This document shows, piece after piece, positions 1 to 64,000 of a stretch of 64,000 nucleotides of DNA. The notes below the pieces were generated by a model, which was given only the letters and a program-made list of their open reading frames with translations, was not told where the DNA came from and searched no databases. Numbering within the stretch: position 1 is the first letter of the stretch; every line of letters starts with the position of its first letter. The translations under genes were made by a program, and so were the position numbers. Origin of the DNA: Phocaeicola sp. (lineage in GTDB: Bacteria > Bacteroidota > Bacteroidia > Bacteroidales > Bacteroidaceae); the NCBI GenBank assembly GCA_045121515.1, contig JBGVGD010000021.1, forward strand, positions 21,955-85,954, written 5' to 3'.

Positions 1-2
1 TA

Positions 3-230
3 CTGGACGGAGTGGCTGCTGTTGTTTTTCTCTTGAAAGGGGAGAAGGAGGCTGCCAAGGCGGTGCTTCAGGCCCGCAAGGAGTTCAAGCGTATCCGTCC
101 GGATTTTGAATCTTCCCGTGGGGAGAATTTGGCGAAGGCTGTAACCGATGCTATACCGGAGAAGGTGGCCTATAGCATCTTGTGGAAATTCCATGCTTGT
201 GGTAAAAAGTCCTTTTCCAAGTTAAATTAA
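3..230 (+). CDS. C-terminal part of a probable family-2 glycosyltransferase (5' end outside the window)
   Basis: Frame is open from the window edge (LDGVAAVVFLLKG...SILWKF...FSKL*). It resembles the C-terminal tail of Bacteroides GT2 proteins; no catalytic domain is visible. Confidence 0.5.
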   Translation: MDGVAAVVFLLKGEKEAAKAVLQARKEFKRIRPDFESSRGENLAKAVTDAIPEKVAYSILWKFHACGKKSFSKLN

Positions 231-301
231 ATATTATTTGAAGTATACTTTGAGATAATTTTGTATTTTTGCAAAGTATGGTTTTAAAATAATATCGAAA
301 T

Positions 302-535
302 ATGGAAACAACTATGAATGTCAACATTAGTTTGCCCCAATCGGAATTTGTCATGTTGAAGAAATTGGCAAAGGCATTAGGGTGGAATCTTTTTGTACAA
401 CAAGAGGATGAGTCTATCAATGTGCAGCAAAGAAGTGAATTAGTTCAGAAATTGTATGGATGTGTACAGTTGTCGGAGGATTTTGATTATAAGGCAGAAT
501 TGGAACAGGTTCTTTCTGAAAAGTATAAGTTATGA
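302..535 (+). CDS. Putative type II antitoxin (DUF6364-like C-terminus)
   Basis: 77 aa; C-terminal LYGCVQLSEDFDYKAELEQVLSEKY resembles the tails of antitoxins found before PIN genes; its stop overlaps the PIN start (ATGA at 532-535). Confidence 0.7.
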   Translation: METTMNVNISLPQSEFVMLKKLAKALGWNLFVQQEDESINVQQRSELVQKLYGCVQLSEDFDYKAELEQVLSEKYKL

Positions 536-1002
536 AGAGGAAGATATTTTTAGATACTAATGTCGTCATTGATTATTTGGCTAAGCGTGTTCCTTTTGGG
601 GAAGAGGCTTTTCGAATCTTTTCCCTTTCACCTAGATATCACCAATTATGTATTTCTGCACTATCATTCACAACGGTTTTCTATGTTTTAAGAAAGCATC
701 ATGAGCATGGAATGCTTCTGGATATGCTGACTTCTTTGCAACAGCTCGTTGAAGTATTGCCGACAGATGATGATATAATAAGATTGGCTCTAAATTCAGG
801 TTTCTCGGATTTTGAAGATGCTGTACAGTATTATACAGCGTTGGCAGGAAATGTATCTTATATTGTAACTCGTAATCCTAAAGATTTTGGAAAGGCGGTA
901 ATACCTGTTTATACTCCAACTGAATTTCTGCAAATACCATATTGGTTAGATGAATCTAGTCATACGATTCTTAATGACCCAGAAATACCATATAGAAAAT
1001 AG
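532..1002 (+). CDS. PIN-domain (VapC-like) toxin
   Basis: Motifs IFLDTNVVID, DFEDAVQY and IVTRNPKDF carry the PIN acidic residues; translationally coupled to the small upstream ORF. Confidence 0.88.
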   Translation: MKRKIFLDTNVVIDYLAKRVPFGEEAFRIFSLSPRYHQLCISALSFTTVFYVLRKHHEHGMLLDMLTSLQQLVEVLPTDDDIIRLALNSGFSDFEDAVQYYTALAGNVSYIVTRNPKDFGKAVIPVYTPTEFLQIPYWLDESSHTILNDPEIPYRK

Positions 1003-1074
1003 TAGGGTAATAACTAGTAATTTTCTTTTGATAAGTTCACTTTTGTCAAAATAGGATAAATATGTGATAATCAA

Positions 1075-1111
1075 CGGGATGGCGTGATAAAATACCTGTC
1101 ACACCCTCCCG
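1075..1111. terminator. Hairpin after the TA operon
   Basis: CGGGATGGCGTGATA...TGTCACACCCTCCCG imperfect inverted repeat followed by TTTT. Confidence 0.5.
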
Positions 1112-1115
1112 TTTT

Positions 1116-1245
1116 CGTCACAGAGGCACTACTTGATACATGCTTCCTTCGCGGGTATGCATTCGGGGGATTTCCATGGCTCGCACATTCCCGCCACGAA
1201 GGGCTGCCGGGAATCCGCAGAAGAACTAGCCTGAAGATGCTGACG
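1116..1245. other. GC-rich, self-complementary ~130-nt element of unknown type
   Basis: Ends CGTCA/TGACG pair; internal arms TTCCTTCGCGG/CCGCAGAAGAA and ATTCCCG/CGGGAAT pair; GC-rich within an AT-rich intergenic region. Confidence 0.35.
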
Positions 1246-1254
1246 TTTTAATCT

Positions 1255-1340
1255 TTCCACATACTGTGGATAGAACGTTCCACATATAGTGGAAAGCCCG
1301 TTCCATATAATGTGGAAAAGTCCTTCCACATATAGTGGAA
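1255..1340. repeat. Four 17-bp palindromic units, TTCCAC-N5-GTGGAA, with an exact 23-bp period
   Basis: Units start at 1255, 1278, 1301 and 1324 (TTCCACATACTGTGGAT, TTCCACATATAGTGGAA, TTCCATATAATGTGGAA, TTCCACATATAGTGGAA), separated by 6-bp variable linkers. Confidence 0.9.
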
Positions 1341-1537
1341 CGATTAATATGTCAAGGTGTTTGGGTTAGTTCATGTGTATGAAATTGATATTACTGAATG
1401 GATTAATTACAGGAATAACTATTGAAAGGACGTTAATGCTTATTATAAATAAAAAGTAAACATTTTTATTTTAAAATATTTGGAGAATCCGTTTTTTTTT
1501 TTTGTAGCTTTGCACTTTCGATAAGAGATTGATCTAC

Positions 1538-2626
1538 ATGAAAAAGAAAATCTACATATTGGGAGTGCTGGCTACACTATGCCTATTGGGTACGGGTTAT
1601 TATGCTTGGACGCTGTACGATGCTTATCGCAAGCAGGTGGCGGAATGGAACGAGGGGGCGAAGGTCGCTTTCGAGGAAGCGTTGTGGCTAGAAGTGAATA
1701 AGCGGGCGGAGACTCCAATTTTTCATTATTCGGACGAACATCCAGGAATGAAAACATTAAATGCCAAAATTCCAGAAACTGTTCGTATGATGACACCAGA
1801 AGGTTTCTTGAAGTACAAAATTGAACGTAAGAAATATGACCTTAGTCTAATTAAAGATACTGAAAGAAGGGCGCTTTTAGGTGCATTGTTAGAAACTAAT
1901 CCTTTTTCTATTGATACTTTAATGATTCTGTGGGACAGTTTGCTTGCTGATCGACAAGTACCGGGAAAAAGCCTAATCCGCTATATTTATACGGATTGGG
2001 AATTACGTGATGATACGATTTGTGTTCCGGTAGATGAGAAAATGGTACGTTCTGACAGTTTGACTACCAGATATCTTGGTTTCCGTTGCGAACATGAATT
2101 TGTAGCATATATTTCTTATTCGTTTTGGAAATCAGATTTGTTGTCTCTTGCCGTATGTAGGTTGGTGTTACCTTGGATAGTATGGGGACTTCTGTTCTTT
2201 TTTTATGCTCCTTTGGAGAAATTCTTGCAGAAAAAATTGGTTCGTAAGGAGGTGGTCGAACGGGAAATTCATGTGGCAGATGTGACTATTGAAAAGGCAA
2301 AAATCTATCAACTTCCTGATGGTAGTTTGTTCGATAAGATTGCTGGAACATTGATGAAAGAAGGGTTGACAAAACAACTTCCTCCTCAATCCATAATTCT
2401 GTTGGCGTTATTTTTAAGTAAGGAAAGCCACCGTTTATCTTCGTCTGAAATAGAGCAGGAATTGTGGAATGGTAGAGGGTCTGCCGAAAAACTACGTCAA
2501 GCAATTCAGCGGTTAAGAAGAGACTTGAAAGCGGTTTCTTCTGATGTGTTCATAAAAAACGTAAATGGCGATTATGAGTTAAAATTGTCCATTTCATCGA
2601 AGAATTTGGCTGTGACGGATGCCTAA
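1538..2626 (+). CDS. Membrane-anchored one-component regulator: TM, periplasmic domain, TM, C-terminal OmpR-type winged helix
   Basis: N-terminal hydrophobic helix, second TM (LVLPWIVWGLLFFFY), C-terminal wHTH-like segment (LSSSEIEQELWNG...KLRQAIQRLRRDL...NGDYELK). ATG at 1538 preferred over TTG at 1529. Confidence 0.8.
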   Translation: MKKKIYILGVLATLCLLGTGYYAWTLYDAYRKQVAEWNEGAKVAFEEALWLEVNKRAETPIFHYSDEHPGMKTLNAKIPETVRMMTPEGFLKYKIERKKYDLSLIKDTERRALLGALLETNPFSIDTLMILWDSLLADRQVPGKSLIRYIYTDWELRDDTICVPVDEKMVRSDSLTTRYLGFRCEHEFVAYISYSFWKSDLLSLAVCRLVLPWIVWGLLFFFYAPLEKFLQKKLVRKEVVEREIHVADVTIEKAKIYQLPDGSLFDKIAGTLMKEGLTKQLPPQSIILLALFLSKESHRLSSSEIEQELWNGRGSAEKLRQAIQRLRRDLKAVSSDVFIKNVNGDYELKLSISSKNLAVTDA

Positions 2627-2645
2627 CAAGATATGAAAATATGCT

Positions 2646-2702
2646 TGGTCACTAATGGTCACTCCGTAAATAACAGAAATTTCTATATCCATATTACTTT
2701 TA
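2646..2702 (+). promoter_or_regulatory. TGGTCACT direct repeat (10-bp period) upstream of a degenerate -7 box
   Basis: TGGTCACT at 2646-2653 and 2656-2663; TACTTTTA at 2695-2702 is one mismatch from TAnnTTTG. Confidence 0.4.
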
Positions 2703-2920
2703 CATCGTGAATGTCGGGCTCTGTTACTTATTATGATAGAAATGGAGATGATACAATCTAGTTAAAATGGAAATCTATTCCGGGATTATAATAGTCAAAG
2801 TGTAGTTTGGAACATATAGGAGAGTTTGTAACAAACAAGGGTTTGATATAAATTCTCCTTTGTCTATATAGAGAGAAAAAGGCTGAATAATTATAATGTA
2901 ACTTATTGAATGACAAAGAT

Positions 2921-3934
2921 ATGAAGAACGTAATCTTTATTATGCTGATATTTTTATTTGTGCAATGTACAAATAAAAATGATACTGTCGGGTATTATTT
3001 TGATGTCTGTCAGGATTTATATTTGGAAGAAATAAAGTATCCTGAAATATTGGGGGATCCGATGCAGATGTTGAAAAAAGATAGTATTTTATTTATAAAT
3101 GATTATTTTGGTGATTCATTGATTCATATGTATAATTTGAATTCTCATAAGGTCGAAAGAAAATTAGTGTCAAAAGGAAATGGACCAAATGAATTAATTC
3201 CTCCTCTGGAAATTCAATATCAGAATAATAAATTATGGATTCTTAGTAGACCTTTGCATCTATTGTATAATATATCTTTGAATGAAATGTCTCCTTTGAA
3301 TTCGCTGTCTAAAAATGGTGTCGTGAAAAGTGAATCTGATTGTTTTGTTGTTTTACCAGATAATAAAATTGTATTTTCGGGATTCTGGGACAATAGATAT
3401 GCCTTTGGTGAGATTTCAAATTTACAGTCAGTTAAAGAATTTGGTGAATATCCTAATTTTTGGAATGAAGAAAGTTCAATACCCCAACACGTGAAAGCAA
3501 TGTTTCATCAATGTCGTTTTGCGGTAAATAAAAAAAGACAAAAGTTGGTGTCATGTTCTTATTTTGTTTTAGAAATATTTGATATTAAGGGTGATGTTAT
3601 GCCTGAACTTGCTTTTAGAAAACAATTAGGAAGATATACATATGATTATATTGCAACAGAGCAAATCAGGACGAAAATGAGAACAGGATGTGATCCTGTA
3701 ACGATTGATGTGGTAGCGACTGATGAGTATTTATATTTGTTGATGCAAGATTCTGATAATAAAAAAAATAGAAATATAGCAGTAATAGATTGGTCAGGTG
3801 AGCCTGTGAAATTATTGAAATCAGGAAAGCGTATTCTTTGTTTTACAATAGATGAAAAGGAGCGAAAAGGATATTGTGCTGTTGAAGATGGGGAAATTAA
3901 ATTGATGTCTTTTGATTTGGACGAATGGGAATAA
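2921..3934 (+). CDS. BF3164-like / TolB-like 6-bladed beta-propeller lipoprotein
   Basis: Lipoprotein signal ending FVQ-C; KGNGPNEL and ...IAVIDWSGEPVKLL motifs typical of this Bacteroides propeller family. Confidence 0.75.
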   Translation: MKNVIFIMLIFLFVQCTNKNDTVGYYFDVCQDLYLEEIKYPEILGDPMQMLKKDSILFINDYFGDSLIHMYNLNSHKVERKLVSKGNGPNELIPPLEIQYQNNKLWILSRPLHLLYNISLNEMSPLNSLSKNGVVKSESDCFVVLPDNKIVFSGFWDNRYAFGEISNLQSVKEFGEYPNFWNEESSIPQHVKAMFHQCRFAVNKKRQKLVSCSYFVLEIFDIKGDVMPELAFRKQLGRYTYDYIATEQIRTKMRTGCDPVTIDVVATDEYLYLLMQDSDNKKNRNIAVIDWSGEPVKLLKSGKRILCFTIDEKERKGYCAVEDGEIKLMSFDLDEWE

Positions 3935-4160
3935 AGGTGCTGAGTGTATATGGCTGAAGAGAATAAGATATGGAAGGTTGTTAAAGGTAGATTATTTATT
4001 TAATGCTCAAAAGTCTGAAATGTTGTCAGATGTTGCTTTGGCTAATGTAGAAGCATTGGCTGGAGAAGAATGGGATGGAGATAATCATTGCTTTATGGAT
4101 ACTGTCTTTTGGGCTTGTTTGAAGTATGCAACAGGAGTAGGTTGTTATTGTGGCTTATAA
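3912..4160 (+). CDS. NVEALA-family small peptide with a 4-Cys C-terminal core; N-terminus degenerate, in-frame ATG at 4020
   Basis: Translation contains NAQKSEMLSDVALANVEALAGEE (NVEALA codons at 4044-4061), followed by WDGDNHCFMDTVFWACLKYATGVGCYCGL*. Confidence 0.7.
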   Translation: MIWTNGNKGAECIWLKRIRYGRLLKVDYLFNAQKSEMLSDVALANVEALAGEEWDGDNHCFMDTVFWACLKYATGVGCYCGL

Positions 4161-4208
4161 TAATATTGTATGGGGAATACCCCATCCAATTATAAAATTT
4201 CAAATGAT

Positions 4209-5372
4209 ATGAGATTACGGCTATTTAGTATAATTTGTTCGTTGGCTTGTTTTTCGTGTCAATCAGGGAAACAAGAAGCGTTGAAATATCGGTTAGAAGA
4301 AACGGCAGATACCTTGTCTTTTGAAATGTCGTCCAATTCTTCTTTGTTCATCAAATCAATGTCCGTATTTCAGGATGATGAGGGTAAGGAATATATGACT
4401 TTTATGAGTAATGAGGCGGAGGAAATCTATGTATATGACTTGATGACAGAAAATTTGGTAAAGACTATTTCCTATGATATGGAAGGCGCAAACGGTGTTG
4501 GACCGAAAGCGGCAGGCTTTCTGATGAAAAGTTGGAATGAGATATTCATACCTAACCTCTATTTGCCGGAAATCTCGTTGATAGATAGTTGCGGCTATAA
4601 AAAACAAACCTACAAATTGGACAGTCTGGGAAATGGATATGGATTTATACCTACCCGTTCAACCATAGGTACTCCTTTTGTTCTATATGAGGATTTATTG
4701 TTTGGAATGCAGTTACCTAACATGCGTTTGGGAGAAGATGCCGTTACGAATAGTCCGGTGGGATTGATGCTTGATTTAGGTAAGAAGGAGATTGATCTCG
4801 CTCCCTTCCATTATCCGCATTCCGTCATGAAAAATTCCCAGAAGCCATCGTTAGGGATTGAAACCAAAATGAGCTATTGTTTCAATGGAGAAGAATTGGT
4901 ATTGTCTTTTGCTTTCGATGAAACTTTATATAAGATGCCGTTGAAAGGGGGAACCACTACATCGCATATCGCATCAAGTTCTTATCTTGGAAAAATCTCT
5001 TTGCCGGAAAAAGTTCCTTCAGACTTGATTCTTGCGGCAAAAGAAATGTGCGAATTGCCTATTTATGGGAATATCATATATGATAAATACAGAAATGTAT
5101 ATTATCGGGTCGCTTATCCCCAAAAAGACTATGATATGGATGAAAACTTTGTTGAATTGTGGCAGTCGGGACGAGGTGAATTTTCGATAATGATTTTGGA
5201 TGAAGGTTTGAATGTCATCGGTGAGACTTTGCTCCCGGAAAATAAATATCGTTCAGACCTCATGTTACTTCTTGAAGATGGTTTATACATCAGCACCAGT
5301 CATTATAAGAATACAGCTTTCAATGAAGACCGTTTGGAATTTCAACGTTTTACCCTTTCTGCTATGAGGTAA
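4209..5372 (+). CDS. DUF4221-like beta-propeller lipoprotein
   Basis: Lipobox CFS-C; GANGVG, YGNIIYDKYRNVYYRVAYP and FSIMILDEGLNVIGETLLP motifs. Confidence 0.75.
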   Translation: MRLRLFSIICSLACFSCQSGKQEALKYRLEETADTLSFEMSSNSSLFIKSMSVFQDDEGKEYMTFMSNEAEEIYVYDLMTENLVKTISYDMEGANGVGPKAAGFLMKSWNEIFIPNLYLPEISLIDSCGYKKQTYKLDSLGNGYGFIPTRSTIGTPFVLYEDLLFGMQLPNMRLGEDAVTNSPVGLMLDLGKKEIDLAPFHYPHSVMKNSQKPSLGIETKMSYCFNGEELVLSFAFDETLYKMPLKGGTTTSHIASSSYLGKISLPEKVPSDLILAAKEMCELPIYGNIIYDKYRNVYYRVAYPQKDYDMDENFVELWQSGRGEFSIMILDEGLNVIGETLLPENKYRSDLMLLLEDGLYISTSHYKNTAFNEDRLEFQRFTLSAMR

Positions 5373-5380
5373 TAACCCAA

Positions 5381-5449
5381 GAGAACTAAAAAAGGAGAGA
5401 AAGAACCCTAAACCTGAAACAGAATTCTTTTCTCTCCTTACCAGTTCTC
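5381..5449. terminator. Long imperfect hairpin between lipoprotein genes
   Basis: GAGAACT...AAGGAGAGAAAGAA pairs with TTCTTTTCTCTCCTT...AGTTCTC. Confidence 0.45.
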
Positions 5450-5521
5450 CTTAAAAAAAGAAAGGAGGTCGCAAAATATTTAAACTTTGTATGTGTAAAT
5501 AGCTCTTTCTAAAAAAACTTT

Positions 5522-5944
5522 ATGATGAAACAGATTGGTTTTTATAGTATAAGCAGAGGTATTTGTTGGGGGATATTGTCTATCGTTTTTTTTATGTTTG
5601 GATGTAGTCGTGAGTCTGTGTGCGGCTTGGATGGTTTCACTGACATTTCAGCTTTGACAATAAAAGATACAATAGAATTGGAAGATAAGAATATTCTTAA
5701 TCCTCATCATATTTATTATAAGGATAGTTTCCTTATTTTTACTAGTCTCCGTGGACAAAGAGAAATTCAATTGCTAAATCTTTTTACAGAAAAGGTAACG
5801 GAATATAATGTGATAGGACAGGGCAGAAATGAAATGTCAGGTTATCATACAGTCCGTACAAATAGTAATAATATGTATTTGTTCGCAGATAATCGTTCGG
5901 GAAAGATTTATAGGGTATGTTTGGACTCTTTAAGAGATAAATGA
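5522..5944 (+). pseudogene. Truncated BF3164-like propeller lipoprotein (N-terminal 140 aa only)
   Basis: Lipobox FG-C and IGQGRNEM motif as in the 2921 paralogue, but it stops after 140 aa where base composition changes abruptly. Confidence 0.7.
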
Positions 5945-6110
5945 CGGGACAAAAGGCTGGAAGTCGTTGGGACGACAAACGGCCGTCACCAATGAAGTCC
6001 ATTATGAGAACATTCCCCGTAATGCCCTGTTATGGTTGCGTGATTTGACCCGTGGAAAAGAGGAACAGGTTTTCATCCTGAGAGACGGGGAACAGTATTT
6101 CTATCGATAA
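5940..6110 (+). pseudogene. Orphan 3' end of a large exported protein (transglutaminase/discoidin-type gene typical of these loci)
   Basis: NDGTKGWKSLGRQTAVTNEVHYENIPRNALLWLRDLTRGKEEQVFILRDGEQYFYR* with no start codon; in-frame stop at 5931-5933. Family assignment is from memory of similar C-termini. Confidence 0.55.
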
Positions 6111-6121
6111 CCGGAGCTGCC

Positions 6122-7435
6122 ATGAAAGTAGTGACGTTCATCATCACTTGGTTACTGATACTCGCCGGTTCGGTGGAAGCCGTCTGGGGCTTGCTTCAGG
6201 TGTACGGTTACGAACCGTCCAACCATTCGCTGTATGCATTGACAGGTTCGTTCTATAATCCGGGTCCGTATTCGGGTTTCTTGGCGATGTGTGTACCTGT
6301 GGCATTTAATGAATGGTTGGAGGGAAAGAGGATTTGGAAACCTATGGCATTGGTGGCACTGGTATTAATGCTGGTGGTGCTTCCTTCGGGCATGAGCCGT
6401 TCGGCCTGGGTGGCTGCCTTGGTGGCTTCGGGGTATGTGTTGGGTATGCACTATCGGGAAAAGGTATGCCGGTATTGGAAATACTTTTGTGTTGGTAGTT
6501 TATTGTTGGCAGTGCTTGGTGTCGGTGCCTACCTTTGGAAGAAGGATTCTGCCGACGGTCGGTTGCTGATGTGGAAGGTAGCGACTCTGGCGGTGTTGGA
6601 GCATTCTTGGCAAGGTGTCGGTTGGGAGAATGTGGCAGGAGCGTATGGGGATGCCCAAGAAAGATATTTTGCATCGGGTATGGCTACAGAGCAGGAAGCA
6701 CATGTGGCTGGTGCACCGGAATATGTGTTCAATGAGTACTTGCAGGTGGCAATGGCTTGGGGTGTTCCGGCTTTGTGCGGTATCTTGTTGTTGGTAGGCG
6801 TTTGTTTCTACTTGGGGCATCGGGATAGGCAGTTTGGTGTATGCGGTGCGCTGCTTTCATTGGCAGTTTTTGCTTTTTCGTCCTATCCTTTCTAATTTAT
6901 GGAGTTTATAGTGGCTTTCATTGCCTTGCTGGTGGTTTGCTTGCTGAGGTTTCGCAATGTGTACTTGCAAGTGTCGGTATTGGTTATTGGTATAGGTGTC
7001 GGTCTTTATCTGTATGATTCTAGAGAAGAACATCCGATGCGGAAAGCTCATACGATGTTCGAGCGTGCTCATTCCTTGCACAAGGCAGGGGAATGGGAGG
7101 TTTCTACGGAACTGTTGATGGAAATAATGCGGATAAGTAGCGATGCAATGGTGCTGAACATCATCGGAAAGAACAGTCAGGCATTGGGGCAATATCAAGA
7201 GGCGGAACATTGGTTTATCCGTTCCACTCATCGGTTGCCGAACCGTATCTATCCTTACTATCTGTTGGCCAAACTGTATGCGGAGCATCCCAAGTATTTC
7301 CCAAGAGAGAAATTGGAGTGGGCGGTACGAATGGTACTGGAGAAGGAAGCGAAGGTAGAATCGACGGCTATTAAGCAGATGAGGGAGGAAGTAAAGTTAT
7401 TGTTGGATAAAAATCAATCATTCTATGGAAAGTAG
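6122..7435 (+). pseudogene. O-antigen-ligase-family membrane protein with C-terminal TPR, split by an in-frame TAA
   Basis: TGSFYNPGPY, DSADGRLLMW and FNEYLQ motifs; ORFs 6122-6895 and 6899-7435 share a frame (SYPF*FMEF, TAA at 6893-6895); TPR-like tail follows. Confidence 0.8.
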
Positions 7436-7589
7436 GGAAACAATCAAGGAAGAACTTGGTCAGTTGTTGGAAAACTATTATAACGGTTCTTTTGCACAAT
7501 TGGTGCGTGACTATATCCGTTCTACGAGAATGACAAAGCAGGAGTTGGAGCAGGTGTTGGAGGAGATGAGAAAAGTAAAAGGGGCATGA
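7425..7589 (+). CDS. 54-aa mini-protein resembling the C-terminal dimerisation tail of BlaI/MecI/CopY repressors
   Basis: Missing from the ORF track. MESRETIKEELGQLLENYYNGSFAQLVRDYIRSTRMTKQELEQVLEEMRKVKGA*; overlaps the upstream stop and ends in the hairpin AAAAGGGGC-ATGAA-GCCCCTTTT. Confidence 0.55.
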   Translation: MESRETIKEELGQLLENYYNGSFAQLVRDYIRSTRMTKQELEQVLEEMRKVKGA

Positions 7590-7597
7590 AGCCCCTT

Positions 7598-7966
7598 TTA
7601 TCGTATGTAATGCGCTTCCACTCCAACACGCTGTGCGCACGCTCCCATGGGTGGGTTCTCCTTAAACAAGGATATGTCAATCGTTTCAATCGTAGGGAAG
7701 TCGTGGAGGAGGCGACGGGCAATACGTTGGCATACGTGTTCCAATAGTTGGGAGGTGATTTGCATCTCTTCCTTGACTGCTGCATGGATGTCGGCATAGT
7801 TCACGGTTCCTTCCAGTTCGTCGGTTTCGGCAGCACGACTGAAATCGGTCTTCAGTCTCAAGTCGATATAGTAATTGGCTCCTACAAGGTTTTCTTGCGG
7901 GAGTACTCCGTGAAAGGCGTAGAACTTCATGCCTTCTAAACGTATGTACATGTGGTTGGCTTGCAT
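7598..7966 (-). CDS. folB: Dihydroneopterin aldolase
   Basis: FYAFHGVLPQE and TVNYA motifs; LLEHV; KENPP. Confidence 0.93.
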   Translation of the reverse strand: MQANHMYIRLEGMKFYAFHGVLPQENLVGANYYIDLRLKTDFSRAAETDELEGTVNYADIHAAVKEEMQITSQLLEHVCQRIARRLLHDFPTIETIDISLFKENPPMGACAQRVGVEAHYIR

Positions 7967-8053
7967 AATGTGAGATTGAAATAAAAGCCCCTCCGTTCAT
8001 GAAGGTATGAAGAAGGGGCTTGAGTATATATAAATGATTGAGTAATTCCGGAT

Positions 8054-10591
8054 TTATCCGCAACGTGAAGTACCGCAGTTCTTGCAGATGAGGCAACCTT
8101 CTTGGTATATCAAGGTTTCCTGACCGCAGTTCGGACATTTCTGGCCTTCGGCCTTGGTACCGTCTACTACGTATTTCTTCAAAGCGCGTTCCACACCGTT
8201 CTTCCAGGTGTTGATGTTTTCGCTATCCAATTGGAGCGAGTCAACCAACTTGATGACACGGTCGATTGGCATTCTCCAACGAAGGACACCCGAAATCAAT
8301 TTGGCGTAGTTCCAATATTCCTTGTTGAATTTTTCAGACAACCCTTCGATGGTAGTCTTGTAGCCACGCTTGTTTTCGAATTGGAAGTCGTAATGCTTGT
8401 GGCCGTCTTCGTCTACATTCTTGATGATACGACCGCTAGTTACTGACTTTGGCAACAAGATGCCTTCTTCATCGTCTTGAAGACCGGTGAAGATTTCGTA
8501 TGGATGTCCGTCGAGCAAACCTACAAAGGCTACCCATTTTTCCTTGTTGTTCTGGAAACGGATGACATCGGCTTCCAATACCTTCGGACGAACTTCTACT
8601 ACATCCGGTTGCTTGCAGATAGGTACTTCCTGTTTCTTGTTTTCCTTGGTAGAAATCAAGACACCTGCACGAGAACCGTCACGATATACGGTACATCCCT
8701 TACATCCCGAGCGCCATGCTTCTACATAGAGGCGGTTCACCAATTCTTCATCCACATCGTTCGGCAAGTTGATAGTCACACTGATAGAATGGTCTACCCA
8801 CTTCTGGATTCTTCCCTGCATCTTTACCTTCATCAACCAGTCTACATCGTTTGAAGTAGCCTTGTTGTAAGGTGACTGAGCAACGAGGTCGTCAATTTCT
8901 TCTTGGGTATAACGTTTCTTGGTGTCAATGCCATTGGCTTCCATCCAAGTGAGGAACTTGTGGTGGTAAACAATGTATTCTTCGAATGCGTCACCGGTTT
9001 CGTCCACGAAGTCTACGTGTACTTGTGGGTCGTTCGGATTTACTTTTCTTCTGCGCTTGTAAACCGGCATGAAGACTGGTTCGATACCCGAGGTTGTTTG
9101 AGTCATCAAACTGGTAGTACCGGTAGGAGCGATAGTCAAACATGCGATGTTACGACGGCCATATTGCTTCATTTCTTCGTACAAAGCAGGATCGGCTTCC
9201 TTGATGCGGTTTACGAACGGATTGTTCTTTTCGCGTTCCCAGTCGTAGATTGCGAATGCGCCACGTTCCTTAGCCATGTTTACAGAAGAACGGTATGCTT
9301 CCAAGGCTACTGTCTTGTGTACTTCTTCAGAGAAAGCAGTTGCTTCTTCTGTACCATAGCGGAGACCCATAGCGGCAATCATGTCACCTTCTGCTGTGAT
9401 ACCTACACCGGTACGACGTCCTTGACCACTCTTCTTGTAGATCTTTTGCCACAAATGTCTTTCGGCTCCCTTCACTTCTTCGTTTTCAGGGTCGGATTCA
9501 ATCTTTTCCATAATCTTCTCGATTTTTTCCAACTCGAGGTCGATAATGTCATCCATGATACGTTGTGCCAAACCAACGTGCTTCTTGAACAATTCGAAGT
9601 CGAAGTAAGCATCCTTGGTAAATGGGTTGACTACGTATGAATAAAGGTTGATAGCCAACAAGCGGCAAGAATCGTACGGGCAAAGTGGAATTTCACCGCA
9701 TGGGTTGGTAGAAACCGTACGATAGCCAAGGTCGGCATAGCAATCTGGCACTGATTCGCGAAGAATGGTATCCCAGAACAATACACCCGGTTCTGCCGAT
9801 TTCCAAGCGTTGTGAACAATCTTTTTCCACAAAGCTGTAGCATCAATTTCTTTGGTGAATTGAGGTTCTGTTGCATCAATTGGATATTGTTGGATGTACG
9901 GAGTACCGTCTACGGCTGCTTGCATGAAAGCGTCGTCCAACTTAACAGATACATTAGCACCGGTTACTTTTCCTTCAGTCATCTTTGCATCGATGAAGGA
10001 TTCTGAATCCGGATGCTTGATAGATACACTCAACATCAAGGCACCACGACGACCGTCCTGGGCTACTTCGCGAGTGGAGTTAGAATAACGTTCCATGAAA
10101 GGAACCAAACCAGTAGATGTCAAAGCAGAGTTCTTTACTGGAGAACCTTTCGGGCGAATGTGTGATAAGTCATGACCTACACCACCACGACGTTTCATCA
10201 ATTGAACTTGTTCTTCGTCGATACGGATAATAGCACCGTAGGAGTCGGCTGCACCTTCCATACCGATTACGAAACAGTTGGACAAAGAAGCAACTTGGAA
10301 ATCATTTCCGATACCTGTCATCGGGCTTCCTTGTGGTACGATGTACTTGAAATGATCGAGTAATTCGAACAATTCTTGTGCACTTAACCCGTTGGCATAT
10401 TTTGCTTCGATACGGGCTACTTCATTGGCAATACGCCAATGCATATCTTCCGGAGATTGTTCATAAATGTTTCCGAAAGAGTCCTTTACTGCATATTTGT
10501 TTACCCAAACTCTTGCAGCCAATTCATCGCCTTTGAAATATTCCAGAGATTTGGCAAAGGCTTCATCGTAGGTGTAGGTTTGTTTTTCCAC
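8054..10591 (-). CDS. nrdJ: Adenosylcobalamin-dependent (class II) ribonucleoside-diphosphate reductase
   Basis: SLSNCFV, TNPCGEIPL and TIAPTGT motifs; C-terminal CPNCG...CKNCG...SRCG zinc-finger/cysteine tail. Confidence 0.95.
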   Translation of the reverse strand: MEKQTYTYDEAFAKSLEYFKGDELAARVWVNKYAVKDSFGNIYEQSPEDMHWRIANEVARIEAKYANGLSAQELFELLDHFKYIVPQGSPMTGIGNDFQVASLSNCFVIGMEGAADSYGAIIRIDEEQVQLMKRRGGVGHDLSHIRPKGSPVKNSALTSTGLVPFMERYSNSTREVAQDGRRGALMLSVSIKHPDSESFIDAKMTEGKVTGANVSVKLDDAFMQAAVDGTPYIQQYPIDATEPQFTKEIDATALWKKIVHNAWKSAEPGVLFWDTILRESVPDCYADLGYRTVSTNPCGEIPLCPYDSCRLLAINLYSYVVNPFTKDAYFDFELFKKHVGLAQRIMDDIIDLELEKIEKIMEKIESDPENEEVKGAERHLWQKIYKKSGQGRRTGVGITAEGDMIAAMGLRYGTEEATAFSEEVHKTVALEAYRSSVNMAKERGAFAIYDWEREKNNPFVNRIKEADPALYEEMKQYGRRNIACLTIAPTGTTSLMTQTTSGIEPVFMPVYKRRRKVNPNDPQVHVDFVDETGDAFEEYIVYHHKFLTWMEANGIDTKKRYTQEEIDDLVAQSPYNKATSNDVDWLMKVKMQGRIQKWVDHSISVTINLPNDVDEELVNRLYVEAWRSGCKGCTVYRDGSRAGVLISTKENKKQEVPICKQPDVVEVRPKVLEADVIRFQNNKEKWVAFVGLLDGHPYEIFTGLQDDEEGILLPKSVTSGRIIKNVDEDGHKHYDFQFENKRGYKTTIEGLSEKFNKEYWNYAKLISGVLRWRMPIDRVIKLVDSLQLDSENINTWKNGVERALKKYVVDGTKAEGQKCPNCGQETLIYQEGCLICKNCGTSRCG

Positions 10592-10666
10592 TTTTATTGA
10601 ATGTTTATTTTATGGTATAAATTCGTTTGGCTGTAGATGTTTTCGCTTTGCTAATAAATGTCGGTG

Positions 10667-10674
10667 CAAAGATA
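10667..10674 (-). promoter_or_regulatory. Bacteroidetes -7 promoter box for nrdJ
   Basis: TATCTTTG on the minus strand, about 75 bp upstream of the nrdJ start. Confidence 0.6.
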
Positions 10675-10887
10675 GGGATGTCTATTAAATTGGCAAAATA
10701 AATAATAAAAAAGTTATCAACAATTTAAAAGTTTTCCATTTTGACTATTTAATATATTGATAAACAAGTTGTTGTAATTTTTAAAATGGTGAAAAGCTTT
10801 CCAAAACGATAAATAGGTGTTGATAAAGCATCTATTTTCTGTGTAAATTCTGAAAAGGATATGTTTGTTGTTTTGGTTGAAAATGCG

Positions 10888-10895
10888 TAAGTTTG
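10888..10895 (+). promoter_or_regulatory. -7 promoter box for the nitroreductase gene
   Basis: TAAGTTTG 17 bp before the ATG at 10913. Confidence 0.55.
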
Positions 10896-10912
10896 CGGAA
10901 AAAAGAAAAAAG

Positions 10913-11653
10913 ATGGATTGTATAAAGAATAGACGGACTATCCGTAAGTACAAACAGGAAGAAATTCCTTCTACATTGCTCAATTCGTTGCTTGAAGAAG
11001 CGTTCCGTGCTTCTACCATGGGGAATATGCAACTTTATAGTGTTGTCGTTACTCGTGAACCGGAAATGAAGGCTAAGTTGGCTCCTGCACATTTCAATCA
11101 ACCGATGGTGACTACTGCTCCTGTTGTTTTGACTTTCTGTGCAGATTTCAACCGTTTCAGTAAGTGGTGTAAGTGTCGTAAGGCAGAACCGGGATATGAT
11201 AATCCTATTTCCTTCATCAATGCTGCCAGTGACGCTTTATTAGTTACCCAAAACTTTTGTACTTTGGCCGAAGCCAATGGTTTGGGAATTTGCTATTTGG
11301 GTACTACGGTCTATAATCCGGATCAAATTGTAGAAATTCTTCAATTGCCGGAGTTGGTGATGCCGATAGCTACCATTACAGTGGGTTATCCTGATGAATG
11401 TCCGGTGCAGCCGGAACGTTTGCCTTTGGAAGGTATTTTGCATGAAGAGGTCTACCATGATTATACCGACCAGGATATTGATAGAATTTATGCGGCTAAG
11501 GAAGCGATGCCGGAGAATCAGCATTTTGTGACTATCAATCAGAAAGAAACCTTGGCGCAGGTGTTTACTGATATTCGTTATAAGAAAGCGGATAATGAGT
11601 ATATGTCAGGAGTCTTGAAGAAAACATTGAAGCAACAAGGATTTGCGAAATAA
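10913..11653 (+). CDS. Nitroreductase-family (NfsA-like) flavin oxidoreductase
   Basis: NRRTIRKY, ASTMGNMQLYSVV and GLGICYLG motifs; ATG at 10913 chosen as start. Confidence 0.9.
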   Translation: MDCIKNRRTIRKYKQEEIPSTLLNSLLEEAFRASTMGNMQLYSVVVTREPEMKAKLAPAHFNQPMVTTAPVVLTFCADFNRFSKWCKCRKAEPGYDNPISFINAASDALLVTQNFCTLAEANGLGICYLGTTVYNPDQIVEILQLPELVMPIATITVGYPDECPVQPERLPLEGILHEEVYHDYTDQDIDRIYAAKEAMPENQHFVTINQKETLAQVFTDIRYKKADNEYMSGVLKKTLKQQGFAK

Positions 11654-11697
11654 AATAAGAAGGGGAAGCATGAAATCTGCTTCCCCTTCTTATTTTA
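11652..11697. terminator. Bidirectional terminator between the nitroreductase gene and dnaA
   Basis: AAAATAAGAAGGGGAAGCA...TGCTTCCCCTTCTTATTTT. Confidence 0.8.
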
Positions 11698-13101
11698 TCT
11701 TGTCTTTAGTGAGGCTTCTATTTCCTCAATTTCTGCTTTCATGTCTTTGTCTACTTCCACTAAGTCTTTCATGATCTTGCAAGCATGTATTACAGTGGCA
11801 TGGTCACGTTTTCCAATCAGGTAGCCGATTTTGGAAGTGGAGGTATCTGTATGTTTCTTGGCCAGATACATCGCAACTTGGCGAACTTGTACGATTTCGC
11901 GTTTGCGTGACTTGGTATGAAGGACGGATTCGTCCATTTTGTAATGTTCGCAAACCTTGGCAATGATTTCCTCAATGGTAATCGGCTTGTTCTCAATGAT
12001 ACGTACTGCCTTACGGATGATACGTTCAGCCAAATCCATGTCAATATCGCGTTTGAACAAGATAGATTGTGCCAACAAAGAGTTGACGATACCTTCCAGT
12101 TCACGTACGCTTTCATCTACATTCTCTGCAATGAAGTTGATAACATTTTCAGGAATGTTCAAACCATCGCGATGGATTTTGTTACGCAAGATATTCTTTC
12201 GAAGTTCTTTGTCAGGCTTTTCCAATTCAGCCACCAATCCCCACTTGAAACGGGTCAACAAGCGTTCTTCCATACCTTGCAACATGACAGGAGCACGGTC
12301 GGAAGTGAGAATCAATTGTTTGCCATTCTGGTGCAAATGGTTGAAGATATGGAAGAAAGTGTTCTGTGTTTTAGTAACACCTGCAAATTCTTGAATATCA
12401 TCAATAATGAGCACATCAATGGTTTGGTAGAAGTTTATGAAGTCATTGAAGTGGTTAGTACGTACCGAATCGGTATATTGTACCTGAAACAAATGAGCCG
12501 AAATGTATAATACGCGTTTTTCTGGATACAATTCCTTGATACGTGTACCGATAGCATTGGTCAAGTGTGTCTTTCCTACGCCGGATGGACCGTATAGGAA
12601 CAATGGATTAAATGTCTTAGCCGGATTTTGGGCTACAGTTTCACCTACCGTACGAGAAAATTCATTGCTAATCCCTTTGATGAAGTTTTCAAAGTTGTAG
12701 TTCGGGTTCAAATGTGGATCCAAATCCTGTGGAGCAGGAGCTTGCATAGGATTAGGAGTCTTGTTTCCGTTACGGATGGTTTGATGAGCCGGAACCGCAG
12801 ATGATCGGTTCGTACTTTCCATATTTACAGAAATATGGTTGGTCTTGTCTGTGAGTACAGAATACATCAATCGTGTACCTTCACCAATTTGCTTGTTGAG
12901 GGTTGCACGTAACAAATCCGCAAACTTTTCTTCCAGGAATTCATAGAAGAAAGGGCTAGGGACTCCAATGGTCAAAGCTTTGTCCTCGTACTTTAATGGT
13001 ACGATAGGTTCGAACCAAGTTTTAAAGGTCGTTTCAGGAACATTGTCATGTATCATCTGAAGACAATGTTTCCATAAATTGACGTAATCGTTCTCAATCA
13101 T
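11695..13101 (-). CDS. dnaA: Chromosomal replication initiator
   Basis: YNFENF, Walker [24 protein letters not shown] and [10 protein letters not shown] motifs. Confidence 0.98.
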
Positions 13102-13433
13102 AGATAGACATTTATTAATAAAGCGAAACTTCTACGAATGCAAATTTCTAAATGAATTTCTAGAAAAACAAATAACTTTTTTCTTGCATTTTTGAGTAAA
13201 TCTCTAAGTAGCTTTATTTCAGAAACTTATGAAAATGAGAATTTGGGAGTGTAAAAATAAAATTTGTGTATATCCAAGTGCTTGAAAATAAATAGTTTAA
13301 TAATTTATTTTATGGACTGTGTCAGTTGTACTTGAATAATAAATAATGGCTTCTCTCCATGGCTATATCCTTAATAGAGGGCATATTGTGAGAGAAGCCA
13401 TTATTCTTAATTATTTAGATGTTTTCTAGATTA

Positions 13434-14327
13434 TCATTTCTCGGTTTTATCTTTTCTGCCGAAAAGAGAGAAGTGTACATATCGCTTTGGATGAGCTTTC
13501 AAATCTTCCAAGAGTGATGCTGCATTAGCAGTTGTTGCACTTAAATTATTATACAATGTAGGATCGTTAAACAACAAGCCAACGGTGTTGTCCTTATTGT
13601 TCAACTTGTTGGTGAGTGTCTGTACATTATATAAGGTAGAATCAATCTTCTGCATAGTTCCTGCATAGTCGATTCCTTTCAGGTTTTCGCTGATAACAGT
13701 GACGTTTTCTGCGATGGTAACCATACGGTTGGTCAAGAGTGGCAGATCGTTTTGCATCAACTGGTTCAATTGACGAGTAGTAACATTTAGATTGGCTGTT
13801 AACTTTTCGGTATTTTCCAATGTTGCACTCAATGCCGGATTGGCTAAGAGTTGGTTCAATGAATGCAGAATGGAGTCCATCTTTGGCATTAATTGTTCTA
13901 CTTTAGGCATGATACCTTCGGCTACACCCATGAGCCCGTTATTGACTTTACCGGGGAGAGTATCACCCGGCTGGTAAGATTCTTTGCTGCTCAAATTTAA
14001 GATGAGATTCATTTTGACAGTACCTAACATGTCTGTAACCAATTCACCTTGACTGTGTGTTGGAATCTTCATGTCGTTATCCAATTCGACTTCAACCACC
14101 ACGTGTCCAGGATTGGCGTGATTGTATTGGATATCTCTTACCAAACCGATTTTGTATCCGCTGGCAAATACCGGGCTAGAAACGGCTAATCCATTGATGT
14201 CGGTAAACTCTACATAGTAGTAACTGGATGCTTGAAACATACGGACACCCTTCAAATAATTGATTCCAAAAAAGAGCAATGCAATGGCTGCAATGCCAAT
14301 AAAACCTATTTTAACTTCTTTCTTCAT
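13434..14327 (-). CDS. MlaD/MCE-family protein
   Basis: N-terminal TM anchor, MCE motif (INGLAVSSPVFASGYKIGLV), helical tail ending HPKRYVHFSLFG. Confidence 0.88.
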   Translation of the reverse strand: MKKEVKIGFIGIAAIALLFFGINYLKGVRMFQASSYYYVEFTDINGLAVSSPVFASGYKIGLVRDIQYNHANPGHVVVEVELDNDMKIPTHSQGELVTDMLGTVKMNLILNLSSKESYQPGDTLPGKVNNGLMGVAEGIMPKVEQLMPKMDSILHSLNQLLANPALSATLENTEKLTANLNVTTRQLNQLMQNDLPLLTNRMVTIAENVTVISENLKGIDYAGTMQKIDSTLYNVQTLTNKLNNKDNTVGLLFNDPTLYNNLSATTANAASLLEDLKAHPKRYVHFSLFGRKDKTEK

Positions 14328-14351
14328 ATTCTCAATTGTACATTTAGTTAA

Positions 14352-15500
14352 TTATCTATTGTTCTTGAATTCTTTGATTGCTTGGTTTACATCCATTTTC
14401 TTGCCATTCTTGAAAGCAATGATGAATGCTCCCTTGAATTTGGTTTCAATCTGGCGTTTGGTCCGTAATACTTTGTTGTAGTCGGTGCTTTCGCCATAAG
14501 TATACTTGTATATACCTTTTTCTTGATAATGACTTACAGGGGAAAGTCCCTTGAACTGTTTATGGTTTGCTGATAATTTTTTGTCAGATGTCAATATCTG
14601 AATCTTGAATATCGGCTTATCGCTAGTAACCGTTTGCTTCTTAGGGGCAGCCGAAGGCTTTTTATCCGCTTGGGAAATAACTTTAGGTTTTGTCGGAGAC
14701 TCATTTCTTCTGGCAATAGGGGAGCCGTTCTGTTCCTTGTATTTCATGAAAGCACGATAGATGCTTTGTGCTAAAGCATCGGTTCCGGCTTCGGATAGCA
14801 AATATCTTTCTTCGTCCGGTGTGGAGATATAGCCCAATTCTACCAATACCCCTGGCATGGTTGTTTCCCGGAGAACGAGAAATCCGGCCTGATGTACTCC
14901 TTTATCGATACGTTTGGCTGTATTCTTGAATTGACGTTGGATTTGTGTGGCCAATTGGACACTCTTTTCCATATTTTTGTCTTGCAAGAATTCAAAGATA
15001 ATATAACTTTCAGAAGAATTCGGGTTAAAGCCAGCGTATCGTTGTTCGTAGTCGTTCTCGATCAAGATTACGGCATTTTCTTTTTTAGCAACCTCCAAAT
15101 TGTCTTCTGTACGGTGAAGCCCTAATGTGTAAGTCTCAGTTCCACGTACGGTTCTTCCGCGTGCAACGGAATTGGTATGGATGGAAATGAACAAGTCGGC
15201 TTTAGCGTTGTTTGCAATTTGGGCACGTCTGTCCAGTCCTACGAAAGTGTCTTTGTCTCGGGTATAGACGATACTTACATCATTGCAATTACTTTGGATA
15301 AGTTTACCTAGTTTCAAGGCAACGTTCAGATTGATGTTCTTTTCTTTGCCTCGCTTGCCGATGGCACCAGGGTCACGACCACCATGACCAGGGTCAATAA
15401 CTACTATAAAATTCCTGTTTCCCGCTTGTGCTCTGACAAAGGGAAGTACCGACCAAAGGGTACACAAGAGAATTATTATGTAACTTCTGTTCATTATCAT
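14352..15500 (-). CDS. N-acetylmuramoyl-L-alanine amidase (Amidase_3)
   Basis: VIDPGHGGRDPG, FISIHTN and VLVELGY motifs; signal peptide. Confidence 0.93.
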   Translation of the reverse strand: MIMNRSYIIILLCTLWSVLPFVRAQAGNRNFIVVIDPGHGGRDPGAIGKRGKEKNINLNVALKLGKLIQSNCNDVSIVYTRDKDTFVGLDRRAQIANNAKADLFISIHTNSVARGRTVRGTETYTLGLHRTEDNLEVAKKENAVILIENDYEQRYAGFNPNSSESYIIFEFLQDKNMEKSVQLATQIQRQFKNTAKRIDKGVHQAGFLVLRETTMPGVLVELGYISTPDEERYLLSEAGTDALAQSIYRAFMKYKEQNGSPIARRNESPTKPKVISQADKKPSAAPKKQTVTSDKPIFKIQILTSDKKLSANHKQFKGLSPVSHYQEKGIYKYTYGESTDYNKVLRTKRQIETKFKGAFIIAFKNGKKMDVNQAIKEFKNNR

Positions 15501-15717
15501 ATTTATAAGGTGCAAAGTTAGCCATTTTTAATGAAAATAGGGCAGATGTTCTGAAGTTTTCCGGATTTAAGACGAAAATGATGTGAAAACCCGAAAAATA
15601 GAAAAGTGCAAATACTTTGATGTCTGATGCAAAATACCGAAACGTTAGAGAAATCTGAATCTTTGTGATTTTGTTTGAAGATTATTTCGTATTATTGCAA
15701 AAAATAAACGATTGAAG

Positions 15718-16254
15718 ATGGATGCACTTGCTATCATTGATAAATATTATCCTGAGGATAATGAGTTAAAACGGATTTTAGTTACGCATAGCCGATCGGT
15801 AGCCGATAAGGCGCTTTGGATTGCTGATATTCATCCGGAGTTGGAACTTGACAAACAATTTTTGGAAGAAGCGGCTTTGTTGCATGATATCGGTGTTTTT
15901 CTGACTGATGCACCGGGTATTCATTGTTATGGAACACATCCTTATATCTGTCATGGATACTTAGGATCACAATTGTTGCAGCAAGAAGGTTTTTTGCGCC
16001 ATGCTTTGGTATGTGAACGACATACGGGAGCCGGAATGTCCTTGCAAAGTATTCTTGAACAAAATTTACCCGTCCCACATCGTGAAATGGTACCGGTATC
16101 GTTGGAAGAACAAGTCATCTGTTTTGCAGACAAATTCTTTTCCAAGACCCGTCTTGATAGTGAAAAGACTATCGAGAAGGCGCTCAAAAGTATATCTAAA
16201 TATGGAGAAGATGGGGTAATCCGTTTCAATAATTGGTGTGAACGCTTCTTGTAA
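15718..16254 (+). CDS. HD-domain phosphohydrolase
   Basis: HSRSV, ALLHDIG and FADKFFSK motifs. Confidence 0.85.
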   Translation: MDALAIIDKYYPEDNELKRILVTHSRSVADKALWIADIHPELELDKQFLEEAALLHDIGVFLTDAPGIHCYGTHPYICHGYLGSQLLQQEGFLRHALVCERHTGAGMSLQSILEQNLPVPHREMVPVSLEEQVICFADKFFSKTRLDSEKTIEKALKSISKYGEDGVIRFNNWCERFL

Positions 16255-16344
16255 GCCTTAAAAATACATTAAAATTCAAGTAAATCCTTTATAATTGGCG
16301 GATAATGCTTAATTTTGCCCTCTTGAAGTGAAAGAAAAGAACGA

Positions 16345-19083
16345 ATGACGCAAAACAAACTACATAGAATTATCCCTTTTTTACTGTTGGCTGTTGCCCT
16401 GATGCTTAGTGTGGAGTCGGGAGCCCAGCGGGCGCGTAATCGTCGTCGGGGTATAAATGATACGGTCCGAGTGGATTCACTTGGAGCGGATACCCTTGCA
16501 GTGGATTCAGTGGGAGCAAAAAAGAAGGAGCCGCTGGATGCTCCGGTGGTGTATGAAGCCAATGACTCTATTGTGTTCATGGATGGTTTGGTACATTTGT
16601 ATGGCCAAAGTAAGGTGAATTACGAGAAGATTGAATTGACTTCAGAAATCATTACCATGAATATGGACAGTAGTACGGTTTTTGCACGTGGTATTGTCGA
16701 TAGTACAGGAGTGGAAACAGGCTTGCCGGTCTTTAAGGATAGCGATACGCCTTATGAATCGAAGGAGATGCGCTATAACTTCAAGAGTAAGAAAGGTTTC
16801 ATCAACCAGATCGTTACTCAACAAGGGGAAGGGTATGTGATAAGTAAGGAAGCAAAGAAAGGTGCAAACGATGAAATTTATATGAGGTCTGGCCAATATA
16901 CCACTTGCGACCATGAACATCCTCATTTCTATTTGAAACTTTCTATGGCCAAGGTACGTCCAAAGAAAAACGCAGTTTTTGGTCCTGCTCAATTGGTGGT
17001 GGAAGATGTTCCGCTTCCTATTGCTGTTCCGTTTGGTTTCTTCCCGTTTAACAGTAGTTATTCATCCGGCTTCATTATGCCGACTTTCGGTGATGAAATG
17101 AACCGTGGTTTTTATTTGCGTGACGGGGGGTATTATTTCGCTATCAATGATAATATGGACTTGAAGGTATTGGGCGAAATCTTTACCAAAGGTTCATGGG
17201 GACTTTCTACTCAATCCAATTATGCAAAGCGTTATAAATATAGCGGTTCGTTCAATGCCAGTTATTTGGTGACTAAGACAGGGGAGAAGAACATGCCGGA
17301 CTATATGGTAACGAAGGACTTGAAGTTTGCTTGGAGTCATCGACAGGATCCGAAGGCTAGTCCGAACAGTACTTTTTCTGCGAATGTGAATTTTGCAACC
17401 AGTAGTTATGACCGCCGAAACTTAAGCAGTTTGTACAATCCGGAGCAATATTCCAATAATACGAAGGCGTCTAGTGTGAGTTATTCCCGTACATTCCCTT
17501 CTATCGGTTTGAATTTGTCAAGTACGTTCAATATCACACAAAATACACGTGACTCTTCTATCAGTGTGACTTTGCCGGATTTGAATATCTCTTTGAATCG
17601 TATTTATCCGTTCAAACGTAAGAAATCGGCAGGAGAAGAACGATGGTATGAAAAGATTTCTTTCCAATATACCGGTCGAATGACAAATTCGATTACGACC
17701 AAGGACAATTTGCTTTTGAAGCAAGGTTTGAGTAATTGGAACAATGGTATGCAACATACTATCCCGGTAAGTGCTACATTTACTTTATTCAAATACTTCA
17801 ATGTGGTTCCTTCATTCAATTATACAGAACGTTGGTATACCCGCAAGGTGCTTCAAAGTTATGACCCGACTGTAGCTGGAAGTATACGTAAGGATACAAT
17901 CAATGGCTTCAACCGTTTGTATAATTACAATATGAGTCTGCAGGTGAATTCTAAGTTGTATGGTTTCTTTAAGCCATGGAAGGTGTTTGGCGATAAAGTT
18001 CAGATGATTCGTCACGTCTTTACTCCGTCTGTCAGCTTTAGTTATGCTCCGGACTTTGGTCAATCTCGTTATGGCTATTACGATACTTATACTTATACAG
18101 ATGAAAAGGGTGAAGTTCGTACAGTGGAATATTCTCCTTATCAAGGTATGGCATTTGGGGTACCAGGTAAGGGTATGCAGAAGTCATTCAACTTTGCTAT
18201 CGACAATAATGTAGAAATGAAGATCAAGTCGGATAGTGATACGACAGGTGTGAAGAAGATTAGTCTGATTGACCAATTATCGGCCAATATGTCTTATAAT
18301 GCGGCAGCGCAAACACGTCCTTGGAGTGATTTGAGCATGAACTTGCGTTTGAAGTTGACCAAGAGTTATACCTTTAATATGAATGCATCGTTTGCAACGT
18401 ATGCTTATCAGTATGACGATCGTGGCAATATTGTTGTGGGTGATCGGACTGAATGGTCGTATGGCCGTTTCGGACGTTTCCAAGGATATAGCGGTTCTTT
18501 CTCCTATACCTTTAATAATGACACTTGGAAAAAGTGGTTTGGCTCAAAGGATGAAGAAGAAAACAATAAGGGAAACAAGAATGATGATAAAGAAGGGGAA
18601 TATGATGATGAATATTTGAGTGAGGAGGAACAGGCTGAATTGAAAAAGAAGCAATCACAACCCCGTAAGAAGGAAAAAGCAAATATTAGCGAAGATGGCT
18701 ATATGGCATTCAAGATGCCTTGGTCGTTGAGTTTGAGCTATAGTTATAGTATCCGTGAGGATAGGAATAAGGAGAAGTTCAATCGTAAGACCATGCGTTA
18801 TCCGTATGCATTGACCCATTCGTTGAATGCGAGTGGTAATGTCAAGTTGGGTAGCCGTTGGAATATAAACTATTCATCGGGTTATGACTTTACTCAGAAG
18901 AAGATGTCCATGACAACCGTGAATATTACACGTGACTTGCATTGCTTTACCATGAGTTGTGGTTTGGTGTTTGGTCCGTTTACTTCTTATAACTTTAGTA
19001 TCCGTGCTCTTTCAAGCATGTTGACGGATGCATTGAAGTGGGATCAGCGAAGTAATACAGGTAGTGCAGTTACTTGGTACTAA
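16345..19083 (+). CDS. lptD: Putative LPS-assembly outer-membrane protein LptD
   Basis: Signal peptide, YTTCDHEHPHFY motif, long beta-barrel region, RDLHCF near the C-terminus. Confidence 0.85.
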   Translation: MTQNKLHRIIPFLLLAVALMLSVESGAQRARNRRRGINDTVRVDSLGADTLAVDSVGAKKKEPLDAPVVYEANDSIVFMDGLVHLYGQSKVNYEKIELTSEIITMNMDSSTVFARGIVDSTGVETGLPVFKDSDTPYESKEMRYNFKSKKGFINQIVTQQGEGYVISKEAKKGANDEIYMRSGQYTTCDHEHPHFYLKLSMAKVRPKKNAVFGPAQLVVEDVPLPIAVPFGFFPFNSSYSSGFIMPTFGDEMNRGFYLRDGGYYFAINDNMDLKVLGEIFTKGSWGLSTQSNYAKRYKYSGSFNASYLVTKTGEKNMPDYMVTKDLKFAWSHRQDPKASPNSTFSANVNFATSSYDRRNLSSLYNPEQYSNNTKASSVSYSRTFPSIGLNLSSTFNITQNTRDSSISVTLPDLNISLNRIYPFKRKKSAGEERWYEKISFQYTGRMTNSITTKDNLLLKQGLSNWNNGMQHTIPVSATFTLFKYFNVVPSFNYTERWYTRKVLQSYDPTVAGSIRKDTINGFNRLYNYNMSLQVNSKLYGFFKPWKVFGDKVQMIRHVFTPSVSFSYAPDFGQSRYGYYDTYTYTDEKGEVRTVEYSPYQGMAFGVPGKGMQKSFNFAIDNNVEMKIKSDSDTTGVKKISLIDQLSANMSYNAAAQTRPWSDLSMNLRLKLTKSYTFNMNASFATYAYQYDDRGNIVVGDRTEWSYGRFGRFQGYSGSFSYTFNNDTWKKWFGSKDEEENNKGNKNDDKEGEYDDEYLSEEEQAELKKKQSQPRKKEKANISEDGYMAFKMPWSLSLSYSYSIREDRNKEKFNRKTMRYPYALTHSLNASGNVKLGSRWNINYSSGYDFTQKKMSMTTVNITRDLHCFTMSCGLVFGPFTSYNFSIRALSSMLTDALKWDQRSNTGSAVTWY

Positions 19084-19087
19084 AATA

Positions 19088-19119
19088 AAAAAGCGGAAGT
19101 CTCAAAACTTCCGCTTTTT
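19088..19119. terminator. Bidirectional terminator
   Basis: AAAAAGCGGAAGT-CTCAAA-ACTTCCGCTTTTT between convergent genes. Confidence 0.8.
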
Positions 19120-19140
19120 GTTTGAATAGTATGCTATGAA

Positions 19141-19710
19141 TTAGTGACAATGGCCACAGCCTTCGCCACATCCGTCACCACAATCGCTTCCACAGTCGCC
19201 ACCGCAACAACCGCATCCGCATTCTCCGCTAAGCATATTTAATGTGCTTTGGATTTCTTCGTTTGTAGCCGGACGTGAAGTTACCACTTGGCCGATGAAA
19301 GTCAAATCCTTGCCAGCGTGTGGGTGGTTCAAGTCTACAGTTACAGTTGTGTCTGTGATTTCTCCCACTGTTGCGTAGAAATGATGACCTTCATTATCTT
19401 GCAAAGGAACGATGCTACCTGTGAAAATACGTTCGCTGTCAAAAACACCGTCAATAGTGAACATGTCCTTTGATACAGTACGAACACCTTCTGGCATATA
19501 TTCGCCATAAGCTTCTGCACATGGGATTACAAATTCAAACTTATCGCCTTCGTTTAACGGAGTGATTTCATTTTCGAAACGCTCAAGAGCAGTGCCTAAT
19601 CCAGAAATGAATTGGAACGGATGTTCTACAGTTGCTTCTTCTACCAACTCAGGCTTGCCTGCTTCCATGACATACAATTTGTATGCTACGGTAATGTACT
19701 TATTTTCCAT
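19141..19710 (-). CDS. slyD: SlyD-type FKBP peptidyl-prolyl isomerase with Cys/His-rich tail
   Basis: PFQFISGLG, VDLNHPHAGKDLTF; tail GECGCGCCGGDCGSDCGDGCGEGCGHCH. Confidence 0.88.
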   Translation of the reverse strand: MENKYITVAYKLYVMEAGKPELVEEATVEHPFQFISGLGTALERFENEITPLNEGDKFEFVIPCAEAYGEYMPEGVRTVSKDMFTIDGVFDSERIFTGSIVPLQDNEGHHFYATVGEITDTTVTVDLNHPHAGKDLTFIGQVVTSRPATNEEIQSTLNMLSGECGCGCCGGDCGSDCGDGCGEGCGHCH

Positions 19711-19894
19711 TGTTTATTAAATTATAAATATTGTTTTCGTGCCGCAAAGATACGCATAAAATATGATTCTTCCTAAGGTTCTATAAAGTGGAATGAAAAC
19801 TTATATTCTGTTTGTTAAAACTAGAATTTTCTTACATATGAATATTTGAATGAAAAAAAAGTGTTATTTTGTTTGTGTATTAAGAAAAACAATA

Positions 19895-19902
19895 TACCTT
19901 TG
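19895..19902 (+). promoter_or_regulatory. ilv operon -7 promoter box
   Basis: TACCTTTG, with TTTG about 20 bp upstream. Confidence 0.7.
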
Positions 19903-19928
19903 CGCTCATAGATTAATAAAGAGAGAAT

Positions 19929-20021
19929 ATGAGTATTACTAATTTGATTAACCTAGCAGTTTTGCAAGTTATTCGCGTCGTGGTGGTCACATCAAGAGGT
20001 GAGAAAGGTTACATGTGTTAG
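19929..20021 (+). CDS. ilv leader peptide (30 aa, rich in Ile/Leu/Val)
   Basis: MSITNLINLAVLQVIRVVVVTSRGEKGYMC*: 12 branched-chain residues in positions 3-20, including VVVV; absent from the ORF track. Confidence 0.8.
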   Translation: MSITNLINLAVLQVIRVVVVTSRGEKGYMC

Positions 20022-20079
20022 TAATTTATGAAGAATGTTATTAGTAAGCCTTTCTCAATTTATTGAGGAGGGCTTTTTT
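20001..20079 (+). terminator. Attenuator: antiterminator arm plus terminator
   Basis: Terminator AAGCCTTTCTCAAT-TT-ATTGAGGAGGGCTT-TTTT (20046-20079); GAGAAAGGT (20001-20009) is complementary to the terminator 5' arm GCCTTTCTC. Confidence 0.8.
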
Positions 20080-20104
20080 CTTGAATTGTAAATAGATTGT
20101 AAAT

Positions 20105-21910
20105 ATGAAAATACAGTTGCGTAGTTCGTTCAGTACCCAAGGACGCCGTATGGCTGGAGCACGTGCATTATGGGTAGCCAATGGAATGAAGAAAGAAATG
20201 ATTGGTAAACCTATCGTTGCTATCGTAAATTCATTTACTCAGTTTGTGCCGGGACATACGCATTTGCATGAGATTGGTCAACAAGTAAAAGCAGAGATTG
20301 AGAAACTTGGCTGTTTTGCTGCAGAGTTCAATACGATTGCTGTGGATGATGGAATTGCGATGGGACATGATGGTATGCTTTATTCTTTGCCAAGCCGTGA
20401 TATTATAGCCGACAGTGTAGAGTATATGGTAAATGCGCATAAGGCAGATGCCATGGTCTGTATCAGTAATTGCGATAAGATTACTCCGGGTATGTTGATG
20501 GCAGCTATGCGTCTGAATATTCCAACTGTATTTGTATCGGGAGGTCCAATGGAGGCCGGAGAATGGAATGGTCAGCATTTGGACTTGATTGATGCCATGA
20601 TTAAGAGTGCAGATGCCTCGGTGAGCGATGAGGAAGTGGCTCAGATTGAAAATCATGCGTGTCCTGGTTGTGGATGTTGTTCGGGTATGTTTACTGCAAA
20701 TTCCATGAATTGTTTGAATGAAGCGCTTGGTATGGCTCTTCCTGGTAATGGGACCATTCTAGCTACCCATGTCAATCGTGCCCAATTGTTTAAGGATGCT
20801 GCGGCTCTGATTGTCAAGAATGCCTATAAATATTATGAAGAAGGAGACGAAAGCGTATTACCTAAAAGCATTGCGACTCGTGAAGCCTTTTTGAATGCCA
20901 TGACGTTGGATATTGCTATGGGTGGTTCTACCAATACTGTTTTGCATTTGTTGGCTATCGCTCATGAAGCAGAAGTAAACTTTACAATGGACGACATTGA
21001 TCTGTTGTCTCGTCGGGTTCCATGCCTTTGTAAGGTAGCACCGAATACACAGAAATATCATATCCAGGATGTGAATCGTGCCGGTGGTATTCTTAATATT
21101 TTGGCAGAACTCTCAAAAGGCGGATTGTTGGATACATCGGTAGGTCGTGTAGATGGCATGACTTTAGCAGAAGCGATTGCTAAATACAATATAAATAAGG
21201 TAGAAGAGGCTGATGCTGATGCATGGCGTATCTACACCAGTGCGCCTGCCAATAAATTCAATATCCAACTTGGTTCACAAAACACTTATTATCAAGCATT
21301 GGATACTGACCGGTCGAATGGTTGTATCCGTGACCTAGAACATGCTTATAGCAAGGATGGCGGACTGGCTGTGTTGAAAGGAAACATTGCTCAAGACGGT
21401 TGTGTGGTTAAGACTGCTGGTGTGGATGAAAGCATATGGAAATTTTCTGGGCCGGCTAAGGTCTTTGATTCACAAGAAGCGGCATGCGATGGCATTTTAG
21501 GTGGTAAGGTTGTAAGTGGTGACGTAGTAGTCATTACCCACGAAGGACCGAAGGGTGGACCGGGTATGCAAGAAATGTTGTATCCTACATCATATATAAA
21601 GAGTAAGCATTTAGGTAAGGAATGTGCTTTGATTACAGATGGACGATTTTCGGGTGGTACATCTGGATTGAGCATCGGACACATTTCGCCAGAAGCTGCA
21701 GCCGGTGGAAATATTGGAAAGATTGTGGATGGAGACATCATTGAAATTGATATTCCTAACCGAAGCATCAATGTGAAACTGAGCGATGAAGAACTGAATA
21801 ATCGTCCGATGACTCCGGTCACTCGTAATCGTGTGGTAAGCAAGAGTTTGCGCGCTTATGCCAGCATGGTAAGTTCGGCAGACAAAGGCGGAGTACGAAT
21901 CATTGATTAA
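20105..21910 (+). CDS. ilvD: Dihydroxy-acid dehydratase
   Basis: [29 protein letters not shown] and TDGRFSGG motifs. Confidence 0.98.
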
Positions 21911-21918
21911 GGGAAATT

Positions 21919-23616
21919 ATGGAAAAACAAAGAATAACTGGAGCGGAAGCGATGATGCGTTCCTTGGAGTACCAGGGAGTGAAAACCTTGTTTGGTTATC
22001 CTGGTGGTAGCATCATGCCGACTTTCGATGCATTATATGGTCATCGTGACAAATTGAATCATATTTTGGTGCGTCACGAACAAGGTGCTGCGCATGCTGC
22101 ACAAGGTTTTGCCCGTTCATCGGGTGAAGTCGGGGTCTGTTTGGTAACTAGTGGTCCGGGTGTGACTAATACGATTACTGGTATTGCAGATGCTATGATC
22201 GATAGCACACCGATTGTGGTGATTGCTGGTCAGACACCTACCTCTTTGTTGGGTACGGATGCGTTTCAGGAAGTCGATTTGGTAGGTATCACCCAACCAA
22301 TCTCGAAGTGGAGTTATCAGATCCGTTCGGCCAAGGATGTGGCTTGGGCAGTAGCACGTGCTTTTTATATTGCCAAGAGTGGTCGTCCAGGGCCTGTTGT
22401 GCTTGACTTTACCAAGAACGCACAGACCGAAATGGTAGATTATGAACCGATGAAGGTGGACTTCATTCGTAGTTACGATCCGATTCCAGATACTGATCGT
22501 GTGGAACTTCAACATGCTGCCGATTTAATCAATAACGCTGAACGCCCATTTGTGTTAGTAGGTCAGGGAGTAGAGTTAGGAAATGCACAGGAAGAACTTC
22601 GCTCTTTCCTTGAAAAAGCGGATATTCCTTGTGGACGTACATTGCTCGGCCTTTCGGCTATCCCAACAGACCATCCTTTAAATAAAGGTATGCTCGGTAT
22701 GCATGGTAATCTCGCTCCGAACGTCAAGACGAATGAATGTGATGTACTCATTGCGGTGGGTATGCGTTTCGATGACCGTGTAACAGGTAATCTTGAAACT
22801 TATGCTCGTCAGGCAAAGATTATCCACATGGATATTGATCCGTCTGAAATCAATAAGAACGTGAAGGTGGATGTGCCTGTCCTTGGCGATTGCAAGGAGA
22901 CTTTGGCAGAACTTACCAAACTTGTGCGTGAAGCGAAGCATACTGATTGGATTGCTAGTTTTGATGAACATGAAAAGACGGAATTTGAAAATGTCATAGC
23001 AAAAGAACTTTTTCCGGAGGAAGGTCCGTTGAATATGGGTGAGGTGGTGCGTGCCGTTAGCGAAGCAACTAATCATGAAGCGATATTGGTAACGGATGTC
23101 GGTCAGAATCAGATGATGGCTGCCCGTTATTTTAAATATACTCAAAAACGTAGTATCATAACCTCTGGTGGATTGGGTACGATGGGATTTGGTTTGCCTG
23201 CCGCTATCGGTGCTACTTTTGGTTGTCCGGATCGTACGGTTTGTGTGTTTATGGGCGATGGCGGTTTGCAGATGAACTTACAAGAATTGGGTACAATTAT
23301 GGAACAGCAAGCTCCTGTGAAGATGATCTTAATGAACAACAATTACCTTGGTAATGTACGTCAATGGCAAGCCATGTTCTTTGGAGGTCGATATTCGTTT
23401 ACCCCAATGGTGAATCCTGATTATATGCAGATTGCTAAGGCTTATGGTATTCCGTCACGCCGTGTAATTAATCGTGAGGATTTGGCAGATGCCATTCAGG
23501 AAATGCTTGCAGCTGATGGTCCGTTCTTGTTGGAAACATGTGTCATTGAAGAAGGTAACGTGTTGCCGATGACCCCTCCGGGAGGAACGGTGAATGAAAT
23601 GTTGTTGGAATGTTAA
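21919..23616 (+). CDS. ilvB: Acetolactate synthase large subunit
   Basis: FGYPGG, RHEQGA, TSGPG and TPP motif GDGGLQM...NN. Confidence 0.97.
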   Translation: MEKQRITGAEAMMRSLEYQGVKTLFGYPGGSIMPTFDALYGHRDKLNHILVRHEQGAAHAAQGFARSSGEVGVCLVTSGPGVTNTITGIADAMIDSTPIVVIAGQTPTSLLGTDAFQEVDLVGITQPISKWSYQIRSAKDVAWAVARAFYIAKSGRPGPVVLDFTKNAQTEMVDYEPMKVDFIRSYDPIPDTDRVELQHAADLINNAERPFVLVGQGVELGNAQEELRSFLEKADIPCGRTLLGLSAIPTDHPLNKGMLGMHGNLAPNVKTNECDVLIAVGMRFDDRVTGNLETYARQAKIIHMDIDPSEINKNVKVDVPVLGDCKETLAELTKLVREAKHTDWIASFDEHEKTEFENVIAKELFPEEGPLNMGEVVRAVSEATNHEAILVTDVGQNQMMAARYFKYTQKRSIITSGGLGTMGFGLPAAIGATFGCPDRTVCVFMGDGGLQMNLQELGTIMEQQAPVKMILMNNNYLGNVRQWQAMFFGGRYSFTPMVNPDYMQIAKAYGIPSRRVINREDLADAIQEMLAADGPFLLETCVIEEGNVLPMTPPGGTVNEMLLEC

Positions 23617-23627
23617 TTGACGGGATT

Positions 23628-24191
23628 ATGAATAAGAAACTATATACGATAATTGTACATTCGGAAAACATAGCTGGTTTGCTGAATCAGGTAACGGCTG
23701 TGTTTACCCGCAGACAAATTAATATCGAGAGCTTGAATGTATCGGCTTCGTCTATTCAGGGAATCCACAAATATACCATTACCTCATGGACCGACGAGGA
23801 AACGATAGAGAAGGTGGTGAAACAGATTGAGAAAAAAATAGATGTGCTTCAGGCTAACTATTTTGTAGATGAGGAAATTTATCAGCATGAGATAGCATTG
23901 TATAAGCTTTCTACTCCAGAGTTCCAGAACGATCCAATGGGTTCTAAGGTGATCCGCCGACATAATGCTCGTATTGTGGAAGTGAACCCTGTTTACTCGA
24001 TTGTGGAAAAAAATGGCATGAGTGAAGATATAACTGGGCTTTACGAAGAATTGAGTGCGTTGGGCTGTGTACTTCAGTTTGTCCGTTCCGGCCGTGTAGC
24101 TATAACCAAGAGTAATTTTGAGCGTGTGAATGAATACCTCGATTATCGCGAGGAAAAGTATAGAAAACAGAAGCAGGAAGGCCATGAGTAA
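23628..24191 (+). CDS. ilvN: Acetolactate synthase small subunit
   Basis: ACT domain (ENIAGLLNQVTAVFTRRQINIESL); VRSGRVAI. Confidence 0.93.
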   Translation: MNKKLYTIIVHSENIAGLLNQVTAVFTRRQINIESLNVSASSIQGIHKYTITSWTDEETIEKVVKQIEKKIDVLQANYFVDEEIYQHEIALYKLSTPEFQNDPMGSKVIRRHNARIVEVNPVYSIVEKNGMSEDITGLYEELSALGCVLQFVRSGRVAITKSNFERVNEYLDYREEKYRKQKQEGHE

Positions 24192-24924
24192 TAGTCAAGT
24201 TGGAACATACAAGTTCGAAGCATTTCCTTTTCATTTGGATGTTAGGGGTAAACTTTCCATGGGTGAATTGGGTAAGCACTTGTTGAATTGTGCGGATGCC
24301 TATGCAGCCGAAAGAGGCTTTGATGTCGTTGAACAGGGAGGAGAACATTATACATGGGTGCTTTCTCGTTTGGCTATTGAATTGGAAGATTTGCCTTCTT
24401 GCCATGAAGATTTCAGTATTCAGACATGGGTGGAGAATGTGTATCGTCTTTTTGCTGACCGTAATTTCGTCATCTGTAATAAGGATGAAAAGCCTATTGG
24501 TTATGTTCGTTCTGTTTGGGCCATGATTAGTATGGAAACCCGTAATCCGGCTAATTTGTTGGACTTACATGGAGATCGAATTACGAATAGCATTTGCGAA
24601 AAGGAATGTCCTATAGCCAAGCCAGGGCGTATTAAGGTGTCTCAACAAGAAGCAGTGAGCGAATACGTGTCTAAATACAGTGACTTGGATATTAATGGTC
24701 ATGTCAATAGTATTAAATATATTGAACACATTCTGGATATCTTCCCATTGGATACCTATAAGAAAAAGGTTTTGAAACGATTTGAGATAGCCTATTTGGC
24801 AGAAAGTTACTATGGCGATGCTCTCAGTTTCTATGTGGAAGAAAAGAACGAAAACGAATACGATGTAGAAATAAAAAAGAATAACCAGGAGGTGGTTGTT
24901 CGTACTAAAGTGATATTTAAGTAA
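24184..24924 (+). CDS. Acyl-ACP thioesterase family protein
   Basis: WVLSRLAIE and SDLDINGHVNSIKY motifs; ATG at 24184 overlaps the ilvN end. Confidence 0.88.
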   Translation: MSNSQVGTYKFEAFPFHLDVRGKLSMGELGKHLLNCADAYAAERGFDVVEQGGEHYTWVLSRLAIELEDLPSCHEDFSIQTWVENVYRLFADRNFVICNKDEKPIGYVRSVWAMISMETRNPANLLDLHGDRITNSICEKECPIAKPGRIKVSQQEAVSEYVSKYSDLDINGHVNSIKYIEHILDIFPLDTYKKKVLKRFEIAYLAESYYGDALSFYVEEKNENEYDVEIKKNNQEVVVRTKVIFK

Positions 24925-24959
24925 GAAATAATATTCAATAATAAAAGAAATAAGAAATT

Positions 24960-26003
24960 ATGGCACAAATGAATTTTGGCGGTGTCATCGAGAATGTAAT
25001 GACCCGCGAAGAGTTTCCATTGGAAAAAGCTCGTGAGATTTTGAAAGATGAAACCATTGCTGTTATCGGTTATGGTGTACAAGGTCCAGGTCAGTCATTG
25101 AATCTTCGCGACAACGGATTCAATGTAATCGTTGGTCAGCGTCCGGGTAAGACTTACGAAAAGGCTATATCAGATGGTTGGGTACCGGGTGAAACTCTTT
25201 TCGGTATCGAAGAGGCTTGTGAAAAGGCTACTATCGTAATGTGTTTGTTGAGCGATGCTGCTGTCATGAGTGTGTGGCCAACTATCAAGCCATATTTGAC
25301 TCCGGGTAAGGCATTGTATTTCTCACACGGTTTTGCTATTACTTGGAATGACCGTACAGGTGTGGTTCCTCCAACAGATATCGACGTAATCATGGTAGCT
25401 CCAAAGGGTTCTGGTACATCACTTCGTACTATGTTCCTCGAAGGTCGTGGCTTGAACTCATCATACGCAATTTATCAGGACGCTACAGGTAAGGCTTGGG
25501 AAAAGACGATTGCTTTGGGTATCGGTATTGGTTCGGGTTACTTGTTCGAAACGACTTTCATCCGCGAGGCTACTTCAGACTTGACAGGTGAACGTGGTTC
25601 GTTGATGGGAGCTATCCAAGGCTTGCTTTTGGCTCAGTACGAAGTGTTGCGTGAAAATGGTCATACTCCATCCGAAGCATTCAATGAAACCGTAGAAGAA
25701 TTGACTCAATCGTTGATGCCTTTGTTTGCAAAGAACGGTATGGACTGGATGTATGCCAACTGTTCTACTACAGCTCAGCGTGGTGCTCTTGATTGGATGG
25801 GTCCATTCCACGATGCTATCAAGCCAGTAGTAGAAAAGCTTTACGCTAATGTGAAGTGCGGTAACGAAGCGCAAATTTCTATCGATAGCAACTCGAAGCC
25901 AGACTATCGTGAAAAGTTGGAAGAAGAATTGAAGGCTCTCCGCGAAAGCGAAATGTGGCAGACAGCCGTAACTGTTCGTCAGCTTCGTCCTGAAAATAAT
26001 TAA
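24960..26003 (+). CDS. ilvC: Ketol-acid reductoisomerase
   Basis: IGYGVQGPGQ, FSHGF, MVAPKG and SDLTGERG motifs. Confidence 0.97.
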   Translation: MAQMNFGGVIENVMTREEFPLEKAREILKDETIAVIGYGVQGPGQSLNLRDNGFNVIVGQRPGKTYEKAISDGWVPGETLFGIEEACEKATIVMCLLSDAAVMSVWPTIKPYLTPGKALYFSHGFAITWNDRTGVVPPTDIDVIMVAPKGSGTSLRTMFLEGRGLNSSYAIYQDATGKAWEKTIALGIGIGSGYLFETTFIREATSDLTGERGSLMGAIQGLLLAQYEVLRENGHTPSEAFNETVEELTQSLMPLFAKNGMDWMYANCSTTAQRGALDWMGPFHDAIKPVVEKLYANVKCGNEAQISIDSNSKPDYREKLEEELKALRESEMWQTAVTVRQLRPENN

Positions 26004-26075
26004 TTGAAAGTTTAATTTCATAATGTCATTCAGAGGTATGTATTCCCCTGGATGACATTTTTATGTTTGATAAAT

Positions 26076-26600
26076 ATGGAAACAAATTTCTTGGAAATTA
26101 TCCGTACTCGCAGAAGTTATCGGGCTTATAAGCCGGAACAAATTACGGATGAACAGTTGAATGCCGTTTTGGAAGCCGGTACATACGCGCCTACTTCCAG
26201 AGGCTTGCAATCGCCTTTCATTGTTGCTGTTCAAAATGAAGATTTAAAGCTTCGTTTGGCAAAGATGAATGCGGAGATCATGGGAGTTACTACCAATCCG
26301 TATTACGATGCTCCTACATACGTATTAGTGTTTGTTCCTGCTGATGCTCCGAATGGCATTCAAGATGCCAGTTTGGTTTTGGAGAATATGATGCTTGCTG
26401 CTCATGCTCAAGGCTTAGGAAGTTGCTGGATACATCGTGAGCGTGAGATGTTCGCTACTGAAGAAGGGAAGGAGTTGATGAAGCAATGGGGGTTACCTGA
26501 AGGCTTGATAGGCATAGGTGCTTTGGCATTGGGCTATCCAGAGGGCGAACCTTCTCCAGCAAAGCCTCGTAAGGAAGGGTATACACGGATTATTCGCTAG
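26076..26600 (+). CDS. Nitroreductase-family protein
   Basis: RTRRSYRAY, YAPTSRG and GLGSCWI motifs. Confidence 0.88.
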   Translation: METNFLEIIRTRRSYRAYKPEQITDEQLNAVLEAGTYAPTSRGLQSPFIVAVQNEDLKLRLAKMNAEIMGVTTNPYYDAPTYVLVFVPADAPNGIQDASLVLENMMLAAHAQGLGSCWIHREREMFATEEGKELMKQWGLPEGLIGIGALALGYPEGEPSPAKPRKEGYTRIIR

Positions 26601-26615
26601 TAGATGAATGACTAT

Positions 26616-26649
26616 AAAAAAAGCTGAACCAATTGGTTCAGCTTTTTTT
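26616..26649. terminator. Bidirectional terminator
   Basis: AAAAAAAGCTGAACC-AATT-GGTTCAGCTTTTTTT. Confidence 0.85.
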
Positions 26650-26675
26650 ATAGGATAGATGTTTGTTTCTAATTA

Positions 26676-28811
26676 TTAGAAGTACAAGTAACGGTCATCC
26701 TTTACGTTAGCCTTTTCATACAAGTCATTGATGAAGCTGCTAGCGAAACGAGCTGACATAGTAGCCAAAGTAGTTTCTTCGTTCTTAGCGTTGAATTCTT
26801 CAGCGTTGTTTTCCTTGTTGATTACTTGCATAACATATACTGCTGCATTACCCTTAACCGGAGCAGTAGCCTTGTTCAATTCGCTCTTGCTTGCGATAGC
26901 ACCCAAAACAGGTTCGCTGGCACGAGTTACACCTACATAAGTAGGAGCACCGAATGTGATGTGCTTGATAGTGTCGCTTACTGCATTAGCCATACCCTTT
27001 ACTTGTTCAAGGCTAGCACCATTCATTTGAGCCAAGATCTTTTCAGCCTTCTTGTCGCGGAGGATTTCCATTCTCAACATATCAGCAACAGTGTTGATGT
27101 TGCGGTAACCTACCGGGTTGATCTTTTCCAAAGCAACTACCATCATGTGGTCGTTTTCGCCACATTCGTACAATGGAGAAACTTCACCTTCGTTAGCTTC
27201 GAAAATCCACTTCAATGCTTCGCGAGTGTTCTTAACACCACCTACATAGTGTTCGTTGTTACGGAAGTCAGCACGTTCCAACAAACGGTAACCGCTTTCT
27301 TCTGCGTTTTCAACCAACTTGTCCAATGTAGTGTTCTGAGCAACGAACTGGCTGAAGTCGTTGTATGCCTTGTTATAAGTTTCCTTGCTGAATTCTACCG
27401 GACGCTTGATAACAGCAATCTGATACTTATCCTTGATAGCCTTCTTGTCCAATACTTGAAGGATTACATTTACTTGACCCAATTCAAGGTTTACGAATTC
27501 TTTCTTGTTACCATTGATCAAAGCCTTGATGTACTTAGCGTTGTCTGCATCGAGAGCAGCACCTTCATAGCTAGGAGCAGTCAACCAAGTGCTTTCACCA
27601 GTCTGGCCATAAACCTGAGCAATTTCTGCAAAGTCAGCACCACCCGTCAAAGCTGTATAGATACTGTCTGCCAAAGTCTTTGTCTTTTCAGCAGTTTCTG
27701 CGTAAACTTGGATTTGACGGAATTGAACAGAGTCAGCAAGAGCTTCCTTCTTCAATACTTGCATTGCGTTGTAAGAATCGTCAGCAGCATTGTAATAAGG
27801 ACCGTAAACTTCGCCTACCTTTACAGAGTCGATGCGTGTAGCGATATCGCTTGGATATACAGCCTTGTTGATAGCTACTTCAGTAAATGGAATAACTGAA
27901 CCTGTAGAACGGATGAAAGCAGCCATTTCTGTTGCATCCTTCAACTGGTTAGCATATTCAGTAACTTCGTTCAACAATTCTGCGCGGTCTGCTTCAGATG
28001 GAGTTACCAATACATCGATGTACTTGATGTTACGAGTTTCCATCAATTGCTTGTATGCTTCCTTCTTTTGGTTGTAAAGCGCCTTGATTTCTTCGTTGCT
28101 AACAGTGATAGTAGTATCGTTTACTGAAGAATATGGGATAGCAGCCAACAAAACATCTGCTTGTTGTGTGCGGCTTGCGAAAGCGTCTTCTGCAGAAACT
28201 GGATTAGAAATCAATGATTTTGCAATCAAGCTTTGGTACTTTTCAGCCAACAATGACTGCTTCAATGTCTTTTCGATGAAGTTCCAGAAAGCACCCATCT
28301 GCTGATAGTATTCTACATACTGAGCAGGAAGTTGGTTGGCAGTAGAACCCAAGTTAGAGTATTCTACCAAGAACTTCTTCAACATGTCCTTATCGAAAGC
28401 ACCCGTTTGTGGATTACGGAACGGAGTCTGCATCAACAATGGGTGAACACCCTGTTCGATTACATCCTGAATTTCAGCATCGCTAACCTTCAACCCCAAC
28501 TTTTCAGCTTCAGTTTCAATCAACTTATTGTTGATGTATGATTGCCATACTTGATCCTTAACTTGTGTAAGTTGGTCATCGTTCAAAGCAGATGTACCTT
28601 GAGTCATCTTGATGACTTCTGTGTATTCATCTACCAATGCCTGATAATCTTGAGCAGAGATTGTTTCTCCGTTTACTTCTCCAATGTCTTGGCGGCCCTG
28701 ATGCGGTTGGATAGCTTTCCAAGCGTCACCTGCAACGAATGCAAAAAGAGCAAGACCAATGACGGCGACCAAAAGTGGTCCTCTGTTTCTGATTTTTTGT
28801 AATGTTGCCAT
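26676..28811 (-). CDS. PpiD-like membrane-anchored SurA/parvulin chaperone
   Basis: MATLQKIR plus TM, SurA-N-like region, rotamase motif (GADFAEIAQVY). Confidence 0.85.
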   Translation of the reverse strand: MATLQKIRNRGPLLVAVIGLALFAFVAGDAWKAIQPHQGRQDIGEVNGETISAQDYQALVDEYTEVIKMTQGTSALNDDQLTQVKDQVWQSYINNKLIETEAEKLGLKVSDAEIQDVIEQGVHPLLMQTPFRNPQTGAFDKDMLKKFLVEYSNLGSTANQLPAQYVEYYQQMGAFWNFIEKTLKQSLLAEKYQSLIAKSLISNPVSAEDAFASRTQQADVLLAAIPYSSVNDTTITVSNEEIKALYNQKKEAYKQLMETRNIKYIDVLVTPSEADRAELLNEVTEYANQLKDATEMAAFIRSTGSVIPFTEVAINKAVYPSDIATRIDSVKVGEVYGPYYNAADDSYNAMQVLKKEALADSVQFRQIQVYAETAEKTKTLADSIYTALTGGADFAEIAQVYGQTGESTWLTAPSYEGAALDADNAKYIKALINGNKKEFVNLELGQVNVILQVLDKKAIKDKYQIAVIKRPVEFSKETYNKAYNDFSQFVAQNTTLDKLVENAEESGYRLLERADFRNNEHYVGGVKNTREALKWIFEANEGEVSPLYECGENDHMMVVALEKINPVGYRNINTVADMLRMEILRDKKAEKILAQMNGASLEQVKGMANAVSDTIKHITFGAPTYVGVTRASEPVLGAIASKSELNKATAPVKGNAAVYVMQVINKENNAEEFNAKNEETTLATMSARFASSFINDLYEKANVKDDRYLYF

Positions 28812-28916
28812 TTAATTTATTGTTTTTTTGTTTATTGTTTTCTATACGTTTGCATTTTAGCGCACAAAAATACAAAAAATGAAATTGATAATCTATTTTA
28901 TTTTGAAAAAAAATAG

Positions 28917-30176
28917 TTATTCATTCACTTTTAGTTTGACCAATTCTATTTTTGTTGCTGTAACTTTGAGAATACGGAACTGAAAGTTTCCCAACGTTAT
29001 AATTTCATGAGCCTTTGGGAAACTTTGATATTCATGTAGTATAAGTCCTCCGATAGTTTGGTATTCATCGCTTTCCGGCAATTCCAAAGAGAACATTTCA
29101 TTGGCCTTTTCAATGTCCAGACGACCGGAAAGTACATATTCGTTGTTGCCTACCTCTTTTGCCACGTAGGATGTAGTATCGTGTTCGTCTTCGATTTCGC
29201 CAAAGATTTGTTCCACCAAATCCTCCAATGCAACGATACCAGAAGTACCACCGAATTCGTCCACGACTACCGCCAATGATTTTTTCTGTTGCATGAAAAT
29301 CTTCATGAGCTTGTTGGCGTTCATGGTTTCCGGTACAATCGGAAGTTGTCGGATGCATTGTTGCCAGTTCTCTGGTTCCCGGAACAGTTCCGATGAGTGG
29401 ATGTATCCGGTAATGTTGTCAATATTATCTTGGTAAACGATGATTTTACTGATACCCTTTTCAACGAAAAGCTCCATCAATTCTTCCATTGAGGCATCGT
29501 CTTCAATGGCAATGATTTCAGTTCTAGGAACCATACAGTCACGTATCTTGATGCTGGAAAAGTCCAAAGCATTCTGGAAAATCTTGACTTCGGTGTTAAT
29601 TTCTTCTTCGTTGGAAGAGTTCTCTATACTGCTTTGGATAAAATGGTCCAAATCCACTTTCGTGAATGCCTTTTCACTGGCTTCTTTGTTGATTTTAGTT
29701 CCAGTCAGGAGCAATAGAATACCGGATATGCCGGAAGCGAATTTGCTGATAGGGTAGAGCACTATGTAGCAAATGAATGTAGGGAGAGCAAATAAACTTA
29801 AAGTAAAGTTTGGGTTAATCTTGAACAGTGTTTTAGGAAGGAACTCTCCAGTAACTAAAATAATTAAGGTAGATATGATGGTTTGAGTAAGCACGAGCAG
29901 GAACTCATTGGTAATATATCCGGCCAATAAGTTCTGTTCGATTAATTCGGCCATTAAGATACCATAAATGACCAATGCGATGTTGTTTCCTACCAACATG
30001 GTAGAAATGAAGTTGTTGGGGTTATGATAAAAAATGGATAGGATACGGGACGTGATGCTTTGTTCGTTCCTGTCCATTTCAAAGCGTAGCTTGTTGGATG
30101 AAACAAAGGCTATTTCCATGCCGGAAAAATAGGCGGAAAAAGCCATTGTTATAAGGATCTGTATGATAATCTCCAT
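28917..30176 (-). CDS. CNNM/HlyC-CorC family transporter (DUF21, CBS pair, CorC)
   Basis: FSGMEIAF, GEFLPK and VVVDEFGGTSGIVALEDLVEQIFGEIEDEHD motifs. Confidence 0.92.
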   Translation of the reverse strand: MEIIIQILITMAFSAYFSGMEIAFVSSNKLRFEMDRNEQSITSRILSIFYHNPNNFISTMLVGNNIALVIYGILMAELIEQNLLAGYITNEFLLVLTQTIISTLIILVTGEFLPKTLFKINPNFTLSLFALPTFICYIVLYPISKFASGISGILLLLTGTKINKEASEKAFTKVDLDHFIQSSIENSSNEEEINTEVKIFQNALDFSSIKIRDCMVPRTEIIAIEDDASMEELMELFVEKGISKIIVYQDNIDNITGYIHSSELFREPENWQQCIRQLPIVPETMNANKLMKIFMQQKKSLAVVVDEFGGTSGIVALEDLVEQIFGEIEDEHDTTSYVAKEVGNNEYVLSGRLDIEKANEMFSLELPESDEYQTIGGLILHEYQSFPKAHEIITLGNFQFRILKVTATKIELVKLKVNE

Positions 30177-30191
30177 AATCTCTTAGAGTTT

Positions 30192-30836
30192 TTATCTATT
30201 TGTGACGCTGATATTCAAGCTGTCTTGAGGCTGGGTTGTAACTGTAGGTGCTGTATCTTCAATGGTAAATATACCTGTTGTGTTTTTAATTTCATATTCA
30301 CTTAAGTCCTGGTTGGATTCAAATCCATATCCTTTAATGACTTTATCCTCTTGTTCTATCTGAATGAATTTGTCGGAATATACCTTTTCCTTCTTTTCAT
30401 CCCAAAAGAGCAGGTCTGTCTGGAATCTGTCACCACGTTGGCTGAGAATCTGTACATGACCTCTCAGTTCCCATAATTTCTTCTTTTCGTGATAGTAGGC
30501 TGTATCTGCTTTGATGCTGGCATCGACACGGAATAGAGTATCGAATTTTTCGAGGTAAACCCCTTTTTCAAAAGCCCAATAGGGAGGGTTCTTCTTGTCG
30601 TGGATTAACCATTCTTCAGCTACAATTTTGTAGCGAGTGATACCTGAGTCGGAAATCAACGTTGTTACTCCTAATGATTTCATGCTAGGTAGTGTATCAT
30701 TTTCTGAAATGGCTTCTGCCAATTTCTTGTCTTTTCCGGAGCATGCCGGAAATAAAACAAACATAACAGCTGCAAGGAATGCAGCTGTTATGTTTAGAGT
30801 TTTCAGATATGTTTGATTCTTCTGTTTCAATGACAT
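30192..30836 (-). CDS. lptC: LPS export ABC transporter periplasmic protein LptC
   Basis: Lipobox PA-C; QTDLLFWD...VYSDKFIQI...GYGFESNQ. Confidence 0.8.
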   Translation of the reverse strand: MSLKQKNQTYLKTLNITAAFLAAVMFVLFPACSGKDKKLAEAISENDTLPSMKSLGVTTLISDSGITRYKIVAEEWLIHDKKNPPYWAFEKGVYLEKFDTLFRVDASIKADTAYYHEKKKLWELRGHVQILSQRGDRFQTDLLFWDEKKEKVYSDKFIQIEQEDKVIKGYGFESNQDLSEYEIKNTTGIFTIEDTAPTVTTQPQDSLNISVTNR

Positions 30837-30839
30837 GTC

Positions 30840-32192
30840 TTATCTGATAGTAGTGGTTTCACCAATCCATCCACCGATAGTTACGGCATCACCCTTCTTC
30901 AAACCGATGAAGAACAAGTCTTCGTCCTTCGGAGTGTAACCAGCATATGTTCTGATGAGCTTGTCAGCTTCTTCAGCACAGCTTGGGTCAACGCTCTTTG
31001 CCTTTTGCAACTTGTCGATTACAGCGAAGAATACACACTTGTTCAATGCAGCTTCGTCGCTCCACTTCGGGCTAGATGCATACATTTGAGCAATCAAGAT
31101 GTATGGCTTACCGTTTTCACCGTTCAATTCGATAGACTTGCGAGCATATTGCTTAGCCTTGCTCAATTGCTTGTTTGCGAACAAAACAGCAGCAGCTGAG
31201 TACAAATAGTCTGCCTTCTTGGCAGGATCTTGTTCCAATTCGATTGCGTTGTCGAAGTAAGTGATACACTTGTCGAAGTCACCCTTCTTGTAGTACATGT
31301 AACCGCAACCGATAGCAGTTTCAGCAGTAGGTTCGATAGCGTGAGCGTATTCAGATGCAGCGAAGTAAGCTTCAGATTCTGTACAACCCAACATCTTCAT
31401 CACCTTAACCACTTGCTTCAAGTATTCCAAGTCGTTCTTGCTAGCTTCTACCTTAGGAGCATAGATTGCCTGCAAGTTGTCGCAAGTTGCAACACCACTG
31501 TTGATGAAGTGAGCGTCGATGTTTTCCTTAGCTACTTGGTAGTTCTTCTTTGCACTTTCCTTCTTGGCAGCATTCAATGCTTCGTTAGCGTAGCCTGAAG
31601 CAGCGATGTAGTCCTGAACGAACTGTTCCTTGTGTGCTTCGTCTGCCTTTACCTTGCGTGCAGATGTTTCAACGAATTCCATCAAAACATAGTAAGGCAA
31701 GTTGCTCTTTTCAGCAGCTACCGCTTCAGCAAACATAGCGTAAGCTTCGTTATTGTCCTGACCGCCATTGCTGAAATAGTCATGAGCCTTAGTACCCATG
31801 ATGTCACCCTTAGTAGCCTTTGTCTTAGAAAGGGTATTCAACTGATCCAAGTATTGGATACGTTGGTCGTGAACTTTCATCAACAAATTGAAGTATTCCT
31901 TTTGCTTAGCACCGTCTTTTTCTGTAGCGATGAGAGCACGAAGAATCTTGGCACCATTAGTGTAAGTTGCGATTTGAGCCCAAGGAGCTTCATCAAATAC
32001 TGCCTTCCATGAAGGATAAGCATCCTTGAAGTTGTTAGTCTTCACATACTCAGTATAAACACTGATGTTCTTCAAGCAGTTCAAACTGTCTTGACCATGA
32101 CCGAATCTTGATCCGTCTTCTACTCCTTTTTGAGCGAAAACTGCTGTAGCGCTTAATGAAAGAGCAAACAGCATTGTTACCATCTTTTTCAT
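30840..32192 (-). CDS. Exported TPR-repeat protein
   Basis: Signal peptide, several TPR-like helices, conserved Bacteroidetes C-terminus IGGWIGETTTIR. Confidence 0.75.
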   Translation of the reverse strand: MKKMVTMLFALSLSATAVFAQKGVEDGSRFGHGQDSLNCLKNISVYTEYVKTNNFKDAYPSWKAVFDEAPWAQIATYTNGAKILRALIATEKDGAKQKEYFNLLMKVHDQRIQYLDQLNTLSKTKATKGDIMGTKAHDYFSNGGQDNNEAYAMFAEAVAAEKSNLPYYVLMEFVETSARKVKADEAHKEQFVQDYIAASGYANEALNAAKKESAKKNYQVAKENIDAHFINSGVATCDNLQAIYAPKVEASKNDLEYLKQVVKVMKMLGCTESEAYFAASEYAHAIEPTAETAIGCGYMYYKKGDFDKCITYFDNAIELEQDPAKKADYLYSAAAVLFANKQLSKAKQYARKSIELNGENGKPYILIAQMYASSPKWSDEAALNKCVFFAVIDKLQKAKSVDPSCAEEADKLIRTYAGYTPKDEDLFFIGLKKGDAVTIGGWIGETTTIR

Positions 32193-32219
32193 CGTATATC
32201 AAATATAGTTATTATTAAT

Positions 32220-33506
32220 TTATTCTACTTTCCACTTCATGAACCAACGGTCATTGAATGTCAAACCGATGTTGACTCTTAAGTAATTCTCTTCGAGCAT
32301 GCCCTTTACTTTAGGACTTACCTTGACGTATTGGCCGGAGATGTTCAAGATAGATCTGCCTTGGAATACTTCCAATGGCAATCCGAGACCGAAACTTACT
32401 CCATATTCACGAGCTCCTTCCTTGCCGTCCACTTTTGCGTATGGGTCTGAATAGTAGGCACCGGCACGGTAGCGGATTCGCTTCAAGTAATTACGGCCGA
32501 TAGCGTTTGGTAAATATTCAGCACCGATAGCAATTTTCGTACGATCCTGGAACTTTCCGCTTTCGTTGAAGAATTTGGTTTCTTCCCATTTCTGCAATGT
32601 ATAATCTACACCTACGGTCAAACGGTTGTTGTATACATAAGTAATACCGATGCCTAAAGTGTGTGGAAGGCTGAATGCGTTCTTAATTGTATCCACAGAC
32701 TGACTTGTAGGAATCGTACTTCCGCTTAAATAAGTTTCCTTAAACTTATAGCCTGTACCTTTAATGTCGTGTCCTAAAGAATAGACTGCACCCAAATTCA
32801 ATGTATGTTTCTTTCCAAAATGTTGGGTGTATTGCATACCCAAGTCAAGTTTGTAGTCATTGATTTCCAACTTGTCGGAACGTATACTGGTGTCAGCGTT
32901 AGGGTTGCTGAATGTCAGGCTGGATGTATGTGAAATCTCGCCATAAAGGTAGGAGAAATTAGCACCAATGGAGAGATTGTCAAACACTTTATATCCCAAA
33001 CCTACAAAAACCTGTTGTAATCCTCCGTCACCGGAATAAGACGTAACTTTGGATGTCGTATTTCCATATTGGTCTTCCGAATTAGGGATTATGTCAGTTT
33101 TGCTCATGTTATATCCGACAATCGAATAAGGCAGGAATCCCATAGTCATTCCCATACGTTTCCAGAGACGGAATTGCATAGCGATGTAGTCGATAGTTGA
33201 ATTCTTGGCGTTGGTTTTGACACCGTTTTCCTTGAAATAGGTGTTCTGCAAGGACATACCTGCATCAAACAAGAATGTCAGGGAGTCGACAGCAGAATAG
33301 GATGCCGGATTGGCCGCATTGATATGCAATCCGTCTCTCAAACCGTATGCGATGCCTCCCATGGCCTTGCTGTTACCAAAACTTTGATCAGACAATTGTC
33401 CGAAACCATAGCGGGTGTAAGGTGAATTTGTACCGCTCTGTGCCATTGCTGCTGTAGCAACGATACAGAACAAGCAAATGTTTATAAGTCTTTTAAATAA
33501 TGTCAT
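32220..33506 (-). CDS. Outer-membrane beta-barrel protein (FadL/OmpP1-like)
   Basis: Signal peptide, SPYTRYGFG and NPASY motifs, C-terminal WF. Confidence 0.7.
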
Positions 33507-34221
33507 TGTAGTCTAAAATTCTGTTTAATCCTTTTAAAACTAAGAAACCATCTGCAAAGATGCCACTTTTTAAGTTTGTATCAAAAGAAAAATCGTTTCC
33601 GCCCGTTAAAAAAACCAAAAGTGACGGATAATTCTTCTTCAAGTGCTGAATATAGCCACTAATTTCATGTTCTATACCTCGAATGACTCCTGAACGGATA
33701 GCCGTTTCGGTGCTATATCCATAGTCTGGAGTTTCTCCCGAAGCTTCTATTTTCGGAAGCTTGCTAGTGAATTCATGGAGAGCTTTGAGTCTCATCTCCA
33801 TGCCGGGGGAGATGTTTCCTCCCAGGTATTGTCCATGTTCGTCTATGAAATCATAAGTAATGCAAGTACCGGCATCAATGACCAGGGCAGGATGATGAGG
33901 TTGGGTCGTATATGCCGCAATGACCGCTGCCAGTCTGTCCACTCCCAGGGTTTGTGGTGTTCGATACAGATTCCGGATGGGGATGGGCGTTTGGTAGGTA
34001 AATTCCATCATCGGGAACGGCAGTTGCTGCAACCGATGTTTCACTTCTTCCGAAAGGGAAATGACCGATGCCCATATTCCTTTTCGGATAAGATATGCCT
34101 GGCAAAAAGCATCCAACTCTTTCAAGGATTGGTTAGAACAACGAATCATGTCCTTCATCTCTCCTTGTGAAAAGACGGCTACTTTGGCAGAAGTGTTACC
34201 TATATCGATGATTAAATGCAC
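33493..34221 (-). CDS. coaX: Type III pantothenate kinase
   Basis: [21 protein letters not shown] and LTGG motifs. Confidence 0.95.
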
Positions 34222-34370
34222 GGTTTCTTGTTTTACGATGCAAAGTTAAAGGAAAAAAATGAATTGCTTGGTCAATTATCTTGAAATTGTATAGCATAAG
34301 TTGGATTTTAGGTGTACTTTTGCATCCCGAAGTCGGATTAACGGCTCGGATTATATACCTTATAATATAT

Positions 34371-35534
34371 ATGCGAAAGTTATTAGCGTTTTTTCTTCTT
34401 TTCATAGGGATACTATCGGCCCATGCATCATCCATGGATAGGGTCCGTATCAGTTTGTTGACTTGTGCACCAGGCTCTGAAATTTATGCGTTGTTCGGCC
34501 ATTCGGCCATCCGATACGAAAATCCGGACCAACAGCAGGATTGGGTGTTCAACTATGGGATGTTTAGTTTCAAGGACCCGAACTTTGTTATGCGTTTTGT
34601 GAAGGGAGAAACGGATTATCAGTTGGGTGTGATGCCTTTTGCCTACTTCGAAGCGGAATATGCGATGCGAGGTTCTTCCGTCTATCAGCAAGTCCTCAAT
34701 CTGACGAATGAGGAAAAGGAATGCTTGATTCGTTTGTTGGAGGAGAACTACCGTCCGGCCAATCGGGTATACCGATATAACTATTTCTATAATAATTGCA
34801 CCACCCGGGCTCGGGACAAGATAGAAGAAAGCATTCAGGGTAAGGTGGTCTATCCGGAGAATGAGGCGGAAGTTTCCTTCCGTAGCATCCTTCATGAGTT
34901 TATGAAGGATAGCCATTGGAGCGAATTCGGCATTGATTTGTGCTTGGGTAGTGAGGCTGACCAACCGATAGAAGAACGGAAGCAGATGTTTGCACCTTTC
35001 TATATGCTGGAAGCGGCCCGTGGAGCCATGATTCACCGTGGAGATACCGTTGTACCTTTGGTACTCGAAGAGTCTAAGATTGTGAATGCTGTCTTGGAAG
35101 ACGAACCGGCTTTCCCGTTGTCACCCATGACCTGTTCGGTTTTATTGCTTTTGATAACGATGGCTATCGTTGTTTGGGGCATCCGTAAGGGACGGTCGTG
35201 TTGGGCTTGGAGCGCCTTGTTGTTTTTCCTGCAAGGCATTGGCGGTTGTATCGTTGCTTTTCTTTTCTTCTTTTCCCTGCATCCTACTGTAGGTTCCAAT
35301 TGGCTGCTCATATTGTTCAATCCGTTGCCGTTGCTTTATCTGCCGGTATTGATTTATCGGGGAGTCAAGAGGAAAAAAGATCCATATCATTGGTATAATC
35401 TGGTGTGTTTAACATCTTTTATGATATTAATGCTGGTCTTGCCACAAGAATTTAATCCAACGGTAGTACCTTTGGCGCTTAGTTTGATTTTGGTGTCGGT
35501 AGGACATCTATCTATCTATTATTGGAAACGTTGA
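34371..35534 (+). CDS. DUF4105-domain membrane protein, Lnb-type lipoprotein N-acyltransferase candidate
   Basis: FGHSAIR, FNYGMF and NNCTT motifs, followed by C-terminal TM helices; ATG at 34371. Confidence 0.75.
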   Translation: MRKLLAFFLLFIGILSAHASSMDRVRISLLTCAPGSEIYALFGHSAIRYENPDQQQDWVFNYGMFSFKDPNFVMRFVKGETDYQLGVMPFAYFEAEYAMRGSSVYQQVLNLTNEEKECLIRLLEENYRPANRVYRYNYFYNNCTTRARDKIEESIQGKVVYPENEAEVSFRSILHEFMKDSHWSEFGIDLCLGSEADQPIEERKQMFAPFYMLEAARGAMIHRGDTVVPLVLEESKIVNAVLEDEPAFPLSPMTCSVLLLLITMAIVVWGIRKGRSCWAWSALLFFLQGIGGCIVAFLFFFSLHPTVGSNWLLILFNPLPLLYLPVLIYRGVKRKKDPYHWYNLVCLTSFMILMLVLPQEFNPTVVPLALSLILVSVGHLSIYYWKR

Positions 35535-37117
35535 TGAAAGGACGAATATTAACATCACTTCTGGCGGTTATAGCCATCACAGGCTTGCAGGCGCAAGAAA
35601 CTCCGGCCGTACCTCGGTTAGTCGTTGGGTTGACCATCGACCAGCTCAATATGGATTATGTCGAAGCTTTTGCGGACATGTTTGGCGAACGGGGATTCAA
35701 GCGTTTGTGGAGAGAAGGACGTGTCTATCGGAATGCGGAATATAATTTCAATCAGGTGGACCGCTCTTCGGCTGTTGCTGCTATCTATACGGGAACTACT
35801 CCCCATGTCAATGGTATTGTGGGAAATGCCTGGATGGACCGTACGTCCCTGCAAGTGGTGAATTGCGTGGACGATACCCGTTTTATGGGCATCTATACCT
35901 CTGAATCCACTTCGCCTTCCCGCTTGAGTGTGTCCAATTTGTCCGATGAACTGATTGTTGCAACTCAAGGGACAGCAGAAGTCTATTCCATTGCTCCGAC
36001 CCGTGAAATGGCGGTGCTGGCTGCAGGTCATGCCTCCCAAGGTGCTTTTTGGATCAATGATGAGACAGGCAAGTGGAGTGGTTCCACTTATTATGGCACT
36101 TTCCCGTCTTGGGTGTCAACCTATAACGACCGTCAAGGCTTGGATTTTCGTATCGGTGAGATGACATGGGCGCCTTATTTGCCTGTGACAAGTTATCGAT
36201 ATCTGACATCGGAAGCCAAGCAAGTGACATTCAAACATAAGTTTGATGATGAGCGGAAGAATAAATATCGGAAACTGAAAACAAGTCCATATGCCAACGA
36301 AGAAGTGAACCGCTTGGTCAATGCTTGCTTGAATTCGACTTCAGTAGGTAAGGACATGGTTCCTGATATGCTGAATCTGGCCTATTATGCAGGCAATTAT
36401 GATCATCTTCCGGTTTCGGTGCTTCCAATGGAAATGCAGGACACTTATGTCCGTCTGGATGCTACTTTGGCGGAATTGCTGGATATCATTGACCGGAAGG
36501 TAGGATTGTCCAATACCTTATTTTATATCACTTCTACAGGATATACGGATGCGGATCCATTGGACCACACCAAATACCGTATTCCTACTGGAGAGTTCCA
36601 CATCAAGCGTTGTGCGGCTTTGCTGAACTTGTATTTGGCGGCTATTTATGGCGAAGGACAATACGTGGAAGCTTCTCATGAACAGGAAATTTATCTGAAT
36701 CACAAACTGATAGAGCAGAAGCATCTGAATTTGACGGAAATATTGGAACGTTCCTCCGATTTTCTGGTGCAATTCAGTGGAGTGAAGGATGTCTATTCTT
36801 CGCATCGTATCATGTTGGGCTCTTGGACTCCGGAACTGGATAAGGTCAAGAACCGTTATAATAAATCTTGTTCGGGCGATCTTTGGGTAGAAGTGTTGCC
36901 AGGTTGGAGTATTCTTCGTGATCATTCCTTGGATACCAAGGTGGTTCGCAATATTTATACGTCTGCTCCCTTCATCCTGATGGGGTGGGCTGTGCGTCCG
37001 GAGATTATTTATACCCCCGTTCAGATAGGTCATATAGCGCCTACTTTGGCTCATTTCATGCGGATTCGTGCCCCGAATGCGTCCGCTTTGCCTCCTTTGG
37101 CAGATATCCGTAAATAA
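35534..37117 (+). CDS. Alkaline-phosphatase-superfamily (PafA-like) protein, apparently lacking catalytic residues
   Basis: LVVGLTIDQL and IYTGTTP..NGIVGNAW scaffold motifs; ATG overlaps the upstream TGA. Confidence 0.8.
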   Translation: MKGRILTSLLAVIAITGLQAQETPAVPRLVVGLTIDQLNMDYVEAFADMFGERGFKRLWREGRVYRNAEYNFNQVDRSSAVAAIYTGTTPHVNGIVGNAWMDRTSLQVVNCVDDTRFMGIYTSESTSPSRLSVSNLSDELIVATQGTAEVYSIAPTREMAVLAAGHASQGAFWINDETGKWSGSTYYGTFPSWVSTYNDRQGLDFRIGEMTWAPYLPVTSYRYLTSEAKQVTFKHKFDDERKNKYRKLKTSPYANEEVNRLVNACLNSTSVGKDMVPDMLNLAYYAGNYDHLPVSVLPMEMQDTYVRLDATLAELLDIIDRKVGLSNTLFYITSTGYTDADPLDHTKYRIPTGEFHIKRCAALLNLYLAAIYGEGQYVEASHEQEIYLNHKLIEQKHLNLTEILERSSDFLVQFSGVKDVYSSHRIMLGSWTPELDKVKNRYNKSCSGDLWVEVLPGWSILRDHSLDTKVVRNIYTSAPFILMGWAVRPEIIYTPVQIGHIAPTLAHFMRIRAPNASALPPLADIRK

Positions 37118-37207
37118 AATTCGGGATAGAAGTGCAAATAAATCAGCATTTTATTATAACTTTGCACACTCATATATCATTTTGAAATAATAAAAAACAT
37201 ATATACA

Positions 37208-40504
<3,297 letters not shown>

Positions 40505-40515
40505 TAAAAATAATG

Positions 40516-40546
40516 AAAGGCGGTGAATGGAATCACCGCCTTTTTT
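40516..40546 (+). terminator. secA terminator
   Basis: AAAGGCGGTGA-ATGGAA-TCACCGCC-TTTTTT. Confidence 0.8.
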
Positions 40547-40576
40547 ATTACTTTTGTTCGCAAGAAAGAAAAGCTT

Positions 40577-41563
40577 ATGAAAAAGAACCTCTATATCGTT
40601 TGTTTGTGCGGCATTCTCTTGTCCGTCACCGCTTGTACCAGCCTGCAACCGCTCTTTTATGAACGATTGCAGCCAGCCGATGTGAACTTCCCGGGACAGA
40701 TCCGGAAGGTGGGTATTGTCAATAATATGCCTCCCGTACATCAGGACTACAAGCAAGTGGATTACAAGTCTGCCAGCCTGGAAGGGGATGGGGACGTGGC
40801 TACGGAAGCCTTTGCCCAAGAGGTGGTATCCGTCGGTTATTTCGATGAGGTGGTCTTGTATGACCAGCGAATCCGTAAGACTACGAACCCGTTGGAACTG
40901 CCCATTCCGAAGCATACAACGGACGATTTGATCCGTAAGCTGGATGTGGACATGTTGCTGTCCATGGAGCGTGTAAATGTGGAACTGAAGGAAAGCTTTA
41001 TGTTCGATTCCGGCTCGTTGGGTACTGTACCGGCAGTCGATGGGGTAGTGACCTCGGTGGTCAGAGCCTACCTGAAACAGCGGGAAGAACCCTTGTTTAC
41101 TATCCAGAAGACAGATACCCTCTGTTGGGAAATCACCCCCAAACTCTCTTATGGCGATGTGATCAAGGATGTCTCTGAATATGCCGCCATCCTGCCGATG
41201 CAGAACCTCCTGCCATATTGGGTAGAGGTAGAACGCTACTATTACGATGGAGGCAATGTAGAGATGCGTGATGCCGGTGTCTTTGTCCGTGAAGAGTCTT
41301 GGGAAGAAGCAGCCGCCCTATGGGAAAAGGTATATCAAAAGAAGAAAGGCAAGGCCAAGATGCGTGCCGCCTATAATCTGGCCGTCTATTCGGAGATGAA
41401 GAATGACTTTGAGGCGGCCAAGGAATACCTGGATACCGCCTATGGTTTGTCGGACGAAAACTCATTCGACCAGCAGCTCATTTTGATTTACCGGATGAGG
41501 TTGGAGGACGAATGTCAGAAAAACCAGCGTCTGAACGTACAAATGAAACGTTTTGAACCATAA
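40577..41563 (+). CDS. Lipoprotein with C-terminal TPR (DUF6340-like)
   Basis: Lipobox TA-C; WEEAAALW...AAYNLAVYSEM TPR-like segment. Confidence 0.65.
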   Translation: MKKNLYIVCLCGILLSVTACTSLQPLFYERLQPADVNFPGQIRKVGIVNNMPPVHQDYKQVDYKSASLEGDGDVATEAFAQEVVSVGYFDEVVLYDQRIRKTTNPLELPIPKHTTDDLIRKLDVDMLLSMERVNVELKESFMFDSGSLGTVPAVDGVVTSVVRAYLKQREEPLFTIQKTDTLCWEITPKLSYGDVIKDVSEYAAILPMQNLLPYWVEVERYYYDGGNVEMRDAGVFVREESWEEAAALWEKVYQKKKGKAKMRAAYNLAVYSEMKNDFEAAKEYLDTAYGLSDENSFDQQLILIYRMRLEDECQKNQRLNVQMKRFEP

Positions 41564-41631
41564 AAATAACGGAATAGTCTTGTGCGAAAAGTTTTTTTTG
41601 TATATTTGGACAACTTTAAAAACAGATAAAT

Positions 41632-42081
41632 ATGAAATTGAACAAAACCTCATATGCTTCCATAGCACCCGTCATTCAGGCTGCCTTGAAGAAGTATGCT
41701 TCTATGGAGGGTAAGAGTGTCGTGACCGATATCTATTTGCAGCCTCAAATGCAGACAGGCGAATTGGCGGTCTATAATGACGACGATGAACTGTTGGCTT
41801 CCGCTGCTATTCAGGGATGGGATGATGTCCATCCGGAAGAGTTCCTGTCGGGTTGTGAGTTGGCTTTGAAGAAAGTCCTGAACCAGTTGTCTTCGGAAGG
41901 AGCCTTTGCTTCCTTGCCTATCATGAAGCCTTATTCATTCGTAATGGTAGACAGCGAAAAAGAGACTTTATCAGAGTTGATGATTGTGGATGAGGAGGAA
42001 ACGCTTTTCTTGAACGATGAACTTCTTAAAGGGTTGGATGATGAACTAAATGCTTTTTTGAAGGATTTGTTAGAAGTGTAA
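41632..42081 (+). CDS. Conserved acidic hypothetical protein
   Basis: 149-aa ORF with a TATATTTG -7-like box upstream; Bacteroides-like ending LDDELNAFLKDLLE. Confidence 0.7.
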   Translation: MKLNKTSYASIAPVIQAALKKYASMEGKSVVTDIYLQPQMQTGELAVYNDDDELLASAAIQGWDDVHPEEFLSGCELALKKVLNQLSSEGAFASLPIMKPYSFVMVDSEKETLSELMIVDEEETLFLNDELLKGLDDELNAFLKDLLEV

Positions 42082-42112
42082 AAAAAATGTTGTTGTATAA
42101 AGTTGGTGAAGT

Positions 42113-44116
42113 ATGAAAAAAAAGTTTTTACTTTTATTCTTCCCAGCATTGTTTTGGGTGAATATAAATGTATGTGGAGAAGAAAGAATCTCTACTAATT
42201 TGCTGTTTGATTCGTTGAAGGTGAAAGCGCAGAGATTGGTTAATACATCGGATGAGATTCTTTATTTAGATTCAATGCTGCAATTAGCCGAACAGATGGA
42301 TTCTACTCGTCTGCAATGCCAAACAATGTCTTTTATGGTGCGCAATTATTATAATAGAATGATTCCAGATAGTTTGATGTATTGGGCTAGTAAATTAGAT
42401 ACATTGGCATTAGAGAATAAGTATTACTCCATATTTTTTGATACATTTTCTTTGGTCTGTTTTTGGGAATTGTATGATAAAAATTATGACATTGCGCTAG
42501 ATAAGGCTAATAGTTTATATCAATTAGCAAAGGACTTGGATGATGCAAATGGAATGATTGCTTCTTATGAAACTATAGGTCTTGTTTATATGGAAACATT
42601 CCGTTATGTTGAAGCTATAAAGTCATATAAAGAAGGCCTAGAACTGCAGCGGCAGCAGAAAAATCCAAGATATGCTTATCAGTTTCAGTTCATGTCGTAT
42701 ATTATTGAAGCATATTTAAAGCTAAAGGATTATAAAGGAACAAAAGATGCTTTAGCTGAAGCATACAAATTAATAGAAAAGTGTAAGTTGGAGGAAGAAT
42801 ACTTTCCTATTAAACGTTGTTTATGGCTTTTGTGTTGTTACAATATAGAGATGTTTGTAGCGCAAAAGATGCCTCAAAAAGCTGAAGCTTATATTATAGA
42901 ATCAGAAAAATATAAAGATATAGATGATTTTTATGTGTTTTGTTATTATAACTTAGTGTCAGCTTCATATTATCAATTGTTGGGACAATATGAAAAGGCT
43001 TTGGATAATGTAAATTTAGTATTGGCTCAAACCGGTAATGATTATTTGCCGGCATTGAAAATGAAGGCAGAGTTATTGTTAAATGCTGGAATGGAACAGG
43101 ATGCTGCATTACTGTATCATAAATCGATAAATTTGATTGATTCAACATATAATGAGAGTTTGTCAAAGCAAATAAATCAATTGAGAACAATCCATGAAGT
43201 GGATAAACTCGAACTTCGAAATAAACAATTTGAATTGGAAGCTGGTAGATATAAATTGACTATAACGTTTATATTGATATTTGTGCTTTTGTTGGCTTTG
43301 TTTGTTATCGGATTTCATTACATTCGTGTGAAACGTATTAAGAAATTGTTGGAAAAATCAGAAGAAGAGTTAAAGAAAGACAAGGAAAAATTACTCCTTT
43401 CTGAAAAAGAATTGACTTTAGCTATAGAGAAAGTAGAAGTGTCAAATCATTTTAAAGATGTTTTTATAGCTAATTTGAATCATGAGATTCGTACTCCTTT
43501 GAATTCCATTGTTGGCTTTTCTAATCTATTGATAGATATGCACTGGGAAGATGGAAGAAAGGAATATGCATCTATAATCAAGAATAATTCTGAACAGTTG
43601 CTGAAATTGGTGAATGATACAGTAAATGTTTCATTGTTGCAAGCTGGTGAAATGCCTTTAGTCTTAGAAAACATTGATGTCAAAAAAATATGTCGAGAGT
43701 TGACTCAAGAATATAAAAGTAAATTAGTTTCAGGAGTATCCCTAAAGACTATTTTGCCTGCCAATGATATTTTTGTAAAAACAGATGTTATTTGCTTACG
43801 GCAAGTTTTGGGTAATTTATTATCAAACGCCGTGAAATTTACAAAAACGGGAAAAATTGTATTAAAAATGGAATTATCAGGAGACAATAGTTTGATTCGT
43901 TTTATTGTGGAAGATACTGGACCTGGGATTTCTAAGGATATGCAAGGGAAAATTTTTGACTCTTTTGAAAAGCATAATAGTTTCACGCAGGGAATTGGAC
44001 TTGGGCTCACTATTTGTAAATACATATCTCATCGTTTGAATGGAACAATTATGCTGGATACAAGTTATGAGAATGGAACCCGAATGATATTTACTCATCC
44101 TATTATAATAGAATAA
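42113..44116 (+). CDS. TPR-containing membrane sensor histidine kinase (no receiver domain)
   Basis: H-box NLNHEIRTPLNSIVGFS; N-box NLLSNAVKFT; G-boxes DTGPGI and GLGLTIC; periplasmic TPR-like region. Confidence 0.92.
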   Translation: MKKKFLLLFFPALFWVNINVCGEERISTNLLFDSLKVKAQRLVNTSDEILYLDSMLQLAEQMDSTRLQCQTMSFMVRNYYNRMIPDSLMYWASKLDTLALENKYYSIFFDTFSLVCFWELYDKNYDIALDKANSLYQLAKDLDDANGMIASYETIGLVYMETFRYVEAIKSYKEGLELQRQQKNPRYAYQFQFMSYIIEAYLKLKDYKGTKDALAEAYKLIEKCKLEEEYFPIKRCLWLLCCYNIEMFVAQKMPQKAEAYIIESEKYKDIDDFYVFCYYNLVSASYYQLLGQYEKALDNVNLVLAQTGNDYLPALKMKAELLLNAGMEQDAALLYHKSINLIDSTYNESLSKQINQLRTIHEVDKLELRNKQFELEAGRYKLTITFILIFVLLLALFVIGFHYIRVKRIKKLLEKSEEELKKDKEKLLLSEKELTLAIEKVEVSNHFKDVFIANLNHEIRTPLNSIVGFSNLLIDMHWEDGRKEYASIIKNNSEQLLKLVNDTVNVSLLQAGEMPLVLENIDVKKICRELTQEYKSKLVSGVSLKTILPANDIFVKTDVICLRQVLGNLLSNAVKFTKTGKIVLKMELSGDNSLIRFIVEDTGPGISKDMQGKIFDSFEKHNSFTQGIGLGLTICKYISHRLNGTIMLDTSYENGTRMIFTHPIIIE

Positions 44117-44117
44117 A

Positions 44118-45821
44118 ATGAAAAAGTTTAAGTTTTTACAAATGTTGTTTTGTGTTGTACTTGGTGGCACAATGATGTTTTCTTGCGTTTTAGAGGAGGT
44201 GGATGACACAAGACATGATACTGGGATTACAGTAATCTCAGGGTCGAATGAGCAGGAAGTGGATTTTAATATTGCGTACGAAATACCTCAAGGACATAAA
44301 GTTGTGTTTGATGTGTATGCAGAAAATCCATTTGAGATTACGTTGGAAGGTTTTGGTAGAAAGAATAGTTTAAAACCTATTTTATCTGCTATGACAAATG
44401 AAAGTGGAGAATATAATATTTCAAGAGTCATTTCTGGTGGAGTGAAAGAAGTATATGTAGTATCTAGAAGTGCTGGTGCTGCTGCATTGCTATATGGAAC
44501 CATTCAAAATGGAAGTGTAGCTCCTAAAGAGATAGAGTTGCCTTCGTTAATCGAAAGTCAAGCTAATGTGGATTCTAGAGCTACTTCTTGGAATATTCCA
44601 TATTTAGGTGGTTGGAACTATTGGGGACGTCCTGACTATATAGATGGAACAAAGAAGTGTGACATCACATCTTTAGAAATGCGTACAATTAGTAAGGTTT
44701 TGCCAGAATGGCGCAAGGTGAAGGAAGAATATACGACTGCCGATTTTGTAAAAGTTGAAAAGACCGCCGAAATATGGATTAGCTTACTTTCTGAAAAGTC
44801 ATTGTTTAATAATACCTTAGGTTATTATTGCTATACGGAGGGAATGACAAAAGAAGATATTCCTGAAGTTATAGCTTTACCTCGTACGAATATTTCTTGG
44901 TTTAAAAGTACTGGTTTAAAATCTGGGGAATATGTTAAACTGAAATATTTGAATCCAGAAACCAAAAAGTTTGAGGATAAATTTCCTGCTGGAGTAAAGA
45001 TTGGATGGGCATTACATCGTTCAGGTTTTCATTGTCTGACTAGTAAGGTTAGCAATGGTACTTATCAATTCTATTCTAATAATGAGTGGAATCCAGAAAA
45101 GCGCAACAAGAATCACACAGCTATGTTTACAACTAGTCAAGGTAATATTATAGTAGGTTTTGAAGATACATATAATGAAGCTTTGTTGGTGGATAATGAT
45201 TGTAATGATATTGTCTTTCATGTGGCTTCTTATCCTAAGGATGCGATTAGCTCTAAAATTGTGGTACCTGATGCATCTGAAGATGTTGTAGAAGAAGAAG
45301 TGGATGTTATACAACCATTGACGGATATCGTTGAAATTTCTGAAAGTGATATATTGCTTAAAGATATAATGGTTGCATCTAAATCTAACTTGGTTGTTGA
45401 AGATGGTAATGTAGTTGGTGTAAGAGATGTTCTTTATTTAGCCGATACGAAAACGATGAATGAATTAGTTACTCGTACATATTCTTCAAGTGAAATGGAA
45501 CGTAAGGTTGTTGTTCGTACAACTGTCAAGTTTGCACGTGCAGCGGAAGAACAAAAGGAACGTACTGTTGTCCGTACTACGGTTAAGAATACAACATGGG
45601 ATGTGGAAGAGAAGGTTTCAAGAGCATTGTTCAATTATGTAGGTAATGATGTTTCAGGTTTGATATTGGCTGCCGCTAACCATTATCGTGCGCGATTGGC
45701 TGAAGGTATATGCATCAAGTTGGAAGTTGTGATGGAATTTGAACCTGTTGAATACAATCAATTTATCGAAAGTATTAATGTCCCACCATACTCTCCATTT
45801 ATCAAAGATATTAATGATTAA
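44118..45821 (+). CDS. Surface lipoprotein with DUF4114/LruC-like domains
   Basis: Lipobox FS-C followed by acidic residues; VGFED...DNDCNDIVF motif; C-terminal PPYSPFI. Confidence 0.7.
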   Translation: MKKFKFLQMLFCVVLGGTMMFSCVLEEVDDTRHDTGITVISGSNEQEVDFNIAYEIPQGHKVVFDVYAENPFEITLEGFGRKNSLKPILSAMTNESGEYNISRVISGGVKEVYVVSRSAGAAALLYGTIQNGSVAPKEIELPSLIESQANVDSRATSWNIPYLGGWNYWGRPDYIDGTKKCDITSLEMRTISKVLPEWRKVKEEYTTADFVKVEKTAEIWISLLSEKSLFNNTLGYYCYTEGMTKEDIPEVIALPRTNISWFKSTGLKSGEYVKLKYLNPETKKFEDKFPAGVKIGWALHRSGFHCLTSKVSNGTYQFYSNNEWNPEKRNKNHTAMFTTSQGNIIVGFEDTYNEALLVDNDCNDIVFHVASYPKDAISSKIVVPDASEDVVEEEVDVIQPLTDIVEISESDILLKDIMVASKSNLVVEDGNVVGVRDVLYLADTKTMNELVTRTYSSSEMERKVVVRTTVKFARAAEEQKERTVVRTTVKNTTWDVEEKVSRALFNYVGNDVSGLILAAANHYRARLAEGICIKLEVVMEFEPVEYNQFIESINVPPYSPFIKDIND

Positions 45822-45860
45822 CTCAGTAATGATATCCATAAAAAAAGGGAACCTTTCGGG

Positions 45861-47599
45861 GAGGGCACTGAAAAAGTACCTCCCTAGGTAAAATAAAAGA
45901 GATGGTATGTATCCAAAAGTTTGGATATGTACCATTTCTTTTGTATCTTTATGGTAAGAAATAAAGAATCATGTTACCAGTTCAGTCCACTCTTCCGTTC
46001 AGTGATTATTCAAGTCTGTATGACTTGCTTGTTCCCCCAACAAATATCTTGCGTCAAATTAACGACCTTGTCGACTTCAGTTTTATCCGTAAGGAATTGT
46101 TAGCAAAATATTGTTCAGATAACGGACGTACAGCAGAATGTCCTATCCGCATGTTCAAATATCTTCTTCTGAAGATTATATATGACTTGTCTGATGTTGA
46201 TGTGGTTGAGCATTCCCTGTATGATTTGTCCTTCAAATACTTTTTGGGTATGGTACCCGAAGAGACTTCCTTGATAAATCCCAGTTCCTTATGTAAGTTC
46301 CGCAAACTACGCCTAAAGGACAACGATTTGATGAATCTGTTGATTGAGAAGACCGTCTCCTTAGCGGTGGAAAAGGGAATCATCAAGTCTAAAATCATTA
46401 TTGTGGATTCTACGCATACTGGTTCACGTAGCAACCCCTATTCTTCTGTAGATATATTGAAACTCCGATCCAAACAGTTGCGCAAGGCAATCTATGATTT
46501 TAACGATGAAGTCAAGGAATCATTGCCTGAAAAGAATGAGGACAACGACCTTTCTCATGAATTGAAATATACCCGTGATTTGGTTGATTCGGTTTCTTCC
46601 AATGCGGTATTGTCAAATGTCCCCAAAATAAAGGAACGTCTGAACATGTTGAAGGAGGTGGCGGATGACATAGAAGACCATTACACCATTTCCAAGGACA
46701 CGGACGCCCGTACAGGCCACAAGAGCGAGAATGATTCCTTCTTCGGTTACAAGACCCATATTGCCATGAGTGATGAACGTATCATTACGGCGGCCATCGT
46801 CACTTCCGGCGAGAAAGGCGACGGTCCACAGTTGGAAGAACTGGTGAAACAGAGCCGTGAAAACGGGATGGAGGTTGAAACGGTGGTTGGCGATACAGCC
46901 TATTCCGGGAAGGACAACATCATTCTTTCCCAAGACGAAGAGAAAGGTTTTGAGCTTGTGGCACAGCTTCATCCCGTGATCAGTCATGGCTTCAGAAAGG
47001 AAGAAGACAAGTTCGAATTCAACAAGGATGCCGGAATGTTCGTTTGTCCAGCCGGTCATATGGCCGTTAGAAAAGCATGCCAAGGAAAAAAGAGTCAAGG
47101 AGCCAACCGTACAATGGTCTATTTTTTTGATGTCGAGAAATGTCGCAGTTGCTCTAGAAGGAAAGGGTGTTACAAGGAAGGAGCCAATACCAAAAGCTAT
47201 TCCGTCCAGATAACAGAGGAGAATAAACGGCAAGAATCTTTCCTGAATACGGAAGAATTCAAGGAGAAAGCCCGTGTAAGATACAAGATAGAGGCCAAGA
47301 ATGCGGAACTGAAGAATGTGTTGGGGTATGACAGAGCAACCTCATACGGGATGGATTGTATGCGTATGCAAGGTGCACTGACCATTTTTGTAGCTAACCT
47401 CAAAAGAATACTAAAGTTGTCTTGAGGAAATTCGGAGCTTCTCTCTTCTTCAAAATTTTACCAATATAGACAACTATAAACTGAAATAAGAACTTGTAAC
47501 AAAAAGAGAAGCTAGATAAAGAAATCCCTTCAAATCCAACATGTGAATTTGAAGGGATTATCTTATTTGTCAGAGGAAGGGCACTTTTTCAGTACCCTC
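45861..47599 (+). mobile_element. IS1182-family insertion sequence (~1.74 kb)
   Basis: 17-bp terminal IRs GAGGGCACTGAAAAAGT (45861-45877) and ACTTTTTCAGTACCCTC (47583-47599), one mismatch; duplication CCTTTCGGG at 45852-45860 and 47600-47608 (5-bp TTTCG if the IRs extend by GG/CC). Confidence 0.9.
45971..47425 (+). CDS. IS1182-family transposase (intact)
   Basis: DUF772-like N-terminus (GRTAECPIRMFK), IIVDST, VGDTAY, CPAGH...C..C zinc motif, RYKIEAKNAELK. Confidence 0.92.
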   Translation: MLPVQSTLPFSDYSSLYDLLVPPTNILRQINDLVDFSFIRKELLAKYCSDNGRTAECPIRMFKYLLLKIIYDLSDVDVVEHSLYDLSFKYFLGMVPEETSLINPSSLCKFRKLRLKDNDLMNLLIEKTVSLAVEKGIIKSKIIIVDSTHTGSRSNPYSSVDILKLRSKQLRKAIYDFNDEVKESLPEKNEDNDLSHELKYTRDLVDSVSSNAVLSNVPKIKERLNMLKEVADDIEDHYTISKDTDARTGHKSENDSFFGYKTHIAMSDERIITAAIVTSGEKGDGPQLEELVKQSRENGMEVETVVGDTAYSGKDNIILSQDEEKGFELVAQLHPVISHGFRKEEDKFEFNKDAGMFVCPAGHMAVRKACQGKKSQGANRTMVYFFDVEKCRSCSRRKGCYKEGANTKSYSVQITEENKRQESFLNTEEFKEKARVRYKIEAKNAELKNVLGYDRATSYGMDCMRMQGALTIFVANLKRILKLS

Positions 47600-47635
47600 C
47601 CTTTCGGGTTCCCTTTTTTATGGATTGTTTTTTAA

Positions 47636-50275
47636 TTATTTCTTCAAAGTAGCGATACTTTCCTTCAAAGAAGCAATCTTACTTTCGGCATCAGCCTGCT
47701 TCTTACGTTCCATTTCAATGACGTTAGCTGGGGCCTTGCTCACGAATTTTTCGTTGCTGAGTTTCTTTAATACACTCTGCAAGAAACCTTCGTTGTACTT
47801 CAAGTCGGCTTCCAACTTCTTAAGTTCTTCTTCTACATTGATGAGGTTACCGAGTGGTACAGCGTATTCAGTAGTACCTACCATGAACGATGCTGAACCT
47901 TCTGCCTTAGCTTCTACGTTTTCGATAGAAGTGAGGTTACACAACTTCGCAATCACGGAATTGAAAGCTGTAACAGGGCTTTCGCCTACTACCTGCAATG
48001 ACAAAGCTTCTTTCTGTGCGATGTTCTTCTGCAAACGGATAGTACGGATGCCACCGATTACTTCCTTCACAGCTTCGAAGTTCTTCACGATTTCTTCGTT
48101 GCATACCTTATTGATGTCCAATGTCTGAACCATCAAACTTTCACCTTCCTTGCGGTCATAGATGTGTTGCCACAATTCTTCTGTGATGAATGGCATGAAT
48201 GGATGGAGTAACTTCAAGAGGCTATCGAAGAAACTCAAAGTCTTTTCGTAAGTCTTCTTGTCCATTGGTTGAGCCTTACCGTCGATGTATGCTGGCTTCA
48301 CCATTTCGAGGTACCAGCTTGAGAATTCATCCCAGAAGAGTTTGTAAACAGCCATAAGGGCTTCGCTCAAACGATATTTGCTGAATAAATCGTCTACTTC
48401 AGCTACAGTCTTGGCGAGCATCGATTCAAACCATTCAGTAGCGAGTGCAGCGTATTCCGGTTGTTCGATATCGGCTACTTCCCAACCCTTCACGAGGCGG
48501 AAGGCATTCCAAATCTTATTGTTGAAGTTACGTCCTTGTTCGCAGAGAGCGTCGTCGAAAAGGATATCGTTGCCTGCAGGAGCCGAGAGCATCATACCCA
48601 TACGAACACCATCAGCACCAAAGCGGTCAATCAAATCCAATGGGTCAGGAGAGTTACCGAGTGACTTCGACATCTTACGACCAATCTTGTCACGTACGAT
48701 ACCGGTGAAGTATACGTTCTTGAACGGCATGTCGCCCAAGTATTCATAACCAGCCATAATCATACGAGCTACCCAGAAGAAGATGATATCCGGACCTGTT
48801 ACCAAGTCGCTGGTAGGGTAGTAGTATTTGATTTCTTCATTGCCCGGGTTGTTGATACCGTCGAACAATGAGATAGGCCACAACCAAGATGAGAACCAAG
48901 TATCGAGGCAGTCTTCGTCCTGACGGAGATCTTCTACCTTCAAGTTGGCCTTGCCTGTCTTTTCAATAGCCTTAGCCAATGCTTCTTCAGCGGTAGCTGC
49001 TACCACGAAACCACCTTCTGGCAAGTAGTAAGCCGGAATGCGGTGGCCCCACCACAACTGACGGCTGATACACCAGTCCTTGATGTTTTCCAACCAGTTA
49101 CGGTATGTGTTCTTGTACTTCGCAGGGTAGAACTTCAATTCATCGTTCATTACCGGTGGAAGTGCCATATCTGCAAAGTGCTGCATCTTGAGGAACCACT
49201 GCATAGAGAGCTTCGGTTCGATAGCTACACCTGTACGTTCCGAGCAACCTACCTTGTTAGTATAAGCTTCTACCTTTTCGAGGAGGTCGGCAGCAGCCAA
49301 GTCTTGTTCGATTTGCTTACGAACATCGAAACGGTCCATACCTACGTAGAGGCCAGCTTCTTCACTGAGTGTACCGTTATCGTTGAAAATATCGATGCTA
49401 GGCAAGTTGTATTTTTCACCCAACATATAGTCGTTCACGTCGTGAGCTGGAGTTACCTTTAAACAACCTGTACCGAATTCAATGTCTACATAATCGTCTT
49501 CAATCACAGGGATAGAACGACCTACCAATGGTACAATCACGCGCTTACCCTTCAACCATTCGTTCTTCGGGTCGTTCGGATTGATACACATCGCAGTATC
49601 ACCCATGATGGTTTCCGGACGAGTAGTAGCTACTACCGCATAACGTCCTTCTGCATCTCCTTCCACCTTGTAACGGAGGTAGTAGAGCTTGCTATGTTCT
49701 TCCTTGTAGATTACTTCTTCATCAGAGAGGGCAGTCAATGCCTTCGGGTCCCAGTTCACCATGCGGACACCACGATAAATCAAGCCCTTTTCATAAAGGT
49801 CGCAGAATACCTTGATCACGCTTTCAGAACGTTCTTCGTCCATAGTGAAGGCAGTGCGGTCCCAGTCGCATGATGCACCGAGCTTACGGAGCTGCTTCAG
49901 GATGATGCCACCGTGTTCGTCTGTCCATTCCCAAGCATGCTTCAAGAATTCTTCACGAGTAAGGTCTGTCTTCTTGATACCCTGTTGGGCGAGTTTGTTC
50001 ACTACCTTAGCTTCGGTAGCGATAGATGCGTGGTCGGTACCCGGCACCCAGCAGGCATTCTTGCCTTCCATGCGGGCGCGGCGAACCAAGATGTCTTGAA
50101 TCGTATTGTTCAGCATGTGTCCCATGTGGAGAACACCAGTCACGTTTGGCGGTGGAATAACGACGGTATACGGTTCACGTCCGTCAGGTTTCGAACTGAA
50201 AAGTTTGTTGTCCAGCCAATACTGATACCATTTTCCCTCCACGTCGGCGGGATTGTACTTGCTTGCTAATTCCAT
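47636..50275 (-). CDS. valS: Valine--tRNA ligase
   Basis: [27 protein letters not shown] and KMSKS motifs; coiled-coil C-terminus. Confidence 0.99.
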
Positions 50276-50318
50276 GTTCTTATATATGTTTTAAGTTTTT
50301 GATTTCTTTCTGTTCATT

Positions 50319-50403
50319 TTGTCATTTAGACGACCGTAGGGAGGAAAAATCTCGATGACATAATGGATGTTTCCGAGATCCTTCGCTACGCTCTGGGTGA
50401 CAA
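50319..50403. repeat. REP-like palindromic element, copy 1
   Basis: TTGTCATTTAGACGACCGTAGGGAGGAAAAATCTCG...CGAGATCCTTCGCTACGCTCTGGGTGACAA; arms homologous to copy 2. Confidence 0.8.
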
Positions 50404-50519
50404 TATGCTTGGAGTATATCTTTTTAATATGCCCTTTTCGGGAAAAGAATACCCAATAGGTTGCAAAATTACAAAAACTCTGTGGAATATCCGCTTTTTG
50501 TGGAAGAAAAGTTTAATTA

Positions 50520-50621
50520 TCACATCAGCTGGATGCACGAGGTGGTACCCAGGGTAGTCGCTATCGCCGTCAGGATAGTGATGGCGAAGTGGATGATTTT
50601 TTGCCAGAATTCTTTTTTCAT
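50520..50621 (-). CDS. Smalltalk-family small protein (33 aa)
   Basis: MKKEFWQKIIHFAITILTAIATTLGTTSCIQLM*: matches the MKK..W...TALGTTSC pattern of Bacteroides smalltalk peptides; absent from the ORF track. Confidence 0.8.
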   Translation of the reverse strand: MKKEFWQKIIHFAITILTAIATTLGTTSCIQLM

Positions 50622-50634
50622 GAGTATAAATTTT

Positions 50635-51943
50635 CATAAGTGTCCACTAAAAAATCGAAATAGTTCTTTGAAATGATTGATATTTAATTTGTTACAAGAG
50701 ATTTTTGAGTCAACGGATTTGAAATTACTTTTGCGGTCATAATCAGACCGTTATGCATAAAGACAAATTCGTTTTCGCCCAATTAGTCGAGTTCTTAGAT
50801 AGAAATCACTTTAATTATCTCGTCCGCAAGTATTTGGGAGACAAGTATATAAAATTCTTCACCTGTTGGAACCAACTGCTTGTAATGATGTTCGGGCAAC
50901 TCGCAAAATGTGAAAGTTTATGCGACTTAATCGTTGCGCTTGAAGCACATTGGCGGAAGCTGTATCACTTAGGCATGGGTAAATCTGTAACCAGAAGTAA
51001 TCTTGCCAAAACGAACGAACAACGTGACTACAGAATCTTTGAAGATTTTGCCTATCACCTAGTAGCTAAAGCATGTTCCAAAAGTACTGAAAAGATATTC
51101 GGTTTCGATGGTCATGTGTATGCTTTTGACTCAACCACGATAGACCTTTGTCTTGAAGTTTTCGAGTGGGCTAAGTTCCGTAAACACAAAGGCGGAATCA
51201 AGGTTCATACGCTTTATGATATTGAAGCACAGGTACCTGCGTTCTTTCATATTACCACGGCATCAACCAATGATATGAAAGCCATGCCAGAAATTCCATA
51301 CGAGAAAGGTGCTTACTATATATTTGACAGAGGTTATAATGACTTCGCCAATTTGTTCAACATTGAACAGATAGAGGCTACCTTTGTGGTGCGTGCCAAA
51401 AAGAACCTTAAGTGCAAACAAATCTCTTGGAAACGGAGACTTCCGAAGAACGTTTCATCGGACTCTATCATTGAGTTTACCATTTATAAAAGTTCTAAAG
51501 ATTATCCAATTCCGCTGAGAAGAGTCATTTATCACGATGAAGAACAAGATCGTGAGTTCGTGTTTCTAACAAACGATTTTAACTTCCTGCACTTGTAGTA
51601 TCTGAACTTTATCGCAACCGATGGAGTGTAGAATTGTTCTTTAAATGGCTCAAGCAGCACCTTAAAATTAAGAAATTTTGGGGTACAAGCGAGAATGCCG
51701 TAAGGATACAAATATATTGTGCCATAATTACTTACTGCTTGGTGGTAATTATAAAGCACGATATGAAACTCGAACGGTCTGTTTATGAGGTCCTGCAAAT
51801 AATCGGAATCTCACTTACTGATAAAACTCATCTGAGAGACCTCTTCGACAAATCAAATATCAACAATGTCAATGAACGATTCGGTTCTAGTGAACCAAGT
51901 TTATTTAATTTTTAATCGCCCACTTTTTTAGTGGACACTAGTG
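50635..51943 (+). mobile_element. IS4-family insertion sequence (1309 bp)
   Basis: IRs CATAAGTGTCCACTAAAAAA and TTTTTTAGTGGACACTAGTG (18/20 match); 9-bp duplication ATAAATTTT at 50626-50634 and 51944-51952. Confidence 0.92.
50753..51915 (+). pseudogene. IS4-family transposase with a 1-nt deletion near 51585
   Basis: DUF4372-like N-terminus, FDSTTI and IFDRGY motifs; the YRNRWSVELFFKWLKQHL motif continues in another frame. Confidence 0.88.
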
Positions 51944-51963
51944 ATAAATTTTAAGTAATGAAT

Positions 51964-51985
51964 GTAGGGACGCTGCGTGCAGCGT
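51964..51985 (+). repeat. Single GTAG-type REP-like hairpin
   Basis: GTAG-GG-ACGCTGC-GT-GCAGCGT: GTAG foot followed by a perfect 7-bp stem. Confidence 0.4.
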
Positions 51986-52032
51986 TAGGTTTGTGTTTTT
52001 GAGGGTAAAGTCAAAAATCAAAACAATTGTTA

Positions 52033-52137
52033 TTTTGTCATTCAGACGACCGAAGGGAGGAAGAATCTCGAGTGCATAGCGCAGCTTTCATCAAGTGGCT
52101 GTTTCCGAGATTCTTCGCTTCGCTCTGAATGACAAAA
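52033..52137. repeat. REP-like palindromic element, copy 2
   Basis: TTTTGTCATTCAGACGACCGAAGGGAGGAAGAATCTCG...CGAGATTCTTCGCTTCGCTCTGAATGACAAAA. Confidence 0.85.
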
Positions 52138-52179
52138 TGTAGGAGAATGACAATAAAGAGGGGGTTAGCAGACTAATAA

Positions 52180-52629
52180 TCAATCAGTCAAATCCTCGCC
52201 ACCTTCTTCGGTGTTATCCTTGTCCTCCTTGGTGTAGCGGGGCTTCACCTTGGCGAAGGTGAGGTTCGAAAGTACGCCTACAATGGCGCTGCCTGGACGG
52301 AAGTTGATGCGCGCCTTCTTGATGAGCGAATCGTTGTAGTCTTCCTCGGTTACGGCACCCTTCGAGCTGATACCGATCTGCAAGGAGCAGAGGTCGCCCA
52401 AGCGGACAATTTCGCCATTGCGGAGGGCATCGGTGATGACGTCTTCAAGCGCTACGAGCACTGCGAATACGTCGCTCTTGTGTACGGTACAAGTCTGCTG
52501 GATGCGTTCGGACATCTCGCGGAGGTTGATGTCACCACTGGCCTGCACGTGGCCATAATACTTCGGTGCGGCTTCCTTGTCGCGCGGATTGATGCGCGGC
52601 GATACGGAGTAAGTTACGTTTCTTTCCAT
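52180..52629 (-). CDS. Long HU-family (Bacteroides HU-related) DNA-binding protein
   Basis: INPRDKEAAPKYY and GEIVRLGDLCSLQIGI...RINFRPG motifs; acidic tail; ATG at 52629 with TATCTTTG at 52658-52665. Confidence 0.88.
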   Translation of the reverse strand: MERNVTYSVSPRINPRDKEAAPKYYGHVQASGDINLREMSERIQQTCTVHKSDVFAVLVALEDVITDALRNGEIVRLGDLCSLQIGISSKGAVTEEDYNDSLIKKARINFRPGSAIVGVLSNLTFAKVKPRYTKEDKDNTEEGGEDLTD

Positions 52630-53206
52630 AATGTGTTTGTGATTAATGATTACACAGCAAAGATACAACATCCGTATAGCGGTTGTCAAGTTTTGCAAAA
52701 CTTTTTTTGCATCGTGAAGGCTATTTTTTCAATCGCCTTCACAATTTTGAAAATCGCCTTCGCGATTCCTGAATGTCAGTAGGATAAACAACTTAAACAG
52801 TAAACAGTAACATTCTTTTCTATAGAGTTATAATGTAAAGAAATTTTATTATATTTATATATAATTCCGCCAACGGGTAACTCATATTTGAATTATAATC
52901 CTTCAACAGGGTTTTCTGCTTCTAAAGAAGCTACTGAATTCATGTTTTTTAGTGTTAGTAATGTGGGGGTAGTAGTGGTGAAGTAGAAGGTACCATACAG
53001 GTGGTTGAGAATAACAGTGCACCAGTTCCTTTAAAATCTATCCTTCGTAATCAGGATGTCCGCTTGAACATCGTTTTCAAATGAGGTTGAACTTTCCCAC
53101 GAACCCATGCCGTTCGTGGGGAAATTTTGTATCAGATTTCCCCCTTCCCATTAGGATAATTGCATGGAAATTTGTTTCTTTGCAATTTAGAACAGACTGA
53201 AGCATT

Positions 53207-54796
53207 ATGAAATACCCAATTGGCATACAGGATTTTGAAAGCATCATTAAGGATGGTTATGTTTATGTAGATAAGACTGCTCTTATTTACCGATTGGTGA
53301 CGGAAGGGAAAATCTATTTCCTCAGCCGTCCGCGTCGGTTCGGGAAAAGCTTGCTCGTTTCTACCCTGAAGGCTTATTATCAAGGGAAGAAGGAGTTGTT
53401 CAAGGGGTTGGCTATCGACTCCTTGGAGAAGGAATGGGCGCAGCATCCGGTGTTCCATATCGACTTCAATGGAGAAAACTTTATGGAACGGGGATCATTG
53501 GAAGCCAAATTGGAGAGTACCATTGCCGGTTGGGAAAAAGAATATGGTATTAGTCCTTTTTATACCACATTGGGAAGCCGTTTCCAATATGTGTTGCAGG
53601 CTGCCCGCCAAAAGACCGGAAAGCGCTCCGTTGTCCTCATTGACGAATACGACAAGCCTTTGCTGGATGTCATCGATACAGGAATAAAGACAACGTTAGA
53701 TTGTAATGAACTCTTGCTGGAAGACCGTCATCGCAATATCTTGAAAGGATTTTATTCTGTCTTTAAGGCTGCCGATGCCGACCTTCAGTTTGTCTTGCTG
53801 ACAGGCGTGACCAAGTTCTCGCAAGTGAGTGTGTTCAGCGGATTCAACCAACCGAAAGACATCAGTATGGATCCACGTTATGAAGCACTTTGCGGAATAT
53901 CGGAAGAAGAACTATATCAATATTTCCCCGTAGCCATAGAAAAACTGGCTACCAAATATAAGTATTCGGTAGAACAGATGAAAGAAAGGCTGAAGAGGGA
54001 ATATGACGGATATCATTTCAGTGATGAATTGATTGACATTTACAATCCGTTCAGCATCTTGAACGTTTTTGATTCAAACCGTATCAGCGACTATTGGTTC
54101 AGAACCGGCACACCTACCTATCTCATCCGCCTGCTGAATCATAGCCAAGAAAACTTAAATGAACTGACGGGAAAATTCTACGACCCGAGCCAATTCATCG
54201 ACTATAAGGCGGATGTGGAGAAGCCGCTCCCGATGATATTCCAGAGTGGATACCTCACCATCAAGGATGTGGACATAGATATGAATACATTCCTGTTGGA
54301 CTTCCCGAACAACGAGGTCAAGAAAGGATTCGTCACAATGGTAGCAAGCAGCTATCTGAAGCCCTCGACAGATGCAGGAAGTTGGGCACGCGATGTGGTG
54401 AGCACACTGAAAACAGGTGATTTGGAACAGTTCCGCAAGCTCCTCACTTCTTTCCTGGCGGACATACCTTATTCTATGCGACGCAAGGAAAGCGAACGCG
54501 AGAGGGAACGCTATTTCCATTACACGTTCTATCTGTTGATGCGAATGGTGAGTGTCTATACCACGTACACCGAGAAGCAGCAGAGCGAAGGACGGGTGGA
54601 TTGCATCATCGAAACACCCGACTATATCTATATATTCGAATTCAAGCTGGATGGTACGGCGGATGAAGCCTTGAAGCAGATAGAAGACAAGGGGTACGAC
54701 CGCCCTTACCTGGCAGATAAGCGCAAATTGTTCAAAATAGGTGTGGTCTTTTCTTCTGAAACGGGTACGGTAAGTGACTGGAAAGTCAAGGAATAA
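53207..54796 (+). CDS. AAA-ATPase-like protein with C-terminal PD-(D/E)XK nuclease domain
   Basis: YVYVDKT, SRPRRFGKS, LIDEYDKP and LTGVTKF motifs; nuclease motif GRVD...IFEFK. Confidence 0.92.
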   Translation: MKYPIGIQDFESIIKDGYVYVDKTALIYRLVTEGKIYFLSRPRRFGKSLLVSTLKAYYQGKKELFKGLAIDSLEKEWAQHPVFHIDFNGENFMERGSLEAKLESTIAGWEKEYGISPFYTTLGSRFQYVLQAARQKTGKRSVVLIDEYDKPLLDVIDTGIKTTLDCNELLLEDRHRNILKGFYSVFKAADADLQFVLLTGVTKFSQVSVFSGFNQPKDISMDPRYEALCGISEEELYQYFPVAIEKLATKYKYSVEQMKERLKREYDGYHFSDELIDIYNPFSILNVFDSNRISDYWFRTGTPTYLIRLLNHSQENLNELTGKFYDPSQFIDYKADVEKPLPMIFQSGYLTIKDVDIDMNTFLLDFPNNEVKKGFVTMVASSYLKPSTDAGSWARDVVSTLKTGDLEQFRKLLTSFLADIPYSMRRKESERERERYFHYTFYLLMRMVSVYTTYTEKQQSEGRVDCIIETPDYIYIFEFKLDGTADEALKQIEDKGYDRPYLADKRKLFKIGVVFSSETGTVSDWKVKE

Positions 54797-54811
54797 AAAT
54801 AACAAAACAAT

Positions 54812-55591
54812 ATGCATACTAGAAAAGAACAAATGGAAGCCTTCGGACGGTTTCTTGATGTGCTGGATGAGCTCCGCGAGAAATGTCCGTGGGATCGCAA
54901 GCAGACCAACGAGAGCTTGCGACCGAATACGATAGAAGAAACGTACGAACTCTGCGATGCCTTGATGAAGGACGATAAGAAGGACATCTGCAAGGAGTTG
55001 GGCGATGTGCTGCTCCACGTGGCTTTCTATGCCAAGATAGCGAGCGAAACGGGTGATTTCGATATGAAGGATGTGTGCGACCGCCTTTGCGACAAACTGA
55101 TATTCCGTCATCCGCATGTGTTCGGCGAGGTGCAGGCCGATACGGCAGAGAAGGTGGTGGAGAACTGGGAACAGATCAAGATGAAGGAGAAAGACGGTAA
55201 TAAGATGGTACTCAGTGGGGTTCCTTCGGCCTTACCTTCTTTAATCAAGGCGTATCGCATCCAGGACAAGGCACGGAATGTAGGCTTCGACTGGGAAGAC
55301 CGGAAGGATATCTGGAAGAAGGTGAAGGAAGAAATAGGTGAGTTTGAAGCCGAAGTGGAAAACATGGATAAGGACAAGGCGGAAGCTGAGTTCGGGGATG
55401 TGATGTTCAGCCTGATCAATGCGGCCCGTCTGTATAAGATCAATCCGGACAATGCATTGGAGCGTACCAACCAGAAATTTATCCGTCGGTTCAACTACCT
55501 GGAAGAACAGACTATCCAGAAAGGCATGAATCTAAAGAACATGACGCTGGAAGAAATGGATGCCATTTGGGATGAGGCAAAGAAAAAATAG
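54812..55591 (+). CDS. mazG: Nucleoside triphosphate pyrophosphohydrolase
   Basis: CPWDRKQT, EETYE, ELGDVLLH and RHPHVFG motifs; tandem MazG domains. Confidence 0.95.
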   Translation: MHTRKEQMEAFGRFLDVLDELREKCPWDRKQTNESLRPNTIEETYELCDALMKDDKKDICKELGDVLLHVAFYAKIASETGDFDMKDVCDRLCDKLIFRHPHVFGEVQADTAEKVVENWEQIKMKEKDGNKMVLSGVPSALPSLIKAYRIQDKARNVGFDWEDRKDIWKKVKEEIGEFEAEVENMDKDKAEAEFGDVMFSLINAARLYKINPDNALERTNQKFIRRFNYLEEQTIQKGMNLKNMTLEEMDAIWDEAKKK

Positions 55592-55596
55592 GTAAA

Positions 55597-57420
55597 GTCA
55601 AAATGATGCACCCTCTTCGTTTATAACTATATCCACATTACAATTTTCATGCCGCCAGATCCGAATGATTTTCACCCAAAAACTTCCAATCTGTTTTCCA
55701 TTTCGTTCGAAAAGGGTGATTTATGCGTGTTATTGTCGTAAAATCCATTCTGATTTGATTTTTCTGCAAGAGTGCACATAATTTCTTTATGTTGAAGGCT
55801 ATGGCAAAGAAGGCAAAGTCCATAGTGACCTTGTCCTTGGTAAAATGTCTGAACCTTCTGTATTGCATGTTGTACTTTATCTGTCCGAAAACGGCTTCTG
55901 GTTCTATGCATCTCTTTCCCCGATGTTGGATACCTTCTTCAGATGTCAGCCTCTCCCTTGCCTGTCGCTTGTATTCGTTCAGTCTATGATTGACTTCCAT
56001 GATACGGTTTCCCTTGGCCTTGAAGCATTGGCCTCTGAGTGGACATCCTTCACATCTTGCTGCTTGATAGCAGATACTTTCCGTGACATACCCACTGCCG
56101 GTCTTTCCCCTCTTTGTCCCGATTCGGTTCATGTGCTGTCCCATCGGACAGACATAATAATCCTCCCGTTTGTTATAATACAAGCTTTCTGGATGAAACG
56201 GATTCGGCTTGTATCTTGGTTTCTGTTCCTTGTGGAAGTAATTGTACTTGACAAAAGCTTCCGTACCGTTTCCGTCCATAAAACGGTAGTTCTCTTCAGA
56301 GCCATACCCTGAATCGGCGATGGTTGTCTTGGCGAACCGACCATATCTGTAGAAGAACATTTCTTCAAAGGGAATGAACGTGAGGGTGTCTGTAGGATTG
56401 GGGAACAGAGCAAAGTTGGTAATGAACTGATTTTCGGTGGCTATCTGAAGGTTGTACCCCGGCTTGGTCTGACCGTTGTTCATGGCATCCTCCTTCATGC
56501 GCATAAAGGTGGCGTCGGGATCTGTCTTGGAATAGGAATTACGTTCGCCCATGACAGTAAGGTGATTGTCGTATTCCAGTAGTTTATCCCGATGTTCTTC
56601 CAATTGTTTGATCTGGCGTTTTCTTTCCCGACATTTCTTCTTTTCTTCCTTGCCAACGGGAGCAGAAGCCGTCTCCAATGAATCCTTCAGTTCACCGATG
56701 ATGTCAGTCAGCATGGAAGGAGTGAATTCAACCTTCTCATTTTTTTTCCACAGTATTGTCCTGGGCTATGACTTCCTCCACCTGATCAAGCAGAACGCTA
56801 ATTTTCTTCATCAATTTGGAACGGTTCTTTTCCACGCTCTTTCGCCAAACAAAGGTGTACTTGTTGGCTTTCGATTCAATCTTGGTTCCGTCAATATATT
56901 CCACATCAGGGGTGATGAAACCTTTGGAGGAAAGTATCAGTACGACTTGGGTGAAAATGTTGTTTATTTCACCCTTAACCCTGTTGCGGAAACGGTTGAT
57001 GGTGATGAAGTCAGGCTTCTCATAACCGGCCAACCAAATGTAATGGATGTCACGCAAGAGCAGCTTCTCTATCCTACGGCAGGAGTAGACGTTGTTCATA
57101 TAGGCATAAAGGATGACTTTTCAGCATCATGCGGGGATGATAAGGACTGCGGCCTCTTTCCTTGTACAACTTCTTGAAGGCTTCAAGGTTGAGACTGTCG
57201 ACTATCGCATTGACGATACGAACAGGATCATTTCCCGCAATATTTTCATCAATTCTTTGCGGAAAAAGCACCAATTGGTTGGGAGTATATGGATGATAAT
57301 GTATCTTTGCCATTGTATAAATTGTATGCCTAAAGATACGAAAACTTTAGGATATATCAAAGCCCCAGCTTGTGAAAGTAGGGGCTTTGTGATATATAAA
57401 AAAGGGTGCATCATTTTGAC
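55597..57420 (-). mobile_element. Second IS1182-family element (~1.82 kb)
   Basis: Perfect 18-bp IRs GTCAAAATGATGCACCCT (55597-55614) and AGGGTGCATCATTTTGAC (57403-57420); no clear target duplication, so exact ends are uncertain. Confidence 0.82.
55647..57313 (-). pseudogene. IS1182-family transposase with two +1 frameshifts
   Basis: Three consecutive fragments (GRSPYHPRMMLK / YMNNVYSCRRIEK...YIDGTKIESKANKY / YSKTDPDATFMRMK...IEPEAVFGQIK); one extra A in runs at 57118-57121 and 56740-56747. Confidence 0.88.
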
Positions 57421-57870
57421 CTATTTATTTTTTGTGTCGTCTATTTCCTGGAGAATCTTCAGCATGTTCCGTGAGAACTTGATTTCTGCCCAATAGAGCA
57501 TGTAAATCTTCTTGTTCGAGAGTATTTCGCGGTATTTCTTAATGTATTCCTTTTCCAGCTGGGCAATTCTCTCTTGCTCATCGAAGTATTTGTCGATGAT
57601 TTCTTCGTATTGTTTTTCTGTGGTTTCAGGTTTAATGCCTTCTTTGGCGTTTCCCCATGCTCCCTTGTTGATTTCCTTTTTCTTGTCCTGGAACTCGAAA
57701 TAGAGTGGGAAGAACTTTTCTGTTTCTTCTTGGGTCAGATGGGCTCTCTTGGCCATGTAAGCCTGTTTCTTGGCCCGGAATTCGGTCTCGTTGCATTTGT
57801 CCTTCTTCTGTGCAGAGACAGGCAAGAAGAAAAGGCAAGCCATTAATAGGATGAAATAGCTGGTTCTCAT
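57421..57870 (-). CDS. Exported helical protein (Spy/CpxP-like)
   Basis: Signal peptide, LTQEETEKFFPLY motif, charged helices; third gene of the ECF cluster. Confidence 0.6.
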   Translation of the reverse strand: MRTSYFILLMACLFFLPVSAQKKDKCNETEFRAKKQAYMAKRAHLTQEETEKFFPLYFEFQDKKKEINKGAWGNAKEGIKPETTEKQYEEIIDKYFDEQERIAQLEKEYIKKYREILSNKKIYMLYWAEIKFSRNMLKILQEIDDTKNK

Positions 57871-57882
57871 GGGTACTTATTT

Positions 57883-58254
57883 TTAATTGTTGTTATCTTC
57901 TTCCGTTAATAATAGTTCATAAAGGGCATAGTCATCAATCGATGTCCGTCTGACGAGGGTTTCCCATTCTTCAGTGGAAAGCATGGCTGCTTCTGCCAGT
58001 GAGATAGGAAATTCTTCCTTTTGAGGTTCTCCCACAAAGATACGGACGCTGAGCATGATGCCGACGAACATGGCAGCCATATATACCCATGGCTTGACAC
58101 GTTGCCAAAGGGTAGGCTCCGGCAAGTACTGCATCGGTTCTTTCTCAGGAAGCTTGTTCATGAGCTCCTGGGTGAAATCCTCAAAATAATGTTCAGGCAC
58201 CCGGAACGGGTTCTGAGTACCTACTTTTCTTAGTATGTTATCTTCTTTTCCCAT
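57883..58254 (-). CDS. Single-pass membrane protein, probable anti-sigma factor
   Basis: NPFRVPEHYFEDF motif and one TM helix; directly downstream of the ECF sigma gene. Confidence 0.6.
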   Translation of the reverse strand: MGKEDNILRKVGTQNPFRVPEHYFEDFTQELMNKLPEKEPMQYLPEPTLWQRVKPWVYMAAMFVGIMLSVRIFVGEPQKEEFPISLAEAAMLSTEEWETLVRRTSIDDYALYELLLTEEDNNN

Positions 58255-58298
58255 GATGAATCCTTTCTTTTAGTTAGATGTCTCATTGTTGAAAAGGT

Positions 58299-58853
58299 TT
58301 AAAGATGTTTCTCTAAAAAAGATTCTATTTTTTTGACAGCATGATGATAGGAGGCCTTCAAGGCTCCGATGCTGGTTCCTAGAATCTCGGAAATCTCTTC
58401 GTATTTCATTTCCTTGAAATACTTCAGGTTGAATATCATCTGTTGTTTGTCCGGCAACTGCTTGACCGCTTGGAGGAAAATCTTTTGGGTTTCGTCTCCG
58501 TCGAAGTAGGCATCGCTTTCCAGCTGGTTCATCGTTTCGGTTTCGGCTTCGTCGATGGACAGTTGTTGGCTGGCCCGCTGTTTGTTCAGGAAGGTGAGAC
58601 ATTCGTTCAGGGCTATCCGGTAGAGCCAGGTAGACATCTTGGCGTCGCCTCTGAAGTATTCGATGTTGGTCCATGCCTTGATGAAGGTGTTTTGCAGTAT
58701 GTCGTTGGCATCCTCGTGGGTAAGCACCAAACGGCGGATCTGCCAGTATAATTGCTCGCTGTACTCCTTGACGATGCGTGCGAATGCTTCCCGTTGCCGT
58801 GCAGGGTCCTGCAGAAGAACGACAATTTCCTTTTCGTTATAAGTGCTGTTCAT
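58299..58853 (-). CDS. ECF-type RNA polymerase sigma-70 factor
   Basis: DANDILQNTFIKAW and STWLYRIA (region 2); MKYEEISEILG (region 4). Confidence 0.93.
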   Translation of the reverse strand: MNSTYNEKEIVVLLQDPARQREAFARIVKEYSEQLYWQIRRLVLTHEDANDILQNTFIKAWTNIEYFRGDAKMSTWLYRIALNECLTFLNKQRASQQLSIDEAETETMNQLESDAYFDGDETQKIFLQAVKQLPDKQQMIFNLKYFKEMKYEEISEILGTSIGALKASYHHAVKKIESFLEKHL

Positions 58854-58864
58854 CTGTAGGGCTA

Positions 58865-59779
58865 TTATAGGGTTATTCTTAAGTTTTCCTTCGCCAGTAG
58901 GGTGGCAGGGAAGACGCTCTGTGCTTCTTTCAGCAGGATGCTTTCATCCTCGTACCGGGCAGAGAAATGTCCGATGAGGAGCTGTTTCACTTCGGCATCG
59001 CGGGCTATCTCGGCAGCCTGCATGGCGGTGGTGTGGAAGGTTTCCTTGGCTCTGGCAGCTTCGCTCTGGGCAAAGGTTCCTTCGTGAAAGAGCAGATCCA
59101 CTCCCTTGATTTGCGGAATGATGCTTTTCAGGCAGATGGTATCCGAGCAGTAGGCATAACTGCGGGCTGGATCCGAAGGGATGGTCAAGCGGTGGTTAGG
59201 TACAACGGTGCCTTCCGGTGTAATATAATCCTCTCCGTTCTTGATACGGTTCAGTTCGAAAACGGGTACCTTATAAAAGTCCACCATGTCGCGGATGATA
59301 TGGTTGGGCGTTTGCTTTTCCTGGAAAAGAAAGCCGCAGGTAGGTATGCGGTGACGCAAGGGGATGGTGCTGACGGTGACAGAACGGTCCTCGTAGATTA
59401 CTTCGGTTTTGTTGGGGTTGATGGCATGGAACTCTACCGTATACGTCATGCCTTGGCAGAAGAAGTCCAGATGGGGCTTCAACAGCTTTTCCAGTTCCTG
59501 GTGGGCATAGATGTGTAGGGTAGCGGTGCGTCCCAAAAGCCCGAAGGTGGAAATCAGTCCCATTAGTCCGAAACAATGGTCGCCATGAAGATGAGAAATG
59601 AAGATGTGGTTGAGGCGGGAGAACTTCAGCTTGGAACGGCGGAGCTGGAGCTGTGCCCCTTCGCCGCAGTCAATCATGAACAGTTTCTCGCGTATGTTTA
59701 CCACCTGTGACGATGCGAAATGTCGGGTGGTAGGCAAAGCGGATCCGCAACCTAATATGTTTACTTCAAATTTTTCCAT
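58865..59779 (-). CDS. rnz: Ribonuclease Z
   Basis: ILGCGSA, ISHLHGDH, YCSDT, HEGTF and GHFSARY motifs. Confidence 0.95.
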   Translation of the reverse strand: MEKFEVNILGCGSALPTTRHFASSQVVNIREKLFMIDCGEGAQLQLRRSKLKFSRLNHIFISHLHGDHCFGLMGLISTFGLLGRTATLHIYAHQELEKLLKPHLDFFCQGMTYTVEFHAINPNKTEVIYEDRSVTVSTIPLRHRIPTCGFLFQEKQTPNHIIRDMVDFYKVPVFELNRIKNGEDYITPEGTVVPNHRLTIPSDPARSYAYCSDTICLKSIIPQIKGVDLLFHEGTFAQSEAARAKETFHTTAMQAAEIARDAEVKQLLIGHFSARYEDESILLKEAQSVFPATLLAKENLRITL

Positions 59780-59868
59780 CGGTTGCAAAGATACAAAAGG
59801 AATGGAAATAAAAAAAGAAGCACTCATAAAAGAGTGCTTCTTTCTTAAAATATGTCAGGTTTATAGAA

Positions 59869-61668
59869 TTACTTCTTACCTTCCAACTGTTGCTTCAAAG
59901 CAGCCAAAGCGTCGATGTCGCCCAAAGTAGTAGAAGCTGCCTGATTCTGGATCATTGGAGTTTCTTCCTGCTGTTGCTTCTTAGCTTTTCTTTCCTTAGC
60001 AGCTGCCTTCTTTTCTGCCTTTTCTTCTGCCTTAGCAGCATCTTCGAAAATACGGCTGTGAGAAAGGATGATGCGCTTAGCGTCCTTGTTGAATTCGATT
60101 ACCTTGAATTCCAACTTTTCTTCCATCTGAGCTTGCTTGCCATCTTCCTTTACCAAGTGCTTAGGAGTAGCGAAACCTTCAACACCGTAAGGCAATGCAA
60201 CTACAGCACCCTTATCCAACATTTCGATGATAGTACCTTCGTGTACAGAACCTACTGTAAATACAGTTTCGAATACATCCCATGGATTTTCTTCCAACTG
60301 CTTGTGACCGAGGCTCAAACGACGGTTTTCCTTGTCGATTTCAAGAACTTGAACTTCGATGTCAGCGCCAATCTGAGTGAATTCTGATGGGTGCTTGATC
60401 TTCTTTGTCCAAGACAAGTCAGAGATGTGGATCAAACCATCTACACCTTCTTCGATTTCTACGAATACACCGAAGTTAGTGAAGTTGCGAACCTTTGCAG
60501 TGTGCTTAGAACCTACTGGGTACTTTTCTTCGATAGTTTCCCATGGATCTTGCTTCAATTGCTTGATACCCAAAGACATCTTACGTTCGTCGCGGTCGAG
60601 AGTCAAGATAACTGCTTCTACGTCGTCACCTACCTTCATGAAGTCCTGAGCAGAACGCAAGTGCTGTGACCAAGACATTTCAGAAACGTGGATCAAACCT
60701 TCAACACCCGGAGCGATTTCGATGAATGCACCGTAGTCAGCCATAACAACTACCTTACCAGAAACCTTGTCACCTACCTTCAAGTCTGCGTTCAAAGCAT
60801 CCCATGGGTGCGGAGTCAATTGCTTCAAGCCGAGAGCGATACGCTTCTTTTCATCATCGAAGTCAAGGATAACAACGTTCAACTTCTGATCCAATTCTAC
60901 TACTTCCTTCGGATCGCTTACACGGCCCCAAGACAAGTCTGTGATGTGGATCAAACCATCTACGCCACCCAAGTCGATGAATACACCATATGATGTAATA
61001 TTCTTAACGGTACCTTCGAGTACTTGACCCTTTTCAAGCTTACCGATAATTTCCTTCTTCTGTTGTTCCAATTCAGCTTCGATAAGAGCCTTGTGAGATA
61101 CAACAACGTTCTTGAATTCTTGGTTGATCTTAACCACCTTGAATTCCATAGTCTTGCCTACAAATACATCGTAGTCACGGATAGGCTTAACGTCGATCTG
61201 AGAACCCGGCAAGAATGCTTCGATACCGAATACGTCTACGATCATACCACCCTTAGTGCGGCACTTAACGTAACCCTTAATGATTTCTTCGTTTTCAAGA
61301 GCAGCGTTTACGCGATCCCAAGAGCGAGTAGCACGTGCCTTCTTGTGAGAGAGGATCAACTGACCCTTCTTGTCTTCCTGATTTTCGATGTATACTTCTA
61401 CTGTATCACCAATCATCAAGTCAGGATTGTAGCGCAATTCATTCAAAGGAATGATACCGTCTGATTTGTAGCCGATGTTGACAACAACTTCGCGCTTGTT
61501 CATAGAGATGACAGTACCATCTACAACCTCGCGGTCGTTTACCTTGTTCAAAGTACCGTCATAAGCCTTTTCAAGCTCTTCTTGGCTCATGCTTGTTACA
61601 GCTTCGCCCTTTTCATACGCATCCCAATTGAAATCTTCAATAGGAGCAATGTTCTTTAAGTTTTCCAT
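59869..61668 (-). CDS. rpsA: 30S ribosomal protein S1
   Basis: Tandem S1 domains (GLIHITDLSW, GLIHVSEMSW, GLIHISDLSW); tail TTLGDIDALAALK. Confidence 0.98.
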   Translation of the reverse strand: MENLKNIAPIEDFNWDAYEKGEAVTSMSQEELEKAYDGTLNKVNDREVVDGTVISMNKREVVVNIGYKSDGIIPLNELRYNPDLMIGDTVEVYIENQEDKKGQLILSHKKARATRSWDRVNAALENEEIIKGYVKCRTKGGMIVDVFGIEAFLPGSQIDVKPIRDYDVFVGKTMEFKVVKINQEFKNVVVSHKALIEAELEQQKKEIIGKLEKGQVLEGTVKNITSYGVFIDLGGVDGLIHITDLSWGRVSDPKEVVELDQKLNVVILDFDDEKKRIALGLKQLTPHPWDALNADLKVGDKVSGKVVVMADYGAFIEIAPGVEGLIHVSEMSWSQHLRSAQDFMKVGDDVEAVILTLDRDERKMSLGIKQLKQDPWETIEEKYPVGSKHTAKVRNFTNFGVFVEIEEGVDGLIHISDLSWTKKIKHPSEFTQIGADIEVQVLEIDKENRRLSLGHKQLEENPWDVFETVFTVGSVHEGTIIEMLDKGAVVALPYGVEGFATPKHLVKEDGKQAQMEEKLEFKVIEFNKDAKRIILSHSRIFEDAAKAEEKAEKKAAAKERKAKKQQQEETPMIQNQAASTTLGDIDALAALKQQLEGKK

Positions 61669-61734
61669 TAAAAAATTAGTTAATAAAATTGTTAATTGTG
61701 TTAGACTTTATATGGATAATATCTAAATCGGCCG

Positions 61735-61742
61735 CAAAGATA
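61735..61742 (-). promoter_or_regulatory. rpsA -7 promoter box
   Basis: TATCTTTG on the minus strand, followed by CGGCCG. Confidence 0.65.
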
Positions 61743-61748
61743 CGATAA

Positions 61749-61780
61749 AGTTATGAGTTATGAGTTATGAGTGATGAGTT
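61749..61780. repeat. (AGTTATG)~4.5 heptamer array
   Basis: AGTTATG AGTTATG AGTTATG AGTGATG AGTT. Confidence 0.9.
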
Positions 61781-61790
61781 TTTTTTCTAT

Positions 61791-62144
61791 TTATGGGTTC
61801 TTTTTGCTGGTTATGATGATAGAAATGATCATTTTACGGATTTCTTCGCAGTCTTCTATCATGGAATCATACTCTTTTGTAGAAATGTATTCCGTTTTGC
61901 ATAAGAGGGTTAACCAATATTGAGTCTCATTGGCTTCCTTTTGCGAAATGGATAATTTGTGAATGAAATCAGCGGTAGATTCAGCGGATAATGCTTCGCT
62001 GATATTCGCTCCAATGGAAGTTCCACATCGCAAAAGTTGTTTACTTATGATGCATTCTCTATGGTTCTCGTTTAAATATTTGTATAGGTTGACTATCCTT
62101 ACCGCATAGTTCAAAGCCTTATTGTAGACCAAACTCTCCTTCAT
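61791..62144 (-). CDS. Four-helix-bundle protein (23S rRNA intervening-sequence protein family)
   Basis: SKQLLRCGTSIGANISEA...DFIHKLSISQKEANETQYWL motif. Confidence 0.92.
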   Translation of the reverse strand: MKESLVYNKALNYAVRIVNLYKYLNENHRECIISKQLLRCGTSIGANISEALSAESTADFIHKLSISQKEANETQYWLTLLCKTEYISTKEYDSMIEDCEEIRKMIISIIITSKKNP

Positions 62145-62176
62145 AACTCATAACTCATAACTTATAACTCATAACT
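62142..62176. repeat. (CATAACT)x5 heptamer array, inverted relative to 61749-61780
   Basis: CATAACT CATAACT CATAACT TATAACT CATAACT. Confidence 0.9.
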
Positions 62177-62178
62177 CC

Positions 62179-63495
62179 TTAATAGAATTTACGGATTTCT
62201 GCCCCTTTATAATAATGTAATAGGATTTCTTCATACGAGTATCCTTTTTCTCCCATAACGGCGGCACCAATCTGGCAGAGACCGACTCCGTGTCCCCAAC
62301 CGGATCCCGAGAGAATGAAGTTTTGGGGAATACCTTCCTTGACTTCTCCCTTGTCTACCACAAAGGCGGAACTGAACAGGTGAGAATCTGAAAGGACTCG
62401 GCGGATCTCCATTTCCTTGCCGATGGTGAATGTCTTCAATGTACCCACAATCTTCAGTTTGCAGATACGGCCGGAAGGACCACGCTGGACTGGAATCAAG
62501 TCGATGATGTCTCCATAATCAGACTTTGTATTGGTGCGAATCAGTTCGGCCAGTTCTGCTTGGGTGTAACGCACCTTCCAACGATAGAAGTCAGTAGTTT
62601 CTTGGTCGTAATTGTTGAGTATCTGCGACAAGATTTTCTTGTCGTGGGTATCGCAGAACGATTTGGGAGCCTTGCGGATCCAGTGTTCGGCTTCCTCTTC
62701 CTTGGTCAAGTCCGGGAATGAGAGATTCTCTTCCTCTTCTGCATCGCGGATAGAGGTGAGATAAGGGTAATGCTTGTCTTCCCAGCAGTATTCAAACTCT
62801 TCGGTAGCACCTCCGCAACATTTGGAAAAACGGGCATCGCATATTTTCTTGCCATGCATCAACAAATGTCCGCGAGTGGCATGGACTGCTTCGGCGACGG
62901 TGGCATTGGTTGCTTTAGTGATACCTTGGTAACGCTGACAATGGTCGTCGGCACATACATCGAATATGGTATGGTCTTCGCGGTCGTACCAACGGATGTA
63001 TTCTTCTTTGGTCTTGATAAACGAGAAAAATCCTTCGTCTTTTCCTTTTAATGCTTTCCGCTTTTCCATTTGGGCGAAAAGCCAGCTGCGTGAAATTACA
63101 GCATGCGCTTTCAGCAGTTCCAAAGACGAATTGGCGTTCATCTCAGATGAAATGACGCTGATAAGGTATTCTTCGACGGGCAAAATATTGATAGCTACAA
63201 TCTTGTCTTCGTCTACCACCAACCTTAAAGTGCCGGAAAAGACTTGCGTTTCCTGACGTTCCCAATGGTAGTTGAGTCCGATAGTAACATCGTATAATGA
63301 GAAGGAGTTTTTTTCATCTTGTGGGGTGAAGGTCAGTTCCCGGTATTGGCTGTCGTTCCAAAGGATGCCTCCTTCGCTGAAGGATACCACTTGATTGCCG
63401 CTGACGGTTTCTCCTTTAGCGAAGAAATGGCCATTGAGGGTGAAGTGTATTTCTTTAGCACTGACAATCCCTACGTTTATTTCAGGTTCTTTCAT
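62179..63495 (-). CDS. SpoIID/LytB-domain protein (lytic transglycosylase-like)
   Basis: VEEYLISVISSEM, LKAHAVISRS, DDHCQRYQG and GWGHGVGLCQIGA motifs. Confidence 0.9.
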   Translation of the reverse strand: MKEPEINVGIVSAKEIHFTLNGHFFAKGETVSGNQVVSFSEGGILWNDSQYRELTFTPQDEKNSFSLYDVTIGLNYHWERQETQVFSGTLRLVVDEDKIVAINILPVEEYLISVISSEMNANSSLELLKAHAVISRSWLFAQMEKRKALKGKDEGFFSFIKTKEEYIRWYDREDHTIFDVCADDHCQRYQGITKATNATVAEAVHATRGHLLMHGKKICDARFSKCCGGATEEFEYCWEDKHYPYLTSIRDAEEEENLSFPDLTKEEEAEHWIRKAPKSFCDTHDKKILSQILNNYDQETTDFYRWKVRYTQAELAELIRTNTKSDYGDIIDLIPVQRGPSGRICKLKIVGTLKTFTIGKEMEIRRVLSDSHLFSSAFVVDKGEVKEGIPQNFILSGSGWGHGVGLCQIGAAVMGEKGYSYEEILLHYYKGAEIRKFY

Positions 63496-63590
63496 GACGA
63501 GCGAATCTTAATTTTTCTAATAATGGTGCAAAGATAGGGATTATATCTTTATTTTTGTATACCTTTGTATATTTAAATAAGGAAATAGAC

Positions 63591-64000
63591 ATGGAAACTC
63601 CTAAAATAGCCTTGCTAGGTAAAACTCTTTATGAGATTCAGCAGATAACCGCCAACTTGGGTATGCCTAAATTTGCGGCCAAGCAAATCGCTTCTTGGCT
63701 TTATGACAAGAAGGTGGATTCGATAGACGAAATGACCAACCTTTCCTTGAAGCATCGGGAAGCGTTGAAGGAAAGTTATGAAGTGGGAGCTTCTGCACCG
63801 GTAGAAGCGATGCGTTCGATAGACGGTACGGTGAAATATCTGTTCCGTACCCCGACCAATGACTATGTAGAAGCGGTGTATATCCCGGATAACGACCGGG
63901 CTACGCTTTGTGTGTCTTCGCAGGTGGGATGCAAGATGAATTGTAAGTTCTGTATGACCGGTAAGCAGGGATTTACAGCGAATTTGACGGCCAATCAGAT
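63591..64000 (+). CDS. rlmN: Radical SAM 23S rRNA m2A2503 methyltransferase (5' part; runs off the window)
   Basis: METPKIALLG...DGTVKYLF...TLCVSSQVGCKMNCKFCMTG with the CxxxCxxC motif. Confidence 0.95.
   Translation, partial: METPKIALLGKTLYEIQQITANLGMPKFAAKQIASWLYDKKVDSIDEMTNLSLKHREALKESYEVGASAPVEAMRSIDGTVKYLFRTPTNDYVEAVYIPDNDRATLCVSSQVGCKMNCKFCMTGKQGFTANLTANQ

Follow-up and report, generated by a model that had tools for sequence, protein, structure and literature searches.

The question raised by this locus is whether a short open frame on the forward strand (3912-4160) is a working gene for a Cys-rich peptide of the NVEALA family or what is left of such a gene. The window, i.e., the whole stretch of 64,000 nucleotides that was analysed, corresponds to positions 21955-85954 of contig C21 in a draft genome of 79 contigs. 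The initial annotation had seen here an NVEALA precursor with an apparently lost export signal, the gene being either degenerate or starting at ATG 4020. Read from TTG 3912, the frame encodes 82 amino acids, with the residues quoted in that annotation (...KRIRYGRLLKVDYLFNAQKSEMLSDVALANVEALAGEEWDGDNHCFMDTVFWACLKYATGVGCYCGL). It overlaps by 23 nt the 3' end of the upstream gene, which encodes a six-bladed propeller lipoprotein (TolB_like, PF15869; 2921-3934, + strand) and is intact as judged from its profile match and from related contigs.

In a profile search, the 82-residue frame matches the Pfam family NVEALA (PF14055) with 27.6 bits (E 2.4e-6), residues 29-72 being aligned with profile positions 21-57 of 62. 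The curated gathering cut-off is 27 bits and is passed marginally. In the six-frame search of the genome the same locus obtains 26.8 bits, or 27.3 bits with neighbours. The 46-residue form that begins at the first in-frame ATG (4020-4160, + strand) obtains 25.1 bits, i.e., less than the cut-off. Both forms are proposed by gene callers (P0020, P0025 and P0027 for the shorter one). An NVEALA profile hit thus exists, and the missing profile positions 1-20 support the view of a precursor that has lost its export signal.

The part derived from an NVEALA gene is restricted to 3999-4160 (+ strand), hereafter the stump. It corresponds to codons 23-75 plus the stop codon of a precursor of 75 amino acids (98% nucleotide identity to intact genes); the first 29 codons of the 82-residue frame are of another nature. 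The stump contains the conserved leader block (FNAQKSEMLSDVALANVEALA) followed by a core of 32 amino acids with four Cys, the pattern of which is GEEWDGDNHCFMDT(T/V)FW(V/A)CLKYATGVGCYCGL. ANVEALA occupies residues 44-50 of the 82-residue frame, all its columns being invariant in alignment A2, and the four Cys of the core are at the invariant columns C53, C62, C71 and C73 of the same alignment. The layout described in the initial annotation, i.e., an intact conserved part followed by a variable Cys-rich core, is therefore correct.

The basic and hydrophobic N-terminal segment, present in the eight other NVEALA copies of the genome and in homologues elsewhere, is absent from the stump. No hydrophobic stretch is found upstream of 3999 when 3871-4022 is translated in the three frames, which agrees with the earlier remark that none is in frame; a frameshift as the cause of the signal loss is ruled out by the same three translations. 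The best 15-residue Kyte-Doolittle window of the 82-residue frame has a value of 1.15 and is located in the leader, while the N-terminal windows of the eight other copies range from 1.9 to 2.9. Among the nine NVEALA matches of the genome, this copy is the only one without profile positions 1-20. In all nine copies, small residues occupy positions -3 and -1 relative to the motif end (ALA, AFG or AEA). Homologues do not naturally lack the signal segment: five proteins with the same core carry it (P0004, P0111, P0112, P0017 and P0002) and, for nearly all of the more distant relatives, residue 1 of the query is aligned with residues 21-34 of the hit.

The comparison with intact genes locates the lesion. 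Window positions 3999-5464 are 98% identical to contigs that contain an intact gene (L022, L049 and L051). This homology ends abruptly at 3998/3999, i.e., at codon 23 of the intact gene, and there is none upstream. The truncated gene lacks 22 codons (start codon and signal anchor) as well as the conserved hairpin and promoter-like element that precede intact genes. Since homology starts sharply at 3999 and the upstream element is gone too, the lesion is a breakpoint and not a frameshift. Alignment of the upstream DNA had been proposed as a way to find a deletion or a frameshift; it does place the loss, at a rearrangement breakpoint, but neither a frameshift nor a point mutation is involved.

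The segment that joins the TolB_like gene to the stump (3935-3998, + strand, 64 nt) is not derived from an NVEALA gene, as indicated by the identity among related contigs, the alignment of flanks and the lack of a hydrophobic frame. It is 100% identical in 9 related contigs. Its alignment with the DNA that flanks TolB_like homologues in 3' (80% and 75% protein identity) is weak; these homologues are followed by genes other than NVEALA, and one of their flanks reads AATACTCAAAA where the window reads AATGCTCAAAA. Judging from these alignments, the most likely origin of 3935-3998 is the DNA that natively follows the upstream TolB_like gene. An illegitimate joint may have formed at the microhomology AAT(G/A)CTCAAAA, which is proposed with low confidence. 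An internal deletion with a retained 5' end was also considered, positions 3950-3990 being weakly similar to NVEALA 5' ends in a MAFFT alignment with a gap of 32 nt. It is disfavoured by an identity of about 70% over 3950-3990 versus 98% just downstream. The origin from a TolB_like flank is preferred because the 64 nt align about equally well with those flanks as with the NVEALA ends.

This composition bears directly on the longest form. The whole frame from TTG 3912 might be a real protein of 82 amino acids, translationally coupled to the TolB_like gene, in view of the 29 open codons upstream of the NVEALA part, their overlap with the upstream stop and the calls mentioned above. It is nevertheless very improbable: the 29 additional residues correspond to a gene end read out of frame plus its 3' flank, match no family, are basic and non-hydrophobic, and vary among alleles (R19K, R22W, N7T). 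Moreover, in AT-rich DNA 29 consecutive codons without a stop are expected by chance about 1 time in 10 (rough estimate). A programmed frameshift that would fuse the first TolB_like gene to the stump was dropped as well, the overlap resulting from a secondary junction and no slippery site supporting it.

Two groups can be distinguished among the metagenome proteins that share the 32-residue core, (i) intact precursors of 75 amino acids (e.g., P0112: MNKKVLKVAFVAAIAMVSGINVFNAQKSEMLSDVALANVEALAGEEWDGDNHCFMDTTFWVCLKYATGVGCYCGL) and (ii) copies of the truncated frame (e.g., P0007). The truncated allele occurs in 192 assembly blocks produced by several assemblers; the signal loss is in other words a common allele of the lineage and not private to the genome studied. 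The intact allele P0111 occurs in 185 assembly blocks. Every truncated-allele contig examined has the order TolB_like (337 aa), stump, DUF4221, and these contigs are 99% identical to window 2717-5464. In three contigs (L049-L051), the intact allele occupies the corresponding site of the chromosome, with a glycosyltransferase gene on one side and FolB-RNR on the other. Over the RNR flank, identity to the window amounts to 96.2% for the intact-allele contigs and to 95.8% for a truncated-allele contig (L034); given this identity and the shared locus, both alleles therefore segregate within one species-level lineage. From F23 on, the consensus truncated allele equals the intact allele P0112 residue for residue, which indicates that the truncation is recent. 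The DUF4221 partner is 98-99.7% identical and free of stops in both kinds of contigs. Beyond this lineage, no relatives of the DUF4221 protein or of the core alignment were found among species representative genomes. Genus relatives have only the leader block in common with the stump at the DNA level, and the closest orthologues of the first TolB_like gene among genus representatives are 51% identical.

These counts also dispose of the idea that the repeated leader block created the truncation during assembly. A block of 63-77 nt is indeed common to NVEALA genes and the genome is a draft. These repeats are however just 85-90% identical, and contigs that stem from independent samples and were built by different assemblers show exactly the same junction, down to the base. 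With 192 blocks, several assemblers and a constant gene order, the probability of an artefact is practically negligible.

The best explanation, with a probability of roughly 0.8, is that 3999-4160 is a recent and non-exportable relic, i.e., the 3' two-thirds of an NVEALA precursor gene within a lipoprotein operon that is still intact. The intact product of 75 amino acids consists of a signal anchor of about 22 residues (MNKKVLKVAFVAAIAMVSGINV), an amphipathic leader ending in Ala-Leu-Ala and the 32-residue core with four Cys. Its N-terminal segment would direct it to the Sec pathway; it would then be cut after Ala-X-Ala by the S26 peptidase of the cluster, on the periplasmic side, and its disulfides would be formed by the oxidising machinery of the envelope. 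An AlphaFold2 prediction of the intact precursor from an alignment of 12 sequences has a mean pLDDT of 53, too low for comparing folds, and only a signal helix (3-27) and a leader helix (33-43) are modelled. In the truncated allele, a rearrangement would have joined the 3' flank of the first TolB_like gene to codon 23, thus removing the upstream element, the start codon and the hydrophobic segment. Any product of the stump, whether of 46 amino acids (from 4020) or of 82 (from 3912), would be retained in the cytoplasm. It would presumably be inert as an NVEALA peptide because it has no signal segment and hence no access to signal peptidase or to oxidation.

Some features do not plead for a relic. 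The frame is still open, and what remains of the gene shows no disabling change in the consensus of the truncated allele. The stump lies between two intact genes of the same orientation, and ATG 4020 has an A-rich upstream context; because of these flanking genes the stump is probably transcribed, if passively. A rival reading is a leaderless peptide of 46 amino acids that starts at ATG 4020 and has a cytoplasmic function of its own or another export route. The open, operon-internal frame belongs to a common allele (192 blocks) with unchanged retained residues in the consensus, and it is the form called by several gene callers. Such a peptide is quite unlikely all the same: it would retain one half of a leader for which no role other than processing in the envelope is evident, and place in a reducing compartment four Cys that are invariant in exported relatives. 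Its score (25.1 bits) is under the family cut-off, there is no transporter gene in the cluster, and its diversity is raised, including changes at invariant columns.

The latter point was quantified by comparing ten sequences that belong to the truncated lineage. Segregating sites number 7 in the 162 nt of the stump versus 19 in the 2178 nt of the two flanking genes (Fisher p=0.0014); it must be noticed that eight of the ten sequences were picked for an identical stump protein, so that this set is biased against variation in the stump. The pN/pS ratio is 0.61 for the stump versus 0.34-0.36 for the flanking genes, a difference that is not significant with such very small counts. Singleton truncated alleles have two C-terminal frameshifts, the deletion or replacement of an invariant Trp, and the changes Y72N, S32A and D48Y. 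The genome studied has T58V at a nearly invariant column of alignment A2. Taken together, these data are suggestive of a relaxed constraint. However, 2 of the 7 segregating sites of the stump resemble a conversion patch from a neighbouring paralogue; gene conversion from paralogues, more than decay, seems to account for some of the additional diversity. Three truncated alleles (P0019, P0028 and P0033) differ at window 4060-4080 by the in-frame gain or loss of a 15-nt unit, the outcome being GEALAGEALAG or the loss of EEWDG, which points to slippage at the repeat GCATTGGCTGGAGAA on the leader/core boundary.

The position of the breakpoint within the gene is shared with other rearrangements. In L043, which has an intact gene, the 5' part is 96% identical to the paralogue on contig C10 of the genome studied, and the 3' part is 98.6% identical to the window. 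Compared with L022, the same contig is 74-91% identical upstream of the position equivalent to 3999 and 99.7-100% identical downstream. In two independent samples (L047:120-470 and L048:76-426), a chimeric protein (P0093) is encoded: a DUF1573/thioredoxin-like lipoprotein contributes its first 62 codons, lipoprotein signal included, and these are joined in frame to NVFNAQKSE..., then to the leader and to the same core. The junction of this fusion is 6-9 nt from that of the stump. On the other side, the 3' end of the shared segment falls in an inter-cassette element (window 5380-5476 is 99% identical to L022 4801-4897). Since the mosaics switch at the leader block and the shared segment ends in this element, the set formed by leader block, core, DUF4221 gene and element thus behaves like an exchangeable cassette. 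On the basis of these alignments, cassettes recombine where the conserved leader block begins on its 5' side. The site can be localized to the first bases of that block in at least 4 independent contexts. Under the preferred reading, the relic would be a by-product of such an exchange, the illegitimate 5' joint having missed the signal-coding part. This is proposed because the junction lies at the 5' edge of a leader block found in all paralogues, where the other mosaics switch. In addition, a head-to-tail fusion of two NVEALA genes is found at the first NVEALA position of related contigs (L027:2388-2831); the second gene has no start of its own and is read through from the first, a further sign of frequent rearrangement.

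The inter-cassette element (5394-5476, + strand) consists of a hairpin of 12 bp (GGAGAGAAAGAA/TTCTTTTCTCTCC) followed by GAAAGGAGGTC(G/A)CAAAA. The loop is about 19 nt and GAAAGGAGGTCACAAAA stands behind it. The same hairpin, then GAAAGGAGGTCACAAAA and then CGTTTGCTTGTCTGCTGAAAGGATA, precedes intact NVEALA genes and is strongly conserved; the element stands before NVEALA genes in the interior of clusters and might be a terminator, a processing site or the target of a regulator. An NVEALA gene normally follows the copy at 5394-5476, and it is deleted in this genome. Copies are found at window 5394-5476, at C10:4004-4046 and at L022 4801-4897; the genome studied has only two. The comparison with intact genes reveals no such hairpin or upstream element before 3999, and no Bacteroides-type -33/-7 promoter pattern was found directly upstream of that position. 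The element has no Rfam match, and the Rfam, sigma-70 and terminator scans of window 1-9000 gave nothing meaningful.

The exchange of cassettes opens another possibility: the stump may be a silent cassette, without promoter and signal, whose leader block serves as a homology handle for the reactivation of core and DUF4221 by recombination, in a way that resembles orphan cdiA-CT/cdiI modules or pilS cassettes. The identical core is indeed found behind at least three signal/upstream contexts plus one lipoprotein fusion, all of them switching at the leader block; a second conserved repeat bounds the cassette in 3'; and the genome contains an expressed-type paralogue (C10) with 90% identity over a 63-nt block. 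The stump could well be untranslated at present under this hypothesis. Such a reserve is unlikely, as an exchange between intact genes would account for the mosaics just as well, a handle of 63 nt at 90% identity is short, and neither singleton frameshifts nor losses of invariant residues are expected if the core is under selection.

The rest of the cluster has decayed as well. In the syntenic intact cluster the genes are ordered regulator, NVEALA, TolB_like, DUF1573, NVEALA, DUF5128, NVEALA75 (i.e., the precursor of 75 amino acids) and DUF4221, continued by NVEALA, DUF4221, S26 peptidase, a protein of 609 amino acids, Wzy_C and an ORF of 55 amino acids. Contig C10 of the genome studied contains a complete paralogous cluster. 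The cluster in the window begins with an intact gene that encodes a membrane-anchored regulator with a C-terminal Trans_reg_C DNA-binding domain (1529-2626, + strand; profile match). It is followed by a remnant of a deleted first NVEALA gene, i.e., its last 15 codons or so (2716-2761, + strand; comparison of related contigs). The propeller lipoprotein gene DUF4221 (PF13970; 4209-5372, + strand; E 3.6e-39, frame open from 4170) stands directly downstream of the stump; it is intact and is the partner of the stump in the cassette. Behind it, a scar of 12 nt (5465-5476, + strand) replaces 316 nt (L026 6552-6867) that encode in L026 an NVEALA gene of 80 amino acids. A second TolB_like gene is reduced to its 5' 140 codons (5522-5944, + strand), homology to the 362-residue gene stopping at 5940, and only the last 47 codons of the gene for the 609-residue protein are left (5967-6110, + strand; comparison with related clusters). 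The remainder of the 609-residue gene is missing between 5940 and 5967, as is the S26 peptidase gene. The gene of a Wzy_C/TPR membrane protein (6122-7435, + strand) is split by an in-frame stop (6893-6895) where the C10 paralogue (8244-9548) has Gln (SYPF*FMEF versus SYPFQFLEF), and looks like a nonsense pseudogene. Neither S26 signal peptidase nor DUF1573 protein is encoded in window 1529-7590; the syntenic intact clusters (L049-L051) have both, as does the paralogous C10 cluster. In summary, two further NVEALA genes are deleted, a propeller gene is cut, S26 is absent and Wzy_C is interrupted, while the regulator, the first TolB_like gene and the DUF4221 gene remain intact amid this decay.

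Two observations concern the borders of the cluster. At its 3' side, an ORF of 54 amino acids (7425-7589) matches Penicillinase_R at profile positions 68-111 only (E 8e-4) and shares 30% identity with the C-terminal end of a complete BlaI-like gene (125 aa) that follows Wzy_C in the C10 cluster. The ORF of 55 amino acids at the same place in L049-L051 indicates that the short form is conserved in the lineage and is not a private decay. At its 5' side, a PIN-domain toxin-antitoxin pair (302-1002) lies between the end of the glycosyltransferase gene (1-229) and the regulator. L049-L051 have a VapE-like/DUF3874 gene at the same spot (window 230-1530), which is therefore a variable insertion spot.

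The genome contains about 39 genes of six-bladed propeller lipoproteins (7 PF15869, 7 PF13970 and about 26 PF17170) versus nine NVEALA matches, and an NVEALA-like ORF is found upstream of only 5 of the 39 in a crude screen. A second damaged NVEALA copy (locus L008, C57:55627-55734, - strand) has a TGA in its signal-coding part (KRF*TQLGLAFVAFTG...) and adjoins an intact paralogue.

The NVEALA family is already catalogued in Pfam and the stump is a probable relic member of it. With PF14055 genes, which have TolB_like (PF15869), DUF4221 (PF13970) and DUF5128 (PF17170) genes as neighbours, the stump shares the motif, the leader block and the Cys-rich tail. Its cluster also has the propeller lipoprotein gene downstream, the membrane Trans_reg_C regulator and the Wzy_C-like gene. 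It differs by the lack of profile positions 1-20, of a start codon of its own and of the upstream element, and its cluster lacks the S26 peptidase of the syntenic intact ones. The literature searched contained nothing in the relevant sense on NVEALA, on DUF4221 with Bacteroides or on the Pfam accessions. Like Sec signal peptides processed by type I signal peptidase at Ala-X-Ala, the nine NVEALA copies have small residues at -3/-1 and complete clusters carry an S26 peptidase; the Ala-X-Ala of NVEALA is however much farther than in ordinary signal peptides, i.e., about 20 residues past the hydrophobic segment. For the stump, whose hydrophobic segment is gone, this route would be closed. The NVEALA leader differs from that of class II double-glycine bacteriocins, including bacteroidetocins, in that a Sec-type hydrophobic segment comes first and Ala-Leu-Ala forms the end. 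Among those genes of the cluster that were scanned, none encodes an ABC or C39-peptidase exporter.

Orphan or decayed toxin genes with a conserved immunity gene next to them are known from the non-producer alleles of streptococcal blp loci, from orphan cdiA-CT/cdiI and from rhs-CT modules. As in these loci, (i) intact and 5'-truncated, promoter-less peptide alleles occur in one lineage with the partner gene kept, and (ii) recombination takes place in a conserved 5' block to which a variable 3' module is attached. The likeness lies in the population pattern of alleles. By analogy, this pattern, with the partner kept in both alleles, fits a putative polymorphism of producers and immune non-producers. 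Unlike in toxin/immunity loci, most propeller genes of the genome studied have no peptide partner (about 34 of 39 in the crude screen), which calls for caution. It is rather unlikely that strains with stump and DUF4221 are «non-producer but protected» strains of a species whose other members secrete this same four-Cys peptide, NVEALA cassettes weapon/immunity pairs and the stump a silent cassette that could be re-activated.

Taken alone, the stump is a gene relic and changes little. What the locus offers is a natural pair of genotypes in one lineage, i.e., an intact peptide gene versus a non-exportable stump beside the same partner lipoprotein (98-99.7% identity). Because of this pair, competition would be a direct test of the hypothetical protection conferred by the partner lipoprotein against the peptide.

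Follow-up and report, generated by a model that had tools for sequence, protein, structure and literature searches.

The junction between the gene for a SpoIID-domain protein and rpsA in a genome of Phocaeicola sp. probably carries a hairpin cassette of the type known as intervening sequence (IVS) of rRNA, located between protein-coding genes rather than within 23S rRNA: a single PF05635 gene lies between inverted arrays of a 7-nt unit. Arrays of this AGTTATG-type unit number 77 in the genome and make up a lineage-specific family; most of them are gene-less hairpins that occupy the gap separating the stop codon of one gene from the start codon of the next. Judged from comparisons across bacteria, the gene and the sequence of its unit evidently travel together, and this evidence connects the PF05635 family with the heptamer repeats of bacteria, which have had no explanation so far.

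Organisation of the SpoIID-rpsA junction

The junction lies in a window of 64,000 nucleotides, i. e. the whole stretch of DNA that was analysed, and all of its features are on the minus strand:

62179..63495, minus strand: SpoIID-domain gene, upstream neighbour, 438 aa (ORF list; PF08486, E 2.8e-23)
62142..62176, minus strand: 5' arm, AGTTATG AGTTATA AGTTATG AGTTATG AGTTATG (TRF, period 7)
61791..62144, minus strand: gene for the 117-aa four-helix-bundle protein, PF05635 23S_rRNA_IVP / TIGR02436 (ORF list, profile matches)
61749..61780, minus strand: 3' arm, AACT CATCACT CATAACT CATAACT CATAACT, complementary to the 5' arm
61749..62176, minus strand: whole cassette, 428 nt, arms plus enclosed ORF
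61735..61742, minus strand: TATCTTTG, matching the Bacteroidota -7 promoter box TAnnTTTG (regex scan)
59869..61668, minus strand: rpsA, ribosomal protein S1, 599 aa, downstream neighbour (six S1 domains, PF00575, E 1.9e-82)

On the coding strand, the TAA stop codon of the SpoIID ORF is followed by GG and then by the first heptamer, a spacing of 2 nt, and the ATG of the last unit of the 5' arm is the start codon of the 117-aa ORF (62142-62144). Past the stop codon of this ORF, ATAGAAAAA leads into the 3' arm, which is separated by the six nucleotides TTATCG from TATCTTTG. The latter is the single match to TAnnTTTG between positions 61600 and 62500 in the regex scan, and by the published consensus it is the likely -7 box of the promoter of rpsA, which starts at 61668. 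An inverted-repeat search paired 61749-61780 with 62145-62176 (32 nt, 94% complementary), and TRF assigned period 7 to both arrays, with 4.6 copies in the 3' arm and 5.3 in the 5' arm; they are the two top-scoring period-7 arrays of the window, the other three period-7 rows having scores of 32 to 34. The layout described in the earlier note, five AGTTATG units, the ORF with its ATG taken from the last of them, and 4.5 CATAACT units, was correct in every detail that was checked.

The 117-aa ORF matches PF05635 (E 1.1e-30), TIGR02436 (E 1.4e-32) and PDB entry 2RLD (E 2.7e-38), a solved Bacteroides-type protein with five chains to which it is about as near as family members get. Metagenome contigs with the identical protein differ from it at 1-3 nt of the ORF DNA, differences that are synonymous by construction, as the look-up took only contigs encoding the identical protein. 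We know of no catalytic activity of any kind for this helical bundle. The kinship of its family with Avd, which had been noticed from the sequence, is already in the literature: Avd resembles the Pfam family PF05635 (PMC10053308). This resemblance would also fit the idea of a diversity-generating retroelement, in which the gene would encode Avd and the repeats would be further components. Avd (PDB 4DWL) is a homologous four-helix bundle that forms pentamers and binds nucleic acid and reverse transcriptase; the cassette, however, is devoid of reverse transcriptase, template and variable repeats, and both a reverse transcriptase and a template/variable repeat pair are absent from its vicinity as well. 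Moreover, its neighbours are SpoIID, rpsA, RlmN and a gene with a metallo-beta-lactamase fold, a neighbourhood that contradicts the role of a retroelement accessory. We attach practically no probability to this explanation.

Predicted folding and likeness to rRNA intervening sequences

RNAfold assigned to the cassette RNA a minimum free energy of -118.4 kcal/mol as compared to -80.1 +/- 5.9 for shuffled sequences (z -6.5). In the predicted structure, the ends of the cassette form a 23-bp helix with extensions around the ORF, and the AUG, at 42-44, is inside the helix. The proposal that the transcript could form a duplex of about 30 bp, which loops out the whole gene and sequesters its start codon, agrees with this predicted fold and with the complementarity of the arms.

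Among the descriptions of ORF-bearing IVS of 23S rRNA is that of Ralph and McClelland from 1993, and such elements are also known from Leptospira. A long-standing proposal regards them as selfish or once-mobile elements. In the S23p element in helix 45 of Coxiella burnetii, three to four tandem heptamers directly precede the ATG of S23p and are part of a 28-bp terminal stem that is cut by RNase III (Warrier et al. 2016, PMC4990558). As far as can be judged from sequence, the architecture of our cassette matches that of the Coxiella element, as had been suspected: a PF05635 ORF, inverted heptamer arrays and an AUG within the stem. Both have terminal inverted repeats that give a stem of about 28-30 bp around the ORF, tandem heptamers that adjoin the start codon and vary in copy number between strains, and no transposase. 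In contrast to the rRNA elements, which reside in helix 9, 25 or 45 of 23S rRNA, the cassette is located between the SpoIID stop codon and the rpsA promoter, both of its arms are clean heptamer arrays, and its unit is also dispersed in the genome as about 75 gene-less arrays. Finally, excision by RNase III has been demonstrated in Coxiella, whereas for the cassette we infer it, together with self-regulation, by analogy.

A possible course of events can be outlined. Since a separate promoter box is lacking for the four-helix-bundle gene, it would be transcribed together with SpoIID. In this transcript, the two arrays may pair over about 30 bp and thereby hide the AUG; by analogy with the Coxiella rRNA element, the duplex could be a substrate of RNase III, the gene for which is present in the genome, and a cut would release the cassette RNA from the message of SpoIID.

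Alleles of the junction in relatives and strains

In the three nearest relatives (L003, L004 and L006, with SpoIID 86-94% identical), the junction has no cassette, and a gap of 136-141 nt contains an ordinary hairpin, AAATTCCTGAAA..TTTCAGGAATTT. From GTATCTTTG onward the sequence is identical, and the stretch from the -7 box to rpsA is common to these relatives and the carrier of the cassette. A further relative (L005) harbours AAAAAAAACTCAT, four units and a probable remnant of the 3' end of the ORF. The search for empty sites that the earlier note had recommended yielded empty, filled and remnant alleles: judged from them, the cassette is evidently inserted DNA that took the place of the ordinary hairpin after SpoIID, and in L005 it has evidently decayed. 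The insert substitutes for about 55 nt and is not a plain addition. Since, in addition, the comparison of filled and empty junctions revealed no target-site duplication either at the cassette or at a gene-less hairpin elsewhere in the genome (see below), classical transposition is not shown. The stem of the cassette may stand in for the replaced 3' hairpin after SpoIID, and in this case the insertion would be harmless.

Among strains, the arrays gain and lose whole units: the 5' arm on the SpoIID side has three, five or eight units, whereas the 3' arm on the promoter side is constant in length in all 11 strain-level sequences and has one C/A polymorphism. Replication slippage would account for such changes in length. 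These alleles bear on the possibility that the arrays are cis-acting sites for translation or mRNA stability that are bound by a host protein with affinity for single-stranded RNA, such as S1, Csp or CsrA, with the adjacency to rpsA reflecting autoregulation. The downstream gene does encode S1, and at many loci C/A-rich arrays finish 0-13 nt before start codons, in the manner of the TAACTGA repeats (MacGregor 2015, PMC4679880). However, the promoter-side array is located upstream of the rpsA -7 box and would therefore be part of an rpsA transcript only in the case of read-through, its length does not vary among strains, the closest relatives have an identical rpsA leader without any array, and neither the enclosed gene nor the inverted pairing is explained. 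The suggestion of the earlier note that array length might tune rpsA is likewise unsupported, given the constant length of the promoter-side array and the unchanged -7 box and leader of the array-less relatives. We consider a role as cis-acting sites to be very improbable, and return to the IVS-type cassette.

Heptamer arrays across the genome

The arrays of the cassette are not private to the four-helix-bundle gene, a point that was absent from the earlier note. The genome contains 77 AGTTNNN arrays of at least three units as compared to none in a block-shuffled genome, and 48 arrays of period 7 versus 0-4 for the periods 5, 6 and 8-11, which rules out a chance origin. About 75 of the arrays are gene-less, many being paired into hairpins, and 67 of the 77 are intergenic; they begin a few nucleotides past the upstream stop codon and finish 0-13 nt ahead of the next start codon. 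One gene-less hairpin, at C37:7904-8040, is found where three congeners have a spacer of 6-17 nt at the matching place, and is by this comparison a probable insert. Nothing in the cassette corresponds to the GCCATCCGGATGG-like tips of the gene-less hairpins; these hairpins are therefore not simple deletion derivatives of it. Sense folding was favoured over antisense folding in ten versus six of 16 gene-less hairpins (p 0.13), i. e. there was no significant pairing bias at the RNA level.

Correia/NEMIS elements of Neisseria are hairpin-forming miniature elements that are processed in mRNA. The present arrays share with them and with REP/REPIN-RAYT systems the short palindromes between co-transcribed genes, the hairpins as potential RNase III sites, and the many non-autonomous copies beside at most one or two that bear a gene. 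Unlike in these systems, the arms consist of 7-nt units in tandem and not of unique terminal repeats, the product of the sole associated gene is a helical bundle of 117 aa, and neither a transposase or RAYT nor a target duplication was seen. The absence of a transposase had already been noticed for the cassette, which indeed contains none; moreover, a search of the genome, which is 98% complete, for PF01797, the mark of a RAYT or IS200-type partner, gave no match, while the controls were positive. An origin as a MITE of an insertion sequence was rejected as well, given the lack of a target duplication and a sole gene-bearing copy that encodes a four-helix-bundle protein. Searches of the cassette and the hairpins against Rfam identified neither an rRNA nor another family and returned only spurious sub-threshold matches to miRNA precursors on long hairpins.

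The genome has a second PF05635 gene, and its arms consist of a different heptamer, (ATTAAAA)n/(TTTTAAT)n, that is nearly private to this gene, with four arrays in the whole genome. Within the genus, heptamer arrays are patchily distributed. In seven congeners, mostly incomplete metagenome-assembled genomes (MAGs), several of which are rich in heptamer hairpins, no PF05635 gene was detected above the cut-off; hairpins may thus persist, and perhaps spread, in the absence of such a gene. The loss of short, repeat-flanked genes from MAG assemblies may account for part of this lack. In a presence/absence matrix of 20 sites and seven genomes, four of the seven "filled" calls that were checked turned out to be ordinary hairpins or another palindromic element, and we therefore claim a mosaic pattern only, and not repeated gain and loss. 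From one species to another, a given intergenic site can hold an ordinary hairpin, a different palindromic element, or a heptamer hairpin built from another unit.

The PF05635 family and its flanking repeats

A survey of the family, as the earlier note had called for, revealed that other four-helix-bundle genes carry such arrays: among about 155 homologues from many phyla, the gene is commonly flanked by inverted period-7 arrays. In 54 of 78 homologues, the inverted repeat between the flanks exceeds the 95th percentile of the controls, and the detected flank arrays have period 7 in 52 of 54 cases. A flank array was present at 54 of 75 PF05635 genes (72%), in a sample of close relatives and by a loose criterion, as compared to 18 of 150 neighbouring genes (12%; p 2e-19). 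Of the 58 arrays in the Xcc0516 clade, 46 are of period 7; the Xcc0516 orthologues of Xanthomonas are located between the accB stop codon and the accC ATG, within degenerate GGGAATC/GATTCCC arrays. The unit follows the protein: for non-syntenic pairs, protein identity and unit distance are correlated with a rho of -0.23, which was reached in none of 500 permutations, and the 78% identical proteins of Prochloron (L131) and Bernardetia (L150) are accompanied by the units AGTTACC and AGTTATC, respectively. Under a strict criterion, the dispersed unit of a genome is that of its own PF05635 gene in G000, G012, G016, B. oleiciplenus, Xanthomonas and Bernardetia, but not in G021 and G078. A carrier of the gene that is available in culture is Bacteroides oleiciplenus YIT 12058 (locus L088).

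Dispersed heptamers have been described before: GGGAATC in Xanthomonas and GGGGA(T/C)T in Nostoc (Rehm et al. 2015, PMC4692102), and TAACTGA in Beggiatoaceae, cyanobacteria and Bacteroidetes, where the repeats were proposed to be targets of a host protein that binds single-stranded RNA (MacGregor 2015, PMC4679880). Like these and the STRR of cyanobacteria, the arrays studied here are intergenic tandem heptamers, often in convergent inverted pairs, that frequently finish a few nucleotides before a start codon, are lineage-specific and vary in copy number. The difference is that here, in the Xcc0516 orthologues and in Bernardetia L150, a PF05635 gene is flanked by the genome's own dispersed unit. 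The terms S23, four-helix and intervening sequence are absent from both papers (PMC4692102 and PMC4679880), and in the library that was searched, no paper links PF05635 genes with heptamer repeats. New here are the genome-wide family, the C37 hairpin in place of a short spacer of relatives, the arms of the second gene, the family-wide association, in which the unit follows the protein, and the accB-accC case of Xanthomonas.

Discussion

How the gene and the many gene-less hairpins are related can be seen in two ways. Our tentative proposal, which we hold to be possible though far from probable, is one bacteria-wide system: a pentamer reads its own 7-nt unit and drives or licenses the spread of gene-less hairpins, and their homogenisation, into transcribed junctions, with IVS, STRR, TAACTGA and GGGAATC as products. 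The unit in this proposal has a conserved A-R-T-K core and three variable bases, and an array typically has four to five units. As to the way in which an IVS-type cassette and the gene-less hairpins would get to new sites, our preferred guess would be recombination or conversion between dispersed arrays in combination with some insertion step. Alternatively, the hairpins may be a self-spreading repeat family of the host, of the REP or terminator kind, whose arms belong to the genome, the gene being a passenger that landed in, or was captured by, an existing loop. The gene is indeed found in only one of about 40 AGTTATG-type elements (77 arrays), congeners have hairpins and no detectable PF05635 gene, the conserved tips of the hairpins have no relation to the interior of the cassette, and the same sites are filled across species by ordinary, other palindromic or different-unit heptamer hairpins. 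A passenger gene would, however, leave several observations unexplained: (i) The unit follows the protein sequence also where loci are not syntenic and where they come from different phyla, as in L131 and L150. (ii) The two PF05635 genes of this genome differ in their units, and that of the second gene is almost confined to it. (iii) The rRNA element of Coxiella has heptamers even though its host site, an rRNA helix, is not a hairpin of heptamers (PMC4990558). We regard the passenger explanation as unlikely.

The locus brings together in one genome three puzzles that have long been separate, i. e. the purpose and movement of the rRNA IVS and their conserved ORF, the excess of heptameric tandem repeats in many bacterial genomes, and the role of the common "four helix bundle protein" genes: the gene and its arms are accompanied by a burst of arrays without a gene, which are built of the same unit and lie between cistrons. 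The filled, empty and remnant alleles and the strain-variable array length provide concrete test systems. For genome work, the consequence is that short-read assemblies break at the heptamer hairpins, which are located at operon junctions, and that the gene is probably lost from MAGs for this reason. If there is one bacteria-wide system as proposed above, then IVS, STRR, TAACTGA, GGGAATC and the heptamer excess would all be products of a single kind of transposase-less mobile element.

A four-helix-bundle gene enclosed by inverted heptamer arrays

Between a SpoIID-domain gene and rpsA of the Phocaeicola sp. genome (G000; 3.05 Mb, 42.8% GC), a gene is packaged between two complementary arrays of a 7-nt unit. 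The layout in the window is as follows:

62179-63495, minus strand: SpoIID-domain gene, which ends with TAA followed by GG
62142-62176, minus strand: 5' arm of five heptamers, AGTTATG AGTTATA AGTTATG AGTTATG AGTTATG
61791-62144, minus strand: 117-aa ORF, the start codon of which is the final ATG of the 5' array
61749-61780, minus strand: 3' arm, AACT CATCACT CATAACT CATAACT CATAACT, complementary to the 5' array
61735-61742, minus strand: candidate -7 box TATCTTTG, separated from the 3' arm by TTATCG
61668, minus strand: start of rpsA, downstream of TATCTTTG

Every detail that the earlier note had given for this cassette, i. e. the coordinates, the arrays, the ATG in the last unit and the spacings, was borne out on the sequence. 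On the coding strand, ATAGAAAAA lies between the ORF stop and the 3' array. An inverted-repeat search returned arms of 32 nt with 94% complementarity, and TRF reported the arms as the two top-scoring period-7 arrays of the window (4.6 and 5.3 copies). The proposed assignment of the ORF to the four-helix-bundle family holds as well: the 117-aa protein clearly belongs to PF05635 (E 1.1e-30 in a profile search), it also matches TIGR02436, and it aligns to the solved structure 2RLD, deposited with five chains, at E 2.7e-38. The relationship of the family to Avd of diversity-generating retroelements, which had likewise been put forward, is already published, with Avd as a homologue of the PF05635 proteins (PMC10053308). 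A tandem 23-nt unit is found elsewhere in the window (1255-1340, 3.7 copies, TTCCACATAATGTGGAAAGAACG), with the palindrome TTCCACATAATGTGGAA in each unit; it has no relation to the heptamer family.

The idea that a duplex encloses the gene and holds its start codon is supported by computed folding: the cassette RNA folds with its ends together at an MFE of -118.4 kcal/mol as compared to -80.1 +/- 5.9 for shuffled sequences (z -6.5), and the AUG lies within a 23-bp helix of the predicted fold. Since no TAnnTTTG box is present across the ~320 nt scanned upstream of the PF05635 gene and the 5' array follows the SpoIID stop after a gap of 2 nt, the gene is probably co-transcribed with SpoIID. [quoted passage not shown] An RNase III gene is present in G000, and by analogy the cassette duplex would be the type of substrate that is cut in Coxiella.

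Filled, empty and remnant alleles

Among the 80 fetched loci encoding SpoIID relatives, rpsA is located downstream of SpoIID in five, four of them at a distance of 136-175 nt; in the fifth, L079, the two genes are separated by ~3.5 kb of other sequence. The search for empty-site alleles was successful: in L003, L004 and L006, with SpoIID proteins 94%, 87% and 86% identical to that of the window, the gap of 136-141 nt contains an ordinary hairpin, AAATTCCTGAAA..TTTCAGGAATTT, and the sequence from GTATCTTTG on is identical to the window. The ordinary hairpin in the short gap and the common sequence from GTATCTTTG on indicate that the cassette replaces ~55 nt, and no target duplication is visible when the junctions of the window are compared with these three loci. 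The fourth locus, L005, is remnant-like. It lacks the gene and the 5' arm, shares the AAAAAAAACTCAT junction with the window, retains four CATAACT-type units, and shows a weak alignment of ~45 nt to the 3' end of the ORF in the window; judged from its sequence, we read it as a decayed cassette. The stem of the cassette may stand in for the displaced 3' hairpin, which would explain why an insertion beside an essential gene is tolerated.

The identical 117-aa protein was found in 51 blocks of the sequence collection, with 23 contigs read and 10 places listed. SpoIID lies upstream in all ten places listed, and rpsA is next wherever the contig reaches. The number of units in the 5' arm varies among those contigs (3, 5 or 8, with the ATG and ATA variants shuffled); the length of the 3' arm is constant. 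The alleles of the relatives show the insert status of the cassette, and those of the strains show the slippage of units. Moreover, short-read contigs carrying the SpoIID gene end at the array, indicating that the heptamer repeats break assemblies. The suggestion that array length tunes rpsA is unsupported, as the arm on the promoter side keeps a constant length and is located upstream of the -7 box, and the same leader is found in relatives without any array.

Heptamer arms are widespread in the PF05635 family

The only other PF05635 gene of G000 (120 aa, C79:92624-93043, corresponding to ~1431-1855 of locus L002) lies outside the window and is bracketed by inverted (ATTAAAA)n/(TTTTAAT)n with the start codon at the array edge. 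Only four arrays of this unit are present in G000, i. e. two beyond the arms of this gene. A survey of family flanks, as called for by the earlier note, covered 80 loci of Bacteroidota, Bacillota, Cyanobacteria, Ignavibacteria and others, encoding relatives with 49-72% identity. Inverted repeats between the upstream and downstream flanks exceeded the 95th percentile of permuted pairs in 54 of 78 loci, and 52 of the 54 flank arrays detected in a strict tandem scan had period 7. With a looser criterion, a period-7 array occurs in at least one flank of 54/75 family genes as compared to 18/150 other genes (p ~2e-19), and in both flanks of 30/75 as compared to 1/150 other genes of the same loci (p ~1e-15). 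Periods of 8, 9 and 10 were seen near some other family members (L239, L268, L288, L166).

The units vary by locus (AGTTATG, ATTTATG, AATTGAT, AATGCAG, AGTTAAT, AGTGAGG and others), and 50 of 61 have an A-R-T-K core on the 5' arm, for which the chance rate is roughly estimated at ~18%. Protein identity and unit distance are correlated also among pairs that do not share flanks (rho -0.23; 0/500 permutations as extreme). Units differ by at most one base in ~70% of the pairs at ≥65% identity and in 5% of those at 45-55%. The proteins of the cyanobacterial locus L131 and the Bacteroidota locus L150 are 78% identical and their units are AGTTACC and AGTTATC. This likeness as well as the co-variation show that gene and arms are inherited and transferred together. 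In L131, from a Prochloron MAG, the four-helix-bundle ORF is interrupted by an in-frame stop; a 120-nt array of the 8-nt unit TTAGCAGT (x15) lies upstream of 2998, and the downstream array has period 7.

A second set of 80 loci (Proteobacteria, Acidobacteriota, Planctomycetota and others) was collected with Xcc0516, the sequence of which was taken from a PDB alignment; according to work cited in PMC4990558, this protein is a pentameric ring of four-helix bundles. Flank arrays are present in 42 of these loci, with a period of 7 in 46 of the 58 arrays. The orthologue of Xanthomonas arboricola, X. hortorum and X. vasicola sits exactly between the accB stop and the accC ATG, within the acetyl-CoA carboxylase operon (L218-L220, L222, ~1400-1860), with degenerate GGGAATC arrays on its upstream side and GATTCCC-type arrays on its downstream side. 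GGGAATC is exactly the heptamer that a study of Xanthomonas reported from ~186 sites, arranged as inverted pairs at 70 of these; the study does not mention the Xcc0516/PF05635 gene (Rehm et al. 2015, PMC4692102). Similarly, TAACTGA repeats that end just before start codons have been described in Beggiatoaceae, cyanobacteria and five Bacteroidetes, including Flexibacter (now Bernardetia) litoralis, with no tie to a PF05635 gene (MacGregor 2015, PMC4679880); in the Bernardetia locus L150, TAACTGA arrays adjoin such a gene. PF05635 genes have also been seen wedged within cas operons (PMC3936711). Our literature search found no paper tying the family to dispersed heptamer repeats, nor one describing the cassette in operons.

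Gene-less hairpins of the same unit are dispersed in the genome

G000 contains 77 arrays with at least three AGTTNNN units, 67 of them intergenic on a rough ORF map, as compared to none in a shuffled genome. There are 48 period-7 arrays versus 0-4 for each other period from 5 to 11, and 44 of the 48 belong to the AGTTATG unit family. The commonest size is five units. About 20 array pairs form hairpins in which 5'-(AGTTATG)n and (CATAACT)n-3' enclose a short palindromic tip, e. g. GCCATCCGGATGG; the first unit abuts or overlaps the upstream stop codon and the last unit stops 0-13 nt short of the next ATG. Dispersed gene-less hairpins cognate to the unit of the cassette are thus shown for G000. 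Sense versus antisense folding of these hairpins did not tell RNA-level and DNA-level selection apart.

Two solo AGTTATG arrays are unusually long (C22:13999-14068 and C35:83811-83873, 10 and 9 units) and abut CAT, immediately 5' of minus-strand gene starts, where changes in array length could switch expression. On C64, hairpin blocks and their flanks at 15216-18872 and 27689-31345 mirror each other over ~8.8 kb; the flanks of 18838-18872, for instance, are reverse-complementary to those of 27689-27723. A large inverted duplication might account for this, or else an invertible segment with heptamer elements as its boundaries.

Within the genus the unit is distributed patchily. AGTTATG unit matches number 88 in G000, 48 in the congener G018, 2 in G008 and 0 in the other 21 congeners sampled. 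At C37:7904-8040, a 137-nt hairpin lies between two co-directional genes; G018 has an orthologous hairpin, the junction in G065 is TAA-ATTCGT-ATG, and in two more congeners it measures 11 and 17 nt. A wider site survey gave a mosaic: in G065, G008 and G017 many of the junctions consist of short spacers. Other species have, at two sites, heptamer hairpins with the unit ATTTATG and different loops; the junctions, orthologous to two AGTTATG hairpins of G000, are:

G017:C1:25265-25385 (locus L311)
G074:C64:21875-21985 (locus L312)
G065:C102:1065-1155 (locus L316)

At one of these sites, G065 has a two-unit CATAACT remnant. Either the same tiny spacers have been hit repeatedly, or arrays have been overwritten in place. 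Since four of seven checked 'filled' calls were ordinary hairpins or another palindromic element, we do not claim repeated gain and loss as formally proven. In G069, a palindromic element of ~120-150 nt, GTCATTCAGAG..CGAAGAATCTCGG..CCGAGATT..TGAATGAC, occupies two junctions at which G000 has heptamer arrays (C184:17290-17455, L314; C128:4420-4555, L315) and resembles a further MITE-like family of the genus.

Gene and arrays are also associated at the genome level: among 41 relatives, 14 of the 16 genomes rich in A-R-T-K heptamer arrays have a PF05635 gene, as compared to 11 of the 25 others (Fisher p 0.008, rho 0.46). The unit differs from genome to genome, e. g. AATGGAT in G026 and AATGAAG in G016. 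In G012, G016, B. oleiciplenus, Xanthomonas and Bernardetia, the resident gene bears the unit of its own genome; in G021 and G078 it does not. No PF05635 gene above the cut-off was found in seven congeners, several of them hairpin-rich. Since a 350-nt gene flanked by repeats on both sides will probably drop out of short-read MAGs, this absence is weak evidence, yet it argues that heptamer hairpins are maintained where the gene is missing.

An intervening-sequence-type cassette in an mRNA context

As the earlier note had stated, no transposase accompanies the cassette, and a RAYT is also absent from G000. Its central proposal stands: the cassette is real and is of the intervening-sequence type in an mRNA context. 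It is tempting to speculate that the PF05635 protein and the heptamers form one self-propagating system, a reading that we regard as possible but rather doubtful. The burst of gene-less cognate hairpins that accompanies the cassette in G000 is unusually clear, and filled, empty and remnant alleles are found along with it.
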